Source of the DNA: an uncultured Chloroflexia bacterium
GTDB taxonomy: Bacteria > Chloroflexota > Anaerolineae > Promineifilales > UBA4811
DNA length: 64,000 nucleotides
Reading direction: 5' to 3'
NCBI GenBank assembly: GCA_963707345.1
Contig: CAVPPE010000001.1
Coordinates: 599,025 to 663,024, forward strand
Shown: in pieces, positions 1 through 64,000 of the stretch
Numbering within the stretch: the stretch's first letter is position 1
Layout: each line of letters opens with the position of its first letter
Translations under genes and position numbers: made by a program
The notes under the pieces: model-generated
What the model was told of the DNA's origin: nothing
What the model saw: the letters and a program-made list of their open reading frames with translations, nothing else
Databases searched by the model: none

Positions 1-545
1 TGGCACTGGGCGGTATTCTGGCGGGGTGGTTGCTGTGGCAGGAGCGACTGGTTGCGGCGCTGGCGGGACTCTGGCCCGGCCGCTGGCGCTTTCGCTGGCT
101 GGAGGAGCTGGCCGGTGTCTACCAAGCAATCCTCGCCTGCCGCGGGGCACCGCTGCGAAAGGCATTGTGGGCTTCGCTGGGGGTAAACGTGACTGTGATT
201 GGCCTCAACTATGCGGCTGCAGTAGCGGTGGGAGTCCGGGTATCGTTGGGTTACTTTTTCCTCTTTGTGCCGCTCATTGCTCTTTCGCTGTTGGTGCCCA
301 TCTCCTGGGGGGGATTGGGCTTGCGAGAGGGGGTGACCGCGTTGTTATTTGCCTTTGCGGGTGTGAGCCGGCCGGAGGCGGTGGCCATGTCACTGATGGT
401 CTATCTGGTCAACACGGCGTTTAGCCTGTTGGGCGGAGCCATCTACCTGGAGACGGGCTTGTCCGGCCTACGTGATGATTCAGGCGTGGGCAAGAGTACA
501 CAAGAAAGTGAGCGAGGTGACCCCGATGACGGCAAGGGAAAATAA
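1..545 (+). CDS. Flippase-like / lysylphosphatidylglycerol-synthase TM-region family membrane protein (UPF0104-like), C-terminal part; 5' end lies outside the window
   Basis: Reading frame is open to the window start, stop at 543-545. Hydrophobic polytopic sequence (…FFLFVPLIALSLLVPISWGGLGLREGV…LVNTAFSLLGGAIYL) is typical of this family. Confidence 0.55.
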   Translation, partial: ALGGILAGWLLWQERLVAALAGLWPGRWRFRWLEELAGVYQAILACRGAPLRKALWASLGVNVTVIGLNYAAAVAVGVRVSLGYFFLFVPLIALSLLVPISWGGLGLREGVTALLFAFAGVSRPEAVAMSLMVYLVNTAFSLLGGAIYLETGLSGLRDDSGVGKSTQESERGDPDDGKGK

Positions 546-2812
546 ACCGGCCGGGACAAGCATGCGGTGGGGTTGGATTGCATTACCAACCTTGTGGGCT
601 GTTTTGGTCGGCGTGTTTTATTGGGATGTGTTGTGGGCCCCGGCCGACCAGATTTTGGCTGGCAATGACCTGGCCAACATGTTTCGGCCCTGGCTGGACT
701 ATGCCCGCTCACTCGTGCACCAGGGCGAACTGCCACTATGGAACCCGTATCTCTTTTCCGGTACCTCGTTTGTGGGGGACCCGCAGCCGGCGCTGTTTTA
801 TCCTCCCACTTGGCTGGCGCTGCTTGCGCCCACGACCCGAGCGCTGGGTTGGATGCTGGTGTTGCATATCTGGTGGGCGGGGCTGGGGGCAACACTGTGG
901 CTGCAAGAAGAGGGCGCTTCGTGGTGGGGCACACTGGCTGGCGCGGCCGTCTTTGCCTTCAGCGGCTATACCTTTGCCCGGGTGCAGGCCGGCCATCTGG
1001 GGGTTCTGACCACCGGCTCCTGGCTCCCTTGGGGGCTTCTGATGCTGCTCCGGGTGACCAAGGGGGAAGGCCGGCGCGGGCGATCTGCGGCCGTGGGGGC
1101 TGTGTGTGTGTCTATGGCACTTTTGGCCGGGCACACGGCTACCTTTGTCTATCTCGTCCTGTTGTGGGGCGCGTATGCCCTGTATCAGGTAAGGTCATCC
1201 CAAAAGGGGTGGCCGCGCAGCAGGCTGGTGTGGCCTGCAGTGATGGCAGTTGGCGGGCTGGCGCTGGCGTCGATTCAACTGTTCCCGTTGTTGGAGAACC
1301 TGGCTTCCAGCACCCGATTGGGAGCGTCCGACTATGCGTTTGCCTCCCGTTTTTCATGGCCCGTTGGCTACCTGATCACGCTGTTGGTGCCCAACTTTTT
1401 TGGGGAGCCGGTGCAAACCGGCTACTGGGGTGAAGGGGTTTACGACGAACTCGTTCTTTACGTAGGCGTGCTACCACTGCTGCTTATGCTGGTCGCCGGC
1501 CGGCAACGGCGCAGCCGCTTCTGGCTGGCAGTCGGTGGCCTGTCGTTGCTGGCGGCGTTTGGCAGCTATGGCATTCTCCACCGATTGTTGTACCGGTTAA
1601 TCCCGCTGTTTTCGGGGCTGCGCGCGCCGGCCCGCGCCGGCTTGCTGTTTACCGTCGGCGCGGCCGCGCTGACCGCGCTGGCCGTAACGGCGCTCCAGCA
1701 ATCGGAGAGCAAAGAACGCGGTAGGTTGTTGTCGCCGGTCAGCCGGCCGCTGACGGCTGGCGTGTTAGCATCTGCCGCTCTGGTGACGGTGGCCGGGTAT
1801 ATGCTGTACGCGTGGGGGCGGGAGAGCAACCCGGCCGCCGGGCGCATGTGGCACCTTGCCGGACAGGTAGCCGCCTTTGGCCTCTTTTTCGCGTTGGCGG
1901 CCGGCTGGCTGCACCTGTGGCGCCGCGAGAGCCCCTCCCGCTGGCTGCCTGCCCTGGCTCTGGGGTTGGTGCTCTTGGATCTATGGACCCTGGGTGCCGG
2001 GCTGGTCCGTCTGGTTCCCGCCCCGCCCAGCGCGTACTGGCGTATTGTCGACGCACACACGGATGCAGCTAGTGGCCGGGTGCTGCCGTGGGGCCTGGAT
2101 ATCTTTGAACAGAACGGTGCGCTGGATTACGATGTGCGCAGCGTCTTTGGCTACAATCCGCTAGAAGATGCCCAATATAACCAGCTCACCACGGCCGTGC
2201 CCGATCCACGCGCTCGGGCCTATGATCTACTTCAACGTGCGCTACGTGGTGACCAAATCGCCGCTGGAATTGAGCCAGGGCGACACCCTTTCCCTGTTGG
2301 CTGAAGAAAGTGGCGTGTTTATCTACGAACGCGCTACGGCGTTGCCATCGGCTTGGATAGTTACTCACCTGGAGTCGGTTGGGGAGGATGATTGGCTGGC
2401 ACGCGTCAACGCCGCTGATTTTGACCCATGGCAAACCGCGCTGGTAGAGCCGGATGCCAACTGTGGGCACGCGGCCGGCCAGCCGGCCGGCGACGTTATC
2501 GTCACAACGTACTTGCCAAACCGGATTGTTGCCCGCACCCAAGGGGAAGGAGGGCTGGCTGTGTTCAGCGAGCGTTTTGTGCCTGGGTGGAACGCAACGC
2601 TGGATGGCGAATCGGTGTCACTGCTGCGTGCGAATGGGGTGTTGAGGGCTGTGTGCGTCCCGGCCGGCGGGCACACGATCGAGTTTAGCTACAGACCACT
2701 GTCACTTCGTGTAGGGGCGATTGTGACCGGGTTGGCGCTGTTTTCGCTGGCGGCCATGGGATTGGCAGGGGGGCGAAGGCGTCCGCCTGGCTCACCAATT
2801 GGTGTTGACTGA
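526..2812 (+). CDS. YfhO-family polytopic membrane protein (glycosyl-transferase-like), interrupted by an apparent +1 frameshift near 2233
   Basis: ORFs 472..2304 (frame 1) and 2168..2812 (frame 2) join as …ARAYDLL|NVRYVVTKSPLEL…. The C-terminus (VPGWNATLDGESV…GGHTIEFSYRP + TM) is YfhO-like. ATG 526 has GAGGTG 6 nt upstream. Span length is 3n+1. Confidence 0.8.
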
Positions 2813-3253
2813 AACGCCCAAATGTTTGAGCGTATGCTCCTGCGCGGCCCACATGACCGCTTTTTCCTGCTCTTCCGCGTGGTCGTATCCCAGCAGGTGC
2901 AGCGTGCCATGCACCACCAGCAACTGGAGTTCCGCCTCGGATAGGTGCCCGGCCGCAGCTGCCTGTGCTCGCGCGCGGGGCAGGCTAATGGCGATGTCGC
3001 CAAAATAGAGTGGCTGGTCCGGCAGAGTAGGTCCGGAACGTCCGGCCGGGAAAGCGAGGACGTCAGTGGCGGCGTCAATTCCCAGGTAGGCTCTGTTCAA
3101 CTCGGCCAGCCGGTCGTCGGTGGTAATCAGGATGGTCAGTTCGCCGGCCGGCGCTTTTTGATGGCTCAACGTGGCCTGGGCGGCCGCTGTCAGCAACTCG
3201 GCCGGGACCGTGTCAGCTATCTCCTCGTCCACCGTTAGCTCAACCGCGTACAT
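2792..3253 (-). CDS. ybeY: rRNA maturation endoribonuclease YbeY
   Basis: 153 aa with the HGTLHLLGYDH metal-binding motif. Its stop overlaps the convergent YfhO 3' end. Confidence 0.93.
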   Translation of the reverse strand: MYAVELTVDEEIADTVPAELLTAAAQATLSHQKAPAGELTILITTDDRLAELNRAYLGIDAATDVLAFPAGRSGPTLPDQPLYFGDIAISLPRARAQAAAAGHLSEAELQLLVVHGTLHLLGYDHAEEQEKAVMWAAQEHTLKHLGVSVNTNW

Positions 3254-3254
3254 C

Positions 3255-5420
3255 TCATTCCTCTTCCTGTGCAGCTAACGGGTCCTCGGCCGGTGCTTCC
3301 TTTGTCAACTTGGCGGCCGCCGGCGGGGTCAACTGGTCAGAGGTGCGCTGGCCAGGGTAGCGCGGCCGGGCGTGAAAGCGGCCCTGCAGCGAGTCTGCAA
3401 AGCTGTCTTTGATAGCTTGCAGGTCCCCCAGAGTCAGTCCCAACTCGTCCAGTTCACCCTCCAGCGCGATCTCGTTGACAATCTGGTCAACCAGCTTTTC
3501 AATTTCCTCTTCGGTGCGGCTTTGCATGGCCGTCGAGGCAGCCTCGCACGAGTTGGCCAGCAAAACGATGGCGGTCTCCTTGCTCTGCGGTTTAGGTCCT
3601 GGGTATTTAAAGTCCTCTTCTTTAACCAGGTTGGCGTCCTCGGCCGTCTTGAGTGCCTGATGGAAGAAAAACCGGATCGTGCGCGTGCCTTGGTGTTCGG
3701 GGATAAACGCCCGAATCCGATCCGGGATTTTGAACCGTCTGGCAAGGTCCAACCCATCCTGCACGTGACTGGCGATGGTCTGGGCGCTGGTGCGCGGGTC
3801 CAGCCGGGAATGGGCGTTGGCTCCGTCCTGATTCTCGGTGAAAAAATACGGCCGAGCGATTTTGCCCACGTCGTGGTAAAAGGAGCCGACCCGCACCAGG
3901 TCGGCGTCAGCGCTAATCCGGCGGGCGGCCTGCTCTGCCAGATTGGCGACCATCAGACTGTGGTGGTAGGTGCCGGGAGCCTGGCTCAGCAGTTCTTGCA
4001 GCAACGGATGGTCAAGCCGGGCCAACTCCTGCAGTTGCAGCGAGGTCAGGACGTTAAAGAGGTTGCCGATGACGAAAAAGCCAGTGAGCGTGATGCCGGC
4101 CGAAAAGAGGCCGTTCGCAAAGCTGACGCCGGTCAGTTGCAGGATGCCCAGCAGATCCGAGTCATTGAGGCGGTAAATGAGGATGACGCAGGTGTTGACA
4201 ACACCAACCAGGATGCCAACTCGGAAAAAGCTGCTCAGGCGGGGTGATTTACGCAGCACCAGCGCTGATAGGATGCCGGCCACGGCCGCATAGACCGTCA
4301 ATTCCAGCGAACTACCGGCGACAAATCCCACCAGCGCAGCCAGACAGACGGTGATAGCGATGGCCAGATTGGCGTCGAACAGGACTGTGATAAGCATGGC
4401 GAGCCCGGCCGAGGGAAAGAGAAACGGCAGCAATGCCCGGCCGGGAACCAGTAGCTTGGCGCCCAGCGAAAAAATCACCAGCAATAGCGAGATGAGTAGC
4501 ATGTGGCGGCCGCTGGCCAGGAAGTCCGGGTTGAACCGCTCGATATACAGCCCCAGCAAGGTTACAATTAGCACCACGGCGATAAAGTAGGTGATGCTGT
4601 CCTTCCAGTCCGTCTCGCTCTGCATCAATCCGAATTGCTGCATGGCCTCGATATCGGCCTCGTCGATGACCTCTTCTTGCCGCACGATGACCGAGTTGGG
4701 GTCGAACGATTGCTGGACCGACTCGACCGTGTCGGCTGCTTGCTGGCGGTACTGCTCTGTGAGCTGGGGGTTAAAGGTCGAATTGGGCACAATTAGTTGC
4801 TGTGCCAACGCCGTCACCACGGCCGCCTCGTTCTCGGCTAGTCCCAACGGAACCAGGAGCGGGATGGCAGCCTGGGCTTCTTCGATGCGGTCCTCTCGAA
4901 TCTGCTCTCGCATGGCTTCATCCACCACGTTTAGCGTTTCCTGGCGCACGGTTTCCCACTGGATTGTGGAAAGGTTGAGCAGCGTGTTTAGTGTTTGATC
5001 ATCCAGTTCCAGTTCCGGCACGGCGTTGATATAGTCTTTCTGGCGCTCCCGGCCGGCCAGCGTGTCCCCCCGCACCGTCTCGATAAAGTCAACAACGAGG
5101 CGCGCCTTGCTCACCTGGGATCGGGCGACGCGCATGTCGGGTGGGTTGTAGATATCCCGCACACTGGCAATAGCTTCCTGTTTCGCTTTTTCCGTCAGCA
5201 CCTGCGAGACATAGGTGATGCCGCGCGGGGCAAATACGTCCTCCGGAGCTGTGTCACCAACTTGCAGATCCAGTTGGGGTGCGGGCAGGATGTCAAAGGT
5301 GAGAATGAGGGTGAGCGATACCACCAGCAGCAGGCCGAACACGGCCGGCCGGACCTTGCCTAGCCAGCGAGTTGCTGGCGGCACAGGGCTATGTCGTGCT
5401 GGATGGGAAGGCGCTGCCAT
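3255..5420 (-). CDS. 7TM receptor with intracellular HD/HDIG phosphohydrolase domain (PgpH-like)
   Basis: 721 aa: N-terminal extracellular region, 7 TM helices, then an HD domain (YHHSLMVANLAE…FYHDVGKI). Sits directly upstream of ybeY, as in many bacteria. Confidence 0.88.
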   Translation of the reverse strand: MAAPSHPARHSPVPPATRWLGKVRPAVFGLLLVVSLTLILTFDILPAPQLDLQVGDTAPEDVFAPRGITYVSQVLTEKAKQEAIASVRDIYNPPDMRVARSQVSKARLVVDFIETVRGDTLAGRERQKDYINAVPELELDDQTLNTLLNLSTIQWETVRQETLNVVDEAMREQIREDRIEEAQAAIPLLVPLGLAENEAAVVTALAQQLIVPNSTFNPQLTEQYRQQAADTVESVQQSFDPNSVIVRQEEVIDEADIEAMQQFGLMQSETDWKDSITYFIAVVLIVTLLGLYIERFNPDFLASGRHMLLISLLLVIFSLGAKLLVPGRALLPFLFPSAGLAMLITVLFDANLAIAITVCLAALVGFVAGSSLELTVYAAVAGILSALVLRKSPRLSSFFRVGILVGVVNTCVILIYRLNDSDLLGILQLTGVSFANGLFSAGITLTGFFVIGNLFNVLTSLQLQELARLDHPLLQELLSQAPGTYHHSLMVANLAEQAARRISADADLVRVGSFYHDVGKIARPYFFTENQDGANAHSRLDPRTSAQTIASHVQDGLDLARRFKIPDRIRAFIPEHQGTRTIRFFFHQALKTAEDANLVKEEDFKYPGPKPQSKETAIVLLANSCEAASTAMQSRTEEEIEKLVDQIVNEIALEGELDELGLTLGDLQAIKDSFADSLQGRFHARPRYPGQRTSDQLTPPAAAKLTKEAPAEDPLAAQEEE

Positions 5421-5428
5421 CAGGTCGG

Positions 5429-5878
5429 CTAGTTGCCCAGCTGCCGGCGCACGATCTGGTTGACCAGCTTTCCGTCGGCTCGCCCCTGAAACTCGGCCAT
5501 CATCTCTTTCATCACGGCTCCAATGGCTTTCGGGCCGCTCAGGCCTAGCTCGGTAATGATCACCTGGGCGCGCGTCGCAATCTCGCCCTCTGTTGCCTGG
5601 GCGGGCAGATAGGCTTCAATGACACCCAGCTCGGCCTGCTCGGCCGCGGCGGCCGCCGGGTTGCCGGCGGCCGTATAGTCGTGGATGCTCTCCAGCCGCT
5701 TCTTGGCCTCCTTTTGCAGCAGCGACAAAAGTTCCTGGTCGTCCAGTGTAGTTTGCTGATCCACTTCCGCCTGCTTGATGGCTGCCAGGACCAGGCGCAA
5801 TGTGTCGCGTCGCAGCCGGTCACCGGAGCGCATTGCCTCCTTCACGTCGTTGGTGAGTATCTCTTTAATGGTGGGCAT
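5429..5878 (-). CDS. GatB/YqeY domain-containing protein
   Basis: 149 aa. The N-terminus (MPTIKEILTNDVKEAMRSGDRLRRDTLRLVLAAIKQAEVD) matches the YqeY family pattern. Confidence 0.88.
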   Translation of the reverse strand: MPTIKEILTNDVKEAMRSGDRLRRDTLRLVLAAIKQAEVDQQTTLDDQELLSLLQKEAKKRLESIHDYTAAGNPAAAAAEQAELGVIEAYLPAQATEGEIATRAQVIITELGLSGPKAIGAVMKEMMAEFQGRADGKLVNQIVRRQLGN

Positions 5879-5899
5879 GATGGCCTCCTTGCGGCCGGG

Positions 5900-6385
5900 T
5901 TAGAGTTTGTAGCCAATCTGGCGCAGGAACCCTTTGCGCCACGCGATGTCTTCATCGCCTTCCACCCCCGTGGGACTGGAGCCATCCACCACACCCAGGA
6001 TGCCGCGCCCTTGCTCTGCTTGCGCCACGATGACCTGGGTAGGGTTGGCGGTGGCGCAAAAGATCCGGCAGACCTCCGGCACTATCTTGATGGCGTTGAG
6101 CACGTTGATGGGGTAAAAGCCTTCGGCCAGGAAGAGGATAAATGAGTGCCCGGCCGCAATCGCCTGCGCGTTCTGTTTGGCTAGCTCGATCATTGCTGCG
6201 TCGGTGCCGGTCCAGCGGATCAGGCATTTGCCGGATGCTTCACAGAACGCCATGCCGAATTTGATCCCTGGCACGGCCGAGACCAACGTTTCGTGGATGT
6301 CTTCCACGGTCTTGATAAAGTGGGATTGGCCGAGGATAAAGTTGACGGCTTCCGGTTTTTCAATGCTGACAGTGGTCAAATACAT
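5900..6385 (-). CDS. Adenosine-specific kinase family protein (Pfam Adenosine_kin-like)
   Basis: 161 aa with GQSHFIKTVEDIHE…IKFGMAFCEASG…AGHSF…FYPINVLNAIK…ATANP…RKGFLRQIGYK, characteristic of that family. Confidence 0.75.
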   Translation of the reverse strand: MYLTTVSIEKPEAVNFILGQSHFIKTVEDIHETLVSAVPGIKFGMAFCEASGKCLIRWTGTDAAMIELAKQNAQAIAAGHSFILFLAEGFYPINVLNAIKIVPEVCRIFCATANPTQVIVAQAEQGRGILGVVDGSSPTGVEGDEDIAWRKGFLRQIGYKL

Positions 6386-6415
6386 GCTCGACTTCTCCTT
6401 TGGTCGGCGTTCCAG

Positions 6416-6766
6416 CTATCCTGGGGGCCAACCCATCGCCCGGCCGCCCAGCAGGTGAAAGTGCAGGTGAAAGACGCTCTGGCCTGCCCGGCGGCCGTTG
6501 TTGGTCACCAGCCGAAAGTGCTCCCCAACTCCCTCGGCCGCCGCAACCTGGGCGGCCGCCAGCAGCAGTTGCCCCAGCACCGCCTGGTCGGCCGGTCCGG
6601 CCGCTGCCACGTTGGTGATGTGTTTGCGCGGGATGACCAGGATGTGCACCGGTGCGTCCGGGTTGATGTCGCGAAAGGCCATTACGTGGTCGTCCTGATA
6701 GACCACATCGGCCGGGCTGCGCCCAAGGGCAATGCGGCAAAAAACACAATGGACTGCCTCGCTCAT
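6416..6766 (-). CDS. HIT (histidine triad) family nucleotide hydrolase
   Basis: HLHFHLLGG histidine-triad motif and an N-terminal CVFC. I place the start at the internal ATG (MSEAVHCVFC) because the longer ORF would overlap the upstream gene. Confidence 0.9.
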   Translation of the reverse strand: MSEAVHCVFCRIALGRSPADVVYQDDHVMAFRDINPDAPVHILVIPRKHITNVAAAGPADQAVLGQLLLAAAQVAAAEGVGEHFRLVTNNGRRAGQSVFHLHFHLLGGRAMGWPPG

Positions 6767-6779
6767 CCTGTCTCCCGGT

Positions 6780-8768
6780 CTAGCGCAAAAGGTGGAGCCA
6801 ATGGTCCACCAAGTCTGCTTCACTCAGATCTGATTCCAGCAACCATCCTAGCACAGAGGCGCAATCTTGGCAAAAACGATAGCTGTCGGCCGTGTCCACC
6901 TTTTGCTGCGGCGGCCAGCGGTGGTTTGCTTCTGCTCCGGCCGGGGCCAGCACCAGCACCGCGTCGTGCTTGAGCGAGCGCAGGTTGGCGATATGCACCG
7001 AGACCGGGTTTTCGGAGAGGACGACATACCGGTTGACCAGCCGGAACCCGGCCCGTTTGAGCGCCAGGGTAAGCGCGGCCCAGCCGAGTGGGTTCCAATG
7101 GTGATAGGTAAAGACCAGCCGGCCGTGTTCTTTTTTCAGCACCCGGCCGCATTCGGCCAGGATCTGGCTCAAGATGGCAGTGTACTGCCCCTCAGGCCCG
7201 CCGTTGGTGTGCGGGTCCACCGCCGACTGGCGCAGATCAATTGCCCAATCCGCTGCCTCCGGCAGCAGTCGCGCCAGCCAGACGTGAAAGAACTGGGCCA
7301 GGTCGCTGTATTGGACGCTGTCGTAATAGGGTGGATCGGTGACCACCGCGTCCACGCTGCTATCGTCCAGCGGGAGTTGGGCAGAAGAGCCCTGAATCAG
7401 AAAGAAGCGACGGGCTCCCTCGTTCAGGTCGGCCGGCGTGTGAACCTCGTGCCCCCAATCCACCTCACTCTCTATTGCGACCTTGCCCGGCCGGCCCTGG
7501 AGCTTGGGGCGCACGTCGCGTTCCACTGGCCGTTCGGCCCAGCGGCGGGCGCGGCGCACCCGGTCGTGGAACAGCTTTTCCAGCGTGCCGGAACTGCGCT
7601 GCGGATAGAGCGGGTTATTCTCCAGCGCGGTGTAGGGGAACGAGTAAGCGTGGTGGGCAAAGGTGTGGCGGATGGCCCCCGGCCGGCTCCGGCTGCCCCC
7701 CTTGTAGCCGCAGAGCAGCGCGTTGAACTCCAGCGAGGTCGAGATTAGCAACCCCAGGTTCAGGTGCACGGCCTCCAACTCCACGCCAGGGAGCAAGCGG
7801 ATGGCGTGCTGCAGATAGAGCAGTTGGCGGCTGGTGAAGAGGTCGAGGTAGGAGTGAATCCCGCGGCGCAGCAAGTCGGCCGATTTGGGGCCGGGCAGGA
7901 CGGCGAATTGTTCGGCCGGCAGGTCGGGTCGGGCGGCGTTCGCCTGCGCCAGCAAATCCAGGTCGGCCGGGGAGGGGGCCGCAAAGGTCACCCCATGCTC
8001 CGGGCAGGTGGCGACCACCGCCAGCGGCCGGTAGCGGGTATAATAGGGTTGGCGGGTGTCCTCCCGGTACCGCTGCCCACAGGTGGGACAGGTGCGGCGC
8101 TTGCGCTCAACGATGGGCGGCCGCGCATCCGCGCTGTCGCGGGGATGGGCCGGCGGGCACTGGCAGGCCGCATCACCGCGGACCACGGCGTGGCAGTGTG
8201 GGCACAGGCGCACGATGGTCCCATCCGACTCGTGACGCAGCGCCAGCGAATCCACCAGCACGGCCGGGCCACACCCGCAGCGCCGCTCCGCGCCATAGAG
8301 CACAAACTGCAATTCGACCGGCCGGGCGCAAGCCGGGCAGGCGGTGCGGAACAGCGGCGACAATTCCTCCCGCAACCGGCTCATCAGCCAGGTAAACGCG
8401 TTTTCCAGTTTCCCAAGTTCGATTCGGGTGAGTGAGGCGCGAGCTTGCAGTACCGGGATGGGGTCCAGGTCCGCCCCGATCACGTTCGCGCCCAGCCGGA
8501 CCGCCTCGTGCAGCGTCGTGCCGCCCCCCATCATCGGGTCCAGGATCAGCTTTCCATCCAGCCCTCCGGCCGCATAGTAATCCCGTTGCGCCGGATCGTC
8601 CGCCAGCCCCTTGAGGATCAGGCGAAAGGTGCTGCCGCAGCGCCGCGCCCACCACTTGTGCAGGTAGCTGTTCGGCCGATAGTGGTGCTTGTTGTAGCAT
8701 TCCAGCCGGGCCATCTCGTTGGCCTGCCCGGCCGGGAACTGGCTGTCAATGACCGGAGGCGAGGTCAT
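6780..8768 (-). CDS. Orphan DNA methyltransferase with inserted Zn-ribbon Cys clusters (COG1743/DUF1156-like, N6-adenine or N4-cytosine type)
   Basis: 662 aa. Contains the N-terminal HKWWARR motif, an AdoMet motif I (LDPMMGGGTT), several CxxC pairs (CPACARP, CGCGP, CPHCH, CQCP, CPTCG) and a C-terminal catalytic VVTDPPYYD. Its start overlaps the mtaB stop by 4 nt. Confidence 0.8.
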   Translation of the reverse strand: MTSPPVIDSQFPAGQANEMARLECYNKHHYRPNSYLHKWWARRCGSTFRLILKGLADDPAQRDYYAAGGLDGKLILDPMMGGGTTLHEAVRLGANVIGADLDPIPVLQARASLTRIELGKLENAFTWLMSRLREELSPLFRTACPACARPVELQFVLYGAERRCGCGPAVLVDSLALRHESDGTIVRLCPHCHAVVRGDAACQCPPAHPRDSADARPPIVERKRRTCPTCGQRYREDTRQPYYTRYRPLAVVATCPEHGVTFAAPSPADLDLLAQANAARPDLPAEQFAVLPGPKSADLLRRGIHSYLDLFTSRQLLYLQHAIRLLPGVELEAVHLNLGLLISTSLEFNALLCGYKGGSRSRPGAIRHTFAHHAYSFPYTALENNPLYPQRSSGTLEKLFHDRVRRARRWAERPVERDVRPKLQGRPGKVAIESEVDWGHEVHTPADLNEGARRFFLIQGSSAQLPLDDSSVDAVVTDPPYYDSVQYSDLAQFFHVWLARLLPEAADWAIDLRQSAVDPHTNGGPEGQYTAILSQILAECGRVLKKEHGRLVFTYHHWNPLGWAALTLALKRAGFRLVNRYVVLSENPVSVHIANLRSLKHDAVLVLAPAGAEANHRWPPQQKVDTADSYRFCQDCASVLGWLLESDLSEADLVDHWLHLLR

Positions 8769-10093
8769 GGGGCGGTCAGCACCTGTCCGACTATCTCACC
8801 CGGCCGGAGTTCTACCAGCAGGGTGGGGGTGATGGTGTTGCGCAATTGCCCCATGCGGGCGGCGGATGGCCATCCGGCCGTACCAGCGGCCGTTACCGGG
8901 ATGTAATTATCCGTGTGCCCGCGCCAGCGCCCGCCACCGGCCGGTGATTCCCACAGCACGTCCATCGTCCGGCCAAGGAAGCGGCGCAGAAAGGCCTCCT
9001 GTTTCTCGGCGCCCAGCGAGCGCATCTGCTGGCTGCGCCCCCGGATAACCGCGGCCGGAAGCTGCCCCGCCATCTGTGCCGCGACCGTGCCCGGCCGGGG
9101 CGAGTAACCAAAGACGTGCAACCGCGCAAAGGGAATCTCCCCCACCAGCGCCATGCTTTCCTCGAATTCATCCTCGGTTTCGCCGGGAAAGCCGACGATC
9201 AGGTCGGTGGTCAGGGCTAGGTCCGGGATGGCCTCCAGCGCGGCCGCCGCCAGAGCCCGGTACGCGTCCGGCGAGGTCTGGCGGGCCATCCGCCGCAGCA
9301 CCCCGGCCGAGCCGCTCTGCAGCGGCAGGTGCAACTGGCGGCAGAGGCGCGGGTTTTGCCAGAGCTGATAAAAGCCCGGCTGCAGGTCCCACGGCTCCAG
9401 CGAGGAGAGACGCAGCCGCGGGATAGAGCTCCGGGCCAGGATGGCCTGCACGAGGTTCGATAGGTTTGGCCTTGCAGGTTTGCCCGCGCCCTGCGCGTCC
9501 TGGCCGTAGCTACCCAGGTGCACGCCGGTCAGCACCACCTCCTGATAACCGGCCGCCTCCAGCGCCTGGATCTCCGCCACCACCTCCGGCAGCGGCCGGC
9601 TGACGCCCGGCCCGCGGGCGAGGGTGGTGATGCAATAGCTGCAGGCGTTGTCGCAGCCGTCCTGCGCTTTGACAAAGGCGCGCGTCCGACCGCCGGGCAG
9701 CGGCCAATGTGGGTCAACCGGCGGGTCGGTGTCCGGTGCGATGAGGGCGAGCAGTTGCTCCTTGGCCGCGTTGTCCACCACCTGTGTTGTTGCGGGCAGG
9801 TCGGCCGTTGCGGCGGCCGGGTCCAGCGTGGCGTAGCAACCGGTGAGGATCATCTGCGCGTCAGGATTGGCGCGCTGCAGGCGCCGGGCCGCCTGACGCG
9901 ATTTGCGCTCCGCTTCGCCGGTCACGGCGCAGGTATTGAGGACAAACAGGTCGGCCGCGGCCGGGTCGCGGACCAGTTGAAAGTTCCGGCCGGCCAGTTG
10001 GCGCGCCAAGCTGTCCATTTCGCTCTGGTTGAGCCGGCACCCGATTGAGTGGAGAAAAACGTGCGCGGAGCCTAGTTTGGGGTCATCTGCCAT
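8765..10093 (-). CDS. mtaB: Radical-SAM methylthiotransferase, MiaB/RimO family (MtaB-like tRNA t6A37 methylthiotransferase)
   Basis: 442 aa with an N-terminal MTTase domain (FLHSIGCRLNQSE…NTCAVT), a radical-SAM CxxxCxxC (CDNACSYC) and a TRAM-like C-terminus. Confidence 0.85.
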   Translation of the reverse strand: MADDPKLGSAHVFLHSIGCRLNQSEMDSLARQLAGRNFQLVRDPAAADLFVLNTCAVTGEAERKSRQAARRLQRANPDAQMILTGCYATLDPAAATADLPATTQVVDNAAKEQLLALIAPDTDPPVDPHWPLPGGRTRAFVKAQDGCDNACSYCITTLARGPGVSRPLPEVVAEIQALEAAGYQEVVLTGVHLGSYGQDAQGAGKPARPNLSNLVQAILARSSIPRLRLSSLEPWDLQPGFYQLWQNPRLCRQLHLPLQSGSAGVLRRMARQTSPDAYRALAAAALEAIPDLALTTDLIVGFPGETEDEFEESMALVGEIPFARLHVFGYSPRPGTVAAQMAGQLPAAVIRGRSQQMRSLGAEKQEAFLRRFLGRTMDVLWESPAGGGRWRGHTDNYIPVTAAGTAGWPSAARMGQLRNTITPTLLVELRPGEIVGQVLTAP

Positions 10094-10102
10094 CTCGGCC
10101 GC

Positions 10103-10131
10103 ATTCTACCACACGCGGCCGGGTTTGTCGA
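10103..10131 (-). promoter_or_regulatory. Promoter of mtaB: TCGACA -35, 17-nt spacer, extended -10 TGGTAGAAT; implies a leaderless or near-leaderless mRNA
   Basis: Minus strand reads TCGACAaacccggccgcgtgTGGTAGAATgcggccgagATG. Only 9 nt separate the -10 from the ATG at 10093 and there is no Shine-Dalgarno. Confidence 0.55.
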
Positions 10132-10177
10132 CGCCGCAAAATCCCAGGCGAGACGCGTGCATGCACACAGATTCCAT

Positions 10178-10205
10178 TTGTCCGGCAACCCGAACCGGGT
10201 ATAAT
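10178..10205 (+). promoter_or_regulatory. Promoter for the B12-subunit/meaB/prs transcription unit (TTGTCC, 16 nt, TATAAT)
   Basis: TTGTCC at 10178-10183 and a perfect TATAAT at 10200-10205. Confidence 0.5.
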
Positions 10206-10221
10206 TTCCGCAGAGCAATTG

Positions 10222-10320
10222 TAGCTACTCAGGCAGCGTGAAGGTCTTTTGGGGGTGTGCGGGCGCGGAGCGCCCGCACACCCCCCATCTTCCCTCTCCA
10301 GGGATTTGGGCTGAGTAGTC
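10222..10320 (+). promoter_or_regulatory. Structured 5' leader of unassigned class
   Basis: CTACTCAG (10225-10232) pairs with CTGAGTAG (10311-10318). These enclose a perfect 16-bp GC-rich hairpin, GGGGGTGTGCGGGCGC-gga-GCGCCCGCACACCCCC (10251-10285). The element lies between the promoter and the RBS/ATG at 10348. Confidence 0.4.
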
Positions 10321-10347
10321 ACGAGCAGACACCAGACAGGGAGCGAG

Positions 10348-10749
10348 ATGACAGAAGAAAAGATTCGCGTGTTGATTGCCAAGCCCGGCCTGGACGGGCA
10401 CGATCGGGGTGCCAAGGTGGTGGCCCGCGCGCTGCGGGACGCCGGCATGGAGGTCATTTACACCGGCCTGCGCCAGACGCCCGAAATGGTGGTGGAAGCG
10501 GCGCTGCAGGAGGACGTGAACGTGGTTGGCCTGAGCATCCTCTCCGGCGCACACATGGCACTGGTGCCGCGGGTGATCGAGTTGCTGCGTGTCAACGAGA
10601 TGGCTGACGTCAAGGTTTTCGTGGGCGGCATTGTCCCGGATGAGGATATCCCGGTGTTGAAAGAGCTGGGGGTCTGGGAGGTGTTTGGGCCGGGAGCCAA
10701 CACGCACGACATCGCGGCCGCCATCCGCCGGGCGGTGCGGGGCGCATAA
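10348..10749 (+). CDS. Methylmalonyl-CoA mutase-type cobalamin (B12)-binding domain protein, stand-alone small subunit
   Basis: 133 aa. [41 protein letters not shown]…[10 protein letters not shown] contains the DxHxxG B12-binding signature. Confidence 0.9.
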
Positions 10750-10754
10750 GGCCC

Positions 10755-11762
10755 GTGGGCGAAGCAAACGAATTGGTGGCAGAGCTGCTGCGCGGCAACC
10801 GGCGCGCCCTGGCGCGACTGGTCACGCGGGCGGAGAATGAAACAGCCGATGCCCGGCCGGCGTTGGCCCAGCTCTACCCGCACACCGGCCGGGCGCACAT
10901 CGTGGGCGTCACCGGCGCGCCGGGCTGCGGCAAAAGCACGCTGGTCAACGAGTTGGCCAAGCAGTTGCGGCGTGAGGGCGAGACGGTGGGCATCGTGGCG
11001 GTGGATCCCACCAGCCCCTTTTCCGGCGGCGCGGTGCTGGGGGATCGCATCCGGATGCGGGACCTGGCGGGCGATGAGGGGATTTTCATCCGCAGCATGG
11101 CCTCGCGCGGCAGCCTGGGTGGGCTGGCGCGGACCACCAGCGAGGTGGTTAAATTGCTGGACGCGGCCGGTTTCAGCTTGGTGGTGGTCGAGACAGTGGG
11201 TGCCGGGCAGTCGGAGGTGGATATTGCCAGGCATGCCCACACCACGCTGGTGGTGCAAGCCCCCGGCATGGGGGACGACATCCAGGCGATCAAGGCGGGC
11301 ATCCTGGAAATTGCCGACATCTTTGTGGTCAACAAGGCGGACCAGCCGGGTGCAGAGAGTGCGGTCAAGGCGCTGCAGATGATGCAGCGGTTGAACGCCA
11401 ACGGCAACAATGCGGTACAGCATCACGGCCGGTTGCTGGGGGTGGAAACGTCCGAGCCGGCCGGGGGGAATGGCTGGGAGCCGCCCATCTTGCAGACGGT
11501 AGGCATCAGTGGCGAAGGGATTGTCGAACTGGTGGCTGCCATTCGCCAGCACCAGGCATACCTGCATGCCTCCGGTGAATATCAGCGCAGGGAGGCAGCG
11601 CGCGTAGAGCGTGAGTTTGAGCTGCTGTTGCGGGAGGCGCTGCTGGCCGATCTGCTGGCAAAAATCCCGGCCGACCGGCTGGAAGCGACCCTGGCGCAGG
11701 TCTTGCGGCGGGAGCTGGACCCGTACACCGCCGTGGAGCGGCTGGTTGCAGCCAAAGGATAG
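10755..11762 (+). CDS. meaB: Methylmalonyl-CoA mutase-associated G-protein chaperone MeaB/ArgK
   Basis: 335 aa with P-loop GVTGAPGCGKSTLV, a VVETVGAGQSE switch region and NKAD. Confidence 0.92.
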   Translation: MGEANELVAELLRGNRRALARLVTRAENETADARPALAQLYPHTGRAHIVGVTGAPGCGKSTLVNELAKQLRREGETVGIVAVDPTSPFSGGAVLGDRIRMRDLAGDEGIFIRSMASRGSLGGLARTTSEVVKLLDAAGFSLVVVETVGAGQSEVDIARHAHTTLVVQAPGMGDDIQAIKAGILEIADIFVVNKADQPGAESAVKALQMMQRLNANGNNAVQHHGRLLGVETSEPAGGNGWEPPILQTVGISGEGIVELVAAIRQHQAYLHASGEYQRREAARVEREFELLLREALLADLLAKIPADRLEATLAQVLRRELDPYTAVERLVAAKG

Positions 11763-11768
11763 CGCGGA

Positions 11769-12734
11769 ATGCGCGGCAAGGACGATCTGTTTCACTGGAA
11801 CATTCAACTGATTGCCGGGACCGGCTGTCCGGAACTGGCAAACAGCATCAGCCAATATCTGGGCGTCGCACTTGGCGGCATTGACATCGTCGAGTTTGCC
11901 AACGAGAATCTGTTCGTGCGGTTACACGGCAGCGCGCGCGGCCAGGACGTGTACATCATCCAGACGACCTCCCGGCCGGTCCATCGCAACATCATGGAGC
12001 TGCTGATCCTGATTGACTGCCTCAAACGGGACTCGGCCGGCCGGGTGACCGCGGTGATCCCGTATTTGAGCTACGCTCGCTCGGACAAAAAGGACCAGCC
12101 GCGGGTGCCCATCACTGCGCGGCTGGTGGTGGATATGATCGAGGCGGCCGGGGCGGACCGCTGGATGACGATTGACCTGCACGCCGGTCAGATCCAGGGC
12201 TTTTTCAAAATCCCCGGCGACGCGCTGACCGCGTTTCACCTTTTAAGCGACTATTTCGCGACCAAGAATCTGGACAACGCGGTTATCCTGACCCCCGACC
12301 TAGGCTTTGCCAAGCGCGGCCGGAACTTTGCGGAAAAGTTGCATCTGCCGCTGGCTTTTGTGGAGAAAAAGCGCTTGCGCGGCAGCACGGTGCCCGAAGC
12401 GCTGACGATCATTGGCGACGTAAGGGGCAAGGATGTTATCATCGTCGATGATGAAGTGGACACCGGCGGTTCGATGGAGCGGGCGGTGCTGATAGCCAAG
12501 GAGCACGGCGCGCTGGACGTGTATCTCAGTTTCACACATGCGGTCTTTTCCGACCCGGCCGTTGAGCGGCTCAAACACCTTCCGATCAAGGAGATGGTCA
12601 CCACAGACACCATCCCGCTACCGGCCGAAAAGCGCCTGCCCAACATGACCATTCTGCCGGTGGCCCCGCTGCTGGGCGAGGTCATCCGGCGCGCCCACGA
12701 AGGGCGCAGCGTGGGTGAAATGTTTGATGAATAG
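11769..12734 (+). CDS. prs: Ribose-phosphate pyrophosphokinase (PRPP synthetase)
   Basis: 321 aa. Contains …IPYLSYARSDKK…, the PRPP-binding loop VIIVDDEVDTGGS, and a family-typical N-terminus. Confidence 0.92.
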   Translation: MRGKDDLFHWNIQLIAGTGCPELANSISQYLGVALGGIDIVEFANENLFVRLHGSARGQDVYIIQTTSRPVHRNIMELLILIDCLKRDSAGRVTAVIPYLSYARSDKKDQPRVPITARLVVDMIEAAGADRWMTIDLHAGQIQGFFKIPGDALTAFHLLSDYFATKNLDNAVILTPDLGFAKRGRNFAEKLHLPLAFVEKKRLRGSTVPEALTIIGDVRGKDVIIVDDEVDTGGSMERAVLIAKEHGALDVYLSFTHAVFSDPAVERLKHLPIKEMVTTDTIPLPAEKRLPNMTILPVAPLLGEVIRRAHEGRSVGEMFDE

Positions 12735-12747
12735 GCGGTAATCTGTG

Positions 12748-12756
12748 TGGTATAAT
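12748..12756 (+). promoter_or_regulatory. Extended -10 box (TGGTATAAT) upstream of secA
   Basis: TGgTATAAT lies 43 nt upstream of the TTG start at 12799. A GAGGT Shine-Dalgarno sits at about 12787. Confidence 0.5.
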
Positions 12757-12798
12757 CCTGGCAACTGCGGGTGCGCCCATTCAAGTTGAGGTACTGTT

Positions 12799-15897
<3,099 letters not shown>

Positions 15898-15914
15898 TTA
15901 GGGTGGGGTGAGCT

Positions 15915-16952
15915 ATGTCGGACCTGCGCGCGCAGTTGAAAAAATGGCCCAAGATTGACCTGCATCGCCATCTGGAGGGTTCAATCCGGTTGGAGACGCT
16001 GGCCGAGATCGCGCAAGAGCACGGGATGGATTTGCCTGGCTATGAGGCGGAGGCCATCCGGCCGCACGTGCAGGTTACGGAAGGGCCGTATACCCATAAT
16101 CGCTTCCTGGCAAAATTCCGGGTGCTGCGTCGCTTTTATCGCACCCCGGAGATCGTGGATCGCATGGCCTATGAGGCCATTGCCGATGCGGCCGAGGACA
16201 ATGTGCGTTATCTGGAACTCCGCTTTACCCCGTCTGCGCTGGCCAGCGCCGGCGGATTTCCGCTGGAAGATGTGGTCCAGTGGGTTATCCGGGCGGTGTA
16301 CCAGGCGGCCGACGACGCGGGCATTCAGGCAGGCCTGATTGTGAGCATCAACCGGCAGGATGGCCTGGCTATCGCGGAGCAATCCACCGACTTGGCGATT
16401 AAATACAAAGGTAAGATCGTTGGATTGGACCTGACGGGCGATGAGGTGGCATTTGCTGCCCGGCCGTTTGGCCCCTTGTTCCAACGTGCAAAACAAGCCG
16501 GTCTCGGCATCACGGTCCATGCTGGTGAGTGGAAAGGGTCGGACAACATTACCGAGTCGATTGAGCACCTCCACGCTGACCGTATTGGGCATGGTGTGCG
16601 CGCAATCGAGGACGTGAACGTTGTGCGGTCGCTAAAGGAGCGCAAGATCACACTGGAGGTCTGTCCCACCAGCAATGTCCAATCGGGCGTGGTGCGAAGC
16701 GCTGACCTGCATCCCTTCCGCGATCTGTTTGACCTAGGTCTTTCGATCACGCTCAACACAGATGACCCCAGCGTCAGCGACATTACGTTGACGGACGAAT
16801 ACGTGTTGGCGGTAGAGGAGCTTGGCCTGCCGTTGGCGAGCCTCAAGCAGGCTATCCTCAATGCTGCCCACGCTGCGTTTTTGCCAGAGGAGGCCAAGTC
16901 GGACCTTGTCGCTTGGTTTAGGCAGGCACTGGATGCCTGTGGCACTGATTAG
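15915..16952 (+). CDS. add: Adenosine deaminase
   Basis: 345 aa with the metal-binding KIDLHRHLEGS, HAGE and NTDDP motifs. Confidence 0.9.
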   Translation: MSDLRAQLKKWPKIDLHRHLEGSIRLETLAEIAQEHGMDLPGYEAEAIRPHVQVTEGPYTHNRFLAKFRVLRRFYRTPEIVDRMAYEAIADAAEDNVRYLELRFTPSALASAGGFPLEDVVQWVIRAVYQAADDAGIQAGLIVSINRQDGLAIAEQSTDLAIKYKGKIVGLDLTGDEVAFAARPFGPLFQRAKQAGLGITVHAGEWKGSDNITESIEHLHADRIGHGVRAIEDVNVVRSLKERKITLEVCPTSNVQSGVVRSADLHPFRDLFDLGLSITLNTDDPSVSDITLTDEYVLAVEELGLPLASLKQAILNAAHAAFLPEEAKSDLVAWFRQALDACGTD

Positions 16953-16978
16953 CTCGAGCGAGGAGACAAAAGAAGACA

Positions 16979-18241
16979 ATGAAGGATTTGCGTAGAAAGC
17001 TCAAAATCTCAAAGGCCCAACTGGAGGCGGTCAATGGGCTGCTGCTAGACTCCAACAGCCGGGTGGTGAACGACATGCTGGCTGTGGTGGCCAAATACGG
17101 CACGCCAAAGGAGATCAACGCAAAAGCGGCCGAGGCGGGCAAGCTGAAGAACCTGATGGGCCGGCTGCAGGAAGCAGGGTCACCCTACGTGGCTGACCTG
17201 GAGTGGTTGAAGGCGCAGCGGGACGCGGGGGCTTTTATCAGCGTGGCAGACTATCGCCGCAAGGTGCTAGGAGACGCGGCCGATAGGATGACCTTTGCGG
17301 ACGATTTTGCGGTCACGCTGGAGATCAGCGCGCTGCAGTATTTCCCGTTTCTCATTTCTGAAGCGAAGCAGGCCATTGCCAATGACGAACTGATGCCCGG
17401 CCGGTTTATCCGCGTGCGCAAGATGAAAGAGCAGGAGGGGGACGGGGATATTCTGGCGGTAGCGGCCGCCATGAAGATCGTTGGGGCCAGCTACGTCGAA
17501 ACGTTGGACACCAAGGGGACCGATGGGTCCAACGTGCACCTGGGCGGACCGGCGACCATCACTGGCTACTTTGGGGGTGTGGGGCAACCCAATGACCATG
17601 CCCTGATGTGGCTGGATGAGTTTCTGTACTATTACACCCACTATGGGGTCAAGCAGGTGCTCAACATCAACCCCGGCACGGTCTTGTTGGGCTATCTGCT
17701 CCACAAATTGGGCGTGGACAACGAATTCAAGATCTCGGTCTTTATGGGCAACGACAACCCTTACGCGGCACTGTGGACCCTGATCGGGGCGCGGCTTTTC
17801 GGCCGCAAGGATGGCACCACTTCGCTGATCGGCTTTAACTGGGGCAACTCGGTCAACAACGAGACCATCGAGATCACGGCCGAGGTGCGCAAGGCACTGA
17901 ACCTGGAGGACATGGTCCGCTTTGAGCATCACATCACTGAGACATTCAAGAGCATTGTCATTCAGCCGTACAACCGGCGCGACGAGCTGGTCGAGTTGGC
18001 CGATCATGTTGCCAACATCTCTGCCAAGCACGAAGGCGGCGACCCGGAGGTGGACGAGGCGCGAGAGCATCCATCGGACATCCTGGATTACTTCCGCGAC
18101 AAGACTGAAGTGATCGAGTCGGGCGACTGGGCTGCACTGGAGCGCAACTATCTGGACAAGCACGACGCCCTGAATCGCACCGCCTGGGCGCTGACCCAGA
18201 AGGGCCTTTCGTTCGTCGCGGCCCGCAAGTTGCACCGTTAA
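16979..18241 (+). CDS. Conserved-looking hypothetical protein, 420 aa, cysteine-free; family not recognised
   Basis: Long ORF with a GAGGAG RBS. Codon usage resembles the neighbours. Motifs HLGGPATITGYFGG, NINPGTV and GNDNPYAALW look enzyme-like. It is followed 8 nt later by the CooC-like gene. Confidence 0.6.
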   Translation: MKDLRRKLKISKAQLEAVNGLLLDSNSRVVNDMLAVVAKYGTPKEINAKAAEAGKLKNLMGRLQEAGSPYVADLEWLKAQRDAGAFISVADYRRKVLGDAADRMTFADDFAVTLEISALQYFPFLISEAKQAIANDELMPGRFIRVRKMKEQEGDGDILAVAAAMKIVGASYVETLDTKGTDGSNVHLGGPATITGYFGGVGQPNDHALMWLDEFLYYYTHYGVKQVLNINPGTVLLGYLLHKLGVDNEFKISVFMGNDNPYAALWTLIGARLFGRKDGTTSLIGFNWGNSVNNETIEITAEVRKALNLEDMVRFEHHITETFKSIVIQPYNRRDELVELADHVANISAKHEGGDPEVDEAREHPSDILDYFRDKTEVIESGDWAALERNYLDKHDALNRTAWALTQKGLSFVAARKLHR

Positions 18242-18249
18242 GGGGTGGT

Positions 18250-19041
18250 ATGCCAAAAATTGCAGTCACTGGCAAAGGTGGGGTTGGCAAGACTACGCTG
18301 ACGAGCTTGCTGGCCTACGTGTATGCGGAAAAGGGCGCCAATGTTCTGGCGATCGACGTGGACCCTTCCCCCTGTCTGGCCGATGCGCTGGGCTTTCCAG
18401 AGGAACTGACCCGTGATTTGGTCCCGATTGCCGAAATGGATGACCTGATCTACGAGCGGACAGGGGCCAAACCGGGCACAACTGGCGGCTATTTCAAACT
18501 CAACCCGCGCGTGGATGACCTGCCGGACCGTTTCAGTGTCACACACCGCGGCATCCGCTTGCTGGAGTTGGGTGCGGTCGAACTGGGTGGCAGCGGCTGC
18601 ATTTGCCCGGAGAGCGCCATGCTCAAGACGCTGGTCACCCATCTCATCTTTTACCGGGATGACCTGCTGGTGATGGACATGTACGCCGGCGTGGAGCATC
18701 TCGGCCGGGCGACAGCCGGGATGGTGGATGCGATGATTGTGGTTGCAGAACCGGGCAAGCGCAGCCTGGGGACGGCCGCGCAGATCGCCAAGCTGGCGCG
18801 GGACATTGGCATCCAGCGGTTGTATCTGGTGGGCAACAAGATGCGCAACGAGGGGGACGTGGCCTTTCTGCGCCAGAACAGCCCTGGCCTGCCGGTGCTG
18901 GGCGCTTTGCCCGCTTCGCCGGCCGCGGTGGAAGCGGACCTGCAAGGAATTCCGGTATACGATGCGGTGCCGGAGATGGCGGCCGCCGCGCGTGCAATGG
19001 TAGATCAACTGGAGCGTGTTTTTCAACAGGAGAAGGCATGA
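18250..19041 (+). CDS. CooC-type (MinD/ParA superfamily) metal-binding P-loop ATPase
   Basis: 263 aa with a deviant Walker A (GKGGVGKTT) and a GSGCICPES CxC motif like the Ni-binding motif of CooC. Its stop overlaps the next start by 4 nt. Confidence 0.8.
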   Translation: MPKIAVTGKGGVGKTTLTSLLAYVYAEKGANVLAIDVDPSPCLADALGFPEELTRDLVPIAEMDDLIYERTGAKPGTTGGYFKLNPRVDDLPDRFSVTHRGIRLLELGAVELGGSGCICPESAMLKTLVTHLIFYRDDLLVMDMYAGVEHLGRATAGMVDAMIVVAEPGKRSLGTAAQIAKLARDIGIQRLYLVGNKMRNEGDVAFLRQNSPGLPVLGALPASPAAVEADLQGIPVYDAVPEMAAAARAMVDQLERVFQQEKA

Positions 19042-19907
19042 AAGAGTTGACGGACGAGTTTGTGGAACTGCTGCGCCGGGCAGCGACCGAGTTGCCGGCC
19101 GATGTCGAGGCGGCGTTGGCGGCGGCCAAAACGCAAGAAGCGGCCGGCTCGGCGGCGGCCGGGGCCCTGGAAATGATTCTGAGCAACGTGGACCTGGCAC
19201 GAAACCAGTCAACGCCAGTCTGTCAGGATACCGGGACGCCGATTTTCGAGATCTACTACCCGGTGGGTGTTTCTACCCGTCAGCTGGCACAGTATGCCCG
19301 TGCTGCGTGCGCCATTGCCACGCAGCGCTCGTTTCTCCGGCCGAATGCGGTCGACAGCCTGACGGGAAAGAATAGCGGCAACAACCTGGGCATCGATTAC
19401 CCCACTTTTCACTTCCACGAGTGGGACGACGACGCCATCAAAATCCAGTTGTTGCTCAAGGGCGGCGGGAGCGAGAATGTGGGGGCGCAGTACAAGCTCC
19501 CGGATGGCTCCTTGAAGGCCGGCCGGGATCTGGAAGGTGTGCGCAAAGTGGTGCTGGACGCGGTTTACCAGGCACAGGGCAAGGGCTGTGCGCCGGGGGT
19601 CATTGGCGTGTGTCTGGGAGGGGACCGTGGGTCCGGCTATGTCAAGGCCAAGCAAGCGCTTTTGCGCCGCCTGGATGAGCCAAACCCAGACCCAACTCTG
19701 GATGCTTTTGAGAAACGGCTGCTGGCTGACATCAACCAATTGAACATTGGCCCGATGGGATTTGGCGGCCGGGCGACCGTGCTCGGCGTCAAGGTAGATG
19801 TGCAGCACCGGTTGCCGGCTTGTTACTTTGTCTCCATTGCATACATGTGTTGGGCCGCCCGCCGCGCCACCATGGTCGTCCGCAACGGTCAGGTTAACTT
19901 CGAGTAG
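19038..19907 (+). CDS. Fe-S hydro-lyase alpha subunit (class I fumarate hydratase / tartrate dehydratase alpha type)
   Basis: 289 aa with PVCQDTGTP and GCAPGVIGVCLGGDRG, typical of the two-subunit class I fumarase/TtdA family. Confidence 0.88.
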   Translation: MKELTDEFVELLRRAATELPADVEAALAAAKTQEAAGSAAAGALEMILSNVDLARNQSTPVCQDTGTPIFEIYYPVGVSTRQLAQYARAACAIATQRSFLRPNAVDSLTGKNSGNNLGIDYPTFHFHEWDDDAIKIQLLLKGGGSENVGAQYKLPDGSLKAGRDLEGVRKVVLDAVYQAQGKGCAPGVIGVCLGGDRGSGYVKAKQALLRRLDEPNPDPTLDAFEKRLLADINQLNIGPMGFGGRATVLGVKVDVQHRLPACYFVSIAYMCWAARRATMVVRNGQVNFE

Positions 19908-19921
19908 GCCAGGAGGAGCAG

Positions 19922-20536
19922 ATGAAAAAGCTGAATATGCCCATTGCTGACGAGGAGATTGTTGCGCTGCGTGTCGGTGACCAGGTGGCCCTGAGCGGTG
20001 TCATGACCACGGCGCGGGATGCCGCGCACAAGTTTCTGGTGGAAACATATATCCAGGTGGACCAGCCTGCGGAAGAGTTGGAGCTTTACGAGGAGCTGAA
20101 AACAATTCTGGATGGCGGGGCAATTTACCATTGCGGCCCGGTGGTCGCCAAGAATGATGATGGCAGTTGGCGGTTTGTGGCGGCTGGGCCGACCACGAGC
20201 ATCCGGGAAGAGGTGTACGAGCCGGATGTCATCGCGCATTTCAACGTCAAGGCGGTGATTGGCAAGGGGGGGATGGGTCCCAACACGCTCAGAGCGAATC
20301 AAGAGTACAAAGCGGTCTATCTCAGCGCCATTGGTGGCGCTGCCTCCCTGATCGCCGACGCGGTCAAGGAAGTGGTGACGGTTTACAAGCTGGACGAGTT
20401 TGGCGTGCCGGAGGCGTTTTGGGTGATCCGGGTGGAGGATTTCCCGGCCGTGGTGACCATGGACGCGCACGGCCGCAGTATCCACGACGAGGTGCAGGCA
20501 GAGAGCCTTGCCCAAATGAAGCGGCTCACCGGATAG
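19922..20536 (+). CDS. Fe-S hydro-lyase beta subunit (class I fumarate hydratase / TtdB type)
   Basis: 204 aa with …LSGVMTTARDAAHK…GPTTS.R…GKGGMG…, typical of the beta/C-terminal domain. Confidence 0.88.
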   Translation: MKKLNMPIADEEIVALRVGDQVALSGVMTTARDAAHKFLVETYIQVDQPAEELELYEELKTILDGGAIYHCGPVVAKNDDGSWRFVAAGPTTSIREEVYEPDVIAHFNVKAVIGKGGMGPNTLRANQEYKAVYLSAIGGAASLIADAVKEVVTVYKLDEFGVPEAFWVIRVEDFPAVVTMDAHGRSIHDEVQAESLAQMKRLTG

Positions 20537-20688
20537 CAAACTGGGCAATTGGCGATGTGGTGGCCATCCTGCCAATCGGAGTGGGATGGCCGCATTCTAG
20601 TGAGCGGGCATGTATTCTGTACCCATTGGTTAGGGTAGAGAGTGATGAAAGTGGCGACCTGGGCGCGAAAGCAAATGGGTAAGGGACT

Positions 20689-21108
20689 ATGACCAAGCCA
20701 GAAGAGACAAAACATCGGCCAATCCTCAGCCTGCTGCAAATCCTGGTGATTGTGGTGGTCCTGATTGCTATGGGCGTGACACTGAGCATCAACGCGCGCA
20801 CGCGCGATAGCGAGACGTTGAGCGAAACCGAGGCGGCCCTGGCAACGCGTGTGGCAATGGAAGAGGATCGTCAGCGCCAACTGGCGGTCACGCTTACCTA
20901 CGTGAGCAGCGACGATTACGTGGCGGATTACGCCCGAAATGAGGCCGGAATGCTGCAAGACGGCGAAAAACGCGTGGTCCCGATGCCCAACCCTGTTCCA
21001 CCGACCCCAACACTCATTCCGACGCCGCTCCCGGCCGTGACCCTTCCCGAGACGCCGCTTGAGGCCTGGTGGATGCTCTTTTTTGATTCCCCGCCTCCTG
21101 GCAAGTGA
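20689..21108 (+). CDS. Septum-formation-initiator-like (FtsB/DivIC-type) bitopic membrane protein with a Pro-rich tail
   Basis: 139 aa: one N-terminal TM helix, a coiled-coil segment, a DDYVADYARNEAGMLQDGEKRV motif and then a PxP-rich C-terminus. Confidence 0.55.
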   Translation: MTKPEETKHRPILSLLQILVIVVVLIAMGVTLSINARTRDSETLSETEAALATRVAMEEDRQRQLAVTLTYVSSDDYVADYARNEAGMLQDGEKRVVPMPNPVPPTPTLIPTPLPAVTLPETPLEAWWMLFFDSPPPGK

Positions 21109-22289
21109 CCATCACCCCTGTGACCCATACCGGCCGTTTGCGCATGCAGGTGGCAGTTGCCACACTGGCGCGCTTGGTCATCAATTCCGGATACCGCATG
21201 GTGTATCCTTTCCTGCCCGAGATTTCGCGTGGGTTGAACATCTCACAGCGCACGGCCGGCCAGTTGATGACGGTGCGGGCGGCGGTGGGGGTAACCAGCC
21301 CGCTGTTTGGCCTCTATTCGGATCGCCACGGCCGGCGGCCGATGATGGCGGGTGGTGTGCTGGTGTTGGTCGCGGGGGCAGCCATTATCGCGCTGGGCCC
21401 GTGCTACCCGGCCGTCATCCTGGGGTTCGCGCTACTGGGGATGACCAAAGCGCTGTTTGGCCCCAGCCTGCTTGCATTTCTCAGCGAGCGGGTGCCGTAC
21501 GAGCGGCGCGGCCGGGCTGTGGCCGTGGTCGAGTTGGCCTGGGGCGGCTCCATTCTGGCAGGCATCCCGTTGCTGGGGTGGGTGATCGAGATGTGGGGCT
21601 GGCAGGCGGCCTTTGTGGTCCTGGCAGCCGCCGGTTGCGCAGCGCTGGTTGCTCTGTGGCGGGCGCTGCCCAATGATGGGCCGGCCGTGGCGCTGCCGGC
21701 CGGGCGAACGGGTCTGACACAGGTCACACGGTTAGTTTTTCGCAACCCGGCCGCGCGGGCCATGATGGCGGTCACCGGATTGATGATTGCCGCCAATGAG
21801 ATTGTGTTTATTGTGTACGGCGGCTGGATGGAAACCGAGTTTGGCCTTTCGGTCGGCCGGGTGGGGCTGGCGACGGCGGTGATTGGAGCGGCCGAACTGC
21901 TGGGCGAGACTGGCGTGGGGGGCATCGTCGACCGATTGGGAAAGCGTCGCTCGTTGGCGGTTGGACTGCTGCTGACCGCGGCCGGGTACCTGTGCTTGCC
22001 CCGGATCGCCATTTCGCTGCCCTGGGCACTAATGGGGCTCTTTTTTGCATTTCTTTTCTTTGAATTCACCATTGTGTCAACCATTCCGCTTTCGACCGAG
22101 GTCGTGCCGGCCGCACGGGCGACGATGATGGCCTTGACTGGCACTGCTGGGTCGCTCGGCCGGGCGGCCGGCGCGTGGGTGGGCACCACGTTGTGGGAGT
22201 TGGGTGGCATGGCAGTGAACGGCGCCGCGGCCGGGTTGGTCACCCTGCTGGCGTTGTGTCTGGTGCTGGCTTTTGCCCCGCGGGATTAA
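21105..22289 (+). CDS. MFS transporter
   Basis: 394 aa with about 12 predicted TM segments and the MFS loop motif (SDRHGRRPMM). GTG start overlaps the upstream stop. Confidence 0.85.
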   Translation: MTITPVTHTGRLRMQVAVATLARLVINSGYRMVYPFLPEISRGLNISQRTAGQLMTVRAAVGVTSPLFGLYSDRHGRRPMMAGGVLVLVAGAAIIALGPCYPAVILGFALLGMTKALFGPSLLAFLSERVPYERRGRAVAVVELAWGGSILAGIPLLGWVIEMWGWQAAFVVLAAAGCAALVALWRALPNDGPAVALPAGRTGLTQVTRLVFRNPAARAMMAVTGLMIAANEIVFIVYGGWMETEFGLSVGRVGLATAVIGAAELLGETGVGGIVDRLGKRRSLAVGLLLTAAGYLCLPRIAISLPWALMGLFFAFLFFEFTIVSTIPLSTEVVPAARATMMALTGTAGSLGRAAGAWVGTTLWELGGMAVNGAAAGLVTLLALCLVLAFAPRD

Positions 22290-22322
22290 CCCGGCCGGTT
22301 TGTGGATAGTGGCACAAGGCAA

Positions 22323-22350
22323 TTGACGCATCATATATCCATGGTATAAT
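22323..22350 (+). promoter_or_regulatory. tRNA-Phe promoter (TTGACG, 16 nt, TGgTATAAT)
   Basis: TTGACG at 22323-22328 and TGGTATAAT at 22342-22350, 24 nt upstream of the tRNA 5' end. Confidence 0.7.
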
Positions 22351-22373
22351 CTCGCGCGGTTGAACCACTGCCG

Positions 22374-22446
22374 GCCGAGATAGCTCAGTTGGTAGAGCAT
22401 TTGACTGAAAATCAAAGGGTCCCCAGTTCAAGTCTGGGTCTCGGCA
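22374..22446 (+). tRNA. tRNA-Phe (anticodon GAA), CCA not encoded
   Basis: I folded the cloverleaf by hand. Acceptor GCCGAGA/TCTCGGC, D-arm GCTC-AGTTGGTA-GAGC, anticodon stem TTTGA/TCAAA with loop CTGAAAA, T-arm CCCAG-TTCAAGT-CTGGG, discriminator A. Confidence 0.95.
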
Positions 22447-22458
22447 CTGTGGTCAAGG

Positions 22459-22488
22459 AAAGGCTCCTTCGGGGGCCTTTTGTTTTTC
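22459..22488 (+). terminator. Intrinsic terminator after tRNA-Phe
   Basis: AGGCTCC-ttcg-GGGGCCT hairpin followed by TTTGTTTTT. Confidence 0.8.
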
Positions 22489-22592
22489 GCTTATGTCGAG
22501 GATCGCAGGTACCGCGTTTGCCGAGAGGAGCCGGCCGCGGGGTGTCCTGGGAAGGACCAAACGTTATGAGTTAGTGGAAGAAACCGCTGCTG

Positions 22593-22973
22593 GTGATCTG
22601 CGGCACGCTGTGCGTAGTGCTGGCAGTGGTGGGTATGTTTTTGCCCGTGCTGCCGACCACGCCGTTTTTGTTGCTGGCGGCCGTGTGCTACGCACGCAGT
22701 TCGGAGCGGTTTCATGATTGGCTGCTCAATAACCGCTGGTTCGGCGAGTATATCAGGAATTATCGGGAAGGCCGGGGTATGACCTTGAGGGAAAAGCTGG
22801 TCACCATTGGATCGATGTGGTTGACCATCGGTCTCACCGCAACCCTGGCTGTTACTTCTTGGTGGGTTCGTCTTATCCTGCTGGCGATTGCGGTGGGAGT
22901 CACCATTCATCTGTCAAAGATCAAGACAGCCAGGCGGGCGAAATCCTCTGGTGAGGAACAAGCAACCTTGTGA
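22593..22973 (+). CDS. DUF454 (YbaN-like) inner-membrane protein
   Basis: 126 aa with the family signature LPVLPTTPFLLLAAVCYARSSERFHDWLLNNRWFGEYI. GTG start. Confidence 0.85.
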   Translation: MICGTLCVVLAVVGMFLPVLPTTPFLLLAAVCYARSSERFHDWLLNNRWFGEYIRNYREGRGMTLREKLVTIGSMWLTIGLTATLAVTSWWVRLILLAIAVGVTIHLSKIKTARRAKSSGEEQATL

Positions 22974-23047
22974 TAACCTACGAACTATCGGCCCCGAGGC
23001 GTGAGCGACAGTGCGTGGAAATTCGATGCGCACGGGGTGGAAAACTG

Positions 23048-23056
23048 TGCTATAAT
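23048..23056 (+). promoter_or_regulatory. Orphan extended -10 box (TGCTATAAT) in an intergenic region
   Basis: A perfect TGnTATAAT with no downstream ORF before the terminator at 23086-23132. Confidence 0.35.
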
Positions 23057-23085
23057 GTGGGATGTGTTAGTGGGCTTTTGCAGCC

Positions 23086-23132
23086 AAAAAGGGAGAAGGA
23101 AGCCTAGCCGGGTGTTACCTTCTCTCTTTTTT
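23086..23132. terminator. Bidirectional intrinsic terminator
   Basis: AAAAAGGGAGAAGG…CCTTCTCTCTTTTTT: an A-tract, a stem and a T-tract. It reads as hairpin plus U-run on both strands and lies between convergent genes. Confidence 0.7.
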
Positions 23133-23152
23133 GTTTGCACCTTGTTCCTGAT

Positions 23153-23876
23153 TCACTCTGTTTGAGGGTCCGGTTGTTGGCTCGGCGCCTTCATGGGCGT
23201 GATGGCGCGCAGGAAACCGATGAACATGAGGATAGCGCCCAGCAGTTCGCTGATGTACAAGGCGCCACCAAGTCCGAAGCGGCTAAAAGCTCCTCCAAAT
23301 GCCGGCAGGATGGCCCCTGCTGCGATGAGGATATTGCCAATCGTCCGGTGGAGCAACACCCGCTTGCGCCAAAAAAGCCAAGCAGAATAAGCAGCCCCTC
23401 CTACCAATGTGACGGTACCATACAAATTGAAGAACGGCGTGAGACTGCGCACGCCCGATGTAACGATGGCGTGCCCACTCAGCTCACTACCGGTGTGCAC
23501 GCTGGTTGTCATCAGGCTGGGGTCCAACTCGGCTCCAAAGACGCGTACCAGCCCATAGATCGAACTCAACACCAGCAGTACCATGGTCGCGTTTGCCCAG
23601 CGACCTTGTGGCCAACAGGTAGACGGTGCCCTGCCCGAGCCAGGCCGCAACAAGAATGGCACCAAACAGATACCACAGACGGAAGATCAGTGGGTTCCAG
23701 CCGGTCAGACCGTGAAAAGCCTCGCAGAAGCCGCCAATGCCATAAAAGACGAGCCCGATGCTCCAGATCAACAGGTGTGGGCCTTTCCGTTCGAGGTAGC
23801 GACGAAAGACAATTACTGCAAAGGAAAGGCTGAGCACAAAGGAGAGCGCGGGAAGCCATTTGACGAGGTCATCCAT
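23153..23876 (-). CDS. Hypothetical polytopic membrane protein, interrupted by an apparent +1 frameshift (about 23590-23665)
   Basis: ORFs 23487..23876 and 23153..23665 are both strongly hydrophobic, overlap in adjacent frames and together form one protein of about 240 aa with 6-8 TM segments. Span length is 3n+1. Confidence 0.6.
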
Positions 23877-23902
23877 TTTGTCAGTTCCTCAAGACGATGA
23901 TC

Positions 23903-24163
23903 TTACCCACCGGCCGGAAAAAAGCCCAGGGCTATGGCAACAATAACGATTAGCAGAACGAGCACGACGAGCGCGATAATCGCCAACGCCACTGGAACAA
24001 TCTTTTCGAAAATCTGCGGATACTGACGGTTTGGCGGTCCGGCCGTCTGTTCATCGGTACTCCATCCGGTGCTGTGTTGGCAAGATTCTAGCAGAAGGGA
24101 AGCGAGAGTTGGCAATAGACTGTGGCCCAGGCCGACCATGGCAGCATAGCTTTTGTGTGGCAT
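23903..24163 (-). CDS. Possible small tail-anchored membrane protein (hypothetical)
   Basis: ORF with one strong C-terminal TM helix (VPVALAIIALVVLVLLIVIVAIALGFF). The start is uncertain and there is no recognisable homology. Confidence 0.25.
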   Translation of the reverse strand: MPHKSYAAMVGLGHSLLPTLASLLLESCQHSTGWSTDEQTAGPPNRQYPQIFEKIVPVALAIIALVVLVLLIVIVAIALGFFPAGG

Positions 24164-24225
24164 TTCCAGGCGGTATCTGTTAAGATTATGCTCCAAAGGT
24201 GGAATATGGACAGGAGGTGAATAGA

Positions 24226-25291
24226 GTGCCATCACTGCATGTGGCTTTGTTGGCCAATCTCAAGAAAAATGCCCCATCCGTCCCGGGTATCCCGGCCGAT
24301 TTCTGGGCCGATCTGGACTCGGAAAACACGGTGGATGCCATTGCGGATGCGTTGCGACAGGGCGGGCACAGGGTCACCTTTTTGGAAGGGGATGTGACCT
24401 TGTTCGACCGACTGCGCGAGGTGCAGCCGGACATCTGCTTTAATATTTGCGAAGGGCATTTTGGCGACAGTCGCGAGGCGCATGTGCCGGCCGTGTTGGA
24501 GATGATGCGCATGCCCGTATACCGGCTCCGGCGTGCTGACGCTGGCGCTCACGTTGGACAAGCCGATGACCAAGCGGGTGCTGGCATACCATGACCTGCC
24601 CACGCCGCCGTTTCAGGTTTTCGAGCGGGCAGATGAGCCATTGGACCCCGCTATGAACTATCCGATGTTCGTCAAGCCCAGCCGTCAGGGGACCGGCACC
24701 GGCATAAGCGCCGAGTCAATTGTTCGCAATGAGGACCAGATGCGGGTGCAGATCGGGCGCTTGATTGACGCGTACGACGAACCGATATTGGTAGAACGTT
24801 TTGTGGAGGGGCGGGACGTCACGGTGGGTATGGTGGGCAACCTGACGCCGCCAGTAGCGTGGCGCGTTCCGGAAGACGAGGAAGCTCCCCGAATCGTGCG
24901 TGGTTTGCGTTTTCTCCCGCCACTGGAGATCGAGTTGGGCGTTTATGCCCAGGAAGAAGGCGGGATTTACACCAACCGGGCCAAGGTTGAACTAGCCGAT
25001 AAACTGACCTACGTTTGCCCGGCATCTTTGGACGACGACCTGATAGAGGAGTTGAACTGGCTGGCGGCCGCCACGTTTCGCGTCACCGGCTGTGTGGACG
25101 TGGCGCGGGTGGACTTTCGGCTGGATGCGGCCGATGGGAACAAACCGTACATTCTGGAGATCAATCCGCTGCCCGGCCTCGCACCGGGGATCAGCGACCT
25201 GGTGATGGAGGCCGGTGCGGCCGGAATTGGCCATGTGGATCTGGTCAACCTGATCCTGGAGGCAGCTCTGGAGCGTTGGGAGATCGGTTGA
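24226..25291 (+). CDS. D-alanine--D-alanine ligase family ATP-grasp enzyme, interrupted by an apparent +1 frameshift near 24515
   Basis: ORFs 24199..24594 and 24533..25291 join as …AVLEMMRMP|YTGSGVLTLALTLDKPMTKRVL…. The ATP-grasp C-terminus includes …RVDFRLD…PYILEINPLPGL. GTG 24226 has AGGAGG upstream. Span length is 3n+1. Confidence 0.8.
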
Positions 25292-25380
25292 GCGAAAGCC
25301 GGAGGGAATTTTGCTGAAAATAAATGACATTATCCCTGTTTTGCGGTAAACTTGCAGCCCTGTTGAGACGAAGGAACATC

Positions 25381-25883
25381 ATGATGATATTGCAAAAGAT
25401 CCCGGTGTCAAGCGGTGGATGGGATCGTGCAGGCCTGTTGATAGCGCTGCTGCTGGCCCCGGCCGCGCGTGGCGCAGGAAGGCCCCACGCAGGACCAGAT
25501 TAATGCAGTGGCCCGCAAGCTGTATTGTCCGGTGTGTGAAAACACGCCACTGGACGTCTGCCCTACGCAGGCGTGCCAGAACTGGCGGGACGAAATCCGG
25601 GTGGCGCTGATGGAAGGCAGGTCTGAGCGAGAAATACTGGATGACTTTGCCCGCAAGTATGGTGACAGCGTGCTGGCGGAGCCACCTCCGCGCCAGGTGG
25701 TTGCCTGGGCGCTGCCGGTGGTGTTGGTGCTGGCTGGCGTGGGTGCAATGGCTTATTGGCTGCGCAACTGGACCCGGCCGGAAACGGCCACAGCACCTTT
25801 GCCTGTTGATGAAGGGCCAGGTATGATCGAATTCCGACCCATATCTGCAAAAACTGGAACAAGAACTGGCCGAGTGGGAGTAA
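25381..25883 (+). CDS. ccmH: Cytochrome c-type biogenesis protein CcmH (CxxC), with two apparent +1 frameshifts (about 25467 and 25833)
   Basis: The signal peptide (MMILQKIPVSSGGWDRAGLLIALLLAPAA) is in frame 1. The core (…ARKLYCPVCENTPL…ILDDFARKYGDSVLAEPP + TM) is in frame 2. The family-typical C-terminus (DPYLQKLEQELAEWE*) is in frame 0. Span length is 3n+2. Confidence 0.7.
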
Positions 25884-26456
25884 TGGAAGAAGAGACAATC
25901 ATGGATGAGCAGGCCAGCAAGCGAGGCTCTCGCTGGACCTCGGTGCTGGTCTGGGGTGGCGTCCTTGCGTTGCTGGTGGTGCTGGGTTACGGGCTGCTGA
26001 AGCAGCTCGCCGGCCGGCCCGAAGGCAAAGCGCCGGATTTCACCCTCACCCTTTTTGAGGGGTACGAGTACGAGGGCCACAGCGAGGTGACTCTGTCCGA
26101 CTCTGCGCGGCAAGGTGGTAGTGATCAACTTCTGGGCCGAGTGGTGCGTGGAGTGCAAGATTGAGGCCGATCTGCTGGAAGCGACCTGGCGTGCCTATCG
26201 GGACAAGGGAGTGGTCTTTTTGGGGGTGGACTGGGTGGATGTGGAAACCGAGGCGCGCAAGTACCTCACCCGCTACGACATCACCTATCCCAACGGGCCG
26301 GATCTGGGCAGCCGGATCGGGCAGCGCTTTGGGCTGACCGGCGTGCCGGAGACCTTTTTCATCAACAAGACCGGCGAGGTGGATTGGTTTAAACTGGGTC
26401 CGCTCACCGATTCCGAGTTGACTGGCAAGCTGGACGCGTTGCTGGCGCAACCGTAA
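25883..26456 (+). CDS. ccmG: Thiol:disulfide oxidoreductase CcmG/ResA/TlpA type, with an apparent +1 frameshift near 26099
   Basis: The N-terminal TM anchor plus …KAPDFTLTLFEG…EVTLSD is in frame 2. LRGKVVVINFWAEWCVECK… (thioredoxin CxxC) is in frame 0. The ATG overlaps the ccmH stop (TAATG). Span length is 3n+1. Confidence 0.8.
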
Positions 26457-26467
26457 GGGGTGAACTG

Positions 26468-26914
26468 ATGCTTGGAAGTGCGCTTCTGTTTGGTGCTGGC
26501 CTGTTATTGGTCACGCTGTACTTGATTCTCCGGCCGTTTCTCCGGCAGCCGGCATCCCCTTGGACGGTCGAGCAGGTCAGCAGCCCGCGCCAGCGCTTGA
26601 TGGCGCAAAAGGCGGCCATATATGCCGCAATCCGGGAGATTGACGCCGATGTGCGGGTGGGCAAGCTGGAACCGGTCGATCACCAGGCCTTGCGCCAGCG
26701 CTATCTGGTCGAAGGGGTGGCGGTACTCAAAGCATTGGATGAACTGCCGGTGGATGCAGGGGTGGATGCAGCTATCGAGGCGGACCTTGCCAGGTTGCAA
26801 AGTGGCGGAGCGTTGCCGACCGTGGATGCGGGCCGGTTTTGCTCTGGCTGCGGCACGGCCGCCGACCCGGGTGACAGATTCTGCGCCCGCTGTGGCGCAC
26901 AGTTAAAAGGGTAA
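26468..26914 (+). CDS. Membrane-anchored protein with a C-terminal zinc ribbon (possible CcmI-like accessory factor)
   Basis: 148 aa: an N-terminal TM helix, a post-TM helix (SPRQRLMAQKAAIYAAIREIDADVRVGKL) resembling the CcmI N-terminal motif, and a C-terminal CSGCG…CARCG. Confidence 0.6.
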   Translation: MLGSALLFGAGLLLVTLYLILRPFLRQPASPWTVEQVSSPRQRLMAQKAAIYAAIREIDADVRVGKLEPVDHQALRQRYLVEGVAVLKALDELPVDAGVDAAIEADLARLQSGGALPTVDAGRFCSGCGTAADPGDRFCARCGAQLKG

Positions 26915-26917
26915 ACG

Positions 26918-28150
26918 ATGCCGAAGCGACTTGAGCATTTGTCACGGCTGTTGTTGCTGGTGGGGCTGCTGCTGGCGGCCCCGGCCGCGGCGCAGGACCC
27001 CGTACCGGCCGATGCCACGATTGGCCGGGTTGAAGGGCAGGTGATCAACCTGACGGCCGGCACGGCCGAAGGGTCGGTCGGGGTGCCGGTGGTGCTGTAT
27101 GTGCTGGAGAACTTTGAACCCACCGACACTTACACGTCTACCGTGGGCGCAGATGGCGCGTTTGTCTTTTCCGACGTCCCGTTGGTGGAAGGCCGTACCT
27201 ACATCACGACGCTGGAGTACCAAAAGGTGGCCTACGGCAGCACCTTCTTGGAGTACGAAGGCGTGGGTGACGTAATCCAGTTGGATATCGAAACGTATGA
27301 AGTGACTACCGACCCGGCCGTCATCCGTGTTGGCCGGCTGCACGTGATTGTGGATTTCGCCGGCGAGACGATGCGCATCTCCGAGCTGTACATCTTTGAC
27401 AACAACGGCGACCGGGTTTACGCTGGGGCAACGGGTGACCCGACCGAGGGCACGTTGGAATTGCCCCTGCCGGTGGGGGCGCTTCGGCCGCAGGTGCAGC
27501 GCAGCATGGGGGAATCGATGGTGCCGACCACCAGCAGCGTTTTTGCCACTGACGGTGGCTACCTGGACACACTCCCGGTCAGGCCCGGCCAGGCCACCCA
27601 GCAGTTGATGGTGGTGTACGAGTTGCCATACAGCGAGGAGCTGACGGTCTCCCACATGTTGCCTTACGCCACGTCTAGCGTCTCTCTCTTTTTGCCCGAT
27701 GCGGGCCTGGAAGTGGAAAGCGATATGCTAACCAGTATGGGCCCACAGGCCCTGCAGGGGATGGCTTTTCTGGAGTGGGAGGCAAAGGAACTGGCGGCCG
27801 GGACGACACTCGCTTTCACGGTCAAGGGTGAAGTAGATATGGCTCAAATGGTCGAGCAGATGGAAGACCCCGCCCGGCCGCAGAGTTCGGGCCAGTTCCC
27901 GCTCGCGGTGGGTGCTGGCGACAACATCACCAGTTGGCTGCTGGGCGTGGCCGGCCTGGCGCTGGCGGCCGGCCTGGTGGCCTTTTTCTGGTTTAGGCGG
28001 GGGGCGGGGCCGGAGCGCAGCCCGCGAGAGTCCCTTTTGCAGGCGATTGCAGAGCTAGATGCTGCCCATGAGGCTGGCGAGATTCCGGCCGTGCGCTATG
28101 AGTTTGAACGGGAGCGGTTGAAGGACCAATTGCGCGATTGGTACCGCTGA
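26918..28150 (+). CDS. Secreted, C-terminally anchored protein with a carboxypeptidase-regulatory-like beta-sandwich domain
   Basis: 410 aa: signal peptide (LLLVGLLLAAPAAAQ), IGRVEGQVINLT…GAFVFSDVPL, a late TM helix, then SPRESLLQAIAELDAAHEAGEI, which echoes the motif in the preceding gene. Confidence 0.6.
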   Translation: MPKRLEHLSRLLLLVGLLLAAPAAAQDPVPADATIGRVEGQVINLTAGTAEGSVGVPVVLYVLENFEPTDTYTSTVGADGAFVFSDVPLVEGRTYITTLEYQKVAYGSTFLEYEGVGDVIQLDIETYEVTTDPAVIRVGRLHVIVDFAGETMRISELYIFDNNGDRVYAGATGDPTEGTLELPLPVGALRPQVQRSMGESMVPTTSSVFATDGGYLDTLPVRPGQATQQLMVVYELPYSEELTVSHMLPYATSSVSLFLPDAGLEVESDMLTSMGPQALQGMAFLEWEAKELAAGTTLAFTVKGEVDMAQMVEQMEDPARPQSSGQFPLAVGAGDNITSWLLGVAGLALAAGLVAFFWFRRGAGPERSPRESLLQAIAELDAAHEAGEIPAVRYEFERERLKDQLRDWYR

Positions 28151-28168
28151 ATTCAAGTCGCCCGCAAG

Positions 28169-28879
28169 ATGATTCAGGTCTCCAGGTTAGTGAAGAATTT
28201 TGGTTTGCACCCAGTGCTGCGGGGTGTGGACCTGCACGTCCGGCCGGGGGAGTTTCTCACGCTGCTGGGGCCCAATGGCGCGGGCAAGACCACCCTGTTG
28301 CGGATCATTGCCACCCTCAGCCGGCCGACCTCCGGCGAGGTGCGGGTGGGCGGATGGCAGCTACCCCGCCAGGCGGAGCGCGTCCGCCCGCACCTGGGGT
28401 TGATCTCTCACCAGCCGCTGCTGTATGCAGAACTGACGGCTGAGGAGAATTTGCGCTTTTTTGGGCGCATGTACGGCTTGGAAGAGCCGGCCGGCCGGAT
28501 TAGTGAGGTGTTGGAGGCGGTCGGGCTTGCCCGGCGGCGGCACGACCCGGTGGGCGAGTTCTCGCGGGGCATGCAGCAGCGCTTGACGATCGCGCGGGCG
28601 ATTTTACACCAGCCGGACGTCATGTTGCTGGACGAGCCTTACACCGGCCTGGACCAGACCGCGGCCGGCATGCTGGATCAGGTTTTGCGGGCGGTGGCGA
28701 CTGCCGGCCGGACGGTGATCATGACGACCCACGACCTGGCCCGCGGATTGGCCAACAGCCATCGGGTAGCGATTCTGGCGCGGGGCAAGATTGCCTTTGA
28801 GGCCGGCCGCGAAGAAGTGGATCCGGCCGAGTTCCACCAGGTTTACGAGCAGGCGACTCGGGGAGGCGGTCCGGGATGA
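28169..28879 (+). CDS. ccmA: Heme exporter ABC ATPase CcmA
   Basis: 236 aa with Walker A (GPNGAGKTT), a signature-like FSRGMQQR and Walker B (LLDEP). The stop overlaps the ccmB start. Confidence 0.85.
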   Translation: MIQVSRLVKNFGLHPVLRGVDLHVRPGEFLTLLGPNGAGKTTLLRIIATLSRPTSGEVRVGGWQLPRQAERVRPHLGLISHQPLLYAELTAEENLRFFGRMYGLEEPAGRISEVLEAVGLARRRHDPVGEFSRGMQQRLTIARAILHQPDVMLLDEPYTGLDQTAAGMLDQVLRAVATAGRTVIMTTHDLARGLANSHRVAILARGKIAFEAGREEVDPAEFHQVYEQATRGGGPG

Positions 28880-29589
28880 CGGTCACGACGCAAGAGGCCT
28901 CCGGCCGGGTGCGGCGGCCTGCTACCTGGCAAGCAGCGGCAGCTATTTTTTGGAAAGACCTGGTGGCGGAATTGCGCAGCAAGGAGCTATTCAGCGCCAT
29001 GCTGGTGTTTGCCCTGATTGTGGTGGTGGTCTTTAACTTTGCGGTCGAGTTGCGCAAAGACCTTGCCCAGCAGACCGCAATCGGTTTTTTGTGGGTGACC
29101 ATTGTCTTTGCCGGGATGCTAGGGCTCAGTCGCTCGCTGGCGCGCGAAAAAGATCGGGGTTGTCTGGATGGCTTGCTGCTGTGTCCGGTTGATCGCGGCA
29201 TGGTCTACCTGGGCAAGATGGCCGGCAATTTGCTCTTTATCCTGGCAGTGGCCGTGGCGGTTTTGCCACTATTCATCGTGCTGTTTGACGTGCCCTTTTA
29301 CCGGCCGTTACTTCTGGCCGTCATTGTGCTGGGCACGGTGGGGTTTGCGGGCGTCGGGACGTTGCTCTCGGCGATGGCGGTGCACACGCGGGCGCGGGAT
29401 GTGATGCTGCCCATCATCCTGCTGCCGGTCAGCGTTCCGCTGGTGCTGGCGGCCGTGCGTGCCAGCCGGGTGGTCATCGACGACCGGGCCTTGAGTGAGT
29501 TCTGGCCTTGGGCCGCCATGTTGTTGGCGTACGACGTGATCTTGATCACCGTGTCGTTTTTGACCTTTGATTTTATCGTGGAAGAGTGA
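28876..29589 (+). CDS. ccmB: Heme exporter permease CcmB
   Basis: 237 aa with 6 TM segments and a CcmB-like N-terminus (FWKDLVAELRSKE…). Confidence 0.85.
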   Translation: MTVTTQEASGRVRRPATWQAAAAIFWKDLVAELRSKELFSAMLVFALIVVVVFNFAVELRKDLAQQTAIGFLWVTIVFAGMLGLSRSLAREKDRGCLDGLLLCPVDRGMVYLGKMAGNLLFILAVAVAVLPLFIVLFDVPFYRPLLLAVIVLGTVGFAGVGTLLSAMAVHTRARDVMLPIILLPVSVPLVLAAVRASRVVIDDRALSEFWPWAAMLLAYDVILITVSFLTFDFIVEE

Positions 29590-29658
29590 CGTTTCTGCCC
29601 GAAAACTCGAGCAGGAAAGCGCTCCAAATAACCGAGTTGCTGTGCAGATGAGTGATCG

Positions 29659-30360
29659 ATGAAAACCGAAAGCAAGGTTTTGACTGTGTTGAGTTGGCTG
29701 AGCGCAGCCATGATGGCGGTAGCCATCTACCTGGTATTCATGGTAGCGCCGACAGAGCGCACCATGGGTTTGAGCCAGCGAATCTTTTACTTCCATGTGG
29801 GTTCTGGCTGGGTGGGCGCTGCCATGTTGATGGTTGCCGTCGTGGCCGGGATTGGCGTGCTTCGGACGGGGTCGCGCCGCTGGGATCGGGTGGCAATCGC
29901 CTCCATCGAGGTAGGGCTGGCCTTTATCACCATGATTATTGTGACCGGGTCCATTTGGGCCAAGGCTTCGTGGAACACGTGGTGGACCTGGAGCCCGCGC
30001 CTGACTTCGGCGGCCGTTATGTGGCTGGTGTACGTAGCCTACTTTATGCTGCGCAACGCCCTAGACGATCCCGACAAGAGCGCTCGTTTCGGGGCGGTCT
30101 ACGGTATAGTGGGATTCATCACCGTGGTCACCACCTTTTTCTCCATCCGCCTGTTGAGCGACATTCACCCCACCTTGTTTGGCACTGGCGCGGGTGAGGT
30201 GGGCGGTGGCCTGGCGGATGAGATGTATTTTCCCTTCTTTTTTTCGCTTGCCACGTTTACCGTGTTGGGGATCACGTTGTTATGGCACAGGGTGCGCCTG
30301 ACTCGGCTCGGTGATGAGATCGCAGCACTGCGCACGCGCCTGCTGATGCGCGACAGATGA
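29659..30360 (+). CDS. ccmC: Heme-handling protein CcmC
   Basis: 233 aa with a Trp-rich WWD-type motif (WNTWWTWSPRLTS) and the conserved FYFHV histidine. Confidence 0.88.
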   Translation: MKTESKVLTVLSWLSAAMMAVAIYLVFMVAPTERTMGLSQRIFYFHVGSGWVGAAMLMVAVVAGIGVLRTGSRRWDRVAIASIEVGLAFITMIIVTGSIWAKASWNTWWTWSPRLTSAAVMWLVYVAYFMLRNALDDPDKSARFGAVYGIVGFITVVTTFFSIRLLSDIHPTLFGTGAGEVGGGLADEMYFPFFFSLATFTVLGITLLWHRVRLTRLGDEIAALRTRLLMRDR

Positions 30361-30439
30361 GCGCCGGCCGGGCGTAAGAAATCCCCTTACACAGTTGTCA
30401 GGGTGAATGATAGGAACTCGAGACGGATAGGAGGTCGTA

Positions 30440-30595
30440 ATGGACACGTTAGGTTACATGATGGCTGGTTACCTGGTGATTTGGGGGCTGGCCTTTGGTT
30501 TGTTGTTTAGCATGTGGTCCCGCAGCCGGCGTCTGGAGCGCGAGCTGGAATCGGTGCGGCTGCTGGTGGACGAACTGGACCGCGAGGAATTGTAA
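30440..30595 (+). CDS. ccmD: CcmD-like small membrane protein (51 aa; below the ORF-track cutoff)
   Basis: AGGAGG RBS. MDTLGYMMAGYLVIWGLAFGLLFSMWSRSRRLERELESVRLLVDELDREEL: a single TM helix plus a charged tail. The stop overlaps the next ATG (TAATG). Confidence 0.65.
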   Translation: MDTLGYMMAGYLVIWGLAFGLLFSMWSRSRRLERELESVRLLVDELDREEL

Positions 30596-31560
30596 TGGGC
30601 GTTGCCGCATCTTCGCCGCGCAAGCTGTCGCCCTTGCAGATAGGGTTGATAGTGGGCGGCGGCCTGTTGCTGGTGTTTCTGCTATTGGCGTTGCTGGGCG
30701 GCGCGGAGCCGGCCGCTGAGGAAGTGTCGGCCGATCTCACCCAGACCCCCTTCCTGGCACTGGCGGTACTGGCCTTTTTTGCAGGTATGTTGGGCTTTGT
30801 CTCGCCGTGCACCCTGCCGTTGCTGCCGGCCTATTTTGCCATCACCTTCCAGGCGGAGCGCAAACGGGTGCTGCTGATGACGGTGGCCTTTATGGCCGGC
30901 CTGGCAACCACCTTTGCGCTCTTTGGCGCGTTGGCTGGGGTGCTGGGGCAGGGCTTGAGCAACATTGGCTTGAGCCGTTTCGACCTGGGGCGCATCGGCG
31001 GCGTGATAGTGATCATTTTTGGCGTGATGAGCTTGCTAGGCAAAGGCTTTACGGGCATCCAGACCCGAGCCAAGCGGGACGCCTCAGTGTGGGGCTCGTT
31101 CGGGTTTGGCGCTACTTTTGGGCTGGGGTTTACTAGTTGCACCGGCCCGGTGCTGGGTGCCATCACCACGTTGGCGATCAATGCGAATTTCGGGGTGTTG
31201 GGTGGTCAGCTGAGCCAGCTGGCGCCAATCCTGGGCTCGATGCTGTTGCTGGTGATCTTTGCCATGGGGCTGGGCGTTCCGTTAATCGTAGTCTCGACCT
31301 TTTTCGGCCGGGCGGACCGGGACAGCCTGTTCTGGCGCATGCTGCGGGGCAAGGGCTGGCAGGTGAACCTGTTCGGCCGGTCCCTGTACCTGCACTCGAC
31401 CACGATCATCAGTGGAATCATCTTTATTGCCCTGGGCATCCTGATGGTCACCGGCCGGCTGACGCTGCTCAATAACCTGGTGCCGGAAGACCTGGCTCTG
31501 CGAGTGGCCGAGATTTTCACCGGGTTTGAGGATTGGCTCGTCACACGCCTGGGTGGCTGA
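30595..31560 (+). CDS. ccdA: Cytochrome c biogenesis thiol-reductant transporter CcdA (DsbD-family)
   Basis: FVSPCTLPLLPAYFA and TSCTGPVLGAI Cys motifs, polytopic. I use ATG 30595 rather than the longer ORF-track start at 30514. Confidence 0.85.
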   Translation: MGVAASSPRKLSPLQIGLIVGGGLLLVFLLLALLGGAEPAAEEVSADLTQTPFLALAVLAFFAGMLGFVSPCTLPLLPAYFAITFQAERKRVLLMTVAFMAGLATTFALFGALAGVLGQGLSNIGLSRFDLGRIGGVIVIIFGVMSLLGKGFTGIQTRAKRDASVWGSFGFGATFGLGFTSCTGPVLGAITTLAINANFGVLGGQLSQLAPILGSMLLLVIFAMGLGVPLIVVSTFFGRADRDSLFWRMLRGKGWQVNLFGRSLYLHSTTIISGIIFIALGILMVTGRLTLLNNLVPEDLALRVAEIFTGFEDWLVTRLGG

Positions 31561-31563
31561 TCT

Positions 31564-32424
31564 TTGAGCGAGCCGATTCCTTCCACTGAAGCCAAAGCGG
31601 CGCGCCGGCCGGATACCGCGCCGGCGCGTGCTGTTGCCGTCTCTGCCAACCGCGCGGCATATTGGTTGAGCCGCCACTGGCTGCTGGTCTTTAACCTTTT
31701 CCTTGTCATCTATGTCGCCTTGCCCTTTCTAGCCCCGGCGCTGATGCACTATGGTTATCAGCGCCCTGCCAACCTGCTGTACCGCATCTATTCCCCGGCT
31801 TGCCACCAGATGGGCTTTCGCTCCTGGTTCCTGTTCGGCGAGCAAAGCTACTATCCGCTCAGCGAAACGGGCCTGCCGGACATCCACTACTTTGAGGAAT
31901 ACGTGGCTGACGACCCAACCTATGCCGGGCTGGAGTTGCCCGGTGATTTTGGGGCACTGTCCTGGGAAGCGCGGAGCTTTGTGGGCAACGAGCGGATGGG
32001 TTACAAGGTGGCGTTGTGCCAGCGGGATATCGCCATGTACCTGGCGCTGGTGGCGGCCGGGCTGCTCTTTGGCCTGCTGCGACGCCATGTCCGGCCGCTG
32101 CGCTGGCAGCTATTCGTGCTTCTGGGTGTGGTGCCCATGCTGCTGGACGGCGGCTATCAATTGGTGACCTGGTGGCTGGCAATCGCGGCCGCCCAGGTGG
32201 AGATCAGTTGGCTGCAATCGGTGGCGGCACAACTCTCGGCCGTCATGAGACCCCATGAGACTGTGCCCGCGCTGCGGGCGATTACCGGGGCGCTGTTTGG
32301 CTTTGGGCTGGTGTGGATGACCCTGCCGCACATCCAGGTGGGGATGGATGAGATGGAGGAGCAGTTCAGGGACAAGCTCACCCGGGCTGGCCTGATTACG
32401 AGCCGTGAAACCGCAGAACGTTAG
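31564..32424 (+). CDS. DUF2085 family membrane protein
   Basis: 286 aa with …IYSPACHQMGFRSWFLFG…ALCQRDIAMYL…, typical of DUF2085. Confidence 0.7.
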   Translation: MSEPIPSTEAKAARRPDTAPARAVAVSANRAAYWLSRHWLLVFNLFLVIYVALPFLAPALMHYGYQRPANLLYRIYSPACHQMGFRSWFLFGEQSYYPLSETGLPDIHYFEEYVADDPTYAGLELPGDFGALSWEARSFVGNERMGYKVALCQRDIAMYLALVAAGLLFGLLRRHVRPLRWQLFVLLGVVPMLLDGGYQLVTWWLAIAAAQVEISWLQSVAAQLSAVMRPHETVPALRAITGALFGFGLVWMTLPHIQVGMDEMEEQFRDKLTRAGLITSRETAER

Positions 32425-33190
32425 CGGATTGCGCTACTACCAATTCGAAAGCATCCCGGCCAGGCGGGTGCTGCACGGCGTGTTCAGCCGGTTGGGAGGT
32501 GTGAGCCAACCCCCTTTTGATTCGCTCAACCTGAGCATGAGTGTCCCGGATGAGCCGGATGCGGTGATTGAGAACCGACGCCGCTTTTATTCAGTGCTGA
32601 ACGTGGACCCGGCCACGGCCGTCCGCACGGTGCAGGTCCATGGGGCGCGGGTGGCGGCGGTTGGCCCGGCCGATGTGAATGTGTTGCAGCGGGCCACCGA
32701 TGGGCTGGTGACCGCCACGCCCGGCCTCCCGTTGGTAATGGCTTTTGCGGACTGCACGCCGATCATGTTGTACGATCCGGTCCGAGGCGCAGTGGGGATA
32801 GCGCACGCAGGTTGGCGGGGAACGGTGGCGGGGGTCTGCCAGGCGGCCGTGCAACAGATGGTCGATTCGCTTGGCTGCCGACCGGCCGACATCTGTGCTG
32901 CCATCGGCCCGGCGATTGGCCCGTGCTGCTATGAAGTGGGGCCGGAGGTGGTGCGGGCGATGGGAAAGGCGCTGGGCACGACGGACGGCCTTTTCCGACC
33001 GGGCAACGGCGACCGGCCGCATCTGGACCAGGGGGCGGCCAACGAGTTGGCGCTGCGCCGCGCCGGAGTGGAGCAGGTCGAGCAGGCAGAACTTTGCACC
33101 GCTTGCCGGGTGGACGAGTTTTACTCGCACCGGGCCGAAGCCGGGCGGACCGGCCGCTTTGGCGCGATCATCATGCTGCGCGACGGGTAA
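32405..33190 (+). CDS. pgeF: Peptidoglycan editing factor PgeF (YfiH/DUF152 laccase-domain protein)
   Basis: 261 aa with …ADCTPIMLYD…IAHAGWRGT…GPCCYEVG…CT…FYSHR motifs. Confidence 0.88.
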   Translation: MKPQNVSGLRYYQFESIPARRVLHGVFSRLGGVSQPPFDSLNLSMSVPDEPDAVIENRRRFYSVLNVDPATAVRTVQVHGARVAAVGPADVNVLQRATDGLVTATPGLPLVMAFADCTPIMLYDPVRGAVGIAHAGWRGTVAGVCQAAVQQMVDSLGCRPADICAAIGPAIGPCCYEVGPEVVRAMGKALGTTDGLFRPGNGDRPHLDQGAANELALRRAGVEQVEQAELCTACRVDEFYSHRAEAGRTGRFGAIIMLRDG

Positions 33191-33210
33191 AAGCAGGGAG
33201 CTGCTTCTTG

Positions 33211-33219
33211 TGGTAGAAT
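33211..33219 (+). promoter_or_regulatory. Extended -10 box (TGGTAGAAT) upstream of yggS
   Basis: TGgTAGAAT lies 27 nt upstream of ATG 33246. Confidence 0.45.
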
Positions 33220-33245
33220 TTTCCCGCTCAAGAGGGTGACTGGAG

Positions 33246-33989
33246 ATGCCGACAATCCGCGAGAATTTGGAGTGGATACAGGAACGGATAGCGGCCGCGG
33301 CGCGGCGTGCCGGCCGCGACCCGGCCGAGATCACGCTGGTGGGTGTGACCAAGACCCATCCCCCTGACCTGGTGTTGGAAGCGCTGGCGGCCGGGCTGGC
33401 GCACGTCGGCGAGAACCGCGCGGAAGAGCTGGAGGTCAAGCGGCCGGCGGTGGCTGCGTTGTTGCCGGCCGGGGCGGCCGAGCCGACCTGGCACATGGTA
33501 GGGCACGTGCAAAGCCGCAAAGCGGAACGGGTGGCATTCATGGCCGATGTGGTTCACTCGCTCGACTCGCTCAAACTGGCGCAGCGGCTGGCGCGTTTTG
33601 CGGCCGAGGCCGGCCGGACTCTGCCGGTGCTGCTGGAGGTCAACCTCTCCGGCGAGGAGAACAAATACGGCCTGCAAGCATCTGGTTGGGAGAGCGATCC
33701 AGCTCCATGGGTGGAATTGCAGCAACTGGTCGAAGGGGTCACTGTGTTGCCGCATCTCCGGTTGCAGGGGCTGATGACGATGGCCCCCTGGGTGCCGGAC
33801 CCGGACGTGATCCGGCCGATCTTTCGCTCGGCGCGATTGTTGCGCGACCGGCTGGCGGCCACCTTTCCGGCCGGGGACTGGCGTCACCTTTCCATGGGCA
33901 TGACGGACGATTTTGAAATCGCGATTGAAGAAGGGGCCACGCTGGTGCGCATTGGGCGCGCCATTTTTGGCCCGCGAATAACGCCCTGA
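33246..33989 (+). CDS. yggS: YggS-family pyridoxal-phosphate homeostasis protein
   Basis: 247 aa with …LVGVTKTHP…GENR…WHMVGHVQSRK…LSMGMTDDFE.AIEEGATLVRIG.AIFG. Confidence 0.9.
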   Translation: MPTIRENLEWIQERIAAAARRAGRDPAEITLVGVTKTHPPDLVLEALAAGLAHVGENRAEELEVKRPAVAALLPAGAAEPTWHMVGHVQSRKAERVAFMADVVHSLDSLKLAQRLARFAAEAGRTLPVLLEVNLSGEENKYGLQASGWESDPAPWVELQQLVEGVTVLPHLRLQGLMTMAPWVPDPDVIRPIFRSARLLRDRLAATFPAGDWRHLSMGMTDDFEIAIEEGATLVRIGRAIFGPRITP

Positions 33990-34001
33990 GAGCGAGGTTT
34001 T

Positions 34002-34259
34002 ATGGAACCGCTGATAACCATGATTGACTTGCTGGTGAACCTGTACTTCATCGTGCTGCTGGCGCGCATCCTTTTGCCGCTGTTTGGAGTCAACCCCATT
34101 CACCCGATCATGCAGGTTATCTTGCGGATGACCGAGCCGGTGCTGGCGCCGATTCGCAGCGTGCTGCCGCAGACCGGGATGCTGGATTTTTCCCCCATGG
34201 TGGCGATGATCCTGCTCACCATTTTGCAGGCGGTGCTGACCGCGCTGTTGCGCGGATGA
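34002..34259 (+). CDS. yggT: YggT family membrane protein
   Basis: 85 aa with two TM segments and …RILLPLF…HPI…TEPVLAPIR.VLP…G.LDFSP…. Confidence 0.85.
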   Translation: MEPLITMIDLLVNLYFIVLLARILLPLFGVNPIHPIMQVILRMTEPVLAPIRSVLPQTGMLDFSPMVAMILLTILQAVLTALLRG

Positions 34260-34287
34260 GCGGTTCGCTTTTTTGCCCGAAAGAGAG

Positions 34288-34318
34288 ACGCCCCGGCCGG
34301 AGCAGGGGCGTTTTGTGT
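34288..34318 (+). terminator. Intrinsic terminator between convergent yggT and ppk2
   Basis: ACGCCCC-(10 nt)-GGGGCGT followed by TTTTGTGTT. Confidence 0.7.
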
Positions 34319-34334
34319 TATCGGTGGGACACCG

Positions 34335-35231
34335 TTACGGATAGTCCTCGGGGACAAAAGTCTGATCGGTGAACGGCGGCCGGACGTAGCCAATGTCGTC
34401 CTGGCGTGGCGGCAACTCTAGCGGCTCGGGGGTCAGGTCCTGGTAGGGAATCATGCTCAACAGGTGGCTGATCAGGTTGAGGCGGGCGTGTTTCTTGACG
34501 TCGGCGTTGACTACGTACCAGGGGGCCTGCTTGATGTCAGTGTACTTGAACATATCGTCCTTGGCCTTGGAGTATTCTATCCAGTGGGCGCGGGCCTGCA
34601 GGTCCATCGGGCTGAGCTTCCAGCGGCGCACCGGGTCGTGAATGCGGGCCTGGAACCGGCGCTCCTGCTCCTCGTCGCTCACCGAGAGCCAGTATTTGAT
34701 CAGGATGATGCCAGAGCGCACCATCATGCGCTCGAACTCGGGGCAGGAGCGCATAAATTCGCGGTACTCGTCTTCCGTGCAGAACCCCATCACCCGTTCC
34801 ACCAAAGCCCGGTTGTACCAACTGCGGTCGAGTAACACCATTTCACCGGCGGCCGGGAGATGCGGTACGTAGCGCTGAAAGTACCATTGGGTTTTTTCGC
34901 GTTCGGTGGGTACGCCCAATGCCACCACCCGGACGATGCGCGGGTTGAGCCGGTCGATGATCCGTTTGATGGTGCCCCCTTTGCCGGCCGTGTCGCGGCC
35001 CTCAAAGATCACCACCACCTTGAGCCCTTTGTTCTTGATCCATTCCTGAAGTTTGACCAACTCCACCTGCAGCCGGGCCAACTCGCGTTCGTACTCTTTG
35101 CGGCCCAGCTTTTCGGTGGCAGGGATGGTGGTGGAGGCTTTGACGGCCGGGGGCTCGCTTGCCTCAGTGGCGATAAGGTTCTGTTCGTTGGAGTCCGCGT
35201 TCTTTTTGTTCTTGTCCTTCTTCTTTGACAT
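34335..35231 (-). CDS. ppk2: Polyphosphate kinase 2
   Basis: FEGRDTAGKGG Walker A, …DRSWYNR…, …RWKLSPMDL…. I place the start at MSKKKDK (35231), which has GGAGGAG upstream, rather than at the ORF-track start 35387. Confidence 0.9.
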   Translation of the reverse strand: MSKKKDKNKKNADSNEQNLIATEASEPPAVKASTTIPATEKLGRKEYERELARLQVELVKLQEWIKNKGLKVVVIFEGRDTAGKGGTIKRIIDRLNPRIVRVVALGVPTEREKTQWYFQRYVPHLPAAGEMVLLDRSWYNRALVERVMGFCTEDEYREFMRSCPEFERMMVRSGIILIKYWLSVSDEEQERRFQARIHDPVRRWKLSPMDLQARAHWIEYSKAKDDMFKYTDIKQAPWYVVNADVKKHARLNLISHLLSMIPYQDLTPEPLELPPRQDDIGYVRPPFTDQTFVPEDYP

Positions 35232-35343
35232 GGTCTCCTCCATTGAACCGTGGCCTGGTACCATCATTTTACCCGACATTGTGGCGCAATGCCAGTCGAG
35301 AATTGCTGTTTTCAGACCGGTTGGGTGGTGTGGAGTTGGGGCT

Positions 35344-35970
35344 TTACGTGGCCCAGAGGCCGCCAGTCGATTCCAGCCAGTCGGCAATCTGGTCGGCCGC
35401 CCGGCCGACGTCGTTGTCCGAGAGGTCCAACTCCAGCGTGGGCAGGGTTGATCCCGCTACCAGCCGCCGCATCAACTCCTGTTCGCGGACAAACTGGTGC
35501 AGGTCATCGTATTGGGATGGATTGCCCGAAACCTGGAGCCGCCGTTCGCGGGCGGCCGCAAACGATTCCGGCGTGCGGCTGCAAAAGACCAGCCGAAAGT
35601 TCAGCGCGTTGAGCCGCTGTTCCAGCCAGGTAAAATCGTACGCCTTGTCGTAGGCCTGTAGCTGGTACATCTTGGTGGAAAGGTGGAAGCGGTCCACAAT
35701 CCACGAGTAGTACCGTTGCAGTTCAAAGAGGCGCAGCCAGGCGTGGTAAGTCTCCATGGCGAGCGCTTCCTCCTGCGGCTCAAAGTTGATCAGCCCCCGG
35801 CCCCAGGGGAAATTGGTAAAGCCGCACCACTCGGCCGAGACGATGGGCGAGTGATAGCGGTATCTGCGCGGCCCAACAATGCGCGGGTGCTCGTTGAGCG
35901 CAAAGGCGATCTCGGTCTTGAAGGTGAGGCGGGTCCCTTCCAGGATGATCTTGGGGCAAAGCTTGGGCAT
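35344..35970 (-). CDS. Thymidylate-kinase-fold protein with a degenerate P-loop (hypothetical)
   Basis: 208 aa. IILEGTRLTFKTE occupies the position of the IxxEGxxGxGKST P-loop, with both glycines lost. IVDRFHLSTKMYQ resembles the TMPK DRYxxSxxAYQ motif. Confidence 0.5.
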   Translation of the reverse strand: MPKLCPKIILEGTRLTFKTEIAFALNEHPRIVGPRRYRYHSPIVSAEWCGFTNFPWGRGLINFEPQEEALAMETYHAWLRLFELQRYYSWIVDRFHLSTKMYQLQAYDKAYDFTWLEQRLNALNFRLVFCSRTPESFAAARERRLQVSGNPSQYDDLHQFVREQELMRRLVAGSTLPTLELDLSDNDVGRAADQIADWLESTGGLWAT

Positions 35971-35994
35971 GGAGATTCCTTGCAGGAGACTGGG

Positions 35995-37599
35995 TCAGGC
36001 GCGCTGTTGCGCCAGCCAAAGGTATTGGTAGGGCGCAAGCGTGATCTGCCCGGCCGGGTAACCCTTGCCGGACAGCAAATCGATGCGGTCAGGCGTAATG
36101 GGGCGCTGCAGGATAGTCTGTTCCTGATCCGAGAGGTTGTGCAAGACCAGCACCTCGTCGCCCTGGTGCTGGCGGCGATACGCCAGCACGGCCGGGTTGC
36201 CGGTTTCCACCAACTCAAACGCGCCCCGGCTAAAGCAGGGGTGCTCCTTGCGCACGGCGATCAGCCGCCGGGTCCAGTTGAGCAGCGAGTTGGGCTCAGC
36301 CTGCTGCGCGGCCACGTTGACCCGCTGGTAGCCGTAGATCGGGTCGTCGATTACCGGCGCGTAGGGTTGCCCGGCCGTGGAAAAGCCGGCGTTGGGCCCG
36401 GCCGTCCACTGCATCGGCGTGCGCACCCCGTTCCGGTCATCCAGCCAGATGTTATCCCCCATCCCGATCTCGTCGCCATAATAGATGATGGGCGAGCCAG
36501 GGAGGGTGAAAAGAATCGAGTTCAGCAGTTCGATCTTGCGGCGATCGTTGTCCAGCAACGGGGCCAGCCGGCGGCGGATGCCCAGGTTCAGCCGCATGCG
36601 CGGCTCGGGCGCATAGTGCTGCCACATGTAATGACGCTCATCCTCGGTGACCATCTCCAGCGTCAGTTCGTCGTGGTTGCGCAAAAAGACGCACCACTGG
36701 CACGACGCCGGGATCGGCGGCGTCCGGCTCATGATTTGGTAGATTGGCGTCGCGTCGCCCAACTTGAGCGCCATGAAAAGGCGCGGCATGACGGGAAAGT
36801 GAAAGCCCATGTGAAACTCGTCGCCATCGCCAAAGTACGGCCGCACATCCTCCGGCCATTGGTTGGCCTCCGCCAGTAGAACCCGGCCGGGGTAGTGTTG
36901 GTCCATGTGCTGGCGGATCGATTTGAGGATCGCGTGAGTCTCGGGTAGGTTTTCGCAGTTGGTCCCCTCGCGCTGGATCAGGTACGGCACTGCGTCGGCG
37001 CGAAAGCCGTCCACCCCTAAATCGAGCCAAAAATCGAGCGCATCGATCATCTCCTGCCGCACCTGCGGGTTGTCCCAATTCAGGTCCGGCTGGTGATGGA
37101 AGAAGCGATGCCAGTAGTATTGCCCGGCAACCTCATCGTAGGTCCAATTCGACGGCTCGCTGTCCAGAAAGATGATCCGTGCGTCACGGTATCTGTCGTC
37201 GCTGTCGCTCCACACGTAATAGTCCCGGAATGGGGATGCTGGGGACTGGCGGGCTGACTGAAACCAGGGGTGTTGATCGGAGGTGTGGTTGAGCACCAGG
37301 TCGACGATGACGCGCAGCCCGCGGCCGTGGGCCAGGGTGACGAACTGTTTGAAATCATCGAGCGTGCCCAGGTCCGGGTGGATCTGGTAATAGTCAGCCA
37401 CGTCGTAGCCGTCGTCCCGCAGGGGGGATGGGTACATGGGCAGCAACCAGATGCACGTGACTCCGAGCTCTTTGAGATAATCGAGATGGGCGGCGGCAAG
37501 ACCTTTCAGGTCACCAATGCCATTGCCGTCACCATCGGCAAAAGCGCGCAGGTTCAGTTCGTAAAAGATGGCATCCTTGTACCACAGGTTTTCTGTCAT
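35995..37599 (-). CDS. treS: Trehalose synthase / maltose alpha-D-glucosyltransferase (GH13, TreS-type)
   Basis: 534 aa. N-terminus [26 protein letters not shown], then GH13 catalytic regions ([24 protein letters not shown]). Confidence 0.88.
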
Positions 37600-38597
37600 C
37601 GGTCTGTGTCTCCTGGCGCAAAAGTTTGCCCCGGCCGCCGGCCGTGCTGCTCCATAAAAACTAGGACTTGTCGCCTGGCGGGCAGGGCCGGGATAGCGCC
37701 ACGCCGGGTTGTGGTCAGCGCACCGACCGCGTTGGCAAAGGCGAGCACCTCCTCCAGCTCGGCCGGGCGCTGCCAGGCTGTTTCGCGCTCCAGCAGGCCG
37801 GCCAGCATCCCGGCCACAAAGCCATCCCCGGCGCCGGTGGTGTCCACCACCTCGGCCGGGAACCCGGGTACCTGGCCGGCATGGGATTGGGTGAAGTACA
37901 GACAGCCAGAATCGCCCAGAGTGATTACCAGTAGTTTCAGCCGGTCGTGCCAGAGGCGATCAACGGCCGGGCGCACTCCTTCCTCGCCGCTGAGGAAAGC
38001 CAGCTCCTTGCGGCTGACCTTGGCGACCTGGGCGTATTGCCAGCCGGTCAGCATGCCATCCCGGGCAGCCTCGGCCGAGGGCCAAAGCGCCAGCCGCCGG
38101 TTGGGGTCGTACGAAATGACCAGCCCGTGCTCCTGCGCTATCTGAGCGGCCGCCAGCGTGGCGCTGCGGCTCGGTTCGCCTATCAGGCTGATGGAGCCAA
38201 AGTGGAGCACCCTGGCCGAACGGATATAGTCCCGGTCGATCTCCTCCGGGCCCAGAAGCATGTCTGCGCTGGGGTGGCGGTAAAACATAAAGTCACGGTC
38301 GCCCTGTGCCGTTAACGATACAAAGGCCAGCATCGTCCGCGCTTCGCGGGAGAAGCGCAGGTTGGAGGTATCCACGCCGTTTTCAGCCAGGGTCGCGGCC
38401 AGATAGCGGCCAAAGTCGTCGTCGCCGACCTTGCCGACAAAGCCGCTAGGGACGCCCAGCCGCGCCAGCCCAACCGCGACATTGGCCGGGGCGCCGCCGG
38501 CCGCCTTCTGAAAGGCGGAGGCCTGCATCAACGTGACGCCCGATTCCGTGGCCACAAAGTCGATCAGCAACTCTCCAAGCGCTATGACTGCCACCAT
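37596..38597 (-). CDS. PfkB-family sugar kinase (fructokinase-like)
   Basis: Start at [14 protein letters not shown]. Contains GGAPANVA and a C-terminal DTTGAGDGF motif. The stop overlaps the treS start (ATGA). Confidence 0.85.
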
Positions 38598-38598
38598 G

Positions 38599-40536
38599 CT
38601 ACTCTGCTCCCAGCCAGACGAATTGATACGGTTCCAAAACCAGCTCATCAAGTGGTGAGATGTAGTTGCCGGTGACCAGGTCCACAAATCGGTAGCTCAG
38701 GCCGTGGATGCGCAATTCGTTTGCTGCCACCGGTTGCTGCCGCTCGCTGAAATTTGCCAGCACCAGCACCTGGTGCCCGTGGCGCTGGCGGAGGAAGCCA
38801 AACACGTGTGGGTTGTTCACTTCAATGATGTCGGCGTTGGCCCCGGCAAGTGCCGGGTTGTTCTGCCGGACCTCGATCAGGTGGCGCAACCGGCCGTAGA
38901 TGCGCCCTTCGACGGTGTCAGACTCGGTGCGACGCGCAAAGCGTTCCCAATCGGCCGCCGGGCGATGAACCCAGCGGCTGTCCTCGGCCGCGGCCGGGTT
39001 TGCGCGAAAGTGGTAATCATTGAGCGTGCCGATCTCATCACCCAGGTACAGGAGCGGGATACCGCCGATCGAAAGGATAATGCCATGGATGAGCAAAACG
39101 CGCCGGACCGCCAATTCGATCTCATCCGGGTCGTCCTGCAACAGGGCCTGTTCCAAACCGGCCAGCGAGGCGCAGGTGCCGGAAATCCGCATGTCCCGCG
39201 TGCTGGGGTTGTACTGGAACGGGAGGCCGCGGGCAAAACTGCCCTCAAACCGGCCGGTGTAGAACGCGTTGAGGAATTGCCGGTGGTCAAAACCGTTGAT
39301 TCCCAGCGCGGCCGCATCTTCGTCGGAAAAGGTCCAGCCGATATCGTCGTGACAGCGGACGTAATTGACCCAGGCACAGCCGGGGTCGATGGCAAAGCGC
39401 ATCTGCATCGAGTGGTTCAGCAGGTGCACCTCGCGGGTGGCGAGGGCCTCCCACAACAATGCCATCAGCAACGGATTGTAAGAGAGCTGGCACTCGGTGG
39501 GGGCAATGTAACGCGCCACTTCATCGGGGTGGACAATCGCCTCGGATTTGAAGAGCAGGGCCGGCGCCGCTATACGTGTAAGGAGGTTAAATGCCTGGAT
39601 GAGCATGTGCGCCTCGGGCAGGTTTTCACAGGGGGTTCCCATCTCTTTCCAGGCGAATGCAACTGCGTCCAGCCGCAGAACCTGGACACCGACGTTGGCC
39701 AGAAAGAGCATCTCCTCTACCATCCGATCGAACACCACCGGGTTGCGGTAGTTGAGGTCCCACTGAAAGCTGTGAAAGGTGGTCCAGACCCAGCGTTGCA
39801 TATCCGGCCGGAAGGTAAAGCTGCCGCGGCGCACCTCGGGAAAGATCTCGCGCAGGTTTCTTTCATAGGCATCCGGTATTTCCCGGTCCGGGAAGAGAAA
39901 GTAGTACTCCTGATAGTCCGGATCACCGGATTGGGCGGCGCGGGCCCACTCGTGCTCATCCGAGGTGTGGTTGTAGACGAAATCCAGCACCAGACTGATG
40001 CCGTTATGCCGCAGTTCGGCCGCCAGGGTGGCCAATTCGTCCATCGTGCCGAGCGCCGGGTTGACCTGGCGGTAGCTGCTGACCGCATAGCCGCCATCGT
40101 TTTCTTCGGCCGGCGCCAGAAAGAGGGGCATCAGGTGCAGGTAGGTCAGGCCTAGCTCCCGGAAGTACGGGATTTTCTCGCGGATGCCGTTCAGGTTCCC
40201 GGCAAAAAGGTCCACGTAGCAGACCCCGCCCAATGCTTGTTGAGATTGAAACCAGCCGGGGTCGGCCTCGCGCTGGGCATCCAGTGCTTTCAGTTCGGCC
40301 GGCCGGGCGAGCCACATGCGGGCGGCCGTCTCCAGAATGGCTTCCAGGTGATAGAAAAAGTCGTACTGAGCCCCATAGAGATGCAGTAGCAACTGGAAAA
40401 GACGCGCAAAGTGGGTCTCCAGGCGGGCTTCGAACGCATCCCACTCGCCGGCCGGGGAGGCGCTCTGGTAGCGCTCCCGCAGGCGCGGCAGGAGGCGATG
40501 GAAGCTCCGCGTCGCTTGCTGGTCTGCCACAGCCAC
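38599..40536 (-). CDS. Amylosucrase-type GH13 sucrose glucosyltransferase
   Basis: 645 aa with a long N-terminal helical domain and then …[29 protein letters not shown]…[13 protein letters not shown]…LRLDAVAF…. A fructokinase gene lies immediately downstream. Confidence 0.8.
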
Positions 40537-41639
40537 TAGAAATGGGCCTCAAAGCCGGCGATGTTCAACTCGTCCCGCATGGTTTCCAGCTCCTGGCGCA
40601 GGTTTTTGTTGACCGGGATGCCCTGCTGCCGGACGATAGCCTGCATGTCGTGCTCCTTCTCACCGGCCACGTAGATACGCTCCTGGCCGGGCGCCTTGCG
40701 CGAGGCTTGTAATGCCCGCATGATGCCACCGGTGATCTGCCGCGAAAGTTCCAGCGGGACAAAATGCTCGATGTCGATGGCCAGGAAAAAGTGGCCCAGC
40801 ATGTACGGCCGGCGGGAACCGTCCGGCGCAAAACCCAACAGCTCCTTCATGAATTCCCCGCCGGCCAGTGATGCCGAAAGAATCTCGACCATCGTGGCCA
40901 GGTCATACCCCTTGTAACCGGCATACAATTCACCCGCACCGCCCAGCGGGAGCAGGGCGGCCTGGTCTTTACCCATGTCTTGCAGGATGCGGCCGGGGTC
41001 GGTGGCCGGGTTGCCCTCGGCGTCGATCACCCAGCCCTCCGGAATGGGCTTTTCCGCGCGCTCGGCTACCTCGATTTTGCCCCGCTGGCTGATGGAAGTG
41101 GCGCCATCGAAGCAAAAGGGGAAGCCGTGGTCCGATGGGGCCGCAAAAGCAATCGGGTTGGTCCCCAGCATCGGTTCCGTGCCGTGGGTGGGCGCTATCG
41201 CCGGCCGAGCGTTGGTCACGGTAAAGCCCATCATCCCCTCCTGGGCGGCCATCAATGGATAGTAGCCGGCAATCCCAAAGTGGGTTCCGTTGCGCACGGC
41301 GACGGCTCCCAGCCCGTGCTGGCGGGCTTTGTCGATGGCCATACGCATTGCGCGGTGGGCAATCACGTGACCCATGCCGTGGCGGCCGTCAATCAGCGCG
41401 GTAGTCTCGGTCTCTTTGACAAGTTCGATCTCGGTTTGGGTGGATTGGACTCCCGCCTTGATGCGGTCATAGTAGTACTTGAGCCGGCCGACGCCGTGGG
41501 ATTCGATCCCGCGCAGGTCGGAAGCGATCAGCACGTCGGCGCAGATGCGGGCGTCGGCCGGAGGCGTGCCCAATCCCTCAAAGACGGCGACCATAAAATC
41601 GCATACGACATTGATTGGAAGATAGTTGGTTGCGTCCAT
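40536..41639 (-). CDS. Ldh2-family (malate/L-lactate dehydrogenase type 2) oxidoreductase
   Basis: 367 aa with …[17 protein letters not shown]… and …[13 protein letters not shown]…, typical of Ldh_2. Confidence 0.85.
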
Positions 41640-41681
41640 TGGCCAGAAATTGCTCCTCTATGGTTTCTTTACACGTGCCAA

Positions 41682-43537
<1,856 letters not shown>

Positions 43538-43643
43538 GCGGCCTTCACCACGGCAAAACAGGGAAACACCTTGGGTATTTTGCCCGGTTTTGCTACTGGA
43601 TTTCTGTTGTTGGATTCGTCGCAGTGAGTCTGTCGCCGAACCT

Positions 43644-44745
43644 TTAACCTTTCACCGATCCGGCCAGCAGGCCGCGCACGAAGTAACGTTGCAGCGAGAA
43701 GAACACGACCAATGGCAGGATCATGGTCACGAACGCCCCGGCCGTCAGCAGTTGCCAGTCGTTGCCGAACGTGCCCGTCAGGTCGGCCAGCCGTTGGGTG
43801 ACGACTTTGAAGGTGGGGTCGGTCCCCAGAAAAGTCAGGGCGACCAGGTAGTCGTTCCACACCCACAGGAACTGGAAAATGGCAAAGGATGCCAGGGCCG
43901 GGACCGACAGCGGCAGGATCAGCTTCGAAGAAGATGGTGAAATGGGAAGCGCCGTCGATGAAAGCTGATTCCAGCGTCTCGCGCGGCAGGGTGCTGACAT
44001 AGTTGAAGAGCAGGTAGGTTGCCAGAGCCAGGCCAAAGCCCGTGTGGGCCAGCCAGATGGCCAGGAAGGTGCCATTCAGGTTCAAGGCTTTGTAGTCGCG
44101 CAGGATGGGTACCAGGGCGATCTGCAGCGGCACGACCAGCAAGCCGACCACCAGGATGAACATCAACCGCCGGCCCGGGAAGTTCATCCAGGCAAAAGCG
44201 TAGGCGGCAAAGGCGGCGATCAGGATGGGAATGACGGTCGAAGGGATGGAGACTGCCAGGCTGTTTAGAAACGCCTGTGACATATCCTGGCCAGGTAATG
44301 TCTCTGTCGAACCATCAGGATTTGTGATCTGAACGCCACTTCCCAGCAGAACCTGCTTGTAGTTGTCCAGGGTGAAATCCGAGGTTACAGTCCAAATCTG
44401 TTTTTGAACCTCGATGCGGCCCAGGCTCTTGTTGCCGATCCAGGTGACGCGCGTATCGCCGTCGGGCGATTGAACACCTGCGCGCAGTTCATCAAAGGTC
44501 CCCGTGACGCCCTCCACCTCCATCACGCCGTCGGGATCCAGGCCGAGTTGCTTGGGATCCACGGTGCTCACCATTTCCCATTCCCGGTGGGGAAGGATGT
44601 CCCACCAGCCGGAACTCTGGATGTCAGAACGGGTGCGAAAGGAGGAGACCAGCAACCCGAGCGTGGGGATGCTCCAGATGATCACCACGAGGGCAAGCGC
44701 GCCGTTGACCAGCAGGGGTCCAGTCCACTTTCTTTGCTTTTTCAT
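43644..44745 (-). CDS. Carbohydrate ABC transporter permease (MalG-type, with a large periplasmic insertion), apparent +1 frameshift near 43926
   Basis: ORFs 43447..44745 and 43644..44075 join as …ESAFIDGASHFTIFF|(K/E)LILPLSVPALASFAIFQFLWVWNDY…. The EAA-loop region is present. Span length is 3n+1. Confidence 0.85.
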
Positions 44746-44746
44746 G

Positions 44747-45911
44747 TCAGAACGCCTCCTGTTGCCGGAACTGCCGCAAGTTGTAGATCATCACCGGGAT
44801 GACGGTGATGAGCAGGACGATGGCGATGGCGCCGCCATACCCCGAGTTGCGGGCCGTGAACGCTTGGCGGTAGAACTGGGTGGCAATGACGTGAGTGCCA
44901 TACTGCCCGCCGGTCATGACCCAAACAATGTCGAATATCTTCAGGGTAAAGATTACGACCGTCGTCCACACGGTGATGATGGTGCCCATGATGTAGGGGA
45001 TCATGATCCTGAAAAAGACCTGGATCTCGGTGGCGCCGTCCATGCGGGCGGCCTCCAGGATTTCCTCGGGGATGCCCTTCAGGGCGGCCGAGAACAGCAC
45101 CATGGCGAACCCCGCTTGCAGCCAGACGACGATGAGGATCAGGAACAGGTTATTCCAGGGTTGAATCGCAACCCATTTGTCCCAAAGGATGGGGTCTATG
45201 CCCACGGTTACCAGGAGAGCATTCAACAGGCCAATTTGAGGTTGGCCGACGGGCTGTAATTCGTACATAAAGTTCCAGATGACGCTGGCGCCCACAAACG
45301 AGATGGCCATCGGCAGAAAGATGAGCGACTTGGCGACGCGCTCGAATTTGCTCCGGTCGGCCAGCGTGGCGACCACCAGGCCAGAGACGACCGACAAGGT
45401 GCTGCCAAAGACGATCCACATCAGGTTGTTGCGCAACGCCTCGGTCAGCAGGCGCTCGGAAAAGACGGCCACATAGTTCTGAAAGCCAACAAAGGCGTCG
45501 CTGGCGAAGGTCTGGAAAAAGCCAACGCCGGGCGGAGGTCCATCCCGGCCGAAAAGGCTCAGATAGAAGGTGCGCAACGACGGCACCGCCAGGTACCAGA
45601 TCAGAATGGCCATCGCCGGGCCGACGAACACAAAGGGCTGGAGCCGCTCTGTCCATTCGTCGGGCAGCCGTTCGACGATGCTGTTGAACACCCAGTAGAG
45701 AAGGGCCACCCCGCCGACGCCCCAGACGATGGCTACAGCGGCGGTCACCCATTTGGGCGCGTTGCTGTCGCGCAAAAAGATGAACCCGTAATAGATCACC
45801 GCAAAGGCGATGAGGGGGATAACCACGGCTATCACAGACGCGCCCAAGCCAGGCCACGAACCTGGCCGCGACGCTGCCGCTGTCCTCTTGCACTGCTTTG
45901 TACTGTGCCAT
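44747..45911 (-). CDS. Carbohydrate ABC transporter permease (MalF-type); the N-terminus probably needs a +1 frame correction
   Basis: The ORF-track start (TTG 45847) has no RBS. ATG 45911 has AAGGAG 7 nt upstream but lies in the adjacent frame (MAQYKAVQEDSGSVAA…). The span 44747..45911 is 3n+1. Confidence 0.8.
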
Positions 45912-45927
45912 GAGCCAACTCCTTGTT

Positions 45928-45964
45928 TGCAAGACTGCCAGCCCGAAGAGGGCTGGCAGTCTTG
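45928..45964 (-). other. Perfect 16-bp intercistronic stem-loop between the SBP and permease genes
   Basis: GCAAGACTGCCAGCCC-(5 nt)-GGGCTGGCAGTCTTGC. No U-tract follows on the mRNA strand, so it looks like an mRNA-stabilising or decoupling hairpin rather than a full terminator. Confidence 0.6.
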
Positions 45965-45978
45965 CTTATCATGTTACA

Positions 45979-48675
45979 CTACCTGGGCCAGGAGGCGTCG
46001 ATTTCGGCCAGGACGGTGTCGAGGTCGGCCGCGCCGCTGACATAGTCGGTCATGCCGGTCCAGAAGGAGCCAGCGCCGACTTCGCCGGGCATCAGGTCCG
46101 AGCCGTCGAAGCGGAAGCTGGTGGCTTCGAGGACCAGGGCAGCGATGCCGCGTTCCAGGTCCACGCCGTACATGTCGGGCGTGGCGGTCAGGTGGGCGGC
46201 CAGTGCGCCGCCGTTGGTCAGCCAGCCGGAGGCGGACTGCGGGGTGGTAAAGTACTCCATCAGGGCCCGCACTTCGGGGCGATCGTTGAACATGGACATC
46301 AGGTCGCCGGCGACGAGGAAGGGCTTGCCGTACTGGTCGTTGACGGGCGGGAGGTAGAAGAAGTCATAGTCGACGCCGGCCTGGGCGCCTTCGGGGAAGA
46401 AGCCGGTGATAAAGTTGCCCTGCCGGTGCATCCAGCACTTGGGCGGGTCCTCGAACATGGGGGCCGGGGAATCGCCAAAGAAGGTGGAGACGATGGCGTC
46501 GGTGCCGCCGTAGACATAGTCGGGGTTGAACCAGATCTCGCTCCAGGTCTCGATGGCGTTCTTGACCTCGGGCGAGGAGAAGGGCAGGGTACCGGCGACC
46601 CAGGCGTCATAGTTCTCCAGGGAGGTGGTGCGGAGCATCAACTCCTCGGTCCAGTCGGTGGCTGCCCAGCCGGTGGCCGCGCCCGACTCGATGCCGATGC
46701 ACCAGGCGGTGTCACCGTCGTCGGCGATCTGCTGGGTGAGGGCCAGGAGTTCGTCCCAGGTGGTGGGGACCTGGTAGCCAGCGGCGTCAAAGTCGTCCTT
46801 GGGGTACCAGACGAGGCTCTTGCCGTTGAAGCGGTGCCAGACGCCGCCGACCATCAGTTGGCCGTCCGGCGCTTCGATCATGGCCATGTCGAGCCAGCTC
46901 TGGTTGTACTGCTGCTTGAGCCAGCTTTCCGGGATCCAGGTGGTGGGGTCGACGATGTGGCCCTGGCGGGCGTAGCCGGCCGCCTTGCCTGGCTGGGGAA
47001 AGTCGGCGATGTCGGGGGCGTCGCCAGCGTCCACCGCGATGGACAGACGGGCCTCGAACTCTTTGTCGCCGATGTAGTTGACGGTGATGCCGGTGGCCTC
47101 TTCAAAGGCCGCCACGGACTCGAAGAAGCGCAGGTCATCGGGGTTGGTGAAGGGGCCATCCACGGTGACTTCGGTGCCGGCGTACTCGCCAGCGATGGCC
47201 TTCTCCAGGTAGCCGCCCGGCAGCACCGGAAAGCCTCCCGCTTCGGAGGGCGGGGCTTGCCCGGAGACACCCGCTGGCCAGGAGGCGTCGATTTCGGCCA
47301 GGACGGTGTCGAGGTCGGCCGCGCCGCTGACATAGTCGGTCATGCCGGTCCAGAAGGAGCCAGCGCCAACTTCGCCGGGCATCAGGTCCGAGCCGTCGAA
47401 GCGGAAGCTGGTGGCTTCGAGGACCAGGGCAGCGATGCCGCGTTCCAGGTCCACGCCGTACATGTCGGGCGTGGCGGTCAGGTGGGCGGCCAGTGCGCCG
47501 CCGTTGGTCAGCCAGCCGGAGGCGGACTGCGGGGTGGTAAAGTACTCCATCAGGGCCCGCACTTCGGGGCGATCGTTGAACATGGACATCAGGTCGCCGG
47601 CGACGAGGAAGGGCTTGCCGTACTGGTCGTTGACGGGCGGGAGGTAGAAGAAGTCATAGTCGACGCCGGCCTGGGCGCCTTCGGGGAAGAAGCCGGTGAT
47701 AAAGTTGCCCTGCCGGTGCATCCAGCACTTGGGCGGGTCCTCGAACATGGGGGCCGGGGAATCGCCAAAGAAGGTGGAGACGATGCCGTCGGTGCCGCCG
47801 TAGACATAGTCGGGGTTGAACCAGATCTCGCTCCAGGTCTCGATGGCGTTCTTGACCTCGGGTGAGGAGAAGGGCAGGGTACCGGCGACCCAGGCGTCAT
47901 AGTTCTCCAGGGAGGTGGTGCGGAGCATCAACTCCTCGGTCCAGTCGGTGGCTGCCCAGCCGGTGGCCGCGCCCGACTCGAAGCCGATGCACCAGGCGGT
48001 GTCACCGTCGTCGGCGATCTGCTGGGTGAGGGCCAGGAGTTCGTCCCAGGTGGTGGGGACCTGGTAGCCAGCGGCGTCAAAGTCGTCCTTGGGGTACCAG
48101 ACGAGGCTCTTGCCGTTGAAGCGGTGCCAGACGCCGCCGACCATCAGTTGGCCGTCCGGCGCTTCGATCATGGCCATGTCGAGCCAGCTCTGGTTGTACT
48201 GTTGCTTGAGCCAGCTTTCCGGGATCCAGGTGGTGGGGTCGACGATGTGGCCCTGGCGGGCGTAGCCGGCCGCCTTGCCTGGCTGGGGAAAGTCGGCGAT
48301 GTCGGGGGCGTCGCCAGCGTCCACCGCGATGGACAGACGGGCCTCGAACTCTTTGTCGCCGATGTAGTTGACGGTGATGCCGGTGGCCTCTTCAAAGGCC
48401 GCCACGGACTCGAAGAAGCGCAGGTCATCGGGGTTGGTAAAGGGGCCATCCACGGTGACTTCGGTGCCGGCGTACTCGCCAGCGATGGCCTTCTCCAGGT
48501 AGCCGCCCGGCAGCACCGGAAAGTCCACCTCGGGCATGGGTTCGGTTGGTTTCGTTTCCACGGCCGTCGGCTCGGCCGGTTTGGGGGTGGCAGTTGGCTC
48601 TTTGGTGCCGCATGCCACCAGAATGACGCTCAAGGCGAGCGCCAGGGTAAGTAGAGCAAAGCTCCAGCGTTTCAT
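45979..48675 (-). CDS. ABC carbohydrate substrate-binding lipoprotein containing two complete, near-identical SBP modules in tandem
   Basis: 898 aa with one lipoprotein signal (…SVILVAC|G). The module FPVLPGGYLEKAIAGEY…LAEIDASWP (416 aa) occurs twice, joined by AGVSGQAPPSEAGG. Confidence 0.85.
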   Translation of the reverse strand: MKRWSFALLTLALALSVILVACGTKEPTATPKPAEPTAVETKPTEPMPEVDFPVLPGGYLEKAIAGEYAGTEVTVDGPFTNPDDLRFFESVAAFEEATGITVNYIGDKEFEARLSIAVDAGDAPDIADFPQPGKAAGYARQGHIVDPTTWIPESWLKQQYNQSWLDMAMIEAPDGQLMVGGVWHRFNGKSLVWYPKDDFDAAGYQVPTTWDELLALTQQIADDGDTAWCIGFESGAATGWAATDWTEELMLRTTSLENYDAWVAGTLPFSSPEVKNAIETWSEIWFNPDYVYGGTDGIVSTFFGDSPAPMFEDPPKCWMHRQGNFITGFFPEGAQAGVDYDFFYLPPVNDQYGKPFLVAGDLMSMFNDRPEVRALMEYFTTPQSASGWLTNGGALAAHLTATPDMYGVDLERGIAALVLEATSFRFDGSDLMPGEVGAGSFWTGMTDYVSGAADLDTVLAEIDASWPAGVSGQAPPSEAGGFPVLPGGYLEKAIAGEYAGTEVTVDGPFTNPDDLRFFESVAAFEEATGITVNYIGDKEFEARLSIAVDAGDAPDIADFPQPGKAAGYARQGHIVDPTTWIPESWLKQQYNQSWLDMAMIEAPDGQLMVGGVWHRFNGKSLVWYPKDDFDAAGYQVPTTWDELLALTQQIADDGDTAWCIGIESGAATGWAATDWTEELMLRTTSLENYDAWVAGTLPFSSPEVKNAIETWSEIWFNPDYVYGGTDAIVSTFFGDSPAPMFEDPPKCWMHRQGNFITGFFPEGAQAGVDYDFFYLPPVNDQYGKPFLVAGDLMSMFNDRPEVRALMEYFTTPQSASGWLTNGGALAAHLTATPDMYGVDLERGIAALVLEATSFRFDGSDLMPGEVGAGSFWTGMTDYVSGAADLDTVLAEIDASWPR
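45986..47233. repeat. 1248-bp direct repeat, copy 1 (encodes the C-terminal SBP module)
   Basis: Aligns with 47276..48523 at an offset of exactly 1290 nt, with 6 mismatches by my reading. Confidence 0.9.
47276..48523. repeat. 1248-bp direct repeat, copy 2 (encodes the N-terminal SBP module)
   Basis: Mismatches relative to copy 1 are at 47368, 47786, 47863, 47982, 48202 and 48439. A unique 42-bp linker (47234-47275) lies between the copies. Confidence 0.9.
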
Positions 48676-48776
48676 TGTTTACTCCTCCTAAATTGCTAAC
48701 GGATACAACATTGAGATTGCGTGTCGAGTGTGTTGTGTTGTAGTGACCTCACCTCCTTGGAAAAAAGTTTGTGGTT

Positions 48777-49796
48777 TTAGCTTTTGGCGGGTGGTGCGGT
48801 TGTGTTCCGCACTACCAATTCGGTAGGCAGCACTTGGCATACGGGTTCCGATTGAGAATCCTCAAGTGCTTGCAGGAGCAGGTGCACGCCCCGTTCGCCT
48901 GATTCGTACAATAACTGCCGGATGGTCGTGAGGCCGAGGAATTCGGCCACTTCGATGTCGTCATATCCAATGATGGATAAATCCTGCGGAACCTGGAGGT
49001 TCAAGTCGCGTGCTGCCTCCACAACCCCCATTGCCTGGGTATCACTGGCGGCAAAAAACGCGGTCGGTGGCTCGGAAAGCTCCAGCAGTCCGCGAGCCAT
49101 CCAGCGCGCTTCTGCCCGGCCGTGCTGGACCAAGCGCAGATATTCGGGCCGCAACGGGATTCCGGCCGCTTCCAATGCCTGTCGATAGCCAAGCTGCCGG
49201 TCGGCACTGGAAGTAAAGTTGAATCCTTCGTTGGGAAGATCGCCGATGAAAGTGATGCGTCGGTGGCCCAACTCGATCAGGTATTCGGTGGCTTTCCGGC
49301 CGCCTTCCTTATCATCCACCAACACCCGGCTGAAGGATGCCAGGGCAGGGTGGTGGGCATCGACGAGGACAATCGGGACGGCCGAGGTTGACAATGTTTC
49401 GACGTCGTCATCGCGCGGGTTGAGTGCAAAGATGATCACGCCATCGACCCTCTCCCGGCGGGGCACATCGCGAAAACAGATGTCTCGCCGTTCCGGTGTT
49501 TCGACGTTGTAAATAATCAGGTCGTATTGGCTCTCGGTCAGCGCGTTTTCCACGCCGCGCAGCCGTTCCACAAACGACGGCCGGGTGAAAAAGGGAGTGA
49601 TGACACCAATGGTGAGGGTCTTTCCCAATGAGAGGCGGCGGGCAATTGGGCTGGGCGAAAAGTTCAACTCCTCGATGACTTCCAGGACGCGCAGACGCGT
49701 TGCTTCGCTGACAAGCGGGCTGTTGTTGAGCACTCGCGATACCGTGCCAAGGCCGACCCCGGCTTGTTGAGCCACATCTCGGATTGTCACGGCCAT
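48777..49796 (-). CDS. LacI-family transcriptional regulator
   Basis: Start at MAVTIRDVAQQAGVGLGTVSRVLNN (HTH), followed by a periplasmic-binding-protein-like sugar-binding core. 339 aa. The longer ORF-track N-terminus is rejected. Confidence 0.9.
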   Translation of the reverse strand: MAVTIRDVAQQAGVGLGTVSRVLNNSPLVSEATRLRVLEVIEELNFSPSPIARRLSLGKTLTIGVITPFFTRPSFVERLRGVENALTESQYDLIIYNVETPERRDICFRDVPRRERVDGVIIFALNPRDDDVETLSTSAVPIVLVDAHHPALASFSRVLVDDKEGGRKATEYLIELGHRRITFIGDLPNEGFNFTSSADRQLGYRQALEAAGIPLRPEYLRLVQHGRAEARWMARGLLELSEPPTAFFAASDTQAMGVVEAARDLNLQVPQDLSIIGYDDIEVAEFLGLTTIRQLLYESGERGVHLLLQALEDSQSEPVCQVLPTELVVRNTTAPPAKS

Positions 49797-49814
49797 CGAA
49801 TCCTCATCCTCACC

Positions 49815-49842
49815 TGGAACCGGTTCCATGGAACCGGTTCCA
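49815..49842. promoter_or_regulatory. Two adjacent perfect 14-bp palindromes, TGGAACCGGTTCCA x2 (putative LacI-family operators)
   Basis: 49815-49828 and 49829-49842 are each perfectly self-complementary and abut each other. They begin at the last base of the lacI -10 box. Confidence 0.7.
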
Positions 49843-49871
49843 TTATAGCATGACTCGCATTTCTTTGTCAA
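49842..49871 (-). promoter_or_regulatory. lacI promoter: consensus TTGACA, 18 nt, extended -10 TGcTATAAT
   Basis: Minus strand reads TTGACAaagaaatgcgagtcaTGcTATAATGGAACCGG…. Confidence 0.7.
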
Positions 49872-49884
49872 ACATTTGTACGCT

Positions 49885-49912
49885 TTGCCGGCCGGGCTCG
49901 TTGGGGTACAAT
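49885..49912 (+). promoter_or_regulatory. Candidate promoter of the STAND-SARP regulator gene (TTGCCG, 16 nt, TACAAT)
   Basis: TTGCCG at 49885-49890 and TACAAT at 49907-49912, upstream of an AGGAG RBS and GTG 49946. Confidence 0.4.
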
Positions 49913-49945
49913 CTGTGCGAAACCAAAGGCTGGAATAGGAGTGCG

Positions 49946-52900
49946 GTGGATACGGCGATTCTGAGCAAGGTAATGTTGCCCCGGCCGCGGCGCTATTTGC
50001 TGGAGCGGCCGGCGCTGGCAGCGCAGTTGCTGGAGGCGCAGCACTACCGGCTGACCGTGGTGCAGGCCAGCACGGGGTATGGCAAGAGCACGGCGCTGGT
50101 CTCTGCATTGCAGCGGGCTCCCCTCGAGTTGTTCTGGTACAGTATCACCGAGCAGGATCGCGACCCGTTGGTCTTCTTGCTCTATTTGGTTCACGCTTTT
50201 CGCGTCAAGCATCCCAAATTTGGCTCAGGGGTCCTGCGTCAGATCCAGGATCCGGCTGCCGGTCAGCGCTCTCACCAGGCTATTGTGGAAACACTATCCA
50301 ATGAACTGGTGCGGCAGTTGGATCCCAACCGTCCGGCCATCCTGGTGCTGGACGATTATCACCTGGTCAATGCGTCAGTCGAGGTGGGGGCGCTGGTGGA
50401 CCATTTCCTGCAAGTATTGCCACCCAATACGCACCTGGTGCTGGCAACGCGCCAGCGGCCGGCGTTGCAGGGCATGCAGCAGTGGAAAGTCAAGGGAGAA
50501 CTGCTGGAGGTTAGCCAGCACGACCTGGCCTTTAGCCCCAGCGAGGTGGAGGCGCTGTTCCATCGCCAGTATGGTGTGACGCTGAGCGACCGGCAGGTGG
50601 CGCGGCTGGCGCAGGAAACTGAGGGCTGGGTCATTGCGTTGCAGATGATCTGGCAGGGTTTGCAGAGCGGCGTGGCCAGCAGCGTGGATCAAATCCTGGA
50701 CGAGATGGCCTGGTCTCTGAGTGATCTGTTTTCCTATCTGGCGCAGGAGGTGTTGGCGCGCCAGTCGCTGCAAGTCCAGGAATTCCTGTTGTATACCTCC
50801 GTGCTGCGTCAGTTGGATGGCCCGGTGTGCGATTTCCTGTTGGAGCAACAGGGGAGTGACGAGGTGCTGCGCCGTTTCGACGAGGAGGGCTTTTTTCTGG
50901 TGCGGGTAGGTGATGCCTACCGCTACCACCATCTGTTCCACGATTTTCTGCGCCAGCAGATGGCCCGGGATTCGGAGCGCACTCAGGTTTTGCACCGCCG
51001 GGCGGCCGGCTATTTCGGGCAGCAAAATGATGTAGAGGGGGCGGTGTACCATTGGCTGGCGGCCGCAACCAGCCATTTCCCGAGCGAGGTCGAGTACGAG
51101 GCGGCCGTCGAGCTGATGGTCCAGGTGAGCGAGGTGCTGGTGCAGCGCGGCCGGTTGGATACCATGAGCGAGTGGGTTACCGCGTTGCCGCTGCCGGTGC
51201 TCGGCCGGCAGCCCGTCCTGATGTACCGCATGGGGGAACTCTGCCGCTTTGCCAGCCGCTTTGACGAGGCGCTGGCCTGGTACGAACAGGCAAGAGAGCG
51301 TTACCTTGCCCTGCGCGACGTGGCCGGGGCAAGCCGGGCGCTGCGCGGGCAGGCGGCCGTTTACCTGGACACGGTCCGGCCGCTCAAAGCGGAAAGCCTA
51401 TTGCAAGAGGCGGTGATGCTGGTGGACGGCCAACCGGACCGCGAAGAGCAGGCCCGTCTGCTGGAGTTGATGGCCGAGAATATGACCAATCGCGGCAAGT
51501 GGGACAAGGCGGAGGAGCTCCTGCGACAGGCACGCGAGTTGCGCATCGAAGGGCCCAGCAAGGCTGATCTGGATGTGCGGGTGCTGTTGCGCACCGGCCG
51601 GCTGGACGAGGCCCGCGCTTTGTTAGAGGAGAGGGCCGCAGCCGAGCGGCGCGCCCAGCAGCCGGACAGTTTTCGTGCGCCGCGTGCCCACCGTGAGACG
51701 TTGTTGTTGCTCTCACTTCTCTATTCCTGGATGGGGCAGGCGGAGCAGGCGCTGGTCACCGCGCAGGAGGGAATTGCCGTCGGCCGGCGGCTGGGTTCGC
51801 CGTTTGTCGAAGCGGTGGGCTTTATGCGGCTGGGGCACGCCTGGCAAGTGACTGAGCGAGTGGAGCCGGCCGAGGCGTCAAGGCGGGCATTGGCTTGCTA
51901 TGAGCGGGCAATGGAGATCGGCGAGCGACTGGCGGTGCGGCGCACCAAGGCAGAAGCGCTGTGGGGCTTGTGCCGACTGCACGGCTACCGCGGGGAGCTG
52001 GCCGCGGCCGAGCGCAGCGCGCGCGAGGGAATTGAAACCGGACTGGGCGCGGGCGACGAGTGGATCGTCGCGCTCACCGGGGTGACGCTTGGAATCAGCT
52101 ATGTGATTGCCGGCCGGGACCCGGACGCGGATTATTGGCTCGATCTGTCTGCGATGGCATTCCAGGAATGTGGCGACCCGTTTGGCCAGGCGGTGGCGCG
52201 TCTCTGGCAATCTTACTCCTACCTGCGCCGCGAGTTGACGGGCCTGGGCTCCGCGTTGCAGGGGCTCTTTGCGTTGCTGAAGGAGCACAATTACCAGTTT
52301 CTCCTCAGCCAGCGGACCTTTCTGGGCCTGCCAGACCCGGCCGCCCAGGTGCCGCTGCTGATCCGGGCCCGGCAGAGTGGCATCTGGCCGGCTTTTGCGG
52401 GCCGGATGCTGGAGCAGACGGGTCTTCCGGCCGAGCTTTCGTTTCACCCCGGCTACACATTGCGGGTCCACGCGCTGGGCCGCTTTGCCGTCGGCCGGGG
52501 CGACGACCCGATCTCTGACGGTGAGTGGCGGCGCGAAAAGGCGCGTCAGTTGTTCCAGTTGCTTCTGCTCAGCCGGCACGAATCGTTCGTGCCACGGGAG
52601 CGGATTGCGGCCCAGCTCTGGCCGGAGGCGGATGAGGAGGCGGCCGAACGGCAGTTCAAGGTATCGCTCAACGCGCTGCAGCGAGCTTTGGAACCCGGCC
52701 GGCCGCCGCGCACGGCGACGCTGTTTGTCCAACGGCGGGGGAGCGCCTATGGCCTCAATCCGGACGCGCCGCTCTGGTTTGACGTGGACGTTTTTGAGCG
52801 GCTGGTTGCCCAGGCGGAGCAGGAGGCGGATGACGACACGGCTCTGGAAGCGTACCGGCAGGCATTGGCGCTGTACCACGGCGATCTGCTGCCCGATCAC

Positions 52901-53221
52901 CTGTACGAGGACTGGTGCCGGGAGGATCAGGAGCGGCTGCGACGCGTCTTTCTGAACGCCTCCACCCGGGCGGCCGAGATCCTGGCAGCTAGAGGCGGGC
53001 CGGAAGCGGCCGCCGAGGCAGTGGCGCTGTGTGAAAGGATGCTGGCGGCCGACAACTGTTGGGAAGCCGCCTACCAGTTGCTGATGCGAATCTACCTGGG
53101 GCAGGAAAACCGGGTCAAGGCACTGCGCACCTACGAGCGGTGCGTGAGCTGTCTGCGCGAAGAGTTGGACGTTGAGCCTGCGCCAGAAACCGTTGCCCTG
53201 TATCGGCAGATGCAGCAATGA
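49946..53221 (+). CDS. Large STAND/MalT-like P-loop ATPase with TPR-like repeats and a C-terminal SARP module (OmpR-type wHTH + BTAD)
   Basis: Walker A (VVQASTGYGKSTALV), a long helical-repeat middle region, and a C-terminal LRVHALGRFAV…REKARQLFQLLLL…ERIAAQLWPE… wHTH followed by a BTAD (…ALEAYRQALALYHGDLLPD…YQLLMRIYLGQENRVKALRTYERC…LDVEPAPET). The start is GTG 49946 or ATG 49973. Confidence 0.8.
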   Translation: MDTAILSKVMLPRPRRYLLERPALAAQLLEAQHYRLTVVQASTGYGKSTALVSALQRAPLELFWYSITEQDRDPLVFLLYLVHAFRVKHPKFGSGVLRQIQDPAAGQRSHQAIVETLSNELVRQLDPNRPAILVLDDYHLVNASVEVGALVDHFLQVLPPNTHLVLATRQRPALQGMQQWKVKGELLEVSQHDLAFSPSEVEALFHRQYGVTLSDRQVARLAQETEGWVIALQMIWQGLQSGVASSVDQILDEMAWSLSDLFSYLAQEVLARQSLQVQEFLLYTSVLRQLDGPVCDFLLEQQGSDEVLRRFDEEGFFLVRVGDAYRYHHLFHDFLRQQMARDSERTQVLHRRAAGYFGQQNDVEGAVYHWLAAATSHFPSEVEYEAAVELMVQVSEVLVQRGRLDTMSEWVTALPLPVLGRQPVLMYRMGELCRFASRFDEALAWYEQARERYLALRDVAGASRALRGQAAVYLDTVRPLKAESLLQEAVMLVDGQPDREEQARLLELMAENMTNRGKWDKAEELLRQARELRIEGPSKADLDVRVLLRTGRLDEARALLEERAAAERRAQQPDSFRAPRAHRETLLLLSLLYSWMGQAEQALVTAQEGIAVGRRLGSPFVEAVGFMRLGHAWQVTERVEPAEASRRALACYERAMEIGERLAVRRTKAEALWGLCRLHGYRGELAAAERSAREGIETGLGAGDEWIVALTGVTLGISYVIAGRDPDADYWLDLSAMAFQECGDPFGQAVARLWQSYSYLRRELTGLGSALQGLFALLKEHNYQFLLSQRTFLGLPDPAAQVPLLIRARQSGIWPAFAGRMLEQTGLPAELSFHPGYTLRVHALGRFAVGRGDDPISDGEWRREKARQLFQLLLLSRHESFVPRERIAAQLWPEADEEAAERQFKVSLNALQRALEPGRPPRTATLFVQRRGSAYGLNPDAPLWFDVDVFERLVAQAEQEADDDTALEAYRQALALYHGDLLPDHLYEDWCREDQERLRRVFLNASTRAAEILAARGGPEAAAEAVALCERMLAADNCWEAAYQLLMRIYLGQENRVKALRTYERCVSCLREELDVEPAPETVALYRQMQQ

Positions 53222-53227
53222 CCTCGC

Positions 53228-53260
53228 CTGTAACTTCCCTGTAACTTGGCTGAAACTCGA
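53228..53260 (+). promoter_or_regulatory. Three direct repeats with 11-bp periodicity (CTGTAACTTCC / CTGTAACTTGG / CTGAAACTCGA), a candidate SARP binding site
   Basis: Repeat 1 is 53228-53238, repeat 2 is 53239-53249 and repeat 3 is 53250-53260. The first 9 nt are identical in repeats 1 and 2 and match 7/9 in repeat 3. The -10 box begins 6 nt after repeat 3. Confidence 0.6.
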
Positions 53261-53263
53261 GTT

Positions 53264-53272
53264 TGATACAAT
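53264..53272 (+). promoter_or_regulatory. Extended -10 box (TGATACAAT) of the phasin/phaC promoter; no -35 hexamer
   Basis: A TGnTAnAAT match. The -35 position is occupied by repeat 3. Confidence 0.5.
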
Positions 53273-53278
53273 GACCAT

Positions 53279-53318
53279 GCAGCGGCTGGCCCCGCGCTGG
53301 CCACTGCGTTGTATTTTT
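53279..53318 (+). terminator. GC-rich imperfect hairpin plus T-tract: terminator of the regulator gene and/or a leader attenuator of the phasin mRNA
   Basis: GCAGCGGCTGG-(7 nt)-CTGGCCACTGC followed by GTTGTATTTTTAT. It lies downstream of the candidate promoter and upstream of the AGGAGG RBS. Confidence 0.45.
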
Positions 53319-53363
53319 ATCTGCTGAGCAATTCGGCTCAACAAGTTTAGGAGGACCAAGACA

Positions 53364-53636
53364 ATGATGCCCGATGATTTCTTCAAAAAGAACCTGGATA
53401 TGTGGGAAAAGTTTACCACCAGCTATATGGACAACATGTTCAAAGTGGTGGAAAAGACGATGGAGCAATCCCAGGCGTTCAAGGATCGAATGGACAAGGC
53501 GGTAGCTGATGCTGTCTCCAACCAGGTTGAGGGGACGATGGATGCGACCATGTCGTCCATGCAGGCGCTGCAACGTCAGATAGAGGCGTTGTCGGCCAAA
53601 GTGGACCAATTGATGAAGCAAAAAGAAACCAAGTAG
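53364..53636 (+). CDS. Phasin-like / PHA-granule-associated small coiled-coil protein
   Basis: 90 aa, Met/Lys/Glu-rich and helical (…NLDMWEKFTTSYMDNMFKVVEKTMEQSQAF…). AGGAGG RBS. Lies immediately upstream of phaC. Confidence 0.6.
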   Translation: MMPDDFFKKNLDMWEKFTTSYMDNMFKVVEKTMEQSQAFKDRMDKAVADAVSNQVEGTMDATMSSMQALQRQIEALSAKVDQLMKQKETK

Positions 53637-53685
53637 ACACTAACTGATCAACAACCCCGGCCGGCGCGCGCCTGGCCAACGAAAG

Positions 53686-55365
53686 GTGCATCGACCAGTG
53701 ACCGATTCAACCGCTACATTCTCTTGGGAACACATGTTCAGGCTGGCTACCGGTACGGCAGCCAGCCTGTGGCGCTTGCAGCAGGCCAATCTGACGGCCG
53801 CCACCCGCAGTGTGGAGCTAATGGCGGATACCTACGCCCGGCTGTGGGGCCTACCGGCCGGGGAGGAGGTGCTGCCGGCCGATAGGCGATTTGCGGACGC
53901 GGCCTGGCAGGAGAACGTGGCCTTTGACGTTCTCAAGCAGACCTATCTCATCACCACTCAATGGATGGTAGAGGTGGCTGATGGGTTGGAAGAGGTGCAT
54001 CCCGCGGTTCATCAGCGGGCGGTGTTTTGGGCCAGGCAGGCGGCCGATGCGCTCAGCCCGACCAATATTGCGCTGACCAACCCGGTTGTGCTGCAGGAGA
54101 TCGTCCGCACCGGCGGTATGAACCTGGTCCACGGAATGCAGAATCTGCTCTCCGACCTGGAAAAGGGGCGCATCAGCCAGGTGCAGGAGGGAGCTTTCGA
54201 GGTCGGCAAGAATCTGGCGATGACGCCGGGCAAGGTGGTTTTCCGCAGCCCGTTGATCGAGCTGATTCAGTACACGCCGGCAACCAAAAAGGTTCGCGCC
54301 GTCCCAATCCTGGTGGTCCCCCCATGGATCAACAAGTATTACGTGATGGATATGCGGCCGGAAAACTCGCTGTTCAAATATCTGGTGGACGCCGGTTTCA
54401 CTGTCTTTGCCATCAGCTGGAAGAATCCGGACGAATCGATCCTCGATCTGGAGTGGGCAGACTATATGCTGCGCGGTCCGGTGACGGCCATGCAGGTAGT
54501 CAAATCCATCACCGGCTCCGAGCAGGTGAACATGGTGGGCTACTGTTTGGGTGGGATCATGGTCCAGTTCACGCTGGCCTATCTGGCTGCGGCCGGCGAA
54601 GAAGCGCTGGCCGAATTCGACCTGCCGGCGGTCAGCGCGGCGACCTGCTTTACCACCCACCAGGATTTTTCCAATGTGGGCGATATTGCAGCGTTCCTCA
54701 GCGAGCCGGAGGTCAAGTTTCTGGAGTGGCTGATGAAGGTCAGCGGCGGGTACCTGGACGGCCGGAACATGGCGTCCACGTTTAACATGCTGCGCTCCAA
54801 TGACCTGCTATGGCATTACGTGATTGAGAACTATTTGATGGGGCGAGAGCCGCCGGCCTTTGACCTGCTGTACTGGAATGGCGACGGGACGCGGGTCCCC
54901 GGCCGGGTGCATTCGTTCTTGCTGCGCGAGTTCTTTTTGAAGAACAAACTGAAGGAGCCCGGCGGCATCCAGGTGAATGGGGTTGGGATTGACGTGGGCA
55001 AGGTCAACGTGCCAACCTACTGTGTGGCGGCCAGCGGCGACCATATCGTTCCTTGGCAGGGTGCCTTTACCATGCGCCAGTTGCAGGGCGGGCCGGTCCG
55101 CTTTATTCTGACCGGTGGTGGGCACATTGCCGGCATCATCAACCCGCCGGGCAAGAAGGGGCGCAGCTATTGGACGAACGACGACAAAACGACCGATGCG
55201 GAAGCCTGGTTGGCAGGGGCAACCAGCCACGAAGGTAGCTGGTGGTCGGATTGGGTTCCGTGGTTGAAAAAGCGGTCTGGTAACCTGATAGCACCACCGC
55301 CGGCCGGCAATGATGCGTACCCGTCTTTGCTGGACGCACCGGGGAGTTACGTGCTGGAAAAGTGA
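53686..55365 (+). CDS. phaC: Poly(3-hydroxyalkanoate) synthase, class I-type PhaC
   Basis: 559 aa with …PILVVPPWINKYYVMDMRPENS…, the lipase box GYCLGG and a conserved C-terminal His/Asp region. Confidence 0.9.
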   Translation: MHRPVTDSTATFSWEHMFRLATGTAASLWRLQQANLTAATRSVELMADTYARLWGLPAGEEVLPADRRFADAAWQENVAFDVLKQTYLITTQWMVEVADGLEEVHPAVHQRAVFWARQAADALSPTNIALTNPVVLQEIVRTGGMNLVHGMQNLLSDLEKGRISQVQEGAFEVGKNLAMTPGKVVFRSPLIELIQYTPATKKVRAVPILVVPPWINKYYVMDMRPENSLFKYLVDAGFTVFAISWKNPDESILDLEWADYMLRGPVTAMQVVKSITGSEQVNMVGYCLGGIMVQFTLAYLAAAGEEALAEFDLPAVSAATCFTTHQDFSNVGDIAAFLSEPEVKFLEWLMKVSGGYLDGRNMASTFNMLRSNDLLWHYVIENYLMGREPPAFDLLYWNGDGTRVPGRVHSFLLREFFLKNKLKEPGGIQVNGVGIDVGKVNVPTYCVAASGDHIVPWQGAFTMRQLQGGPVRFILTGGGHIAGIINPPGKKGRSYWTNDDKTTDAEAWLAGATSHEGSWWSDWVPWLKKRSGNLIAPPPAGNDAYPSLLDAPGSYVLEK

Positions 55366-55387
55366 GCTAGTGGACTAGGAGAAACCA

Positions 55388-55732
55388 ATGAGCCAAGAGC
55401 AATCTGGCAAGCCAGAGGGCGACCCATTTGAGCCGGTTATTCAATTCTATGACAGTTGGACCAAGTCGTGGTCCAACGCGATGAGCGAGATGGTGGCCAG
55501 CAAGAGCTTTGCCGATTCCATGAGCCAACAGATGGAAGGCAGCATGGAGGCGCTGGCGATGGTTCGGAAGCAGGTGAGTGACCTGATGGAGCAATACCTG
55601 CAACAGATGAGCTTGCCCACTCGCAAGGAGGTTATTGGATTGGCGGAACGGATGACCCGCATTGAGATGCTGGTAGATGATCTGGACGCCAAGCTGGACA
55701 AAATCCTGGACCTGCTGCAAGCACAAGGGTGA
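55388..55732 (+). CDS. PhaR/PhaE-like small partner subunit of class III/IV PHA synthase
   Basis: 114 aa. The N-terminal half is paralogous to the 90-aa protein (DSWTKSWSNAMSEMV…). The C-terminal part (LPTRKEVIGLAERMTRIEMLVDDLDAKLDKI) resembles the PhaR/PhaE C-terminus. The stop overlaps the next start (GTGA). Confidence 0.55.
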   Translation: MSQEQSGKPEGDPFEPVIQFYDSWTKSWSNAMSEMVASKSFADSMSQQMEGSMEALAMVRKQVSDLMEQYLQQMSLPTRKEVIGLAERMTRIEMLVDDLDAKLDKILDLLQAQG

Positions 55733-56887
55733 TTTCACCCATCATGGATGACCTCTATACCCCGCCCTGGGGTGACCTGTTCTTTTCAATCGAGGGCGCT
55801 GCCCAGGATTCAAGCGCGGCCGCTCAGCGCGCCTATAGCCGTTACGTCCAGGGAGTCAAAGCCATTGTCGATTCACACGATGTGCCGGTCGGGCTGACTC
55901 CCAAGGACGAGGTCTGGGCATTGAACAAGACCCGCTTGTACCGCTACCGGCCCGTGCGGCCGCCGGAGGAGCGCTACCCCATTCCCTTGCTGCTGGTCTA
56001 TGCGCTCATCAATCGGCCGTTTATCTACGACTTGGGTCCCGGGCCGGAGCTTTGTGGAGTATATGCTGGAGCAGGGGTTCGACGTCTACCTGCTGGACTG
56101 GGGGACGCCGGCACCGGAAGACCGGAACACCACTTTCGACGACTATGTCACCGAGTACCTGCGCCGCGCTGTGCGCCGCGTGCTTCGCACTTCTGGCGCA
56201 GACCAGGTGAGCATGCTGGGGTATTGCATTGGGGCGACGCTGACGGTGTTGTATGCCGCCTATTACCCCGATGCGCCGGTTCGCAACATCATCCTGCTGA
56301 CCGCGCCGATTGACTTTTCGCACCGGCCGGAAGGCTCGATGGCGATGTGGCTGGAAGAAGGGCGGCTGGACGTGGACAAGCTGATAGACTCCTTTGGCAA
56401 CGTCCCCGGCGAGCTGATCCGGCATTGGGCTAAAATGCTCAAGCCGATGGAAAACTTTGTCGGCGCCTACGTCAACTTGTGGAAGCAACTGGAGGACGAG
56501 ACGGCCGTGCGCGGCTGGCAGGCCATCAACCGCTGGGTTGAGGACGTCATCCCCTTTGCCGGCGAGGCGTTCCGCCAATTTGTGCACGACTATGTTCGCA
56601 ACAATGAACTGATCAGGGGGGAGCATTTTATTCACGGGCGGCGCGTAGATTTGTCCAACATCCGTGCCGCGTTACTCAACCTGGTGGCGCAATACGACCA
56701 CCTCGTTTCTCAAGCCCAATCTGAGAGCGTCATGGACCTCATCTCCAGCACCGACAAGGAATTGCGGGTCATTCCATCCACCCACGTAGGGATTATGGCC
56801 AGCAGCCGAGCCAAGTACAAACTTTGGCCGGAGGTGGCCGAGTGGTTGTCAGAGCGCTCCAGCAAGGTCGTTGCCCGGCCGGAATAA
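55729..56887 (+). CDS. phaC: Poly(3-hydroxyalkanoate) synthase, class III/IV-type PhaC, with an apparent +1 frameshift at the GGG run 56033-56035
   Basis: ORFs 55729..56313 and 56000..56887 join as …LVYALINRPFIYDL|VPGRSFVEYMLEQGFDVYLLDWG…. Lipase box GYCIGA. Span length is 3n+1. Confidence 0.85.
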
Positions 56888-56903
56888 ACCCAAGGAGCCA
56901 TTG

Positions 56904-57932
56904 ATGGCAAATCCTTCAACCGTATCGGCGGGCATTGTGAGTACCGGGATGTATTTGCCGGAACCGGTGCTGACGGCGGCCGATATTGCCCGCGAAAGCG
57001 GCCTGCCCGAATGGGTGGTGCGCGAAAAGTTGGGCATCGAGCAGAAACACATGGCTGGCCCGGATGACCATCCTAACCAGATGGCTGTTTGGGCGGCGCA
57101 GGACTGCCTGTCCAAGACCGATATCTCCCCGGAGGAGATCGACGTGATCCTTTGCACCACCGAAGAGTGGCGCGAATACTTGTTGTGGACCACCGCCATC
57201 CACCTGGCCAACGAAATTGGTGCCACGCGTGCCTGGGGAATTGACATCCACATGCGGTGCTGCACCACGGTTGCCGCGCTCAAGATGGCCAAGGACATGA
57301 TGATTGCCGATCCGGAGATCAACACGGTGTTGATTGCCGGTGGCTACCGGATTGGCGACGTGATTGACCTCAGCAATCAGCGCACAAGCTTTCTCTTCAA
57401 CATTGGCGCGGGAGCAGGGGCGCTGTTGCTGCGCAAGAATTGGCCGCGCAACCACGTCCTGGGGGCCCACTTGATCACCGATGGCTCGATGAGCAAGCAC
57501 GTGGTGGTGCCGGCCAGCGGTACGGTTCAGTTCCCGACCGATGAGGCCGTGGCGCAAGGTCTGTTCAAGTTTGACCTGGTGGAGCCGGAGGCGATGAAGT
57601 CGCGCCTCAACGAGGTATCGATGGACAACTGGATGGCCTGCATCGATCTGGCTCTGCAAAAAAGCGGCTACACGCGAGCTGATCTGGGCTTTCTCAACAT
57701 GGTGCTCATCAAGCCGTCTGGCTACCGGGATATGCTGCAGCGATTGGGCCTGACTGAAGAGCAGGGGGTGTACAACGCCAGCTATGGTCACATCGGGGAA
57801 CAGGACAGCATCATCAACCTTATCGAAGGTGAAAAGCAGGGGCGGCTGAAAGACGGCGATCTGATGGCAATTGTGGGGGCCGGGATTGGATATGTTTGGG
57901 GGGCGACGGTGGTCAAGTGGGGGCCATGCTGA
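56904..57932 (+). CDS. KAS-III (FabH)-like thiolase-superfamily condensing enzyme, atypical
   Basis: Starts at MANPSTV with an AAGGAG RBS. FabH-like N-terminal half with an active-site Cys context (DIHMRCCTTVAALK). I cannot see the canonical HQAN and GNT motifs in the C-terminal half. Confidence 0.7.
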   Translation: MANPSTVSAGIVSTGMYLPEPVLTAADIARESGLPEWVVREKLGIEQKHMAGPDDHPNQMAVWAAQDCLSKTDISPEEIDVILCTTEEWREYLLWTTAIHLANEIGATRAWGIDIHMRCCTTVAALKMAKDMMIADPEINTVLIAGGYRIGDVIDLSNQRTSFLFNIGAGAGALLLRKNWPRNHVLGAHLITDGSMSKHVVVPASGTVQFPTDEAVAQGLFKFDLVEPEAMKSRLNEVSMDNWMACIDLALQKSGYTRADLGFLNMVLIKPSGYRDMLQRLGLTEEQGVYNASYGHIGEQDSIINLIEGEKQGRLKDGDLMAIVGAGIGYVWGATVVKWGPC

Positions 57933-57968
57933 GCGAACGGAAGACGAATGACAATGGACCAATGGTGA

Positions 57969-58791
<823 letters not shown>

Positions 58792-58817
58792 TTGCGGGTC
58801 GGTGTAGGAGGAGATGG

Positions 58818-60461
58818 ATGGATCCGGGTGAGCTGTACAAACAGAAGCTGCTTTCCATCCCGGAAGCCGTGTCGCTGGTCCAGTCGCATCAGACCATCGG
58901 CGTGGCGCTGGCTGCCTCGGAACCGCCCGGTCTGTTGAGCGAGCTGGGGAATCACAAGGACCGCCTGGAAGATGTGACGGTCTGGGTGGCTTTGCCCCTG
59001 CGGCGCTACGATTTTGTCTACGATCCCCAGATGGCGGGCCACTTTTTTGTGGAGAACTGGTTCTACGGCGCTCCCGATCGGGCGGTGCACCCCCAGGGCC
59101 GCATCTCCTATATCCCCAATAATCTGCACGCGGCCGCCAAGGTCAAGCTGGCGGCCGTAGGCAACCATCTGGACATCTACTGGGGCACGGCCACCCCACC
59201 GGACAGGCGCGGCTTTATGTCGCTGTCGGTTGGGCTGATCTATGAAAAGATGCTCATCGAAGCGGCCGACCTGGTGGTGCTGGAGTTGAACGAGAACACC
59301 CCCTGGACGCTGGGTGACACCCAGATCCACATCTCGGACGTGGATTACGTGGTCGAGAACCACGTGCCGATGTTCGAGTTGCCGGTCACAGCGCCCAGCG
59401 ACTGGGAGCAATCTATCGGCGGCTACATCGCCGAGCTGATCGAGGATGGAGCCACGATTCAGTTGGGCATCGGCGGCATCCCCAACGCCATCACCGCCTA
59501 TCTGCTGGAGCGGCGCGACCTGGGTGTGCACACCGAGATGTTCACCGACGGGATGGTCGATCTCTACGAGGCGGGGGTCGTCACTGGCAAGCGCAAAACG
59601 CTGTGGCAGGGCAAGATGGTCGGCGGCTTTGCCCTTGGTACGCGAAAGCTCTACGATTTTGTCGACGACAACCTGGCGGTTGAGTTCCAGCAGGGCAAAG
59701 TCACCAACGATCCGTATGTCATTGGCAAAAACTACAAAATGGTGAGCGTCAACACCGCACTGCAGGTGGACCTGTACGGACAGGTGTGCTCGCAAAGCCT
59801 GGGGCCGCGCCACTTTAGCGGCACGGGCGGCCAGCTCGACACCCACCGCGGCGCGCAGCTCTCGCCCGGCGGCCGGGGCATCATCGCCCTGCACTCGGTG
59901 GCCAGGGACGGCGAAATCTCAACGGTGGTACCGATGTTGAACGAGGGGGCGCAAGTCACGGTCGCCAGCCAGGACGTGGATACCGTGGTCAGCGAGTACG
60001 GCGTGGCCGAGCTGAAAGGGCGCTGCATCAAGGACCGGACCGAGGCTCTGATCCGGATCGCGCATCCCGACTTTCGCCCCTGGCTGCGCGAGGAGGCCGA
60101 GCGACTCCAGATCGTGCCCCGCCTGGTGGTGCCCGGTTTTGAGTCTGGAAGAGCCCGTCGCGCCGCGCCAGCGCACCTGGCGTCACGGCCGATACGATCC
60201 GGTTGGGTACCTTCTGCGACCTCTCCGGCCCCAACGCCGCCCTTGGCCTGGCGGCGTTGCGCGGCTATTCCGCCTGCTATGAGCATGCCAACCGCTGGGG
60301 CGGCGTCCACGGGCGAAAGATCGAACTGCTCGTCGAGGACGATGGCTTTGACCCCACCCGCACCCGGCCGGCCGTCATTAAGCTGGTCGAGCAGGATGAG
60401 GTATTTGCCATCGTCAGTCCGTTGGGTACCATCACCAACATGGCGGTGCTCGATTACCTGA
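58818..60461 (+). CDS. Acetyl-CoA hydrolase/transferase family enzyme (4-hydroxybutyrate CoA-transferase-like); the natural stop appears to be missing
   Basis: The homologous region MDPGELYKQKLLS…GIGGIPNA…GTGGQLD…IRIAHPDFRPWLREEAERLQI ends at about 60140. The ORF then reads on for about 105 low-complexity codons, out of frame over the next gene, to 60461. Confidence 0.8.
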   Translation: MDPGELYKQKLLSIPEAVSLVQSHQTIGVALAASEPPGLLSELGNHKDRLEDVTVWVALPLRRYDFVYDPQMAGHFFVENWFYGAPDRAVHPQGRISYIPNNLHAAAKVKLAAVGNHLDIYWGTATPPDRRGFMSLSVGLIYEKMLIEAADLVVLELNENTPWTLGDTQIHISDVDYVVENHVPMFELPVTAPSDWEQSIGGYIAELIEDGATIQLGIGGIPNAITAYLLERRDLGVHTEMFTDGMVDLYEAGVVTGKRKTLWQGKMVGGFALGTRKLYDFVDDNLAVEFQQGKVTNDPYVIGKNYKMVSVNTALQVDLYGQVCSQSLGPRHFSGTGGQLDTHRGAQLSPGGRGIIALHSVARDGEISTVVPMLNEGAQVTVASQDVDTVVSEYGVAELKGRCIKDRTEALIRIAHPDFRPWLREEAERLQIVPRLVVPGFESGRARRAAPAHLASRPIRSGWVPSATSPAPTPPLAWRRCAAIPPAMSMPTAGAASTGERSNCSSRTMALTPPAPGRPSLSWSSRMRYLPSSVRWVPSPTWRCSIT

Positions 60462-61276
60462 TCGAAAAGCAGGTCCCGGTTGTTTCACCGCACAGCGGGC
60501 TTTCGATCTGGGCATCGCCGCTCAAGCGAACCTATTTTGCGCTCCAGCCTTCATACCAGGTCGAGGGGCGGCTGCTGGCTCAATACGCGCTGGATGAGCT
60601 GCGCCCGCGACGGATCGCCGTGTTTGCCGTCGACGACCGATTTGGGCAGGAGGGTGCGCAGGCTTTTGTGAGCGAACTGGCGCGAGCGGGGGTGGCGCCG
60701 GCCGCAACGGTGTGGCATGCGGCCGGGGCGAGCGCACCGGCCGATTGGGTCGCCGAGCTGGCCGTTCACGACCCCGACCTGGTTTTGCTGTACACCTACG
60801 TCAAGCCGGCCGCCGATCTGTTGCTGGCTGCTCATGCCGCCGGTTTCCGCCCTGCCTGGCTGGGCAGCTATGTGCTCTCCGGGCCGGAGCTGTTCCAGTT
60901 TGCCGGCACGGCGGCGACCCACGGCCTGCGGGCCACGAGCTATCCGGCCGGTCCGCGCCACCATCGCGGCGAGCGCCTGTTCTGCAAACTGGTGGCCCGC
61001 AACACTCAGCACGGAGAGCAGACGCCCGGCACCCACAGCCGGATTGGCTTTGCGGCCGCGCAACTGGTTGTGGAGGGGCTCAAGCGCGCCGGGCCGGACC
61101 TGACCCGCGACGGATTTGTTGCCGCGCTGGAAGGGCTGGAGGCGTGGACCGGCGGCCTGCTGCCGCCCATCAGTTACAGTGCCACCGACCACCGGGGACT
61201 GAAAGGGCTGGCCATGATGCGCTCCCTGCACGGCCGGTGGGTGCGCGACAAAGGGCTATTAACGCTGGAGGAGTAG
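60143..61276 (+). CDS. LivK/AmiC-type (Peripla_BP_6) ligand-binding protein lacking any signal peptide or convincing start codon
   Basis: The frame opens at 60143 directly after a TGA. …TADTIRLGTFCDLSGPNAALG… is the typical first strand. The first possible start is TTG 60203, which has no RBS. No hydrophobic leader is present in any frame upstream. Confidence 0.6.
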   Translation, partial: VWKSPSRRASAPGVTADTIRLGTFCDLSGPNAALGLAALRGYSACYEHANRWGGVHGRKIELLVEDDGFDPTRTRPAVIKLVEQDEVFAIVSPLGTITNMAVLDYLIEKQVPVVSPHSGLSIWASPLKRTYFALQPSYQVEGRLLAQYALDELRPRRIAVFAVDDRFGQEGAQAFVSELARAGVAPAATVWHAAGASAPADWVAELAVHDPDLVLLYTYVKPAADLLLAAHAAGFRPAWLGSYVLSGPELFQFAGTAATHGLRATSYPAGPRHHRGERLFCKLVARNTQHGEQTPGTHSRIGFAAAQLVVEGLKRAGPDLTRDGFVAALEGLEAWTGGLLPPISYSATDHRGLKGLAMMRSLHGRWVRDKGLLTLEE

Positions 61277-61279
61277 AAA

Positions 61280-61693
61280 ATGGCTGTTTCGCTGGACAAG
61301 CTGATCATGACCAATCGGCCGACGCTGGTGGATGGGATTACCAAAGATGCCATCCGCCAGATACCGTCCTATGGCAAGCCGTTGTTGGGGCAGACGGTTG
61401 AGCGGGTCGAGCGCTGGCTGGACGCTCTGGCAAAGAGCATAGGCCAAAACGACCCGCATATCCTGGAGCAGCACCTGACGGCCGTGGCCAACGAGCGGCG
61501 GCAGGAGGGGTTTGCCGTCAGCGAGTTGCACGCCATTGTTGAGATCACCGAGCAGCAATTGCAGGAGATCATTGCGCGATCCGGTGGCAGCGAGGTGGAG
61601 CAAAACGCATTGAGCGCTCTGCTCCGCGCCGTGATGGACGCGGCGCGGATGATCCTGAGCGTGACCTATGTGCTGATGGCGAGTGCGTCGTGA
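61280..61693 (+). CDS. Small helical protein, possibly an RsbRD-N-terminal-like sensor domain (hypothetical)
   Basis: 137 aa. The pattern …VERVERWLDALAKSIGQNDPHILEQHL…ERRQEGFAVSELHAIVEI… is weakly reminiscent of that domain. Confidence 0.4.
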   Translation: MAVSLDKLIMTNRPTLVDGITKDAIRQIPSYGKPLLGQTVERVERWLDALAKSIGQNDPHILEQHLTAVANERRQEGFAVSELHAIVEITEQQLQEIIARSGGSEVEQNALSALLRAVMDAARMILSVTYVLMASAS

Positions 61694-61721
61694 CCCGGCC
61701 GATGTTGAGGGAGGTGGTGGG

Positions 61722-63273
61722 ATGCATGCAGCGGACCTGTTGAGCGCACGAGCGCGGCTGACCCCCGACCGGGTGGCGCTGGTGGACATGGATTCCGGCC
61801 GGCGCTATTCCTACGTCCAGCTAAACGCCAGGGCCAATCGGTTGGCAAACCTGTTGCGGGAGCGGTACGGAGTCCAAAAGGGCGACCGGGTATCGATACT
61901 GGCCCACAACAGCGTGGACTATATCGACCTGTTTTACGGACTGGCCAAGATTGGTGCCATCTTTGCGCCGCTCAATTGGCGGCTGGTGGCGCGCGAGCTG
62001 GTCTATATCGTCAACGACTGCGAACCCAAGGTGTTGTTCTGCGGCGCCGAGTTTGCCGGCTTGCTGGCAGAGATGCGGCCGGAGGTGAACGTGCCTCATT
62101 ACGTTGCACTGGAAGGGGCTGCCGTTGATAGCGCAGCCTGCTACGAGGAGCTGCGGGCAGGCACTTCCAGCAGGGAACCAGACCGGCCGCCGCTGGAGCC
62201 GGACGACACCTATGCCATTCTCTACACCTCTGGGACCACCGGCCGGCCCAAAGGGGCTACCATCCCCCATCGCCAGGTGCTGTGGAACTGCATCAACACG
62301 GTTGTCAGTTGGGGGCTGACCGAGAACGACATCTCGCCGGTGTTCACCCCGCTGTTTCACGCTGGCGGGCTGTTTGCATTTCTCACGCCGCTGTTTTACG
62401 CCAGCGGCCGGATCATCCTGTTCCGGAGTTTTGACCTCGAGGCCATCTTTCGCGCCATCCTGGAGGAAAGGTGCACCGTGGTGCTGGGTGTGCCGACCAT
62501 CTTTCGCATGTTCATGAAGCACCCGGAATTTGCATCCGTCGATTTGAGCCACGTTCGCTTTTTTATCAGCGGCGGCGCTCCGCTGCCGCCGGAACTGGTC
62601 CATGAGTGGCTGGCAGCCAAGGGCGGCGTCTTTCGGCAGGGCTACGGCCTCACCGAGGTGGGCGCCAACTGTTTCAGCATGACCGATGAGGAGTCGGTCG
62701 CCAAGCTCGGCACGGTGGGCAAGCCGATCTTCCACAGCCAGATGCGCCTGATCAACCCGGATACCTTGCAGGACGTGCCGGTCGGTGAGGAAGGTGAACT
62801 CCTCATCGCCGGCCCGCACGTCTGCACCGGCTACTGGCGCAACCCCGAGGCCAGCGCCAAGGCGCTCTGGTACGATCCGGCGACCGGTTCCGGACCGTGG
62901 TTCCGCACCGGCGACATGGCGCGCAGGGATGACGACGGCTTTTACACCATCATCGGCCGCTTCAAGGATATGATCAAGAGCGGCGGCGAGAACATCTATG
63001 CGGCCGAGGTGGAGGCGGTCTTTCGCGAGCACCCGGCCGTCGCCGAGGCTGCGCTCATCGGGCAGCCGGACGAGAAATGGGGCGAGGTCGGGCTGATGGT
63101 GGTGGTGCTTGCCAAAGGGCAGTCGGCGACCGAGGAGGAGTTGCGCGAGTTTTGCGGCGGCCGGCTGGCCCGCTACAAAATCCCCAAGCGGGTCGTGTTC
63201 ACCGACGTGCTTGCCCTATTCGCCCTACGGCAAGGTGATGAAGATCGAGTTGAAGAAGCAGTTTTTGAGCTAG
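61722..63273 (+). CDS. AMP-dependent acyl-CoA synthetase/ligase, apparent +1 frameshift near 63210-63213
   Basis: Contains YTSGTTGRPKG, …GYGLTE… and …TGD…DGF…GR.KDMIK.GGENI. The true C-terminus (…VFTDVL|PYSPYGKVMKIELKKQFLS*) is in the +1 frame and ends at 63273. Span length is 3n+1. Confidence 0.88.
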
Positions 63274-63282
63274 GAGGCAGCT

Positions 63283-64000
63283 ATGCCAAAGACAAACGCC
63301 AATGGGATCGAGATCTATTACGAGGTTCATGGGACCGGCGAGCCGCTGGTGCTGATCGCCGGCCTGGGTTATGACCTGTGGATGTGGCACAAGATGATTC
63401 CCGGCCTGGCCCAACATTTCCAGGTTATCGCTTTTGACAACCGCGGCGTGGGGCAGACCGACAAGCCGGGTGTGCCCTACACGGCGACCATGCTGGCGGC
63501 CGACACGGCCGGCTTGATGCAGGCGCTGGGCATCGAACAGGCGGCGGTGATGGGGCATTCGATGGGTGGGTTTGTGGCTCAGGAGTTGGCGATCAGCCGG
63601 CCGGAGCTGGTCAGCAAGCTCATCCTCTCGTCCACCAACTTTGGCGGCCCGCGCCACATCCCGGTGACGCAAGAGGCGCTGGCGGTGCTCACCGACATGT
63701 CCAGCGACCCCATCGAGCGGCTGCGCCGCGGGATAGTGATCAGCACCGCGCCCGGCTTTACCGAGGCTCATCCGGAGATCATTGAGGAGTGGCTGGAACA
63801 CCGCATCAGCCATCCAATTGACCCGGCCGGTTACCAGGCGCAGATGGCGATTGGCTTGAGCCTGATCTCTGAGGAAGCCTGCTTTGAACCCCGGCTCAAG
63901 AACGTGCAGGCCCCCACTCTGATCTTGTTTGGCCAACACGACAAGGTAGTGCCTCCGGGCAACGCTGATCTGTTGGCTAAGGAGATTCCCAACAGCCGGA
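63283..64000 (+). CDS. Alpha/beta-fold hydrolase; 3' end lies outside the window (not in the ORF track because it is open-ended)
   Basis: AGGAGG RBS. MPKTNANGIEIYYEVHGTGEPLVLIAGLG…FDNRGVGQTD…, nucleophile elbow GHSMGG. The frame is open to position 64000. Confidence 0.8.
   Translation, partial: MPKTNANGIEIYYEVHGTGEPLVLIAGLGYDLWMWHKMIPGLAQHFQVIAFDNRGVGQTDKPGVPYTATMLAADTAGLMQALGIEQAAVMGHSMGGFVAQELAISRPELVSKLILSSTNFGGPRHIPVTQEALAVLTDMSSDPIERLRRGIVISTAPGFTEAHPEIIEEWLEHRISHPIDPAGYQAQMAIGLSLISEEACFEPRLKNVQAPTLILFGQHDKVVPPGNADLLAKEIPNSR

Follow-up and report, generated by a model that had tools for sequence, protein, structure and literature searches.

How does a single gene come to hold two nearly identical copies of a complete substrate-binding module, and what keeps them alike? 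The question is raised by a substrate-binding protein (SBP) gene within the window, by which we mean the whole 64-kb stretch of DNA that was analysed, from an uncultured Chloroflexia bacterium. The gene runs on the minus strand from 48675 to 45979, with its stop codon at 45979-45981 and a Shine-Dalgarno-like AGGAGG 8 nt 5' of its ATG; an earlier reading of the letters alone (the sequence-only reading) had left this minus-strand placement unstated. Self-comparison at an offset of 1290 nt gives an unbroken match between 45986-47233 and 47276-48523, and identity drops to the random level immediately beyond the ends. The two 1248-nt copies mismatch at six positions (46078, 46496, 46573, 46692, 46912, and 47149). 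By codon analysis, four of these are synonymous third-position changes (V436/V866, S271/S701, Q158/Q588, and F79/F509) and two are replacements (G297/A727 and F232/I662), leaving the modules different at 2 of 416 residues. A repeat of this length at 99.5% identity cannot have a chance origin, and it is the only long direct repeat within the 64-kb window. The 42-nt spacer at 47234-47275, which encodes AGVSGQAPPSEAGG, is repeated nowhere else in the window. The self-comparison and the codon analysis thus agree with the sequence-only reading on the offset, on the six differences with their 4:2 partition, and on the uniqueness of the 42-bp linker; translation and the PF01547 profile agree with it on an 898-aa open reading frame (ORF) with one lipoprotein signal (LVAC) and two 416-aa SBP modules. 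It had also counted the synonymous excess of 4:2 weakly in favour of an expressed fusion, but the sample is too small to carry weight.

Table 1. The two-module receptor gene, its parts, and the surrounding operon, in window coordinates.
Feature	Position	Strand	Basis or remark
Gene for 898-aa two-module substrate-binding lipoprotein	45979..48675	-	ORF list and translation; ~95 full-length two-module homologues
Signal peptide (residues 1-22) ending in the lipobox L-V-A-C, MKRWSFALLTLALALSVILVAC	48610..48675	-	Cys22 is the predicted lipidation site
N-terminal tether, Pro/Thr/Glu/Ala-rich, residues 23-51, unique sequence	48523..48609	-	Translation; AF2
Module 1, complete SBP_bac_1 sugar-binding module, residues 52-467	47275..48522	-	PF01547, AF2, Foldseek
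Unique 14-aa linker AGVSGQAPPSEAGG, residues 468-481	47233..47274	-	Translation
Module 2, residues 482-897, 99.5% identical to module 1	45985..47232	-	PF01547; nucleotide comparison
Perfect 16-bp stem with 5-nt loop, between SBP stop codon and first permease gene	45929..45965	-	RNA fold
ABC permease 1, MalF/UgpA-like, 366 aa	44747..45847	-	PF00528, E=1.7e-16; NCBIfam GlcT/UgpA/MalF-like
ABC permease 2, MalG/UgpE-like, broken by a 1-nt frameshift near 43926-43930	43644..44745	-	tblastn
Small hydrophobic conserved ORF, 169 aa, 3' of permeases	43028..43537	-	Conserved in relatives
GH1 beta-glucosidase, downstream catabolic gene	41682-43031	-	Pfam, NCBIfam
Ldh_2 dehydrogenase, downstream catabolic gene	40536-41639	-	Pfam, NCBIfam
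GH13 alpha-amylase-family enzyme, downstream catabolic gene	38599-40536	-	Pfam, NCBIfam
LacI-family repressor ORF	48777..50108	-	Pfam LacI at residues 108-153 and Peripla_BP_3
Sigma-70-type consensus promoter TTGACA-18-TATAAT, 12/12 matches, TG extension	49842..49871	-	5' of likely LacI start

The signal peptide MKRWSFALLTLALALSVILVAC carries the lipobox pattern [LVI][ASTVI][GAS]C of a predicted lipoprotein, and the Cys22 column is invariant in an alignment of 58 homologous sequences. The tether that follows is similar in composition to the tethers of relatives. Module 1, at the N-terminus, corresponds to the DNA copy 47276-48523 and module 2, at the C-terminus, to the copy 45986-47233; the protein stops one residue past module 2 without any membrane domain, and separate genes encode the permeases. 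When the modules are scanned separately, PF01547 (SBP_bac_1) matches module 1 with E=2.8e-16 (60.8 bits) and module 2 with E=4.4e-17 (63.5 bits), against a cutoff of 26 bits, whereas the whole 898-aa protein is assigned to no Pfam family. The AF2 model of the two-module protein has a mean pLDDT of 89.8 and a pTM of 0.52; the modules are at about 90 or higher, and pLDDT falls below 50 at residues 22-43 (tether) and 475-481 (linker), with no defined interface between the modules. The prediction hence gives two confidently folded SBP modules, in keeping with the two complete modules claimed from the letters, and a linker that is predicted to be flexible or disordered, with the modules like beads on a string. 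Foldseek searches against the PDB place the modules in the two-lobed periplasmic-binding-protein fold (TM 0.7-0.8 to sugar SBPs such as AcbH, ppGBP, TtGBP, and RafE), and no solved structure there aligns to both modules at once. In a phmmer search of solved structures only distant sugar SBPs are found, the best match to a single module having E=3e-9. The best solved-structure matches to a single module are AcbH, the galactose-binding SBP of Actinoplanes (PDB 3oo6-3ooa), and the glucose-binding proteins of Thermus and Pseudomonas, with a Foldseek TM of 0.8; these share only ~16% identity with it and are all single-module proteins.

The gene context points to a sugar importer. Two BPD_transp_1 permease genes adjoin the SBP gene, as befits a receptor of the CUT1 type, and relatives have the same layout; indeed the whole operon plan (LacI regulator, two BPD_transp_1 permeases, GH13/GH1 enzymes) is conserved among them. 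The downstream catabolic block spans 38599..43031 on the minus strand, and in relatives a GH13 gene likewise follows the permeases. Single-module relatives in alphaproteobacteria are 45-47% identical, and their loci have the order SBP, two permeases, GH13, and a MalK-like ATPase; at locus L079, GH13 (E=6e-122) and a MalK-like ATPase lie downstream of the SBP. Homologues are named "alpha-glucoside transport system substrate-binding protein" by JGI. As for the substrate, GH13 occurs here and in relatives, but GH1 and GH3 beta-glycosidases adjoin some members too. Together these clues suggest that the protein likely serves, as a tandem receptor, an ABC importer of the AglE-like (CUT1) kind whose substrates are probably alpha-glucosides. 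In Sinorhizobium meliloti, alpha-glucosides are taken up by the importer AglEFGAK, with AglE as its binding protein. The modules belong to the same sequence family as AglE, and the window operon likewise includes a LacI regulator and a GH13 enzyme. However, AglE-type proteins are single-module periplasmic proteins of ~430-470 aa, whereas the present one is a two-module lipoprotein, and the likeness is drawn through the alphaproteobacterial relatives.

The gene could conceivably be a functionless relic in an operon that is decaying in the source genome, its importer inactivated by the single-base frameshift in permease 2 (~43926-43930). In a tblastn comparison with the orthologue of locus L082, residues 1-271 of this permease align in one frame at 79% identity and residues 273-365 in the next frame at 89%, and either the importer is inactive in the source organism or an indel error has entered the assembly. 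Decay is nevertheless unlikely, as the 898-codon ORF is open, the permease past the shift retains its 89% identity without a stop, and the promoter, the ribosome-binding site, and the downstream enzyme genes are intact. An indel introduced in sequencing would agree with this pattern, as would a mutation of very recent date, and neither has any bearing on what is found across the family.

This family is large. About 95 full-length two-module homologues, at identities down to 49%, are present in independent assemblies of the class Anaerolineae (Chloroflexota), so that the two-module design is common in the sequence data of this class. The module tree places the window modules among Anaerolineae sequences. 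Both the single and the double versions that the sequence-only reading had envisaged among relatives exist, along with one three-module protein (P0004) and one with at least four modules (P0001, N-terminally truncated). Within one protein the modules have a median identity of 98.8%, and at least 95% in 65 of the 95 proteins; between proteins the median is 63%. The nearest neighbour of a module is its own sister for 164 of 196 modules, and in a neighbour-joining tree modules group by protein and not by position. The same contrast is found at fourfold-degenerate sites, where identity is 95-99.5% inside a gene but 25-67% from one gene to another, silent change between genes being saturated. A few relatives have diverged modules (P0051 and P0063-65, ~55% identity), and among diverged-module proteins the grouping follows position, the first modules of different proteins falling together and the second modules likewise. 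The linker AGVSGQAPPSEAGG opens with the family-conserved motif xGVxGQ, as do the linkers of relatives; an example is P0002 (83% identity), whose homologous linker is EGVAGQPPPSEGPDVG. In conclusion, the two halves are an old intragenic duplication that evolves in concert, via gene conversion or unequal exchange.

The comparison of related genomes separates the age of the duplication from the age of the identity. In L003 and L081 the module cores are 100% identical inside each genome and 90.5% identical from one genome to the other. Their unique flanks (tether, linker, and tail) are positional orthologues with 85-93% identity. Similarly, L082 and L084, both on megabase contigs, have modules 99.3-99.8% identical within and 84.8% between; their linkers are alignable, and in this pair too the tether, linker, and tail are positional orthologues. 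Because the flanks are orthologous and the cores were reset in each genome, homogenisation must have taken place independently, after speciation. The duplication itself predates the species split, as indicated by the positional orthology of flanks, the family-wide linker motif, and the grouping by module position where modules have diverged. Tract edges are visible in some genes: L081 has ~180 nt at ~75% identity followed by 1075 nt free of mismatches (permutation P<0.0005), and L001 has a perfect core of 1112 nt with diverged edges. A search for patches of mosaic conversion found a 59-nt identical run, longer than expected (P=0.004), in the diverged double L006, and no longer-than-expected run in the diverged doubles L004 and L019. 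Biased conversion would be expected to enrich GC. GC3 of the SBP gene exceeds that of the permeases by +0.095 where doubles are homogenised, by +0.045 in singles, and by +0.025 where doubles have diverged, which amounts to no more than a trend (Mann-Whitney P=0.13).

Doubles could also look young everywhere if lineages repeatedly deleted one module and later re-duplicated the survivor. Single-module genes of Chloroflexota, Paenibacillus, and Spirochaetes are indeed interspersed with doubles in the tree, copy number varies from 1 to at least 4, and in many homologues the repeated stretch runs a variable distance into the linker. Yet deletion removes the linker and re-duplication makes a new junction, whereas linker motif and position are conserved, and the genome pairs with separately reset cores have linkers of clear orthology. 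Moreover, the ~75% segment beside the identical core in L081 is what one expects of a conversion tract and not of a fresh duplication. Linker homology is weaker evidence at the deepest nodes, because the linker is of low complexity, but overall a cycle of loss and re-duplication is decidedly unlikely. The interspersed singles show that the history of the family includes losses, transfers, or assembly collapses, and where a Chloroflexota gene with one module nests within a group of doubles (L007, L008, L010, L011, and others) the cause is either a real deletion or a collapsed assembly. Short-read assemblies do break or gap at the two-module gene, and therefore single-module versions in MAGs may be collapsed doubles.

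The reverse error, a single-copy gene falsely doubled by assembly stutter or by stacked strain variants, with the six differences as strain polymorphisms, is very improbable. Near-identical repeats of 1.25 kb are difficult to assemble: L005 has a 100-N gap inside module 2, the contigs of L009 and L018 end in the linker, and numerous homologue fragments begin inside module 1. However, repeats of this kind are expected to collapse or fragment in assembly rather than to expand; the reading frame is intact over 2.7 kb; and the junction of module, linker, and module assembles only from reads that contain it. Stutter is rejected, as a linker that relatives conserve cannot be the invention of an assembler. 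Nor is the double an artefact of short reads, because contigs of 3.05, 3.76, and 1.15 Mb carry the same near-identical repeat (98.5-99.4% identity), with few and scattered differences. The sequence-only reading had inclined towards a real fusion over a stutter, and the conserved linker and the ~95 homologues of the same design uphold this. Perfect identity of copies can still be partly imposed by the assembler, because a tandem repeat is a graph loop in short-read assemblies.

A very recent tandem duplication in this lineage alone, with near-identity reflecting youth and no gene conversion, would agree with the clean repeat boundaries and with merely six differences in 1248 nt, but it is hardly credible, as a fresh tandem copy joins the end of the segment straight to its start, whereas here a unique 42-nt linker unlike the tether or the tail intervenes, with motif and position common to relatives such as P0002, in an architecture shared by ~95 homologues down to 49% identity, and with related genome pairs having orthologous linkers and independently homogenised cores. 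Hence, of the two histories that the sequence-only reading had left side by side, the older duplication kept homogeneous is retained, on account of the ~95 homologues, the silent sites, and the orthologous flanks, and the very recent one is rejected.

The old duplication evolving in concert has partial counterparts among known systems. GlnPQ of Lactococcus lactis has SBD1 and SBD2 in tandem, joined by a 14-aa linker (PMC8025302). Each of these domains works largely on its own, and they hand substrate to the translocator by turns. Both systems have two complete binding domains per polypeptide, outside the membrane, serving a type I ABC importer, with a flexible linker of 14 aa. In contrast, the SBDs of GlnPQ are small, bind amino acids, and are fused to the transmembrane domain, whereas here the modules are full-size 416-aa SBP_bac_1 domains on a separate lipoprotein. 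The SBDs of GlnPQ also differ in specificity and affinity, whereas the modules here are 99.5% identical and kept so by recombination. In the literature on tandem, fused, or duplicated SBPs, on Chloroflexi, and on the concerted evolution of domain repeats in bacteria, no paper describing a double-SBP architecture was found, GlnPQ being the only near analogue. That the sequence-only reading found such a double lipoprotein unfamiliar agrees with this literature, but not with its frequency in Anaerolineae sequence data, where it is common.

Concerted evolution in bacteria is known for tufA/tufB, for rRNA operons, and for the near-identical tandem repeats of Gram-positive surface proteins such as SasG/Aap and Rib/alpha-C. 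The double receptor resembles these in that paralogues are closer within a genome than orthologues between genomes, silent sites are identical as well, copy number varies, and recombination drives homogenisation. However, the surface-protein repeats are structural units of small size (tens to ~130 aa) from which stalks of differing length are built, and the tuf and rRNA copies lie in separate genes. The repeat unit in the double receptor is an entire 416-aa ligand-binding receptor, usually in exactly two copies per ORF, and it is conserved across a bacterial class.

The joint reading that we favour, at a probability of roughly 0.8, is that of an AglE-like two-module receptor, derived from an old duplication evolving in concert, kept by selection, and with modules that dock in turn. 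The protein would be a lipid-anchored receptor with one signal peptide, lipobox, and tether, followed by two complete and equivalent sugar-binding modules, and the duplication is old, being common to the orders of the class Anaerolineae. Homologous recombination between the 1.25-kb halves repeatedly overwrites one copy with the other, because of which the halves remain ~99-100% alike, even at silent sites, while the gene diverges between species. Unequal exchange also yields alleles of one, three, and at least four modules, and may include cycles from two to three to two that keep the linker. In the window gene the latest homogenisation was recent, with six substitutions accumulated since. Where modules have diverged to ~85% DNA identity or below, the lineage seems to have slipped out of reach of homogenisation. 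Long direct repeats in tandem are readily lost by deletion, and the persistence of the two-module form in many lineages therefore suggests that it is probably kept by selection. By analogy with GlnPQ, each module may bind sugar independently and dock in turn on the permease pair, and two binding sites per lipid anchor would provide a higher local concentration of receptor, as with the tandem SBDs of that system. The identity of the modules would then be mainly a by-product of recombination.

A bolder and rather doubtful possibility is that the module array is a reversible, recombination-driven "receptor-stacking" device by which the number of modules per anchor (one, two, three, or at least four) is tuned. 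Such tuning would adjust capture capacity, or reach through the envelope or sheath, and selection would favour near-perfect DNA identity as such, since it keeps the array recombinogenic. This would be a contingency locus on a nutrient receptor and not on an adhesin or an antigen.

A few amino-acid importers are known to have tandem binding domains, and rRNA, tuf, and short adhesin repeats are known cases of concerted evolution. The double receptor joins both, with a whole 416-aa module duplicated in one gene, retained class-wide, and continually re-homogenised. In the Chloroflexota, most of which are uncultured, it lets intragenic recombination be read out naturally and in replicate (tract lengths, edges, and the degree of divergence at which copies escape), and it is a test case for the benefit that an ABC importer would draw from two identical receptors per anchor. 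The family also matters for annotation, as many of its proteins lack a Pfam domain in precomputed tables.

Some features of the operon deserve mention. The stem-loop between the SBP and permease genes is strong (-35.4 kcal/mol, z = -6.75 vs shuffles), lacks a T-run, and is not called by the scan for intrinsic terminators. Long permeases (~365-400 aa) are not special to doubles, as single-module loci carry them too. The 169-aa ORF has no match in Pfam or NCBIfam and is 50-54% identical to ORFs in the equivalent operon slot of L082 and L084. The LacI ORF has been called too long, its HTH beginning at residue ~105 and its orthologues having 336-345 aa; its true start probably lies near 49.8 kb.

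Two intact, equivalent modules, both predicted to bind sugar, share one chain with flexible connectors and a predicted lipid anchor. Compared with itself at an offset of 1290 nt, the window shows an unbroken match between 45986-47233 and 47276-48523, with six mismatches at exactly the positions listed by the sequence-only reading. Just beyond the ends of the repeat, identity falls to that of random sequence. No other long direct repeat exists in the 64-kb window. The earlier count of four synonymous and two replacement differences also stands, as codon analysis places the former at third positions and identifies the latter as G297/A727 and F232/I662. At all four synonymous sites (46078/47368, 46573/47863, 46912/48202, and 47149/48439) module 1, the N-terminal one, has A or T opposite G or C in module 2. 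The family consensus at residue 232 of module 1 is Ile, and module 1 has Phe. Hence, module 1 seems to hold most of the changes that followed the last homogenisation. The receptor gene has a GC3 of 0.90, versus 0.73 in the neighbouring permeases, and this hints at GC-biased conversion, a trend that is not significant across loci (P=0.13).

Features of the receptor and of its surroundings (nucleotide positions in the window, residues in the receptor)
Feature	Position	Strand	Remarks
Receptor gene	48675 to 45979	-	898 aa
Signal peptide	N-terminus of receptor		ends in lipobox LVAC
Tether	between lipobox and module 1		29 aa, Pro/Thr/Glu-rich
Module 1	residues 52-467
Linker AGVSGQAPPSEAGG	between module 1 and module 2
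Module 2	residues 482-897		one more residue, then stop codon
LacI-family ORF	48777-50108	-	as called
Consensus promoter	49842-49871	-	perfect TTGACA-18-TATAAT with TG extension; inside the over-called LacI ORF, just upstream of its likely true start
Hairpin	45929-45965	-	perfect 16 bp, no T-run; between receptor gene and first permease; -35.4 kcal/mol, z = -6.75
MalG-like permease 2	43644-44745	-	one-base frameshift near 43926-43930
Small hydrophobic ORF	43028-43537	-	169 aa, Trp-rich; 3' of the permeases
tRNA gene	22374-22446	+	75.7 bits

Each module scanned alone passes the threshold of PF01547 (SBP_bac_1) with ~61-63 bits, and the full-length two-module protein returns no Pfam family at E<=0.001. 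A precomputed Pfam domain is also absent from many homologous two-module proteins (hereafter doubles), which are thus easily overlooked in domain-based surveys. The AlphaFold2 model (58-sequence alignment) has high confidence for both modules, disordered tether and linker, and a pTM of 0.52, meaning that the receptor is predicted to consist of two independent globular units of undefined mutual orientation. Foldseek gives single-module matches to sugar-binding proteins (AcbH, glucose-binding proteins, and RafE) with TM ~0.8 and ~16% identity. Neither Foldseek nor a sequence search of solved structures found one spanning both modules.

Judging from its homologs, the double architecture is old and widespread. 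In a search of 5.8 billion proteins, about 95 of the best 120 cluster representatives are full-length doubles (~870-950 aa), the identity of their modules to those of the window ranging from 88% down to 49%. Sources, where named, are Anaerolineae, Anaerolineales, Caldilineales, Ardenticatenaceae, Promineifilaceae, or Thermoflexales. The linker almost invariably follows directly on a conserved ...SWP and opens with an xGVxGQxS- or xGxTGxxS-type motif, and in doubles and one-module homologs (singles) alike the chain ends one to three residues past the final SWP. Because motif and position are shared and the proteins end so close to the final SWP, the linker is homologous among doubles and not a by-product of separate duplications. 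Tandem substrate-binding domains (SBDs) and bacterial concerted evolution are each already known. A full-text search of the literature gave no account of a class-wide, self-homogenising double of full-size sugar-binding proteins on a free lipoprotein.

The comparison of modules within and between these proteins shows, at the level of sequence, that recombination keeps the two modules alike. Median module identity is 98.8% within a protein (at least 95% in 65 of 95) and 63% between proteins. The nearest neighbour of 164 of the 196 modules is their own sister module, and in the neighbour-joining tree the modules of each protein pair with each other throughout. The two modules of a gene agree at 95-99.5% of fourfold-degenerate sites, compared with 25-67% between genes. 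A minority of doubles has diverged, with within-protein identities of ~81% (P0107, P0108, P0116, and P0118), ~71% (P0095, P0098, and P0099), or ~55% (P0051, P0063, P0064, and P0065). Across these, modules cluster by position, first with first and second with second, which places the duplication before the divergence of those lineages. In the diverged doubles at loci L004, L006, and L019, the modules are 82-84% identical in DNA, 55-62% at fourfold sites, and 85-90% in protein; the excess of protein over DNA identity indicates purifying selection on both modules. The distribution of within-protein identities is strongly skewed to 98-100% and tails off into lineages that have escaped. Its shape agrees with a feedback: similar copies can convert each other, and conversion in turn preserves their similarity.

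Pairs of related genomes separate the history of the modules from that of the segments around them. The cores of L003 and L081 are 100% identical within each locus and 90.5% between the two, over 1070 aligned columns. Their unique segments (the tether preceding the modules, the linker, and the tails) match position by position at 85-93% identity, and segments from different positions are unrelated. Similarly, L082 (on a 3.05-Mb contig) and L084 (1.15-Mb) have modules 99.8% and 99.3% identical within the genome and 84.8% between genomes, and their linkers can be aligned. In the repeat of L081, identity is ~75% over the first ~180 nt, and the 1075 nt that follow contain no mismatch; L001 has a perfect core of 1112 nt with diverged edges. 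Such perfect runs were never reproduced in 2000 permutations placing mismatches uniformly. As far as sequence comparison can tell, these patterns are as expected of gene-conversion tracts. Neither one young duplication nor a series of fresh ones can yield orthologous linkers alongside cores that were reset independently.

An assembly artefact was considered as well. In the graph of a short-read assembly, a tandem repeat becomes a loop. Some of the perfect identity in short-read contigs may therefore be imposed by assembly, and the real number of copies could exceed the assembled one. Traces of such difficulties include a 100-N gap within module 2 of L005 (9656-9755), contig ends that fall in the linker (L009 and L018), and many fragment proteins or ORFs beginning inside module 1. 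The errors expected at these repeats are collapse and fragmentation, not the invention of a conserved in-frame linker. The double is also present on three megabase contigs, which we infer from their length and naming to be long-read assemblies, with few scattered differences, as in the window. Some Chloroflexota singles in short-read metagenome-assembled genomes, nested among doubles (for example L007, L008, L010, and L011), may be collapsed doubles. Other Chloroflexota singles, such as L037 and L042 on contigs taken as long-read, are probably real.

The number and kind of modules also vary. P0004 (L085, 2067-6065; 1332 aa) keeps its lipoprotein signal intact and has three modules, 86-96% identical; P0001, truncated at the N-terminus, has three and the end of a fourth. 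Such three- and four-module alleles indicate that unequal exchange also occurs. At the P0004 locus, a ROK regulator and a GH3 enzyme replace LacI and GH13. The four doubles with ~55% identity are chimeric: the first module falls in the clade of the window, the second in a different clade, near P0077 and L020. Their sequences suggest that recombination exchanged one module for that of a foreign gene, and they may be hetero-tandems with two specificities. A further set of proteins of 750-950 aa (P0124, P0125, P0127, P0129, P0136, P0140, and P0143) has the module as C-terminal half, 50-61% identical to that of the window, behind Ser/Thr protein kinases, a TIR and EAD7 effector pair, or an MscS channel with a cNMP-binding domain. 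There, the sugar-binding module was presumably recruited as a sensor domain.

Tandem direct repeats of kilobase size are easily deleted by recombination, and from this established knowledge the persistence of two modules across orders implies that selection retains the double form. The identity of the modules would most simply be a by-product of recombination. In GlnPQ, two SBDs separated by a 14-aa linker act largely independently (PMC8025302). The likeness lies in the pair of SBDs on one chain there and the pair of modules on one chain here, and it is the basis of a docking model. By this analogy, each module would capture sugar and dock in turn on the permease pair, and the double would provide twice the binding sites per anchor and a higher local receptor concentration.

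The minus-strand operon encodes, in order, a LacI-family repressor, the receptor, two ABC permeases, a small hydrophobic ORF, a GH1 beta-glucosidase, an Ldh_2 dehydrogenase, and a GH13 enzyme; the order LacI, receptor, two permeases, GH13 is kept in relatives. Single-module relatives in Alphaproteobacteria (45-47% identity) have GH13 and a MalK-like ATPase in their loci, a layout we take to be that of the alpha-glucoside system AglEFGAK. With this layout and the JGI names of homologs, which match the assignment, an alpha-glucoside is a reasonable putative substrate. The called start of the LacI-family ORF lies ~100 codons too far upstream, as the HTH begins only at residue ~105 and orthologs have 336-345 aa. 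The position of the hairpin would suit a stabiliser of the mRNA or an attenuator, either of which would lift expression of the receptor over that of the permeases. Permease 2 aligns with its L082 ortholog in one frame over residues 1-271 (79% identity) and in the next over 273-365 (89%), the frameshift being either a sequencing or assembly indel or a mutation that inactivated the gene very recently. The 432-aa ORF of the mechanical ORF list at this place is an out-of-frame read-through. The small hydrophobic ORF, without match in Pfam or NCBIfam, has counterparts at its operon position in L082 (144 aa) and L084 (174 aa), with which it shares 50-54% identity. It may encode an accessory membrane component of these importers that has yet to be characterised, and it appears internally duplicated. 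At the gathering threshold, Rfam matches the window once, at the tRNA gene.

Follow-up and report, generated by a model that had tools for sequence, protein, structure and literature searches.

A probable SARP-type promoter between a STAND-SARP regulator gene and a PHA operon in Chloroflexota

The short region which separates a STAND-SARP regulator gene from a phasin/PhaC operon probably contains the promoter of this operon: an extended -10 promoter without a -35 hexamer, whose upstream half is a SARP box. We show its sequence elements, which recur at constant spacing in about 45 related loci and are linked both to the 3' end of the regulator gene and to operons of PHA type; we also show that the regulator C-terminus has a SARP fold. 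Binding, activation, the start site and the signal are inferred. There are no binding, expression or start-site data for this promoter model, and its functional statements are inferred from sequence.

Repeats and -10 box

The window, the whole 64-kb stretch of DNA that was analyzed, contains the following features around the site, all of them on the forward strand:

49946-53221 (+): regulator gene, 1091 aa, with a MalT-like STAND ATPase (NOD), a TPR/superhelical sensor and a C-terminal SARP domain
52460-53215 (+): C-terminal SARP domain, formed by an OmpR-type winged helix (residues ~839-945) and a BTAD (~946-1090)
53228-53238 (+): distal direct repeat CTGTAACTTCC, at about -51..-41
53239-53249 (+): middle direct repeat CTGTAACTTGG, at about -40..-30
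53250-53260 (+): proximal direct repeat CTGAAACTCGA, at about -29..-19
53264-53272 (+): extended -10 TGATACAAT (TGaTACAAT), with TG at 53264-65 and TACAAT at 53267-72
53279-53281 (+): predicted transcription start, 7-9 nt past the -10, inferred and not mapped
53277-53321 (+): hairpin (53277-53309) and U-rich tract UUGUAUUUUUAU up to 53321, probable regulator terminator
53350-53636 (+): AGGAGG ribosome-binding site (53350) and 90-aa phasin-like gene (ATG 53364)
53686-60461 (+): rest of the presumed operon, with class I PhaC, PhaE/PhaR-like, class III PhaC-like, KAS III-like, FabG/PhaB-like SDR and CoA-transferase genes

The three repeats at 53228-53260 have a period of exactly 11 nt, according to both a repeat search and inspection. 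The distal repeat begins 7 nt after the regulator stop codon, a TGA at 53219-53221. The proximal repeat is followed by gtt and then by the extended -10 TGATACAAT; the 11-nt repeat ends 6 bp before TACAAT, and its heptamer GAAACTC lies 8 bp from it. The promoter scan of this site gave no -35 hexamer at a spacing of 16-18 nt from the -10. The sole TTGACA-like hexamer nearby is TTGGCT (53246-51), with a 15 nt spacer. If transcription starts at 53279, as we have assumed, the middle and proximal repeats cover -40..-19 and the distal one -51..-41. The choice of repeat register is free within 1-2 bp, and the position of the start rests on prediction, not on mapping; purines are enriched at the predicted start columns across related sites. 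The phasin-like ATG (53364) is found 92 nt after the end of the -10. No alternative promoter was detected between 53273 and 53363, either by promoter scan or by inspection.

SARP targets are direct repeats 11 or 22 bp apart, whose 3' repeat lies 8 bp from the -10. The afs box recognized by AfsR spans -40 to -19, over a poor -35, and two SARP protomers placed side by side provide a docking surface for sigma region 4 (PMC10936776, PMC11301090). Sites with three repeats are also known, for DnrI, ActII-ORF4 and others. The window site has the sequence features of a SARP box: 11-bp phasing, a 3' repeat about 8 bp from the -10 and over the -35, and a weak or absent -35.

What the original prediction, made from the sequence alone, had claimed for this site is upheld wherever computation can check it. 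It had described three repeats of 11-nt period at 53228-53260, 7 nt past the stop codon, with an extended -10 and no -35, which sequence inspection and the repeat search confirm. It had also recognized a SARP-type geometry (11 bp, about 8 bp from the -10, over the -35), which agrees with PMC10936776 and PMC11301090. The presence of a SARP-domain regulator upstream also held, as shown by Pfam, by profile matches to AfsR and EmbR and by superposition of an AlphaFold model (see below). Placing the site about 100 nt upstream of the phasin ATG requires a small correction, to the 92 nt given above.

The site is unique in the window. The pattern TGWAACT-N4-TGWAACT occurs once in 64 kb, precisely at this position (0.34 expected). 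A weight matrix built from the other loci only gives it 38.8 bits, and the runner-up on either strand has 1.7 bits. A perfect 12-bp palindrome, AAACTCGAGTTT, is found at 53253-53264, where it shares bases with the proximal repeat and with the extended -10 TG. We have considered it as a dimer site and rejected it: it is not kept in the closest relatives (L084, L086, L088 and L089), and we treat it as due to chance. The TGAAAC form of the proximal repeat is common to these four loci and L005.

Conservation of the site in related loci

We have compared 89 loci with homologous regulators (35-67% identity). Genome and metagenome contig scans with the regulator gave 83 of them, and exact-protein look-ups of closer homologues the other 6. 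All loci were sampled through the regulator, so the links of the motif with the regulator and with the operon are not fully separable. According to the source names, the family belongs to Chloroflexota/Anaerolineae, the closest members being MAGs.

Our strict scan required two cores with at most one mismatch to TGTAAC, 11 nt apart, followed after exactly 10 nt by TAnnnT. About 0.8 Mb of loci contained 45 such sites on the regulator strand and none on the opposite strand; the mean in a Markov simulation was 0.1. All 45 have TAnnnT exactly 10 nt past the proximal TGTAAC core. Strict sites are present in 40 of the 69 loci with a complete regulator 3' end, and 36 of these 40 are at most 160 nt from the stop codon. 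The scan did not require the TG of an extended -10, which is conserved all the same (T in 35 and G in 40 of the 45 sites). This conservation independently supports TAnnnT as a real -10. Given the 45 sites against none, the simulated 0.1 and the conservation of a TG that was not imposed, it is very likely that the site is not due to chance.

A weight-matrix scan added L005, L045, L046, L064, L071, L088 and L089. With relaxed scoring and three further loci, 47 of the 89 loci carry two or three repeats, a 10-nt gap and TAnnnT just past the regulator stop. They correspond to 43 non-redundant regulator clusters. Among these, a third repeat is found in 24 and TG at -15/-14 in 33. The stop codon precedes the proximal core by a median of 43 nt, and 8 clusters use the TAA of a TGTAAC repeat as the regulator stop codon. 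The operator consensus may be written as ([C/T]TGTAAC[C/T][C/G]C)x2-3, N, TGnTAnnnT. The family matrix shows no conservation of a TTGACA-like -35, and the -10 hexamers are often poor, for example TACCCT, TATCTT and TAGTCT.

Individual loci illustrate this design. L001 (44% identity) has TTGTAACTCCT, CTGTAACTGCC and TCGTAACTCCC in succession, then ctctgc and TACAAT, and L002 (42% identity) has the same arrangement. In L089 (67% identity), where a phasin is also the first gene, TTGTAACTCCT, GTGTAACTCCC and CTGAAACCGAA are followed by ttctgc and TATAAT; equivalent sites are present in L084, L085, L086 and L088. L086 and L089 are syntenic with the window and retain the repeats, the 10-nt gap and the -10. 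When nine phasin-first loci are aligned, intergenic conservation is limited to the repeats, the -10 and the ribosome-binding site with the ATG.

About one third of the homologous regulators (24 loci, including L003 and L087) have no adjacent site. L003 and L087 (63-64% identity) present neither a TGTAAC site nor PHA genes nearby. Before their regulators lie VIT1 and an OmpR-type response regulator, and after them the same protein of about 300 aa without Pfam matches. Another particular case is L079, with three TGTAAC-repeat sites at positions 61, 663 and 1563 (-), whose gap to TATGAT/TATAAT is 9 nt, not 10. They lie on the strand opposite a partial regulator gene, and two of them, separated by about 600 nt, have the same sequence.

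The regulator protein

A database protein, P0001, is 100% identical to the regulator, has 1091 aa and fixes its GTG start. The gene probably extends from 49946 to 53221, a length equal to that of P0001.

The N-terminal part corresponds to MalT. About 520 residues match NF003420 (MalT) with E 3e-67, and both the Walker A (GYGKST) and Walker B (LVLDD) motifs are invariant. A MalT-type STAND protein is expected to have a NOD with Walker A/B motifs, a winged-helix domain and a superhelical sensor; the regulator presents this layout, with the winged helix supported by PF25873 (WHD_MalT). The AlphaFold model of the full-length protein has a mean pLDDT of 91.4, and the best PDB match of its N-terminus in Foldseek is MalT (8bob_C, TM 0.81, target-normalised).

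The C-terminal part is a SARP domain. Pfam detects BTAD (E 3e-25), Trans_reg_C (E 1e-3) and TPR. A search of the C-terminal domain against PDB with phmmer, using a single sequence, gave no match, and a profile was needed. The profile of the last 273 residues, made from 46 homologues, matches the entire SARP domain of AfsR (8hvr_I, residues 45-284) with E 1.7e-16 and EmbR with E 3.5e-7. The profile of the DNA-binding part matches the winged helices of both AfsR and PhoB. In the model, the C-terminus folds as strand-helix-helix-helix-wing, then helices, and superposes on EmbR over 263 columns with an rmsd of 3.2 A. An OmpR-type winged helix directly followed by a BTAD is the defining arrangement of a SARP domain, and it is found here. 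The placement is not the canonical one, N-terminal and in Actinobacteria: the domain occupies residues ~839-1090 of 1091, in Chloroflexota. Pfam searches gave no LuxR/GerE match in the C-terminus, and a domain search found no receiver domain in the linked regulator.

The regulator is thus a MalT-type STAND sensor with a SARP domain in place of the LuxR output, the SARP fold being established by profile matches and a predicted model. Public databases label such proteins "MalT/DNA-binding SARP", so the domain fusion is already visible in annotation. A LacI-family regulator gene at 48777-49800 (-) diverges from the STAND-SARP gene. In its ORF call, about 100 codons precede the LacI domain, and the ORF overlaps the 5' region of the STAND-SARP gene.

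Linkage of the site to neighboring genes

The presence of the site is strongly associated with PHA-type genes within 3 kb downstream. Both are found in 41 loci, only the site in 6, only PHA genes in 1 and neither in 24 (Fisher p=1.6e-12). The six loci with a site and no detected PHA genes mostly have short flanks. The genes which follow the site are the same in shuffled order: a 254-aa SDR, KAS III, an AMP-ligase or CoA-transferase, alpha/beta-hydrolases or PhaC, a PhaE-like and a phasin-like protein. The first gene may be an SDR, KAS III, a phasin, a hydrolase or, in L052, an ABC transporter of the Liv type, which belongs to a non-PHA operon.

Our main argument that the adjacent regulator reads the repeats is that regulator and site form a constant unit, followed by a variable first target gene. 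That the regulator directly activates the PHA operon through the repeats, as originally proposed, is supported by co-conservation only; binding, activation and the start site remain inferred. The proposal would have been refuted if the repeats were missing from orthologous loci which keep the regulator and the PHA genes. We have found the opposite: they are conserved in 47 loci, including the syntenic L086 and L089, and the other intergenic DNA is not.

A different reader should be considered. The repeats might be a site similar to a pho box, recognized by a separate response regulator of the OmpR/PhoB family (responding, for example, to nutrient limitation) and not by the adjacent STAND-SARP protein. 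The pho box of E. coli, CTGTCAT-N4-CTGTCAT, lies 10 bp from the -10 and replaces the -35. This geometry fits equally well, so geometry alone does not identify the reader. The profile of the DNA-binding domain matches PhoB about as well as AfsR, PHA synthesis is commonly induced by nutrient limitation, and the way our loci were chosen, through the regulator, limits the separation of the two links. On the other hand, the site stays with the regulator 3' end while gene order in the operon shifts, and it overlaps the stop codon in 8 clusters. In L052 it precedes an operon unrelated to PHA, and there is no second copy in the 64-kb window. Two residues of the recognition helix, R69 and D70, hardly vary among regulators which have a site (31/34 and 30/34), but do so among regulators which lack one (8/17 and 7/17); this evidence is weak and confounded by phylogeny. 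A trans-acting response regulator cannot be excluded by geometry; we consider it unlikely, given the linkage in cis.

Some loci have additional sites away from the regulator 3' end. L052 contains extra TGTAAC sites at 8272 and 3329; one is found before a Peripla_BP_6 ABC transporter and another upstream of the AMP-ligase gene which precedes the regulator. In L044, a divergent pair at 3647(-)/3679(+) separates a KAS III gene from a hydrolase gene. These extra sites hint at small regulons.

We have also observed a conserved ORF of about 65-75 aa right after the regulator in several loci: L008 (4768-5085), L010 (5615-5809), L022 (4457-4744), L069 (8336-8551), and also L012, L024 and L061. It has the motif VVSFVLRFV(Y/F)D..GW(R/H)GLIRHVQS..E.HF..W.DA..FI.QYV and no Pfam match. 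It has its own TGTAAC-repeat promoter, which overlaps the regulator stop codon, and is followed by a second TGTAAC promoter and then by an SDR/AMP-ligase/hydrolase/KAS III operon.

The downstream operon

The first gene of the window operon is only weakly related to Phasin PF05597 (E 1e-3, under the Pfam cut-off). In L017, L019, L020, L025, L029, L036, L086 and L089, a homologue of it comes first after the site. The class I PhaC matches TIGR01838 with 643 bits.

Two genes of the operon appear to be split. The class III PhaC-like gene (55729-56887) extends over two frames: when compared with its 371-aa homologue from L086, residues 13-95 are found in one frame and 53-359 in another. In the FabG/PhaB-like SDR gene (58032-58791), residues 1-68 of the L001 homologue correspond to one frame and 64-254 to another, with the junction at about 58216-58229. 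The splits point to assembly indels or to decay of the operon.

Hairpin and terminator

A hairpin followed by a T-tract had been predicted at 53279-53318; our coordinates are 53277-53309 for the hairpin, with the tract reaching 53321. The hairpin has a dG of -21.8 kcal/mol, which is unremarkable when compared with shuffled sequences (z -1.2). It was not called by a terminator scan, and its U-tract is interrupted. An RNA starting at 53279 retains most of the hairpin (-19.1 kcal/mol), and one starting at 53281 has -13.6 kcal/mol, no better than shuffles (z 0). Read-through RNA folds further, by base pairing between the -10 region GAUACAAUGAC and the U-tract, to a dG of -32.5 kcal/mol (z -2.95).

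Related loci often show a similar arrangement. The spacer/-10 region pairs with the sequence just past the -10, so that the -10 lies in the loop or in the 5' arm of a hairpin, with a T-run after it. Examples are L001, L002, L013, L025, L026, L028, L030, L047, L068 and L069. A search for perfect stems under-called these hairpins, because the stems ran into the U-tract, and permutation and head-swap tests were used instead. In the permutation test, 8 sites have at least 7 consecutive Watson-Crick pairs between the spacer/-10 and the sequence after the -10, compared with 1.3 expected. The gain in leader folding is -9.5 kcal/mol with the cognate promoter core and -6.3 kcal/mol with swapped cores (Wilcoxon p=8e-5). 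We have interpreted the energies of read-through and promoter RNAs only in this controlled comparison.

We have rejected a leader RNA: the Rfam search of 53100-53500 gave no match at E<=1, and the leader, including the hairpin sequence, is not conserved among the nine phasin-first loci.

The original prediction had noted that the hairpin would have to be a leader attenuator, or else that the repeats would sit within the regulator 3' UTR. This complication is partly resolved: a regulator terminator which overlaps the promoter is the most likely answer. We infer that hairpin and U-tract are probably the terminator of the regulator, which is interleaved with the promoter and shares sequence with the beginning of the operon transcript. 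Their effect on transcripts from the promoter is unresolved. RNA initiated at the promoter would lack part of the 5' arm, and in the window its escape from termination would be partial at best. Attenuation, or a stabilizing 5' stem-loop, are also possible roles for the window hairpin.

A more radical alternative is that there is no promoter here. The repeats and the -10-like box would be part of the regulator 3' UTR or terminator, or a chance repeat, and the operon would be transcribed by read-through or from another promoter. The position of the site, 7 nt past the stop codon, the hairpin and U-tract which follow it, and the pairing of the -10 region with the U-tract in read-through RNA fit this view. 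Against it, what is conserved in 43 non-redundant loci is DNA sequence, with constant 11-nt phasing and an equally constant gap of 10 nt before TGnTAnnnT, without any covarying RNA structure. The excess of sites over the simulation and the lack of both an Rfam match and an alternative promoter also speak against it. We consider this explanation very unlikely and keep the reading of the site as a promoter.

Proposed mechanism

By analogy with MalT and AfsR, the STAND-SARP regulator would be activated by an unknown ligand and ATP. Its SARP domains would then bind side by side to the three TGTAAC/TGAAAC repeats, on one face of the helix, and take the place of the missing -35 contact of sigma region 4. 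RNA polymerase would thus be recruited to TGnTACAAT by "sigma adaptation", as solved for AfsR.

The same regulator might act in the opposite direction, by repressing or blocking an extended -10 promoter which is itself constitutive. Promoters of this type can work without a -35, and a site at -51..-19 is typical of repressors (PMC11301090). On the other hand, all characterized SARP-domain proteins which bind at exactly this position are activators, the BTAD is conserved, and the frequently poor -10 hexamers of the family fit dependence on an activator. Repression appears unlikely, and activation is the reading we prefer. Several points stand against the promoter model as a whole. The extended -10 may fire without an activator, in which case a protein at -19..-51 could repress it. 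A nearly complete hairpin with its U-tract just past the predicted start could terminate or attenuate transcripts from the promoter. Two genes of the operon are apparently frameshifted in the window.

A bolder reading goes further: these loci would represent an undescribed cassette, present throughout Chloroflexota. A MalT-type STAND sensor with a C-terminal SARP output would switch on PHA genes by sigma adaptation, at a -35-less TGTAAC-repeat promoter located behind its own stop codon or overlapping it. In many members, the promoter core would be nested in the terminator hairpin of the regulator: read-through RNA would terminate, and RNA initiated by the activator, without the 5' arm, would escape. 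This is a joint claim, which in our opinion is slightly more likely to fail than to hold. If true, it would be the first defined SARP regulon outside Actinobacteria, and PHA genes would have a master regulator of a new kind. Interleaved promoter and terminator elements, if real, would provide compact insulation of the regulator gene from its target.

The operator consensus offers a testable handle on PHA regulation in a phylum which is abundant and poorly cultured, and which inhabits wastewater, sediments and hot springs. The STAND-SARP protein and its promoter are also a ready-made sensor-promoter pair for engineering. Full-text literature searches yielded nothing published on SARP regulators of Chloroflexi, nor on control of PHA genes by SARP/BTAD proteins, and a 2024 review considers SARPs exclusive to actinobacteria. 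In the literature searched, we have not found any publication on the STAND-SARP operator, on its constant location after the gene or on an association with PHA clusters.

Comparison with known systems

Known PHA regulators, of the PhaR/PhaF/PhaD/PhaQ type, also control phasin and PHA-synthase genes. Nevertheless, they are unrelated proteins (granule-binding repressors, TetR-type and others) with unrelated operators.

The pho box bound by PhoB is similar in its 7+4 direct repeats, which stand in for the -35 and are equally distant from the -10, and PhoB has a related winged helix. However, PhoB belongs to a two-component system, as a response regulator which has a receiver domain and lacks a BTAD, and no gene of this kind is linked to the sites described here.

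MalT of E. coli has a homologous N-terminal region of about 520 residues. Both proteins have multiple tandem sites, and both presumably share an oligomerisation switch driven by ligand and ATP. The difference lies in the output: MalT ends in a LuxR-type helix-turn-helix and its MalT boxes are upstream of a promoter which also lacks a -35, whereas the window regulator has a SARP domain.

DnrI, ActII-ORF4 and FdmR1 recognize three direct repeats with 11-nt phasing beside the -10, and are encoded next to the genes they control, as we infer for the window. They are small, N-terminal SARPs from actinomycete antibiotic clusters, while the window protein is a STAND fusion of 1091 aa, associated with primary carbon storage.

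The closest parallel is AfsR with the afs box of the afsS promoter in Streptomyces coelicolor (cryo-EM structures 8HVR, 8K60 and 8JKE). In both cases, 11-bp repeats are found at -40..-19, over a poor or absent -35. Both proteins have an OmpR-type winged helix with a BTAD, with one repeat for each protomer, and both include a STAND NOD and TPR. There are also clear differences. The order of the domains is reversed in the window protein, with the SARP domain at the C-terminus, behind a NOD of MalT type. The window site has three TGTAAC repeats, not two, and belongs to a different phylum, Chloroflexota. Its putative target is not afsS, but a PHA storage operon directly downstream in cis. A SARP module and a promoter geometry which are textbook features of actinomycete antibiotic clusters are found here in Chloroflexota, where we infer that they are wired to PHA genes.
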